DNA of 24,000 nt from Allorhizobium sonneratiae (GCF_023700755.1 NZ_JAMKOJ010000012.1:99492-123491); one strand, 5' to 3'; shown: positions 1 through 24,000, numbered from the stretch's first letter. Made by a program: numbers and translations. Notes: generated from the sequence alone by a model not told the origin.

Positions 1-2405
<2,405 letters not shown>

Positions 2406-2425
2406 TCGAGACAATATTCGCCGTC

Positions 2426-2461
2426 AAAAAAGCCGCGTCCGAAAGAACGCGGCTTTTTTTT
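2426..2461. terminator. Bidirectional rho-independent terminator between convergent gyrB and the nitroreductase gene
   Basis: GC-rich stem 2432-2438 (gccgcgt) pairs with 2447-2453 (acgcggc). It is flanked by an A6 run (2426-2431) and a T8 run (2454-2461). Confidence 0.8.
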
Positions 2462-2497
2462 ATCGGGGAATGGTTAACAATGATTCACGTGAAACAT

Positions 2498-3100
2498 TTA
2501 CGCTTTAAATGTGCCTTCTGACGCAACGTCGGACAGCGGTTTGCGGCTGTTCGGCGTTTCCTTGGCTTGCAGGCCCTCAGGCAGAATAGACTTGTCGCCC
2601 ATCTTGCCGACAGCGATGGCAGCCTCGATCTTGTATTCCGAGGGCACGCCCATAACGGCGGCAGCCTTGTCAAAATCCACACCGGTCATGGCATGCGCAT
2701 GATAGCCGGAATGGATTGCCTGAAGCGCCATATAGCCCCAGGCTGCACCGGCATCGAAACTGTGGCTACGGGAGAGTTTGGGGGCGGAGCCATCGGCAGG
2801 ACGGCTGAGTGTATCGGAAATGACGAAGATCAGCGCCGAGGCATTCTTGGCCCAGCCCTGATTGAATTCGATCAGGGTTCCCAGCAAGGCGTCAAAATGC
2901 TTATCCCCCTTCAGCGCGTAGACGAAACGCCATGGCTGATAGTTGAAAGCGGAGGGGGCCCAGTGACCAGCTTCGATAATGGTCATCAACGTTGCGCGAT
3001 CCATCGCTTCGCCGGTAAAGGCGCGCGGTGACCAGCGATCAAGAAACATCGGGTGAATGGAATGGGTGGCGCTACGATTGTTGCTGTTCGTCATGATCAA
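2498..3100 (-). CDS. Nitroreductase-family (FMN-dependent) oxidoreductase
   Basis: 200-aa ORF. The N-terminal R-S-x-R-x-F type motif (DRWSPRAF) and the AGHWAPSAFNYQPWRF segment are typical of the nitroreductase fold. Stop TAA (reverse complement) at 2498-2500. Confidence 0.8.
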   Translation of the reverse strand: MIMTNSNNRSATHSIHPMFLDRWSPRAFTGEAMDRATLMTIIEAGHWAPSAFNYQPWRFVYALKGDKHFDALLGTLIEFNQGWAKNASALIFVISDTLSRPADGSAPKLSRSHSFDAGAAWGYMALQAIHSGYHAHAMTGVDFDKAAAVMGVPSEYKIEAAIAVGKMGDKSILPEGLQAKETPNSRKPLSDVASEGTFKA

Positions 3101-3583
3101 TCCTGATGTCTGTGTGAAAATTTGACTGGTGTTTCCAGGCTATCGACATAGCACGGCATATTGGAAACGCCAGCGGTGAACAATTCCGTTCTATCTGTTG
3201 CGGTGCAAAAATATGTGTCACAATTGTCTTAACGCCCAAAGTGAGGAGACGTTCCGGATGCGGGCAAGGACCCATGAATTCCAGAGCATCGTTCGACCAA
3301 TAGGCGGTGCCATTTCGATGAAATCAGGCCATGCTGTTATAGATTTGACAGCAAAGCCCCTAAGCTCTTCCGGTCAGTTTTTCTGTCAAGTATGTAGATA
3401 TGCTAATTTTGTTTTTACCACGGTCTTTGCTAGAAAAATTAATGGATTTCATGATCTAATCCGTGTGAGATGAACACAAATACATCGAATACGTTCAATC
3501 GCAGTTGAACTTTGTCTGGCTGTTTCGTTCCCAGGGATGTGAATGCGGCATTTCAGGGGGAGTGGAACAGGAAAGGAACCGAA

Positions 3584-4861
3584 ATGTTCTATCAGCTATA
3601 TGAAATGAACCATGCCGCTCTGGCCCCGTTCCGGATGGTGGCGGATGCCATGCAACTGGCCTTTCGCAACCCTCTCAATCCAATGTCCTACACCATGCTC
3701 GGGCGGACAGTGGCTGCCAGTTCCGAGGTTTTCGAACGCGCCACCCGTCATTACGGCAAGCCTGACTTCGGTCTGAAAACCACGATGGTGAATGGCGAGG
3801 CGGTACGGGTCAGCGAAAATGTCGTCTGGTCCAGACCCTTCTGCAATCTGCTCCATTTCAGCCGCGCGCTGAAATCGCCCCGCCCGGATGATCCGAAAAT
3901 TCTGGTGGTGGCTCCCATGTCGGGGCATTATGCCACGCTGCTGCGCGGCACCGTTGAAGCGCTTCTGCCCCATGCCGATGTCTATATCACGGACTGGATC
4001 GATGCGCGCATGGTGCCGGTCACGGAAGGCCGTTTCGATCTTGACGATTACATCGATTATGTCATCGACATGCTGCATTTCCTTGGTCCACGCACCAATG
4101 TGGTGGGTGTGTGCCAGCCTTCTGTGCCGGTTCTGGCCGCCGTTGCACGGATGGAGGCGGAAGGCGATGCTTCTTCGCCTTCCTCAATGACACTGATGGG
4201 CGGCCCGATCGATACCCGCATCAACCCGACTGCCGTTAACGAACTGGCCAAGACCAAGCCGATCGAATGGTTTGAAGACAATGTCATTATGACGGTTCCC
4301 TGGCCGCTGCCGGGCTTCATGCGCTCGGTCTATCCCGGTTTTCTGCAATTGTCCGGCTTCATGTCGATGAACCTCGACCGTCACATGATTGCCCAGAAGG
4401 ATTTCTTCGTTCATCTGGTGAAGAATGACGGTGAGCCGGCAGAAAAGCATCGTGAATTCTATGACGAATATCTCGCCGTCATGGATCTGACCGCAGAATT
4501 CTATCTGCAGACCGTCAAGACCGTGTTCATGGATCACGCCCTGCCGAAGGGGGAGATGATGCATCGGGACAAGCCCGTCGATCTTTCCGCGATCCGCAAT
4601 ACCGCGCTTTTGACGGTTGAAGGTGAAAACGACGATATTTCCGGCGTCGGCCAGACCAAGGCGGCCCAGACGCTTTGCGTCAATCTGCCGGATGACAAGC
4701 GGATGCATTACATGCAGCCCGATGTCGGTCATTATGGTGTGTTCAACGGTTCACGCTTCCGCCGCGAGATTGCGCCGCGCATCATTGCCTTTGCCAAGGA
4801 GCACTCCAAGGGCGAAAACCGCATTGTGACGCGGGTGATCAAGGGCGGAAAGTCCGCCTGA
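3584..4861 (+). CDS. phaZ: Intracellular polyhydroxybutyrate (PHB) depolymerase
   Basis: The ORF track starts at a TTG at 3512, but the canonical N-terminus MFYQLYEMNHAALAPFR begins at the ATG at 3584, preceded by aggaa. Its length (~425 aa) and overall sequence resemble the intracellular PhaZ family. Confidence 0.85.
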   Translation: MFYQLYEMNHAALAPFRMVADAMQLAFRNPLNPMSYTMLGRTVAASSEVFERATRHYGKPDFGLKTTMVNGEAVRVSENVVWSRPFCNLLHFSRALKSPRPDDPKILVVAPMSGHYATLLRGTVEALLPHADVYITDWIDARMVPVTEGRFDLDDYIDYVIDMLHFLGPRTNVVGVCQPSVPVLAAVARMEAEGDASSPSSMTLMGGPIDTRINPTAVNELAKTKPIEWFEDNVIMTVPWPLPGFMRSVYPGFLQLSGFMSMNLDRHMIAQKDFFVHLVKNDGEPAEKHREFYDEYLAVMDLTAEFYLQTVKTVFMDHALPKGEMMHRDKPVDLSAIRNTALLTVEGENDDISGVGQTKAAQTLCVNLPDDKRMHYMQPDVGHYGVFNGSRFRREIAPRIIAFAKEHSKGENRIVTRVIKGGKSA

Positions 4862-4910
4862 AGGGTGAGCGATTTAGCCATCGCTTTTCAAGTATTTATA
4901 CGATTACACC

Positions 4911-4938
4911 GGGGGCCTTGCTTGAAGGTCCCCTTTTT
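4911..4938 (+). terminator. Rho-independent terminator after phaZ
   Basis: 9-bp stem gggggcctt (4911-4919) pairs with aaggtcccc (4925-4933) with one G.U pair and loop gcttg. A T5 run follows (4934-4938). Confidence 0.75.
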
Positions 4939-5039
4939 CATTCCCATCTCGAAAAGACCGGAAACACAGGGTTTCCGATGAAGGCATCGGAGCAAACCGC
5001 GGCAATCGGTTATGAAAAATCCGCTGCCATAAAACGAGG

Positions 5040-5486
5040 ATGATGGAAATGAACCAGTCAGCCTTGCTGCGTCCGGACTGGACGCCTGCAACCGTTGCCC
5101 TGATGGTGCTGGGCTTTGTCGTGTTCTGGCCGCTTGGCCTGGCCATGCTGGCCTATATTCTCTTCGGTGAGCGCTTCAGGCACTTCAAGCATATGGCCAA
5201 TGAAAAGGCCGATAGCGTGTTCTCCGGATTTCGCACGGGCTGCCATCGCCGTTATGGCGCCTGGTCGGAGACCGGCAATGTCGCCTTTGACGATTGGCGC
5301 GATGCCGAGTTGAAACGGATTGAGGAAGAGCGCCGCAAGCTTGAAGCCATGCGGGAGGATTTCGAAGCCTATGTGCGGGAACTGCGCCGGGCCAAGGATC
5401 AGGAGGAGTTCGACCGTTTCATGCGCCAGCGTGACGCCCGCCGTCAGGGTGAAAACGGCGAGAACGCTTCAGGCTTTGCCGGATAA
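5040..5486 (+). CDS. Small membrane-anchored protein with charged coiled C-terminus (DUF2852-like)
   Basis: One hydrophobic helix (ATVALMVLGFVVFWPLGLAMLAYILF) is followed by TGNVAFDDWR...LRRAKDQEEFDRFM, which I recall as the DUF2852 pattern. Three in-frame ATGs occur at 5040, 5043 and 5049. The one at 5049 has the best spacing to gagg at 5036-5039. Confidence 0.55.
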   Translation: MMEMNQSALLRPDWTPATVALMVLGFVVFWPLGLAMLAYILFGERFRHFKHMANEKADSVFSGFRTGCHRRYGAWSETGNVAFDDWRDAELKRIEEERRKLEAMREDFEAYVRELRRAKDQEEFDRFMRQRDARRQGENGENASGFAG

Positions 5487-5510
5487 GCCAATTTTATGAT
5501 AAGAGAGAAC

Positions 5511-5543
5511 ACGTCGGCATCCTGTATGCCGGCGTTTTTGTTT
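5511..5543 (+). terminator. Rho-independent terminator after the DUF2852-like gene
   Basis: Stem acgtcggcat (5511-5520) pairs with atgccggcgt (5526-5535) with one U.G pair and loop cctgt, followed by tttttgttt. It lies inside the 5' part of ORF 5496-6332, which argues for the later start of the next gene. Confidence 0.75.
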
Positions 5544-5567
5544 GCTCGAAACAGAGAAAAGCAACGG

Positions 5568-6332
5568 ATGCTTCCCGCCTTTCTGCGCACGCCGGTGCGC
5601 CACCTGAAACGCGCCAAAGGCCCTGAGGAGCGTGTGCTGCAGATTGCCGGTCGCGCCATCCCGCTGACGATCCGGGAAAACAGCCGCGCCAGCCGGATCA
5701 CGCTGCGGATCGAACCGGGTGGGCGGGCGCTGAAAATGACGGTGCCGAAGGGATTACGAAAGAGCGAGATCGAGCAGTTTCTTGTCCGTCATCAGGGCTG
5801 GATGGAAACCCGTCTGGCGAAATTTTCCGGCGACAACCGGGTCAAGGCCGGCGGCACCCTTCTGTTTCGTGGCGTACCGCACCGCATCCATCATACGGGG
5901 CAGTTGCGCGGGTTGACCGAAGCAGTGCTCATCGATGACGAGCCGGTGATCAGGGTCAGCGGTCTGGAGGAGCATGTCGGGCGCCGGCTCAGCGCCTTTT
6001 TGAAAAAGGAAGCCCGCAGCGATCTCGAACGCTTGGTGTCCCATCACACGGAACGGCTTGGCAAAAAGCCCGGCAGCATCACCATGAAGGATACCCGCAG
6101 CCGCTGGGGCTCCTGTTCCTGGAACGGAAACCTGAGCTTTTCCTGGCGCATCGTCATGGCTCCGCCTGCGGTGATCGACTATCTCGCCGCACATGAAGTG
6201 GCACATCTCAAGGAAATGAACCATGGTCCGCAATTCTGGGCCCTGTGCGAAAACTTGTGTCCGGGCATGGAGACGGCGAAGGCCTGGCTGAAGCGACATG
6301 GATCGGAACTTCATGCACTGGATTTTGAGTAG
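5568..6332 (+). CDS. YgjP-like / M48-family zinc metallopeptidase (DUF45)
   Basis: The HExxH motif sits in AAHEVAHLKEMNHGPQFWAL, and the SRWGSCS segment is typical of YgjP/DUF45. The start is placed at ATG 5568 (MLPAFLRT...), downstream of the terminator at 5511-5543. Confidence 0.75.
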   Translation: MLPAFLRTPVRHLKRAKGPEERVLQIAGRAIPLTIRENSRASRITLRIEPGGRALKMTVPKGLRKSEIEQFLVRHQGWMETRLAKFSGDNRVKAGGTLLFRGVPHRIHHTGQLRGLTEAVLIDDEPVIRVSGLEEHVGRRLSAFLKKEARSDLERLVSHHTERLGKKPGSITMKDTRSRWGSCSWNGNLSFSWRIVMAPPAVIDYLAAHEVAHLKEMNHGPQFWALCENLCPGMETAKAWLKRHGSELHALDFE

Positions 6333-6419
6333 AGCATAGGGCGAAAAAGTGGGACCCGGTTTTCGGAAAAATGTCATAAATTACTCGACTCAAACCTGAT
6401 TTCATGCGACGTCGCTGCC

Positions 6420-7085
6420 ATGACACCGGATATCAAGATTTGCGGACTGAAGACGGTCGAGGCGGTCGAAAAGGCGGTCAGCCTTGGCGCCAGCCATGTC
6501 GGCTTCATTTTCTTTGAAAAAAGCCCCCGCCATATCGAGCCCGATCTCGCTGGCAGGATTGCCGAGGCGGCAAGGGGCAGGGCAAAAATCGTCGCCGTCA
6601 CGGTGAATGCCGATACCGACGATCTCGATGACATTGTTTATCTGCTGAAGCCCGACATGCTGCAACTGCATGGTCATGAGACGCCGGAGCAGGTGCTGAC
6701 CGTCAAGGCGCTCTATAATCTGCCGGTCATCAAGGCTATGGCCATTCACGAAGCGGCTGATCTTGAGCGTATCGATCCCTATATAGGGATCGTCGACCGG
6801 TTTCTTTTCGAGGCCAAGCCGCCGAAAGGATCGGAATTGCCGGGCGGCAATGGCGTCACCTTCGATTGGACCGTGCTCAGAAATCTTGACGCCGGGGTGA
6901 ATTACATGCTTTCCGGTGGACTGAACAGCGACAATGTCGGACAGGCGCTGGCAGAGACCGGGGCGAGGGGCCTTGATGTGTCCTCCGGCGTCGAAAGTGC
7001 GCCGGGCGTCAAGGATCTTTCCCGCATGGAAGCGTTTTTTGCCGCCGTCAAACAGGCGGTATCGGGACCAAGGAGTAAACAGTGA
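6420..7085 (+). CDS. trpF: N-(5'-phosphoribosyl)anthranilate isomerase
   Basis: Motifs present: [30 protein letters not shown] and [14 protein letters not shown]. The stop TGA at 7083-7085 overlaps the trpB GTG start. Confidence 0.93.
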
Positions 7086-8302
7086 CCCAGAACCCAACCC
7101 CGAATTCCTTCCGGGCGGGGCCGGATGAAGATGGACGTTTCGGCCTGTTTGGCGGACGTTTTGTCGCCGAAACCCTGATGCCGCTGATCCTCGACCTGCA
7201 GGGCGAGTGGAACAAGGCCAAGACCGATCCGGAATTCAAGGCCGAGCTGGATCATCTCAACACCCATTATACCGGTCGTCCGAGCCCGCTTTATTTCGCC
7301 GAGCGGCTGACGGCGGAACTGGGCGGTGCGAAAATCTATTTCAAGCGCGATGAGCTGAACCACACCGGCTCGCACAAGATCAACAATTGCCTCGGCCAGA
7401 TCCTTCTGGCCAAGCGCATGGGCAAGACCCGCATCATCGCCGAAACCGGTGCCGGTCAGCATGGTGTGGCCTCCGCCACGGTCGCGGCCCGTTTCGGCCT
7501 GCCCTGTATCGTTTATATGGGCGCGACCGATGTCGAGCGTCAGGCGCCGAATGTCTTCCGCATGAAGCTTCTGGGTGCCGAAGTGCGTCCCGTCACCTCC
7601 GGTCATGGCACATTGAAGGACGCCATGAATGAGGCGCTTCGCGACTGGGTAACCAATGTTGACGAAACCTATTACATGATCGGCACGGCGGCAGGCCCGC
7701 ATCCCTATCCAGAAATGGTACGGGAGTTTCAATCGGTGATCGGCAAGGAAGCGCGCGAGCAGATGCTGGCAGCCGAAGGCCGCCTGCCGGATATGCTGGT
7801 GGCGGCAGTGGGCGGTGGCTCCAATGCCATCGGTCTCTTCCATCCCTTCCTTGATGACAAGGGCGTGCGCATTGTCGGCGTTGAGGCAGGCGGCAAGGGG
7901 CTGGACGGCGAAGAGCATTGCGCCTCGTTGACGGCGGGGTCTCCCGGCGTTCTGCATGGCAACCGCACCTATCTGCTTCAGGATGGTGACGGCCAGATCA
8001 AGGAAGGCCACTCGATTTCCGCCGGTCTCGATTATCCGGGCATCGGTCCCGAACATTCCTGGCTGAAGGATATGGGCCGGGTGGAGTATGTGCCGATCAT
8101 GGATCATGAGGCACTGGAGGCTTTCCAGCTTCTCACCCGCACGGAAGGCATCATTCCGGCGCTGGAGCCGAGCCATGCACTGGCGGAAGTGATCAAGCGC
8201 GCACCGAAAATGGGCAAGGACGAGATCATCCTGATGAATCTCTGCGGCCGTGGCGACAAGGACATCTTTACCGTCGGCAAAATTCTGGGAATGGGGCTCT
8301 GA
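7082..8302 (+). CDS. trpB: Tryptophan synthase beta subunit
   Basis: Contains the PLP-lysine motif HTGSHKINN, plus GAGQHGVA and GGGSNAIG. The GTG start forms a GTGA overlap with the trpF stop. Confidence 0.97.
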
Positions 8303-8303
8303 C

Positions 8304-9143
8304 ATGACCGCACGTATGGACAAACGCTTTGCGGACCTGAAGGCCGAAGGCCGTCCGGCACTCGTCACCTATTTCATGGGGGGCGATCCGGATTTCGAAA
8401 CCTCGCTGGCGATCATGAAGGCCCTGCCGAAGGCAGGCTCCGATGTGATCGAGCTGGGCATGCCCTTTTCCGATCCGATGGCTGATGGCCCGGCCATTCA
8501 GCTCGCCGGTCAACGCGCGTTGAAAGCGGGCCAGACGCTGGCCAAGACACTGGATCTGGCGCGTAAATTCCGCGAAAGCGATCAGGATACGCCGATCGTG
8601 ATGATGGGATATTACAATCCCATCTATATCTATGGCGTTGAAAAATTCCTCGACGATGCGCTGGAAGCAGGCATTGACGGGCTGATCGTCGTCGATCTGC
8701 CGCCGGAAATGGATGATGAATTGTGCCTGCCGGCGCGCAGCCGCGACATTAATTTCATTCGCCTTGCCACGCCGACCACCGATGACAAGCGTCTGCCGAC
8801 GGTGCTGAAAAACACCTCCGGCTTTGTCTATTACGTGTCGATGAACGGGATTACCGGCTCGGCCTTGCCGGATCCGTCAAAGGTGTCGGCGGCGGTTTCT
8901 CGCATCAAGAGCCGTACGGATCTGCCGGTCTGCGTCGGCTTCGGGGTCAAGACGGCGGAGCATGCCAGGCTGATCGGCGCCAGCGCCGATGGCGTGGTGG
9001 TCGGCACCGCTATCGTTAACCAGGTGTCAATGAGCCTGACGAAAGACGGTCATGCCAGCGCCGATACGGTGGAAGCCGTGGCGACGCTGGTGCGTGGGCT
9101 TGCAGGCGGCGTGCGTGAAGCCCGCCTTGCCGCAGCGCAATAG
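8304..9143 (+). CDS. trpA: Tryptophan synthase alpha subunit
   Basis: Begins [29 protein letters not shown]. The [17 protein letters not shown] motif is present. ATG 8304 lies 1 nt after the trpB stop (8300-8302), so the ORF-track start at 8250 is an upstream in-frame extension. Confidence 0.95.
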
Positions 9144-9186
9144 TGCCTCTATCATCCGGCCATTGCAGACCAATGGAGTATTCAAA

Positions 9187-10083
9187 GTGAACTGGATTAC
9201 GAATTACGTTCGCCCGCGCATCAATTCCATGCTCGGCCGCCGCGAAGTCCCGGAAAATCTCTGGATCAAATGCCCGGAAACGGGTGAAATGGTCTTCCAC
9301 AAGGATCTGGAAGAAAACAAGTGGGTCATTCCCGCCTCCGGCTATCATATGAAAATGCCGGCCAAGGCCCGTCTTGCCGATCTTTTCGACAATGGCGACT
9401 ATGAAGCCCTGCCGCAGCCGAAAGTGGCGCAGGACCCGCTGAAATTCCGCGATTCCAAGCGCTATACCGACCGCCTCAAGGACAGCCGCCTCAAGACCGA
9501 GCAGGACGACACGATTGTCGCCGGTCTCGGTACGGTCAAAGGCGTCAAGCTGGTGGCCGTGGTGCATGAGTTCAATTTCATGGGTGGCTCGCTTGGGCTT
9601 GCAGCCGGTGAAGCCATCGTCAAGGCTTTCGAGCGGGCACTGAAGGAAAAATGCCCGCTGGTGATGTTCCCGGCCTCGGGCGGCGCGCGTATGCAGGAAG
9701 GCATTCTGTCGCTGATGCAGCTGCCGCGCACCACCGTTGCCGTCAACATGCTGAAGGAAGCGGGCCTGCCTTATATCGTCGTGCTGACCAACCCGACCAC
9801 GGGCGGCGTCACCGCTTCTTACGCCATGCTGGGCGACCTGCATATTGCCGAACCGGGTGCTGAAATCTGCTTTGCCGGCAAGCGCGTGATTGAACAGACC
9901 ATCCGCGAAAAGCTGCCGGAAGGCTTTCAGACCTCGGAATATCTGCTGGAACACGGCATGGTCGATATGGTCATCAGCCGTCATGAGATCCCCTCCACCT
10001 TGGCGCGGGTGTTGACGATCATGATGAAGCAACCGGCGATCTCGAAAGAAACCGCTCTGGCGCGGGTGCCGGACGCAGCCTGA
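9187..10083 (+). CDS. accD: Acetyl-CoA carboxylase carboxyltransferase beta subunit
   Basis: GTG at 9187 gives the N-terminus (M)[13 protein letters not shown] and is preceded by GGAG at 9175-9178. Carboxyltransferase motifs FMGGSLG and SGGARMQEG are present. The ORF-track start at 9052 overlaps trpA and is unlikely. Confidence 0.93.
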
Positions 10084-10114
10084 GGTTTTTATTCTCTCAC
10101 GCAAGAGACCATGG

Positions 10115-10145
10115 CGTCGCTCCCCTGACAGGGGGCGGCGTTTTT
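10115..10145 (+). terminator. Hairpin plus T5 after accD (possible attenuating or internal terminator before folC)
   Basis: cgtcgc(t)cccc (10115-10125) pairs with gggggcggcg (10131-10140), giving 10 bp with one bulged T and one U.G pair. ttttt follows at 10141-10145. Confidence 0.65.
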
Positions 10146-10176
10146 AACAGAAGCAGACACAGACCCGGAACAGCAG

Positions 10177-11520
10177 ATGCCAGACAGAGCCGCGAGCGAA
10201 GCCGAACAGGTCATCAATGCCTTGATGCGCCTTCATCCCAAAGGGTTCGATCTGGCGCTGGAGCGGATCAAAAGGCTGCTGGACAAGCTGGGCAATCCGC
10301 AGGACCGGCTGCCGCCGGTCATTCATGTGGCGGGCACCAATGGCAAGGGTTCGACCTCGGCCTTTTGCCGGGCGCTGCTGGAGGCGGCGGGGCTTGCCGT
10401 TCATGTTCACACCTCGCCGCATCTGGTCAACTGGCACGAGCGCTACCGCCTCGGCGTCAAGGGCAGAGCGGGCCATCTGGTGCAGGACAAGGTGCTGGCC
10501 GACGCATTGAACCGGGTGGCCGAGGTCAATGACGGTCAGCCGATCACCGTGTTCGAGCTGCTGACAGCGGCGGCCTTTCTCCTCTTTGCTGAACATCCCG
10601 CCGATGCGGTGATCATGGAGGTCGGGCTTGGCGGACGGCTGGACTGCACCAATGTCATCGATAAACCGGCCGTCTCGGTGATCATGCCGATTTCCTTCGA
10701 CCATCAGGCCTATCTCGGCGATACGGTGGAGCTGATCGCGGCGGAAAAGGCAGGCATCATGAAGCGCCATTGCCCGGTGGTGATCGGCCAGCAGGGTTTT
10801 GAGGAGGCGCGTGAGACGCTGATTGAAAAGGCGGAGCGGCTTTCCTGTCCGCTCTTCGTCTTCGGCCAGGATTATATCGCTTTCGAGGAACATGGGCGTC
10901 TTGTCTATCAGGATGAATTCGGCCTGATGGACCTGCCTTTGCCGCGCCTGCCGGGCCGCCACCAATATGCCAATGCCGCCGCCGCCATCCGGGCCGTGCG
11001 CGCCGCAGGTTTCACCGTCACCGAGGCCGTGGCGGAAAAGGCGATGCAGACGGTGGAATGGCCGGGACGGCTACAAAAACTCGTGAATGGCAATCTGATG
11101 ACCTATGCGCCGAATGACGCGGAAATCTGGGTCGATGGCGGCCACAATCCCGGTGCCGGCGAGGTGATCGCCGAGGCCATGGCCGGGTTTGAAGAACGCC
11201 AGCCGCGCCCGCTCTATCTCATCATCGGCATGCTGAACACCAAGGACCCTATTGGCTATTTCAAGGCCTTCGAGGGGCTGGCTGTCATGGCCTTCACCGT
11301 GCCGATCCGCGGCACGGACAATGCGCTGGACCCGGTGGTGCTGGCCAATGCCGCCTATGATGCCGGCGTCACGGCAGAGCCGGTCTCCTCCGTCGCCGAC
11401 GCACTCGCCGCCATCCGTGCCCGCGTCAAAGGTCAGCCCACGCCACCTCGCATTCTGATCGGCGGCTCACTCTATGTCGTCGGAAACGTGCTGGCGGATA
11501 ACGGCACGCCGCCGGTGTGA
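10177..11520 (+). CDS. folC: Bifunctional folylpolyglutamate synthase / dihydrofolate synthase
   Basis: Mur-ligase-type P-loop HVAGTNGKGST, an overall FolC-like sequence, and 447 aa. accD-folC adjacency is a common conserved pairing. Confidence 0.92.
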   Translation: MPDRAASEAEQVINALMRLHPKGFDLALERIKRLLDKLGNPQDRLPPVIHVAGTNGKGSTSAFCRALLEAAGLAVHVHTSPHLVNWHERYRLGVKGRAGHLVQDKVLADALNRVAEVNDGQPITVFELLTAAAFLLFAEHPADAVIMEVGLGGRLDCTNVIDKPAVSVIMPISFDHQAYLGDTVELIAAEKAGIMKRHCPVVIGQQGFEEARETLIEKAERLSCPLFVFGQDYIAFEEHGRLVYQDEFGLMDLPLPRLPGRHQYANAAAAIRAVRAAGFTVTEAVAEKAMQTVEWPGRLQKLVNGNLMTYAPNDAEIWVDGGHNPGAGEVIAEAMAGFEERQPRPLYLIIGMLNTKDPIGYFKAFEGLAVMAFTVPIRGTDNALDPVVLANAAYDAGVTAEPVSSVADALAAIRARVKGQPTPPRILIGGSLYVVGNVLADNGTPPV

Positions 11521-11559
11521 GTTTCTTATCGGGCAGGGATTGTCCGCAGGCGCTTTTAA

Positions 11560-11952
11560 ATGTCCTATAATAAATTAACGCCCCTTCGATTAGGTCCCTT
11601 GCCGATCGATAAGCTAAAAGATTTCGGTATTTTAACCCCGCCGGGAGAGGTCATCTTTACCGTTGCAGCTCAGAAACACGCCATAAAGGGCCATGCTGCC
11701 GAATTCGCCTTGTGTTTGCGCTATATTGAGCGAGCTGTTCAAACGCCAACCTATGTCGGTCAGGCTCCTCAACATAAGAATCTGGGTGTCGAACTGATTT
11801 ATGAGCATGTCGTGGATCGGGTCATTATCCTCGTTGCTGTTCATCTCGAACAGACGCCTGAAGGATTTTACATCGTCAAATCTACCTATCCGATTTCCAA
11901 AGATAAGCTGGAACGTCGGATTCGGAAAAAATTCCTGATGGCAACCCAATAA
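11560..11952 (+). CDS. Hypothetical 130-aa protein; putative stand-alone BECR-fold (PBECR-like) nuclease/toxin domain
   Basis: Clean ATG..TAA ORF in low-GC DNA, followed by a hairpin. The layout is VIFTVAAQKHAIKGHAAEF (H-x4-H), then YIERAVQTPTYVGQ, then beta-rich ILVAVHLEQTPEGFYIVKSTYPIS, then a basic tail. This resembles my recollection of phage/plasmid 'LTDERxxHIxExHP ... PDYI ... vvvv ... T.f' domains. The family call is by eye only. No clear SD, and the start is only 39 nt after the folC stop with no terminator between. Confidence 0.6.
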   Translation: MSYNKLTPLRLGPLPIDKLKDFGILTPPGEVIFTVAAQKHAIKGHAAEFALCLRYIERAVQTPTYVGQAPQHKNLGVELIYEHVVDRVIILVAVHLEQTPEGFYIVKSTYPISKDKLERRIRKKFLMATQ

Positions 11953-11987
11953 AAAACCCCGCTAGGAGCGGGGCCTTTATCAGTTTT
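11951..11987. terminator. Hairpin terminator at the ORF1 stop; its T-tract is better on the minus strand
   Basis: Stem ccccgc (11957-11962) pairs with gcgggg (11968-11973), loop tagga. On the + strand it is followed by cctttatcagtttt, a weak and interrupted T-tract. On the - strand the same hairpin is followed directly by T6 (complement of A6 at 11951-11956). Confidence 0.6.
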
Positions 11988-12076
11988 CGGCGGGTGCTAA
12001 AGTCCGCATCTCTTGGTCTTTCGACTACTGACCACTCTTGCGAATGGCGCGTGGGGAAGCCGTTCCCACCTCGAAA

Positions 12077-12100
12077 ACATGTCCTAAAGTTAGGACATGT
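12077..12100. repeat. Perfect 11-bp inverted repeat with 2-bp spacer (acatgtcctaa-ag-ttaggacatgt)
   Basis: Read directly from the sequence: arm 12077-12087 is the exact reverse complement of arm 12090-12100. On the - strand the hairpin is followed by tttt(c). The 8-mer ATGTCCTA of the left arm also occurs at 11560-11567, where it starts with the ORF1 ATG. Confidence 0.9.
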
Positions 12101-12181
12101 CTGGGCGTAAGTCAACGTTTCGTTGATTGCGAGGGGGAGAGCATGATTTCGTAAAGTTTGTGAATTTATAGCAACAAAATA

Positions 12182-12209
12182 TTGCAACCTATGATTTTTA
12201 AACTATTGT
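12182..12209 (+). promoter_or_regulatory. Candidate sigma70-like promoter that would give a leaderless ORF2 mRNA
   Basis: TTGCAA (12182-12187), a 16-nt spacer, then TATTGT (12204-12209). The ORF2 ATG at 12216 lies 7 nt downstream and has no SD. This is a weak by-eye match only. Confidence 0.2.
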
Positions 12210-12215
12210 TTTGGT

Positions 12216-12932
12216 ATGAAGAATCGCGATATCCCTGATGAGGATCTGCTTTATTTGGTCGGCATAACTGACAAAGAACGGTTTGATGCGGGAGACGACA
12301 TCAAGGAACGATCGTGGAGTGTGCCTCAAGCTGTTATGGAAAAGCTTGGTTATGGCGTCGGTTATGCGATTGCCGGACACGGAAAACCTGAAATACTTCA
12401 AAGAATTGAAGATGCATTTGCGTCGATTTACCGTAAGCAGGATATTGCGATGGGAGGTCACATTGGCGTTTTCATGTATCGGGATATTTTCGCACGTATC
12501 GGCGTTCCGTATGTGAATGGTGAGAAAGCCGTTAACCCTTTTGAGTGGGTCGAGCTTACTCCGGTTCAGCTTATGATTATTAAAACGGAACAAGAGGAAG
12601 TTCAGACTTTTTTTGATCAGTTTTTAGACATAGCCGACGTTCAATACGGGACGGAGGAATTAAAGGAGCCGTTTGTCAACAACGAGCTTGTTGTTCGTTT
12701 TATTGGTCTTTCGCGGCTACATCTGCATTCTGCATCTGCTGTTTTAACAGGTGGCTACGATTATCGAGGGGCCGTACAGAGTTCTCTTCTTGCCACCGAA
12801 TTGGTGCTAAAGTCCGGCGCTGCGGCGCTAGGCTTAAACGAAGCTCAAATTAAAGCGCAATTCAGTCACAACAATACTAAAATTGCTGATTATGTTTGGG
12901 AGAGATGGAAAACGTTCGACGGTGCCCGGTAA
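12216..12932 (+). CDS. Hypothetical protein: N-terminal domain of unknown function plus C-terminal HEPN-like helical domain (apparently truncated)
   Basis: 238-aa ORF in low-GC DNA with no Cys. The C-terminal third reads like helices 1-3 of a classical HEPN bundle: LSRLHLHSASAVLTGGYDYRGAVQSSLLATELVLKSGAAALGL....FSHNNTKIADYV. Compare the pattern A..ll..g.y..av...y.A.E.alKa.l...g.....tH.l..L. The ORF stops (TAA 12930-12932) before the expected fourth helix. Confidence 0.65.
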   Translation: MKNRDIPDEDLLYLVGITDKERFDAGDDIKERSWSVPQAVMEKLGYGVGYAIAGHGKPEILQRIEDAFASIYRKQDIAMGGHIGVFMYRDIFARIGVPYVNGEKAVNPFEWVELTPVQLMIIKTEQEEVQTFFDQFLDIADVQYGTEELKEPFVNNELVVRFIGLSRLHLHSASAVLTGGYDYRGAVQSSLLATELVLKSGAAALGLNEAQIKAQFSHNNTKIADYVWERWKTFDGAR

Positions 12933-13120
12933 AGCGAGTCATTGAGACACAGCCTTCCTACACGCGCAACAGATACTCGGCCACACAACCCAATCGAAGA
13001 GATGTCGGTCATCTTGTTATGGGCGCTCAATACATTGTGTCGGAGGTTGTTAGGCAGATGTCAGACCGAAATTTCAGAAATGATACTCAGCCGTCTATGC
13101 CGCGACGCTATCCTGCGTAA
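12896..13120 (+). pseudogene. -1-frame continuation of the HEPN-like gene (frameshifted 3' segment)
   Basis: The frame-2 ORF overlaps the end of ORF2. It encodes PVKRVIETQPSYTRNRYSATQPNRRDVGHLVMGAQYIVSEVVRQM, which fits the '...Y..RY...' segment plus the last amphipathic helix of HEPN domains. It is Cys-free like ORF2 beyond the possible junction window 12890-12930 (one Cys codon at 12923-12925 falls inside that window). It ends at TAA 13118-13120, 22 nt before the terminator. This frame has a stop at 12887-12889, so any junction must lie in 12890-12930. Confidence 0.5.
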
Positions 13121-13142
13121 CTAAGCATTTAAGCACCAAAAC

Positions 13143-13170
13143 AAAAAAGCCCGGCAGAACCGGGCTCTTT
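13143..13170. terminator. Bidirectional terminator (strong for trxA on the - strand; also closes the islet on the + strand)
   Basis: Stem gcccgg (13149-13154) pairs with ccgggc (13160-13165), loop cagaa. The A6 run at 13143-13148 gives a T6 run after the hairpin on the - strand. On the + strand the hairpin is followed by tcttt. Confidence 0.8.
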
Positions 13171-13194
13171 GCAATCAACCTTTTGCCGCTCCAC

Positions 13195-13515
13195 TCACGC
13201 AGCGCCGGAAATCCAGCTTGTCAGCGCCGTCTTCGGGGCGGCACCGACCTTGATATCGGCAACTTCACCGCCCTTGAACATGGCCAGTGTCGGGATGGAG
13301 CGCACGCCGAATTTGGCGGCGAGTTCCGGGTTTTCGTCAATGTTGAGCTTGGCGATCTTGACCTTGCCGTTCATTTCATTGGCGATTTCGTCGAGGGCGG
13401 GGGCGATCATCTTGCACGGGCCGCACCATTCCGCCCAGAAATCCACGACGACAGGCTGGGAGGACTGGAGAACTTCTGCCTCGAAATTGGACGTATCGAC
13501 TTTTACGGTAGCCAT
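13195..13515 (-). CDS. trxA: Thioredoxin
   Basis: Begins MATVKV, has the active site WAEWCGPCK, and is 106 aa. ATG at 13513-13515 is preceded by AAGGAG with a 6-nt spacing. The ORF-track start at 13548 is an upstream extension. Confidence 0.95.
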
Positions 13516-13573
13516 AGGCTGCTCCTTGGAGGAAAGTGTCTGTGACACATATATGATGGTTATGGATCAGATT

Positions 13574-16500
13574 TCAATCATCTGTTTGCCGAGTAGCCTG
13601 GTGTGAAGGCTGAAGTGATGTGAGCGCATGGCTGAGCGCTGTTTCATCCAGCGCAATCACATGCGGGCCTTCGGTGTAGATCAGCAGGCAATCGATCGTC
13701 TTTCCCGGATAAAGCGGTTTCAGCACCTCGCGATAGATGGCAAGCTGGGCCACATGGGCAGGCGGCACATCGGCGCTTCGGGCAGGCGGTTTGCGGTTGG
13801 TCTTGTAATCGGCCAGAAGCACCCGGCTTCCCGTTACGGCCAGCCGGTCGATCCTGCCGGAGACGGCGCGCTCTTCGCGGCCCAGCCGGATCGTGCCCAT
13901 CACCGTCACTTCCGCCTCGGATTGGGGGCTGAACAGCGCCGTCAGCGCCGGATCGTTCAAAAGCCGCATCACCCCGTCAACCATGTTCTCGCGCTCGGCC
14001 TCTGGCCAAAGCCGTGCTGCGCGTTCGCTGTAGCGGCGCGCGGCGGCCTCGCGCTCACCGTCTTCCAGAGCGGGCAGCATTTGCAGCATCCGGTGAATGA
14101 GGCGGCCCTTTTGCAGGGCAAGACCCGCATCCTCGCCGGGGCTGAACAGCGGCGAGGTCAGCATCAGGTCGCCTTCCGCCTCATCCACCGCAAGCCCGTT
14201 GCCGGACGGGCTCAAAGGTCGGGGTAAGCGCGGTGGCGGCGGTGGCGGCGTGAGCAGGGCCGCAGGCAGCGTGTCGTCGGGCGCCCGTTCCGGCGTTTGC
14301 TCGGCCTCCGTCACGGCAAAGCTTTTCGCCTCGGTTTCCCAGACCAGCCCCTCCCAGCGTTCCGGTCCTGCGGCAAAGCTTTCGGCCCGGCAGTGGCTTA
14401 TATCAGCCTCCAGGGCCGTGAAAATCATCTTGTGCCAGGTGTCGCCCTGATCCAGCTTGCCGCGATAGCCGCAGACGATCAGCCGGTCGGCGGCCCGGGT
14501 CATGCCGACATAGAGCAGGCGGCGATATTCTTCTTCGGTCGCCGCCTTGCGCCGTGCAAGATCCTCAGCCGTCACCGCGCAATCCACCGCCTTGGTCGGC
14601 ACCCAGATCGGGCATTCCGCTGCGCCTGCCTCGGCAGGCAGCATGCGGAATTTCGCCAGATGCGTATGGTTAAAGGCTTTCGAGCCGTCATCGACCAGAA
14701 ACACCACCGGCGCTTCCAGCCCCTTGGAGGCGTGCACGGTCATGATCCTGACTTCGCTTGCTTCCTGATCCTGCTCGCGCTTGACCTCCGGCGAGTCCTG
14801 CTCCAGCGTGGTGATGAAGGATTGGAGGCCCGGCAGGCCTGCCTGTTCATGGGCAAGCGCAAAACTCAAAAATTCATCGAGAATATCGCTGACTTCGCTG
14901 CCAAGCCGGGCGAGATAGGCCCGCCGTCCGCCAAAGGGGCCGAGCACGCGGGCATAAAAATCATGCGGCGGCAGGGTTTCCGACAGTGCGCGATAGGTCT
15001 GAAGCCGGGTAAGGACTGTCTTCCACGGTTCATCGCCCGCCTCTGCCCGCTTTTGCAATTCGGCAAAGACGGTGTGCTCGCCACGCTCTGCGGCAAGGGT
15101 GAAAATATCCTCTTCCGTCAGGTTGAAGAGCGGGCTTTTCATCAGCGCCGCCAGCGACAGATCATCGGCGGAAAGCAGGACGAAACGGCCGAGTGCCATC
15201 AGATCCTGCACGGCGATATGGCCGGTCAGCCGCAAACGGTCGGCCCCGGCCACGGGTATGGTGCCGCGTCGTTTCAAGGCGCGCGTCAGCGCCGTGACAA
15301 AGCCGCCGCGCTTGCGCACCAGCACCAGAATGTCGCCTGCTTCCACGCGCCGGGCTACACCCTTTTCAATAATTGTGTCGCGGCCAATCATCGCCTCGAT
15401 GGTCAGCGCAATGCGCCGGGCGAGCAGGGCCGGCGGTGCATTTTCCGGCGTGGCGTCGAACGGGGCGGTCCAGTCGGCGTCGTTTTCGCTGGTTTCGGCG
15501 GCGATCATCTCCCATACCTCGACCCGGCCCGGATGCTGGCTGCGGCTTGAGACATGCACCACCGGCTCGTTGACGGCAGAGAGACCCCGGGCATTGTCCG
15601 GCACCGAAAACACCTGATCGACGGCAGAGAGAACCGCCGAAGTCGAGCGGAAGGAGAGCGGCAGGCGGATGGCGGAAAATGCCGCCTGTCCGCCCGTCAC
15701 TTCGCGTTCGGTTGCCCGCGCCTCCTCGGAAAAGCGCTCGGGCCGCGCGCCCTGAAACGAATAGATCGACTGTTTTTCATCGCCCACGGCAAAGAAGCTG
15801 CGCTGAACGCCGGGTCTGGCGCCCTGGCCGGAGAAAAAATCATCGCGCAGCGCCCGGATGACCGCCCATTGCACGGGGCTGGTGTCCTGCGCTTCATCGA
15901 CGAGAATGTGGTCGATGCCCTGATCGAGCTTGTAATGGACCCAGGGGCCGACATCGCCGCGGGTGAGAAGCTCGGCAGCGCGGGCAATCAGATCCTCGAA
16001 ATCGAGCTTGCTGGAGCGTTTTTTCAGGTCTTCATAATCGCCATTCAGCCGTTCGGCCAGCGTCACAGCCGCCTGCGTCGCCTTGTAAAGCCGGAAGACT
16101 TTCAATCGGGCCTGACAGGCCACCACATGATCGCGCCCCTCTACAACAGCCTCGGCCAGATGCGGCGCGGCCTTGGTCATGGCAGACGCAATCAGCGTCG
16201 AATCGGCCTTGGGCTTGCCAGCACTGGTGAAAAACGCCTCTTCCAGCAGGCGCACACGGCGGAAGGCATCGTGTTCACGCACGGCCTGTTCCAGCAGGCT
16301 GGCAATGGCCTGAACTTTCACGCCCCCCTTGCTGAAGGCAAGATCAATGTAGCTGGAAAGCACCGGTCCGTTGAAACCGGGAAGGGGCCAGAAGGCCTCG
16401 GCAAGGCCGGTCTCGGTGTCATGGCCGGAGAGGCCGAAGCGTTGCCGCAGGAACCGGTCGATGCTGCCTGATGTGCCGGTTCTTGCGAGAAACTGCCGCA

Positions 16501-17143
16501 CGGCGTGGCGGTTGGACACAATATCGGCGAGCAGGTTTTCCAGCCCGAATTCATCGCCAATGCTCAAGACTTCGGCAAAGGCCTCGGCCAGAGCGGCATC
16601 GTCTTCCGTTGCGGTGGCCGTCAGGAGCAGACGCCGCGCCTCGGCCAAAAGCACGGAGGCGGCGCTGTCATCGAGCACGGAAAAATGCCCGGCTACATTG
16701 GCCTCCAATGGAAACTGATGCAGCAGCGCCTCGCAAAAAGCGTGAATGGTCTGGATTTTCAGCCCGCCCGGCGTTTCCAGCGCCCGGGCAAACAGCCGTC
16801 GCGCCTCGGCAATCTTGATCCGGTTCGGCGGCTTTCGCTCGATCTCCTGGATGCGGGCGGCAAGGGCGTCATCCGTCAGGGTGGCCCATTCCGCCAGCCG
16901 GCTGAAGACGCGGTTTGACATTTCCGAGGCCGCCGCCTTGGTATAGGTCAGGCAGAGAATGGAAGAGGGGCGGGCACCTGCCAGCAGCAGGCGGATGACG
17001 CGCTGCGTCAGCACATGGGTCTTGCCCGATCCGGCATTGGCCGAAACCCAGGCCGAGCGGGCGGGATCGGAAGCCAGCGCCTGCTGGCGCGTCGTCCAGT
17101 CGATGGGGTTTTCGCCTTCTGGCAGAAAAGCGGTCTCACGCAT
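13574..17143 (-). CDS. addA: Double-strand break repair helicase-nuclease AddA (UvrD/Rep-type helicase plus RecB-type nuclease)
   Basis: Walker A ANAGSGKTHVL, helicase motifs (VDEAQDTSP, TVHASKGLE, YVGMTRA), and a C-terminal nuclease motif GRIDRL...LLADYKT. The start is ambiguous: in-frame ATGs begin at 17164, 17152 and 17143. The last has GGAGG 9 nt upstream and overlaps the addB stop. Confidence 0.92.
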   Translation of the reverse strand: MRETAFLPEGENPIDWTTRQQALASDPARSAWVSANAGSGKTHVLTQRVIRLLLAGARPSSILCLTYTKAAASEMSNRVFSRLAEWATLTDDALAARIQEIERKPPNRIKIAEARRLFARALETPGGLKIQTIHAFCEALLHQFPLEANVAGHFSVLDDSAASVLLAEARRLLLTATATEDDAALAEAFAEVLSIGDEFGLENLLADIVSNRHAVRQFLARTGTSGSIDRFLRQRFGLSGHDTETGLAEAFWPLPGFNGPVLSSYIDLAFSKGGVKVQAIASLLEQAVREHDAFRRVRLLEEAFFTSAGKPKADSTLIASAMTKAAPHLAEAVVEGRDHVVACQARLKVFRLYKATQAAVTLAERLNGDYEDLKKRSSKLDFEDLIARAAELLTRGDVGPWVHYKLDQGIDHILVDEAQDTSPVQWAVIRALRDDFFSGQGARPGVQRSFFAVGDEKQSIYSFQGARPERFSEEARATEREVTGGQAAFSAIRLPLSFRSTSAVLSAVDQVFSVPDNARGLSAVNEPVVHVSSRSQHPGRVEVWEMIAAETSENDADWTAPFDATPENAPPALLARRIALTIEAMIGRDTIIEKGVARRVEAGDILVLVRKRGGFVTALTRALKRRGTIPVAGADRLRLTGHIAVQDLMALGRFVLLSADDLSLAALMKSPLFNLTEEDIFTLAAERGEHTVFAELQKRAEAGDEPWKTVLTRLQTYRALSETLPPHDFYARVLGPFGGRRAYLARLGSEVSDILDEFLSFALAHEQAGLPGLQSFITTLEQDSPEVKREQDQEASEVRIMTVHASKGLEAPVVFLVDDGSKAFNHTHLAKFRMLPAEAGAAECPIWVPTKAVDCAVTAEDLARRKAATEEEYRRLLYVGMTRAADRLIVCGYRGKLDQGDTWHKMIFTALEADISHCRAESFAAGPERWEGLVWETEAKSFAVTEAEQTPERAPDDTLPAALLTPPPPPPRLPRPLSPSGNGLAVDEAEGDLMLTSPLFSPGEDAGLALQKGRLIHRMLQMLPALEDGEREAAARRYSERAARLWPEAERENMVDGVMRLLNDPALTALFSPQSEAEVTVMGTIRLGREERAVSGRIDRLAVTGSRVLLADYKTNRKPPARSADVPPAHVAQLAIYREVLKPLYPGKTIDCLLIYTEGPHVIALDETALSHALTSLQPSHQATRQTDD

Positions 17144-20100
17144 CCTCGCCATCCTCCGCAGCATCGGCCGTCGACCACTCCGCCACCCGGGCAAGATGGT
17201 CGTAATCGCCGCCATAATCATTCTGTTTGGCCGGCATCAGCCGGGAGACAAAGCCGCGTTTGCCCGTCTGCAAAAGGGTGACGAAGCGGCTCAGCTGATC
17301 GACGGCTTCTTCCGCCAGATCGATGGCGGATTTCGCCTTGTCCGCCTTTGCGGTCAGCTCGTTATTGACGGTTTCCGCATCGAAACGGCTGCCGGGGCGC
17401 AGCCGCACATAGATGAGATTGTCGGGAAAGAGCCGTCCGGCATCGCGAAAGCCGCCGCGCATCAGCGCTGCCGCTTCCAGCGCCAGCTGTGGATCGATCA
17501 GGCTGCGGGCGACATTTTTGCTGGGGTTCGACCCGGTCTTGTAATCGATGATATCGGCATGACCGGCGCGAATGTCGAGCCGGTCGGCAATGCCGGTCAG
17601 CCGGATGCCGATATTGTCCAGCTCGACACCGGCTCTGGCCTCGGTGATGATTTTGGCCGGATCGCGCCCCCGCTGCCAGGCAATCAGCTCGCGCCCGACA
17701 TCGCGGAAACGCCTGCGCCAGACCACATCGATATGCGTCGGCAGGCCCTCCTCGTCAAAGGCGGTATTGGCGATCTCCTGCATCAGCCTTTCGGCCTCCG
17801 GTCCCATTTGATCAGGGCATGCAGAGATGAAGCGCTCGACAATTCTGTGGTAAAGCGTGCCGCGTTCGGCCGCACCCGGATCGGTGTTGAAGGGATGAAC
17901 CGGATCGAGCTTGAGAATACGCCGCGCATAGATGGCATAAGGGTCGCGGCGCAGCACCGAGACCTCGCTGAAGGAATAGGATTTCGGCTGAAGAGTGACA
18001 GGCGGCTTCGGTTCCGGTCGTTCTGCCGGGGGCTCGGAAGGGGCCTGATCGAGCAGCCCGGCCCAATGGCGATAGCAGGCGCCGCGTTCTTTCAGCTGAT
18101 CGGCAAAACCCTTGCCGCCAAGTGCCAGCAGGCGCTGGAGAAAGCGTGAGGTGACGGTCGGGGCCGATCCCTGGCGCAGCGCCCGCGAATAGATCAGCCT
18201 GCGGGCGCCATTCGCCATTTCAAAGTCATGGGCAAGCTGGCCGATCTGCCGTTCCGGCGGTTCCAGCCCGAGATCGGTTTTCATGCCGCGCGACAGAAAA
18301 GGATTGTTGGAGGCCGAACCCGGCCAGGAGCCTTCGTTCAAGCCGCCCAGCACCATGGTATCGACGCTTTGCAGGCGTGATTCCATTGCCCCGAAAATGA
18401 AGACGCGCGGATGGCGCAGCGAGCGCGGCTTGACCGACAGGCTGGCGGCAAGGGCGGCGACAATATCGATCCATTGCGGGCCATCGGCATGGATCGTGCC
18501 GTCGGTTTCCATGATTTCGCTGAGGAGCTGGGCAAGACACTGCCCGGCTTCGCCGGCCCAAAGCAGCGAGAGATCGCCGGTTTCACTTTTGGCGATGGCT
18601 TCCAGCACCCGGCCGGTGCGTTCGGCCCAGTCGCGCACGGCAAGTCTGGAGGTGAAGCGCGATCCATCGCCATGGGCAACGACATGGCCCGCCAGCGGCT
18701 CGACCGCTCTGGCAACGGCAACCGTGAGTGCGCGGGCTTTTTCCTTCACCGCATCGGGAATATATTTGCGCCAATGCGGCGGATGCCGGTCTTCTGCCTG
18801 CGCCAGCCATTGCCGCTCGAACAGTGAGGTGAGTTCGGCGATATCGACACTTGCGGTCGAGCCGCGCAACGCCACGGCTTCCAGTGCGTCTGCCGCTTCC
18901 CGCAAGCCCTCTTCCGGCAGGCCGAAGCGCGCCAGCGGATGGTTGAGGAGCGAAACGACCGCCACCGGATCGCCGGGTCTGAGACAGGCCTCCAGCGTCA
19001 GTGTCAGCAACATGCCCTGCGGCGTCGAGGAAAAGGGCGTACCGGCCGAATCGTCGGCCTCGATGCCGAAGCGCGTCAGCTCCGCCGTCACCCGGCGGGC
19101 GAGATTGCGGTCCGGCGTGATCAGGGCCGCCCGGCTTTCGCCGCCATCGGCTTTCGGTTCGGCCAGCGCCATGCGCAGCGCCACCGCAATTGCCAGCGCT
19201 TCTTCCCGTTCATTGGCCGTTTCGATCAACGCGACATCGGCAAAGGCGGCGGCGAAACGGGCATCGCCAAACTCTTCCCGCCACGCGGTCCAGCTGTCGG
19301 TGGCCTTGGCCGGGGCAAGGGCGCGGGAGATGATTTCCGCCCGGTCCTGAAGATCGCTCGGGCCGGTTTCGAGTGCAGCGACATCGTCGCGGTTCAATTG
19401 CAGCTTGCCGAGCAGACGGTGCAGACCATATTGCGGATGGGTGCGCGCCGTGGGTTCGGGCGGCAGACCGGGCGGCTGCTCGCCGCCGACCAGTTGCCAT
19501 TGGTCTTCCGGCAAGGTCTTGTCCAAGCCGGGCAGGACGATGACGCCTTGCGGCAGGCTGGCGACGGTGGCTATCAACTGGGCAGCGGAGGGAATAGCCC
19601 CGGTCGAGCCGGCAACGATCACCGGCCCCGTCTGCGGCAGTTTCATCAGCCGTTCGCGCTCGGCCTGAAGCAAAGCGTTGCGGTGGCGCATTGGCGAGGA
19701 CCGGTTCAGCTCCTCCAGCCGCAGCGGCCAGAACGCGCTGGCAATGCGCAGGAATTCCAGCGTCAATTGCCACCAGGCGGCAAAGTCACGGGCATCGAGC
19801 TGGTCGAGATCGGCCCAGTCGCGCTCTTCCGTTTCCATGGCGTCGATCAGTTCGACCAGGGAACGGGCAAGCCAGACCGCATCTGCCGGGCTTGCCGGGG
19901 CCACCAGCGGCGTATCGGCATGAATGCTGCGGACAATCTCCGGCAGGCGGTTGCGCCAGGCCAGAATGAGTTCGCCCAGTTCCAGAAGCCGGGCGACATT
20001 GCTGATCGGCGGCGCCAGATCGATGAGGGCAGGGCTTTCGGCATCGAAATAGCCGGTGTCTTCCTCGGCTTCTCCGAGTGGCCGGATCACCGGCAGAATA

Positions 20101-20306
20101 GCGGATTTTCCGCCGAGGATATCGACGAATTCAGAGCGCAAGACACGCACGGCGCGCCGCGTCGGCAAAAGAATGGTGACCTTTGACAATGACAGCGGAT
20201 CGGCGGGATCATAGCGATAGCCGGGAGCAAGCCGCCCGTCACAGAGCGCGCGGGCGATCAGCCTGAGAAAGGGCTCGGATGGCGGAACGGTCCAGAACCG
20301 GGCCAT
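17136..20306 (-). CDS. addB: Double-strand break repair protein AddB (alphaproteobacterial type)
   Basis: 1056 aa, sited immediately upstream of addA and overlapping it. The N-terminus (ILLPTRRAVRVL) and the C-terminal RecB-family nuclease motif GIADRLDI...DIIDYKTG are present. ATG at 20304-20306 is 3 nt after the upstream stop. Confidence 0.9.
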   Translation of the reverse strand: MARFWTVPPSEPFLRLIARALCDGRLAPGYRYDPADPLSLSKVTILLPTRRAVRVLRSEFVDILGGKSAILPVIRPLGEAEEDTGYFDAESPALIDLAPPISNVARLLELGELILAWRNRLPEIVRSIHADTPLVAPASPADAVWLARSLVELIDAMETEERDWADLDQLDARDFAAWWQLTLEFLRIASAFWPLRLEELNRSSPMRHRNALLQAERERLMKLPQTGPVIVAGSTGAIPSAAQLIATVASLPQGVIVLPGLDKTLPEDQWQLVGGEQPPGLPPEPTARTHPQYGLHRLLGKLQLNRDDVAALETGPSDLQDRAEIISRALAPAKATDSWTAWREEFGDARFAAAFADVALIETANEREEALAIAVALRMALAEPKADGGESRAALITPDRNLARRVTAELTRFGIEADDSAGTPFSSTPQGMLLTLTLEACLRPGDPVAVVSLLNHPLARFGLPEEGLREAADALEAVALRGSTASVDIAELTSLFERQWLAQAEDRHPPHWRKYIPDAVKEKARALTVAVARAVEPLAGHVVAHGDGSRFTSRLAVRDWAERTGRVLEAIAKSETGDLSLLWAGEAGQCLAQLLSEIMETDGTIHADGPQWIDIVAALAASLSVKPRSLRHPRVFIFGAMESRLQSVDTMVLGGLNEGSWPGSASNNPFLSRGMKTDLGLEPPERQIGQLAHDFEMANGARRLIYSRALRQGSAPTVTSRFLQRLLALGGKGFADQLKERGACYRHWAGLLDQAPSEPPAERPEPKPPVTLQPKSYSFSEVSVLRRDPYAIYARRILKLDPVHPFNTDPGAAERGTLYHRIVERFISACPDQMGPEAERLMQEIANTAFDEEGLPTHIDVVWRRRFRDVGRELIAWQRGRDPAKIITEARAGVELDNIGIRLTGIADRLDIRAGHADIIDYKTGSNPSKNVARSLIDPQLALEAAALMRGGFRDAGRLFPDNLIYVRLRPGSRFDAETVNNELTAKADKAKSAIDLAEEAVDQLSRFVTLLQTGKRGFVSRLMPAKQNDYGGDYDHLARVAEWSTADAAEDGEDA

Positions 20307-20309
20307 GGC

Positions 20310-21041
20310 TTATGCCTTTTCATCAAAAGCTGTCATCACCGCCTCGGCCTCGCCGATTGCATCGGGCGTGCCGACGGTCAGCCAGTGGCCTTGCAGGGGC
20401 AGGCCGAACAGGCGGCGACGGGCAATCGCCTTGTCAAACAGCAGGTTGAGATTGAACGCCCCCTCCGGCGCATCGTCAAGCAAGGCGGAATGCAGCGCCA
20501 GAGCCCCGGCATAGACGACCGGATTGGCGTCACCGTCCTTGTAACGGCTCAGGCGACCATCGGTGCCGAGATGAAAATCCTTCGTGCCATTATGGCCGGT
20601 GGTCTGGTCGAGCCGCACCGTCAGCATGGCCATATCCATGGTGTCGGGATCGAAGAAACGGGCGAGGCGTTCGAGATTGGTCGGCTGGCCCTCAGGCTCA
20701 CCGATCCAGAAGAGATCGGCATTCATCACCAGAACCTGGCCGGGCGGTAGCAGAGAAACGCCTTTGACAAGCCCGCCGCCATTGTTGAGAAGCCGCTCTT
20801 CTTCGTCGGACAGCAGGATAGCCGGCGTCTCGCGCCTGGCAAGATGATCCCGCATCTGACCGGCGAAATGGTGGAGATTGACCACTGCCGTCTCGACACC
20901 CGCCATTTCCAGATGGTCGAGCGCATAATCGATCAGCGCCTTGCCCTTCACCTTGACCAGCGGTTTCGGCATGGTGTCCGTAATGGGCCGCATCCGTGTG
21001 CCAAGGCCAGCGGCCAGCACCATTGCCTGTGTGATGGTCAT
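20310..21041 (-). CDS. murU: Sugar-1-phosphate nucleotidyltransferase, MurU-like (N-acetylmuramate-1-P uridylyltransferase candidate)
   Basis: MTITQAMVLAAGLGTRMRPITDTMPKPLV carries the G-x-G-T-R..K nucleotidyltransferase signature. It sits directly downstream of an AmgK-like kinase domain, matching the amgK-murU pairing known from Pseudomonas peptidoglycan recycling. The start at 21041 has agga upstream; the ORF-track start at 21092 would overlap the upstream gene. Confidence 0.6.
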   Translation of the reverse strand: MTITQAMVLAAGLGTRMRPITDTMPKPLVKVKGKALIDYALDHLEMAGVETAVVNLHHFAGQMRDHLARRETPAILLSDEEERLLNNGGGLVKGVSLLPPGQVLVMNADLFWIGEPEGQPTNLERLARFFDPDTMDMAMLTVRLDQTTGHNGTKDFHLGTDGRLSRYKDGDANPVVYAGALALHSALLDDAPEGAFNLNLLFDKAIARRRLFGLPLQGHWLTVGTPDAIGEAEAVMTAFDEKA

Positions 21042-21064
21042 GACGTCCTGTTGTTCAAGTCTTT

Positions 21065-22567
21065 TCAGATCAGGCCAAGTCTTGCACACCAATCCTTGAG
21101 GGGCGCAAGGGCCTCATGCTGAAAAGCTGCGGATATGTAGGTGAGCGTGCGATCCATATGCCGCATATAGTCCGGCTTGTTGTCGCGCAGCTTCAGCCGC
21201 ACCCAGAGCCCCATCAGCTTGCAATTGCGCTGGGCCGCCATGATGGCAAAATCCCGCCGAAAGGCCACCGCATCGAAACCGGCTTCATCGCGTCTCAGGT
21301 CGATATAATGATCGTGAAGATCAGCCTGCATCGCTGCCGGTATGGTCACGCGCGCATCCTGAAGGAGCGAGGCCAGGTCATAGGCAGCAGGACCGATCAT
21401 CGCGTCCTGAAAATCGATCAGTCCGACCCGTTGAATCCCTTCTTTTTCCGCCTGCCACAGCAGGTTTGGCGAATGAACGTCGCGCAGAACCAGATGTGTG
21501 CGGTCATCCAGCAAGCCGATCAGCTTCTGCCAGATCGCGGCAAATTCTTGCCGCTCCGCCTCATGCGCCTGCCGCCCGAGCTTCCAGGGAATATGCCAGT
21601 CCAGCAGCAATTCCGTTTCATAAAGCATAGCAGCATCATCGAAAGCAGGAATGACATGGCTATGATCGGGCGTGACGGGGATTTCACGTGAAACATCGGC
21701 GCGGGCAAGATGAGCAAGACAGGCTGCTGCTGCGGCATATCGCTCTGCCATCGGCCTGCCATCGGCATCGAGAACCCCCTCCGATCCGAGATCCTCGATC
21801 AGCAGCAGACCTCGATCCAGATCCTGCGCATAGATTGCCGGGACAGTGGCCCCCATGTCCTGCAGAAGATGGTCTATGGCAACGAAGGCGCGGCAATCTT
21901 CCGCCAGATGCACCAGTTCCGGATAGGTCTTGCCGTGACGGATCACGGGGGTTTGCGGGCGTTTCGGGCTGTCCATGACGATGCGCGGCGAGCCAACCGG
22001 TGAGGAGACGAGGTCATAAGCGCGATAATCGGCGTCACCGCTCAGGAACCGGCGCCTTGCCCCTGCCATGCCGTTTTGATCCAGCAGGGCGCGAATGGCG
22101 AGGCTGCGTCTTACGCGCTGCAACAGGGGCTCAGGGCCACTGATGGCAAGCTGCCTGCCGCCATCTTTCGGAAAGCTGAAGGTGAGGGTCAGCGCGTCCT
22201 CAGGCAGCCGGTCCTCAGCACGTTCCGGCCATTCCACCAGACAGATGCCGGTTTCGAGCCATTCATCGAAGCCGAGTTCATCCAGTTCGGAGGAATCGCC
22301 CAGCCGGTAAAGATCGAAATGGGCGACGGGAATGCGCAGATCGTAAGCCTGGACCAGCGTGAAGGTCGGGCTTGGCACATCCAGGGCGTCGTCATCGGCA
22401 ACAGCGCGGATCAGTGCGCGGGCGAGCGTCGATTTTCCGGCACCAAGATCGCCGTTCAGCTTGATGCAGTCACCCGGTTTCAACGCCCGCGCCAGATCCT
22501 CGCCGAGCTGCTGGGTCGCTTTCTCGTCGGCAAGAGTGAGTAGCATGGAGCCGGAAGACGGGATCAT
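21065..22567 (-). CDS. tsaE: Fusion protein: TsaE (t6A37 threonylcarbamoyl-transfer complex ATPase) N-terminal domain plus aminoglycoside-phosphotransferase-fold kinase (AmgK-like) C-terminal domain
   Basis: The N-terminal ~150 aa carry the TsaE P-loop GDLGAGKSTLARALIRA and the HFDLYRL and EW motifs. The C-terminal ~330 aa carry APH-fold catalytic motifs (LRDVHSPNLLW, GLIDFQDA). ATG at 22565-22567 forms an ATGA overlap with the divL stop. An alternative start is M8 at 22546. Confidence 0.8.
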   Translation of the reverse strand: MIPSSGSMLLTLADEKATQQLGEDLARALKPGDCIKLNGDLGAGKSTLARALIRAVADDDALDVPSPTFTLVQAYDLRIPVAHFDLYRLGDSSELDELGFDEWLETGICLVEWPERAEDRLPEDALTLTFSFPKDGGRQLAISGPEPLLQRVRRSLAIRALLDQNGMAGARRRFLSGDADYRAYDLVSSPVGSPRIVMDSPKRPQTPVIRHGKTYPELVHLAEDCRAFVAIDHLLQDMGATVPAIYAQDLDRGLLLIEDLGSEGVLDADGRPMAERYAAAAACLAHLARADVSREIPVTPDHSHVIPAFDDAAMLYETELLLDWHIPWKLGRQAHEAERQEFAAIWQKLIGLLDDRTHLVLRDVHSPNLLWQAEKEGIQRVGLIDFQDAMIGPAAYDLASLLQDARVTIPAAMQADLHDHYIDLRRDEAGFDAVAFRRDFAIMAAQRNCKLMGLWVRLKLRDNKPDYMRHMDRTLTYISAAFQHEALAPLKDWCARLGLI

Positions 22568-24000
22568 TCAGCGGCAACGGAATGGATGAGTTCGCCGGAG
22601 GGAATCCGGCAAACAACCGTGGTGCCCTTGTCCGTGACGCTATCAATGGTCACGCTGCCCTTGTGCAGGTTGACGAAGCTTTCGACAATGGAAAGCCCGA
22701 GCCCTGCGCCGGTGCGGCGTCCGCCTTTGGCATTGGAGGAAAAGCGTTTGAACACCGTCTGCAGAGTGTCTTCGGGAATGCCGCAGCCATTGTCGGCAAC
22801 GGTGAAGACGAAATCGGAGCCTTCCCGCCAGCATTTCAGCACGACTTTCTCGCCTTCCGGCGAGAAATTCACCGCATTGGTGAGGATCTTGATCAGAATC
22901 TGCTTCAGGCGCAGTTGATCGGCGACGATCTCACCCAGCTGCGACGGCGCCATGATTTCCAGCGTCACCCGTCCTTCCTGAAGACGGTCGGTCATCTGCA
23001 TCGAGACATCGTCGAGCAGGTCGCTCAGATCGATCACCGAATAATTGAGCCGCATGATGCCGGCATCGACGGTGGCGAGATCGAGAATATCGTTGACGAT
23101 GGTCAAAAGCACCGAAGACGAGGTGGAGATGTGATCGATATAATCCGCCTGCCGCTCGGTGAGCGGGCCGATGGCGGGCGATTTCAGAAGATCGGTGAAA
23201 CCGATGATATTGGTCAGCGGGGAGCGCAATTCGTAGGAAACATGCTGGACGAAATCGTTTTTCAGCTCATCCGCCTTGCGCAGCGCCTCGTTCTTTTCCA
23301 GAAGCGCCCGCTCGGCGCGCACGCCGTCTGTGATGTTGACGAAGGTCAGCATGGTCTGCGCATTCGGCAGCGGGATCAGCGCATAATCCAGCACCAGACC
23401 GGAAAGAAGCTCGATGGTGCCCTGGCTGGAGGGGCGCTCGTCCTCGAAGCTGGTGATCATCCGGCTGAAGGTGCGCCAGCCATCCGGCCGGTCATAGGAG
23501 GGCAGGCAGGCGGCTTCAATGGCGCGGATATGGGTTCCGGGCGCGGCCTCTGTCTCGGTAATGCCCCATAGCGCTCGGAAGGCCGGGTTGGAAAGCCGGA
23601 TGCGTCCATCCGGCCCGAAGACGGCCACGCCTTCAGACAGGTGGTCGATGGTTTCACCCTGCACCTTGACCAGCGTATTGTAGCGGGTTTCCAGATCGAC
23701 CTGTTCGGTCAGGTTTTCAAACACCCAGGTTGCGCCGCCCTGGGGATGGGCCGAGGCGATGACCCTGAGCGTCTGGCCGTTCGGCAGATGCCATAGCGCC
23801 GTCTGGGTATCGATGGCGCGATAGACGGAGAGTGTGTTTTCCTTCCAGCTCTTCCAGCTCAGCTGTTCCGGCAGCTTGCCGGCGCTGCGCAGCCGGTCGA
23901 GCAGCTCGCCGTGATCGGGGCGGGATTCGAGGAAGCCAAGATCGAGACCCCAGAGTTGCTGGAAGGCCTGATTGTAGAATTGCAGCCGCCGCTCACCGTC
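22564..24000 (-). CDS. divL: DivL-type PAS sensor kinase with Tyr replacing the phospho-accepting His (3' part; N-terminus lies beyond the window)
   Basis: The reading frame is open to nt 24000 (DGERRLQFYNQAFQQLWGL...). The 'M' at 23724 in the ORF track is an internal GTG Val. PAS-like repeats are present (SNPAFRALWG). The DHp H-box reads HVSYELRSPLTN, with Y codon TAC at 23233-23235 where histidine kinases have H. An intact N-box (NAVNFSP), G1 (DNGCGIP) and G2 (GAGLGLS) are present. Confidence 0.75.
   Translation of the reverse strand, partial: DGERRLQFYNQAFQQLWGLDLGFLESRPDHGELLDRLRSAGKLPEQLSWKSWKENTLSVYRAIDTQTALWHLPNGQTLRVIASAHPQGGATWVFENLTEQVDLETRYNTLVKVQGETIDHLSEGVAVFGPDGRIRLSNPAFRALWGITETEAAPGTHIRAIEAACLPSYDRPDGWRTFSRMITSFEDERPSSQGTIELLSGLVLDYALIPLPNAQTMLTFVNITDGVRAERALLEKNEALRKADELKNDFVQHVSYELRSPLTNIIGFTDLLKSPAIGPLTERQADYIDHISTSSSVLLTIVNDILDLATVDAGIMRLNYSVIDLSDLLDDVSMQMTDRLQEGRVTLEIMAPSQLGEIVADQLRLKQILIKILTNAVNFSPEGEKVVLKCWREGSDFVFTVADNGCGIPEDTLQTVFKRFSSNAKGGRRTGAGLGLSIVESFVNLHKGSVTIDSVTDKGTTVVCRIPSGELIHSVAAE

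Follow-up and report, generated by a model that had tools for sequence, protein, structure and literature searches.

PBECR2 and PBECR3 (PF18810 and PF18812) are domains of the polyvalent proteins of phages and conjugative elements, they also exist as solo forms in phages and mobile elements, and their active site combines a His in the N-terminal helix with a C-terminal Ser/Thr (Iyer, Burroughs, Anand, de Souza and Aravind, 2017; PMC5512222). The targets proposed for them are host mRNA or CRISPR RNA, and an associated RNA is not mentioned (Iyer et al., 2017; PMC5512222). Skipping-rope (Rfam RF02924) is an RNA motif for which the available text of the original report describes a "compelling association" with one protein domain, in either orientation, self-cleavage not being found (Weinberg et al., 2017, NAR 45:10811; PMC5737381). 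A literature search found no function for the motif in the available text of that report and no later functional paper. In the cassettes of polymorphic and MuF toxins, an immunity gene lies downstream of the toxin (Zhang, 2012, PMC3482391; Jamet, 2017, PMC5576092).

The PBECR3-type and skipping-rope families are thus both already catalogued. Here we describe a locus in which they lie side by side, in a low-GC islet at positions 11521-13142 of the window (the whole 24,000-nt stretch of DNA that was analysed). The islet lies between folC and trxA and contains a PBECR3-type gene (ORF1), a skipping-rope RNA gene and a HEPN-like gene (ORF2).

A solo PBECR3-type domain and a convergent skipping-rope RNA

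ORF1 (11560-11952, plus strand) encodes a 130-aa solo PBECR3-type domain of the BECR fold, a predicted endoRNase, as indicated by Pfam, its homologues, an AlphaFold model and BFVD. The protein matches Pfam PBECR3 with an E value of 5.8e-6 and 26.6 bits, which is below the gathering score of 30, and PBECR2 with an E value of 1.4e-3, and many of its 19 homologues carry a precomputed PF18812 assignment. The model (pLDDT 91.6) has a helix at residues 35-61 and strands at 65-67, 76-83, 88-95 and 103-111, and in BFVD it matches the PBECR-bearing parts of phage polyvalent and MuF-C proteins with a probability of 1.0 and TM values of 0.60-0.69. The first-pass annotation had read ORF1 by eye as a stand-alone PBECR-type BECR domain and had named profile and structure searches as the check, and the PBECR/BECR-fold likeness found with Pfam (sub-threshold) and BFVD bears that reading out, while a Foldseek search of the PDB gave no significant BECR match (best E 0.3, with HigB, MqsR and CdiA-CT near E 1). 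PDB sequence-profile searches returned nothing, as did NCBIfam, none of the PADLOC defence models matched ORF1, ORF2 or the A. vitis filler ORF, and the sole match in PHROGs was to a family of unknown function at an E value of 1.5e-3.

ORF1 is full length and retains all of the residues that are invariant in its family (Q38, H40, H45, G67, Q68 and E78). Residues K39-H40 lie within the long helix, and the nearly invariant S108 is on the last strand together with T109. As judged from sequence and model, the predicted active site is complete, with the His-in-helix and C-terminal Ser/Thr pattern retained. Metal-independent endoRNase activity is a trait of PBECR3 domains and is predicted for ORF1. 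As the first-pass annotation had noted for both ORFs, there is no recognisable Shine-Dalgarno sequence, and ORF1 also has no promoter of its own in the window; it may therefore be poorly expressed here. Weak translation signals are common to the whole ORF1 family.

Between ORF1 and ORF2, on the minus strand, lies an RNA gene (11978-12083) that the first-pass annotation had missed. The RNA, which is ~130 nt in length, is a bona fide member of RF02924, matching the full model (1-80) at 12079-11982 with 48.5 bits against a gathering score of 36.7 (E 1e-10), and a purpose-built covariance model (R1) gives it 75.4 bits, as high as its relatives. Its architecture comprises an outer stem P1, hairpin 1, a variable middle hairpin that is doubled in this clade, and hairpin 2, the conserved GAGG..GGAA and AGAGAUGC segments are present in the cmscan alignment, and the MFE fold is that of the RF02924 consensus (z -2.8). 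Across an alignment of 29 sequences, 93% of the cells are paired, compensatory changes occur in 15 of the 18 pairs, and the covariation is 0.62 compared with 0.18 for shuffled and 0.10-0.14 for slid controls. Other Rfam matches nearby (sroD, PrrF, and the Trp and Leu leaders) were dismissed as far below threshold.

ORF1 and the RNA have in common a bidirectional intrinsic terminator (11955-11976), a CCCCGC-loop-GCGGGG hairpin identified by terminator scan and MFE fold. The minus-strand site at 11969-11956 is followed by TTTTTTATT, the U tract of the RNA terminator overlaps the ORF1 stop codon, and an equivalent hairpin is found in all 12 alphaproteobacterial loci. A putative RNA promoter read from the sequence (12088-12116, minus strand) consists of GTTGAC at 12116-12111, a 17-nt spacer and CTAACT at 12093-12088, with a putative +1 near 12083-12080. 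This promoter was not called by a generic sigma-70 scan, and its -10 box CTAACT is weaker than those of its relatives; TTGAC-N17-CTATAT-like boxes precede the RNA by an equal distance in 8 of the 12 alphaproteobacterial loci, the other flanking DNA being unrelated. An inverted-repeat search also found a perfect 11-nt palindrome, ACATGTCCTAA/TTAGGACATGT (12077-12100), that spans the RNA +1 and -10 region; it is specific to the window and is absent from the other ORF1-family loci.

The conserved partner of ORF1 is this RNA, not ORF2. It is present in every one of the 12 distinct ORF1-family loci (the window, L013/14, L015, L016, L074, L075, L076, L078/79, L080, L081, L082 and L083, L075 being the same contig as L022 and L077), always convergent and, in 11 of them, 22-33 nt past the stop codon, with a distance of 110 nt in the truncated L082. 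Identity to ORF1 among these loci ranges from 82% down to 36%, and they are found on plasmids, in prophages and on chromosomes. The window and its relatives are homologous at the nucleotide level from the ORF1 ATG (11560) to the RNA 5' end (12079-12082), beyond which the homology ends. Across the ORF1-family loci there is no conserved protein-coding neighbour. The RNA is found without the protein on an S. fredii plasmid, where an IS110 occupies the place of ORF1, and in several phage contigs, and no ORF1-family gene was seen without the RNA. A conserved protein partner such as an upstream antitoxin was rejected; a 96-aa upstream ORF is found only in the closely related L078 and L080 and has no Pfam match.

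Including these 12 loci and 7 others, PBECR2/3-type genes lie next to the RNA in both orientations, although this is not universal in phage contigs. The RNA is co-directional in L089 from Sporolactobacillus (solo PBECR3/2, at 52 nt), in L034 (solo PBECR3, 67 bits, a protein more distant than the ORF1 homologues) and in L029 (C-terminal PBECR2, 55 bits), and diverged variants of it are convergent at ~18-24 nt from genes for MuF/Phage_min_cap2 proteins with a PBECR-like C-terminus in L028, L041, L053 and L060. These Firmicutes and phage contigs place the RNA directly against the 3' end of the sequence encoding the PBECR domain, with no protein gene between, and immunity genes in polymorphic-toxin cassettes occupy the same position. 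In four distinct contigs that are phage or plasmid-like and show both flanks of the RNA (L018, L039, L056 and L071), no PBECR2/3-like domain lies within 1.5-4 kb of it, and in L024 the RNA is within a tRNA array; the RNA can therefore function at a distance from a PBECR domain encoded in cis, or in the absence of one. In PLSDB the ORF1-RNA module is rare, with 4 Sinorhizobium plasmids, and it was absent from the phage GenBank set at the sensitivity of blastn. Viral-contig scans with the single L034 and L060 domains recovered the query alone, and a homology search with the L034 protein gave 3 relatives only.

The RNA as a possible antidote

We propose that a solo PBECR3-type endoRNase gene and a convergent, separately transcribed RNA, with a bidirectional terminator in common, would form a functional unit in which the RNase has the RNA as its cognate partner and, most likely, as its antidote. 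The highly structured RNA may bind and neutralise the nuclease, perhaps as a pseudosubstrate, and would play the role that an immunity or antitoxin protein has with other BECR toxins, so that the pair would work like a type III toxin-antitoxin system yet stand outside that class. The RNase activity, the toxicity and the inhibitory role of the RNA are all predictions from sequence, and we put forward the neutralisation of ORF1 tentatively, as having a little less than an even chance of being correct. More doubtful is the wider possibility that skipping-rope is an RNA immunity factor for BECR-fold RNases, including both the solo PBECR proteins and the PBECR tails of phage MuF and polyvalent proteins.

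Several observations count in favour of an antidote: the strict linkage of ORF1-family genes to a bona fide RF02924 RNA with no conserved protein neighbour, the association of skipping-rope with one protein domain noted by Weinberg et al. (2017), the PBECR active-site pattern retained by ORF1, the asymmetry by which the RNA is seen without the protein and the ORF1-family gene never without the RNA, and the way in which the RNA abuts the PBECR 3' end as immunity genes do. Counting against it is the near invariance of the RNA nucleotides across phyla, compared with partner proteins of <25% identity, since greater variation would be expected of a co-evolving inhibitor. Such invariance fits better with a tertiary fold of the RNA's own or with mimicry of a conserved cellular RNA. 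The four PBECR-less contigs and the tRNA array of L024 also count against an antidote, as do the lack of a significant BECR match for ORF1 in the PDB, the sub-gathering PBECR3 score and the lack of a Shine-Dalgarno sequence and promoter.

Alternatively, the RNA might not inhibit the nuclease but serve it as substrate, cofactor or cargo, with the PBECR domain processing or binding it. The RNA has extreme nucleotide conservation and a multi-stem junction, both typical of RNAs that have their own function (Weinberg et al., 2017; PMC5737381). The active agent would then be the resulting RNA or ribonucleoprotein, acting for example on host or rival RNAs or on defence systems, or alternatively the RNA might be packaged with MuF head proteins. 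This reading is also favoured by copies of the RNA that lie among phage late genes or in a tRNA array with no PBECR gene beside them, and by inactive PBECR/MuF-C versions that probably only bind RNA (Iyer et al., 2017; PMC5512222). We nevertheless consider it unlikely in view of the complete predicted active site of ORF1, the strict placement of the RNA 3' of the toxin-domain coding region, which mirrors immunity cassettes, and the existence of RNA-only loci while none with the protein alone were seen.

The islet could also be decaying cargo with no present function here, ORF2 being a pseudogene and ORF1 and the RNA silent remnants, as might be suggested by the frameshift in ORF2, the missing translation and promoter signals of ORF1 and the -10 box of the RNA, weaker than in its relatives. 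This is distinctly improbable given that ORF1 is of full length with every family-invariant residue, that the RNA at 75 bits is level with its relatives and its terminator is intact, and that weak translation signals are a property of the entire ORF1 family. In a type I-like cis-antisense mechanism, the 3' end of the RNA would pair with the 3' end of the ORF1 mRNA and trigger its decay or block read-through, consistent with the convergent RNA and the terminator U tract over the ORF1 stop in 12 of 12 alphaproteobacterial loci. We regard this as very unlikely: such pairing is impossible in L029, L034 and L089, because there the RNA is co-directional and downstream, the conserved nucleotides are in the structured body of the RNA and not in the overlap, and ORF1 is not a small hydrophobic peptide.

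The islet and ORF2

The GC content of the islet is 0.463 compared with 0.602 in the remainder of the window, which is below the lowest value (0.525) among the 383 other stretches of equal length (mean 0.601, sd 0.032), and the GC3 values of ORF1 (0.47) and ORF2 (0.43) contrast with those of folC (0.76) and trxA (0.73). The five GC counts made by hand in the first-pass annotation (67, 65, 47, 40 and 33%) were reproduced exactly, and the islet is, as described there, compositionally foreign, situated at the folC/trxA tail-to-tail junction and free of integrase, transposase and MNT genes. NCBIfam equivalog or subfamily models uphold the identities of accD, folC, trxA and addA. The right edge is the trxA terminator (13144-13170, minus strand), where the terminator scan found a 12-pair stem followed by a T run. 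The claim that no terminator separates folC from ORF1 was slightly too strong, as the scan found a terminator-like hairpin at 11505-11519, overlapping the folC stop; it is weak and has a poor T tract. No direct repeats or att-like sites of at least 10 nt were found in the islet flanks. The 8-nt ATGTCCTA is present at both ends of the ORF1 and RNA block, which may be chance.

The single insertion of ~1.6 kb that had been suggested does not stand. A. vitis NCPPB 3554 is 82% identical to the window at the nucleotide level over 12203 to 13563, with an ORF2 homologue adjoining trxA, and its DNA after folC is unrelated to that of the window; the islet is therefore not one insertion. We propose instead that it is a small variable spot with two independent, horizontally acquired conflict-type elements. 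The first (11560-12083) would be a compact two-component module of ORF1 and the skipping-rope RNA, and the second (12216-13120) a gene standing alone, whose product has a HEPN-like C-terminal half behind an N-terminal domain. It is very likely that the two are separate and that ORF1 and the RNA belong to a single unit.

The first 238 codons of ORF2 (12216-12932, plus strand) encode the N-terminal domain and the first HEPN-like helices and are truncated by a 1-bp deletion at 12927-12929, where an Arg codon lacks one base when aligned with the A. vitis gene. The out-of-frame C-terminal 63 codons (12929-13120, plus strand), with NRY and the Rx4H motif RRDVGH, were located in the second frame by tblastn of P0004 (81% identity); repair of the frameshift gives a product of 301 aa, and the relatives are ~300 aa. 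The Rx4H motif is thus past the frameshift, and the deletion probably inactivated ORF2 here. The ORF2 family (355 clusters at 50% identity, no Pfam domain) is sporadic and alphaproteobacterial, in variable or defence-island contexts of low GC.

A mark of the HEPN superfamily is an Rx4-6H motif where the last core helix begins. Within the ORF2 family R261 is invariant and H266 nearly so, both at the start of the last long helix (261-282), the model of the A. vitis homologue is all-helical (pLDDT 82.4), 6 of 10 distant relatives match Pfam HEPN at sub-threshold scores, and Foldseek gave weak matches to Csm6, 2q00 and 4nqf only. The reading of ORF2 as an N-terminal domain of ~150 aa and a HEPN-like C-terminal half is supported; the former has a GGHxGVFMxRDxF motif. 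No conserved neighbour of ORF2 was found in the 12 loci examined, and an MNT partner is absent from these and from the window. SMODS-SLATT genes adjoin the A. fabrum copy alone and were rejected as a conserved partner. A link between ORF2 and the skipping-rope RNA was also rejected (0 of 14 ORF2 loci at the Rfam gathering score and with R1 at E<=1).

The first-pass annotation had taken ORF1 (BECR) and ORF2 (HEPN) to be a single undescribed toxin or defence system of two genes that were inserted together, and the two are indeed adjacent, on the same strand, low in GC and of RNase-type folds known from conflict systems, but by the co-occurrence test that it had itself set this model is already refuted and has virtually no chance of being right: the two are neighbours in 0 of 25 other loci (tblastn within 1-5 kb of flank, with no ORF1 relative in the 14 ORF2-family loci and no ORF2 relative in the 11 other ORF1-family loci), ORF2 lacks a conserved neighbour and is frameshifted, A. 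vitis has ORF2 at this site and no ORF1, and a terminator and a divergently oriented RNA gene lie between them.

Significance and comparison with known systems

Few RNAs that are widespread in bacteria and phages are, to our knowledge, conserved in a way that points to a sophisticated biochemical role, and skipping-rope is among them. The window and its relatives present it in a minimal, strictly linked pair of a 130-aa predicted RNase and a ~130-nt RNA within ~520 bp, and as this pair occurs in culturable Rhizobiales, the question of its function is directly testable. If the RNA is an antidote, the ability of phages and plasmids to withstand the PBECR nucleases that they encode would be explained, and a mechanism of immunity based on RNA would be added for the BECR toxins. 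If it is a general immunity factor, this would be an RNA-antitoxin system of a new kind, differing from both type I and type III, and the first case of a polymorphic or polyvalent toxin domain with immunity conferred by an RNA. An RNA class that has been an orphan since its description in 2017 would then have a function. The locus is also a caution for annotation, in that adjacent low-GC "toxin-like" ORFs need not be one system and non-coding partners are easily overlooked.

Like the HEPN RNases (PF05168, MNT-HEPN, Csm6/Csx1 and Abi), ORF2 is a predicted helical bundle with Rx4H opening the last helix, and its family has sub-threshold matches to PF05168 and weak structural matches to Csm6 and HEPN proteins. 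It differs from them in having no match at a curated threshold, a preceding GGHxGVFMxRDxF domain of ~150 aa, no CARF domain and no MNT partner, and in the frameshift of the window copy; unlike in the MNT-HEPN toxin-antitoxin systems, no minimal nucleotidyltransferase is adjacent. In type I systems the toxin is a small hydrophobic peptide whose mRNA is bound by an antisense RNA, whereas ORF1 is predicted to be a 130-aa soluble alpha/beta domain, and the loci with a co-directional RNA exclude obligatory antisense pairing. The antitoxin of type III systems (ToxIN, CptIN and TenpIN) is an RNA of tandem repeats, encoded upstream of the toxin in the same operon and processed by the toxin. The logic proposed here would be analogous, an endoRNase held by a structured RNA encoded beside it with a terminator between the genes, but the ORF1-RNA module has no tandem repeats. 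It has instead one non-repetitive RNA that is downstream or convergent with its own putative promoter, and the toxin fold is different.

Like the skipping-rope RNAs in the available text of Weinberg et al. (2017; PMC5737381), the window RNA has the consensus stems, the conserved nucleotides and a 3' Rho-independent terminator, and adjoins a gene for one recurrent protein domain; the alphaproteobacterial clade differs in its enlarged or doubled middle hairpin and in the fixed convergent arrangement at 22-33 nt from the partner gene. With PBECR2 and PBECR3, ORF1 has in common the sequence profile, the predicted fold of a helix followed by four strands and the His-in-helix and C-terminal Ser/Thr pattern, and it differs in being a chromosomal solo copy outside a phage or T4SS context and under the Pfam gathering threshold. 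The polymorphic and MuF toxin cassettes are alike in that a variable C-terminal RNase domain is followed by a cognate partner locus and in that one domain can exist alone as well as in fusion with MuF, and they are unlike the present loci in that here the partner locus encodes an RNA, not a protein, and would confer immunity in that form.

A skipping-rope RNA paired with ORF1

The low-GC islet at 11521-13142 lies between folC (10177-11520, plus strand) and trxA (13195-13548, minus strand), and its GC of 0.463 compares with 0.602 in the rest of the window and at least 0.525 in all other windows of equal length. GC3 is 0.43-0.47 in ORF1 and ORF2 versus 0.73-0.76 in the flanking genes, which NCBIfam models identify as accD (9052-10083), folC, trxA and addA. 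The first-pass annotation had described this drop between folC and trxA, and its five hand GC counts are all exact, but it saw the islet as two genes only, ORF1 (11560-11952, plus strand, 130 aa) and ORF2 (12216-12932, plus strand, 238 aa, with an other-frame continuation to 13120), whose exact products are the NCBI proteins NAC44_19015 and NAC44_19020, respectively. What had been overlooked is a minus-strand skipping-rope RNA (RF02924; 12079-11982), which scores 48.5 bits in an Rfam scan of the region (gathering score 36.7, E 1e-10). The first-pass observation is confirmed with one correction, to the statement that no terminator separates folC from ORF1: the stop codon of folC is overlapped by a weak terminator-like hairpin (11505-11519; 6-bp stem, poor T tract), which might lower read-through into ORF1.

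The RNA is independently transcribed, with a putative promoter (GTTGAC-N17-CTAACT, 12116-12088) on its 5' side and its own strong intrinsic terminator on the 3' side, in which a hairpin at 11969-11956 precedes TTTTTTATT. Because the U tract and the stop codon of ORF1 overlap, the hairpin acts for both ORF1 and the RNA. Boxes of the TTGAC-N17-CTATAT type occur at equal distance from the RNA in 8 of 12 related loci, the flanks of which are otherwise unrelated. The MFE fold of 12083-11950 matches the Rfam architecture (z -2.8). An alignment of 29 RNAs has 93% paired cells and compensatory changes in 15 of 18 pairs, with a covariation of 0.62 (shuffles 0.18, slid controls 0.10-0.14), although fitting the alignment to the model tilts these values somewhat in favor of the structure.

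Two repeats in this region are recorded here. An 8-nt direct repeat, ATGTCCTA, is found at 11560-11567 and 12079-12086, the two ends of the conserved ORF1-RNA block, and the copy at 12079-12086 forms one arm of a perfect 11-nt palindrome (ACATGTCCTAA/TTAGGACATGT, 12077-12100) that spans the putative -10 box and +1 of the RNA and is absent from related loci; it could mark the scar of a junction, serve as an operator or be due to chance. A 14-nt sequence, GGTGCTAAAGTCCG, is repeated exactly at 11993-12006 and 12803-12816 and makes the hairpin-2 loop of the RNA perfectly complementary to the ORF2 mRNA at the conserved LVLKSG codons. This is probably a coincidence, since Sinorhizobium americanum (L016) has the identical loop yet lacks ORF2.

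ORF1 belongs to the PBECR3 family with a borderline score (Pfam E 5.8e-6, 26.6 bits versus a gathering score of 30; PBECR2 E 1.4e-3), and several of its homologues carry PF18812. In the family alignment Q38, H40, H45, G67, Q68 and E78 are invariant and S108 is nearly so. In the AlphaFold model (pLDDT 91.6), K39-H40 lie in a long helix (35-61) and S108-T109 in the last of the four strands that come after it, an arrangement that corresponds to the BECR core and to the combination of His with Ser/Thr described for PBECR families (Iyer et al., 2017, PMC5512222); the Lys-His pattern of PBECR3 is also noted in a 2026 preprint. Foldseek searches of BFVD matched the model to domains of phage polyvalent, MuF-C and minor capsid proteins (probability 1.0, TM 0.60-0.69), and searches of the PDB gave no significant match, with RelE-type and CdiA-CT toxins only near E 1. 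The family score, predicted topology and BFVD matches agree with the initial view of ORF1 as a solo BECR/PBECR-type domain.

ORF1 and the skipping-rope RNA are one unit. In blastn comparisons of the window with loci retrieved through ORF1 homologues, 11560-12082 aligns as a single block of ~77% identity that starts at the ORF1 ATG and stops at the RNA 5' end. Every ORF1-homologue locus in the first test set has the RNA (47.5-50.8 bits, Rfam), and R1, a covariance model that we built from 17 Rfam-confirmed sequences, detects it in all further ORF1-family loci, for a total of 12 distinct loci (the window and 11 others) with protein identities to ORF1 of 82% down to 36%. The RNA is convergent in 12/12, 22-33 nt past the stop codon, the exception in distance being L082 (110 nt), where the ORF1 relative is truncated to 103 aa. 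The contexts differ wholly from one another and include a relaxase/PemK/DUF6118 plasmid region, a megaplasmid conflict island, Sinorhizobium symbiotic plasmids, a prophage and a chromosomal site adjoining gyrB, with no conserved protein-coding neighbor across the ORF1-family loci. In a Novosphingopyxis-type subclade a conserved 96-aa ORF without a Pfam match ends 10 nt before the PBECR gene (L078 2701-2991, L080 981-1271) and may be an extra protein partner in that subclade only. On S. fredii pSfreNXT3b (L090, NZ_CP024309.1 377075-383182) the RNA (3001-3108, 90% identity) is orphaned, as an IS110 transposase holds the place of ORF1; a 435-aa protein annotated as 'HEPN domain-containing protein' is encoded ~3 kb away.

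ORF2 as a separate resident of the junction

When aligned with the A. vitis gene, ORF2 lacks one base of an Arg codon (12927-12929); once this base is restored, the product has 301 aa, in line with the ~300 aa of its relatives. The frameshift removes the Rx4H helix, and hence the window copy is probably inactive, unless the deletion is an assembly error. The family has a single ~300-aa architecture (355 clusters at 50% identity, chiefly Alphaproteobacteria) and no Pfam domain. The model of the A. vitis homologue is all-helical (pLDDT 82.4), and R261 (invariant) and H266 (nearly invariant) form an Rx4H at the beginning of the last long helix, the hallmark position in HEPN proteins. The proposed HEPN-like C-terminal domain therefore stands as regards this motif, while other matches are below threshold (PF05168 in 6/10 distant and 2/28 close members) or weak (Csm6, 2q00 and 4nqf by Foldseek against the PDB), and we regard ORF2 as HEPN-like, which is likely but not proven.

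The first-pass proposal that ORF1 and ORF2 form an undescribed BECR-HEPN system finds no support, as an ORF1 relative is near ORF2 homologues in 0/14 loci and no neighbor is shared in 12 genome loci. The latter also led us to reject an MNT-HEPN pair. The skipping-rope RNA is likewise found near ORF2 homologues in 0/14 loci. In the 12 genome loci the homologues are mostly lower in GC than their flanks. In A. fabrum (L084, CP169714.1, 3541-5903) the homologue overlaps the end of a SMODS and SLATT_4 pair by 11 nt, in a group adjoining an integrase and a resolvase, and may be in an operon with this nucleotide-signaling system, an arrangement seen in 1/14 loci; in another genome its neighbors include an orphan BrnA antitoxin and a HerA-like ATPase. 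Both neighborhoods are island-like.

In A. vitis NCPPB 3554 (L001) the ORF2 homologue adjoins trxA, with 82% nucleotide identity unbroken from 12203 through trxA, and the DNA between it and folC is unrelated to the window. The place of ORF1 and the RNA is taken in L001 (2651-3987) by REP-like repeats rich in GC and by another ORF of high GC (3082-3759) that has no match in Pfam or PADLOC. The junction is thus a variable spot, in which, by this comparison, ORF2 is an older resident and ORF1 with its RNA a separate arrival or replacement.

The RNA-PBECR link beyond Alphaproteobacteria and the role of the RNA

A pattern-based scan of viral contigs yielded 57 candidate stretches, in which inspection showed ~20 distinct skipping-rope-like RNAs, most of them Rfam-confirmed. 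Where the neighboring gene is visible, the RNA often adjoins the 3' end of the region that encodes PBECR. It is co-directional with a solo PBECR3 gene in L034 (67 bits), with the gene for a 258-aa protein with C-terminal PBECR2 in L029 (55 bits) and, at 52 nt, with a solo PBECR3/2 gene in a Sporolactobacillus prophage (L089). It is convergent, at about 18-24 nt, with genes for MuF-type minor capsid proteins with PBECR-like C-terminal ~125 aa (81-97 bits, local HMM) in L028, L041, L053 and L060, where the RNAs are diverged variants (27-36 bits with R1, below threshold in Rfam). One such variant, GAGGTGGGAAG.C.CCCCCCACGCCC...AGAGATGC (26.8 bits, under the Rfam threshold), converges without exception on these MuF genes in L028 (2546-2630), L053 (918-1012) and L060 (4498-4614) and may merit its own covariance model. 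A GP20-b RNA is present as well in L060 (4295-4355). Just before the 3' end of its MuF gene, L041 has two tandem RNAs (827-913 and 997-1101, plus strand), one diverged and one canonical. The link is not universal, as no PBECR2/3 domain is detectable near the RNA in L018 (relaxase/TrbC context), L039 (between terminase and P22-like portal), L056 and L071. In L024, a 158-kb phage contig, the RNA (883-966, minus strand) is inside a tRNA gene array (974-1120, 1636-1712, 2467-2642) on the same strand.

The loci show strict coupling between a predicted endoRNase whose active-site pattern is intact and a terminator-bounded, highly structured RNA. We tentatively propose, at somewhat less than even confidence, that the RNA would be the antidote of the PBECR nuclease, acting as type III antitoxins or immunity proteins do. 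Whatever its orientation, the PBECR-linked RNA is invariably at the 3' end of the coding region for the nuclease, which is where the immunity gene sits in polymorphic-toxin cassettes. An antidote role is also suggested by the lack of a protein partner and by asymmetric loss, since RNA-only loci exist and an ORF1-family gene without the RNA was not seen among the loci examined. Two observations count against this role. Some phages carry the RNA far away from any PBECR gene, and the RNA hardly varies between phyla although the proteins diverge, a contrast that points to a function of the RNA itself or to its mimicking a conserved target. Such near-invariance would suit an RNA that is a substrate, cofactor or ribonucleoprotein component, which we consider rather unlikely. 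Cis-antisense control of ORF1 is very improbable, as the co-directional cases (L029, L034, L089) rule it out as a general mechanism.

Relation to known systems

The ORF1-RNA module belongs to neither the type I nor the type III toxin-antitoxin systems. Both parts belong to families catalogued in 2017, the RNA to RF02924 and ORF1, at a borderline score, to PBECR3. Weinberg et al. (2017, PMC5737381) had already described skipping-rope RNAs as not self-cleaving and as associated with one protein domain in either orientation; the searchable literature yielded no later functional study. Within these catalogued families, the module is of interest as a clean, minimal RNase-RNA pair that provides a handle on an orphan RNA class.
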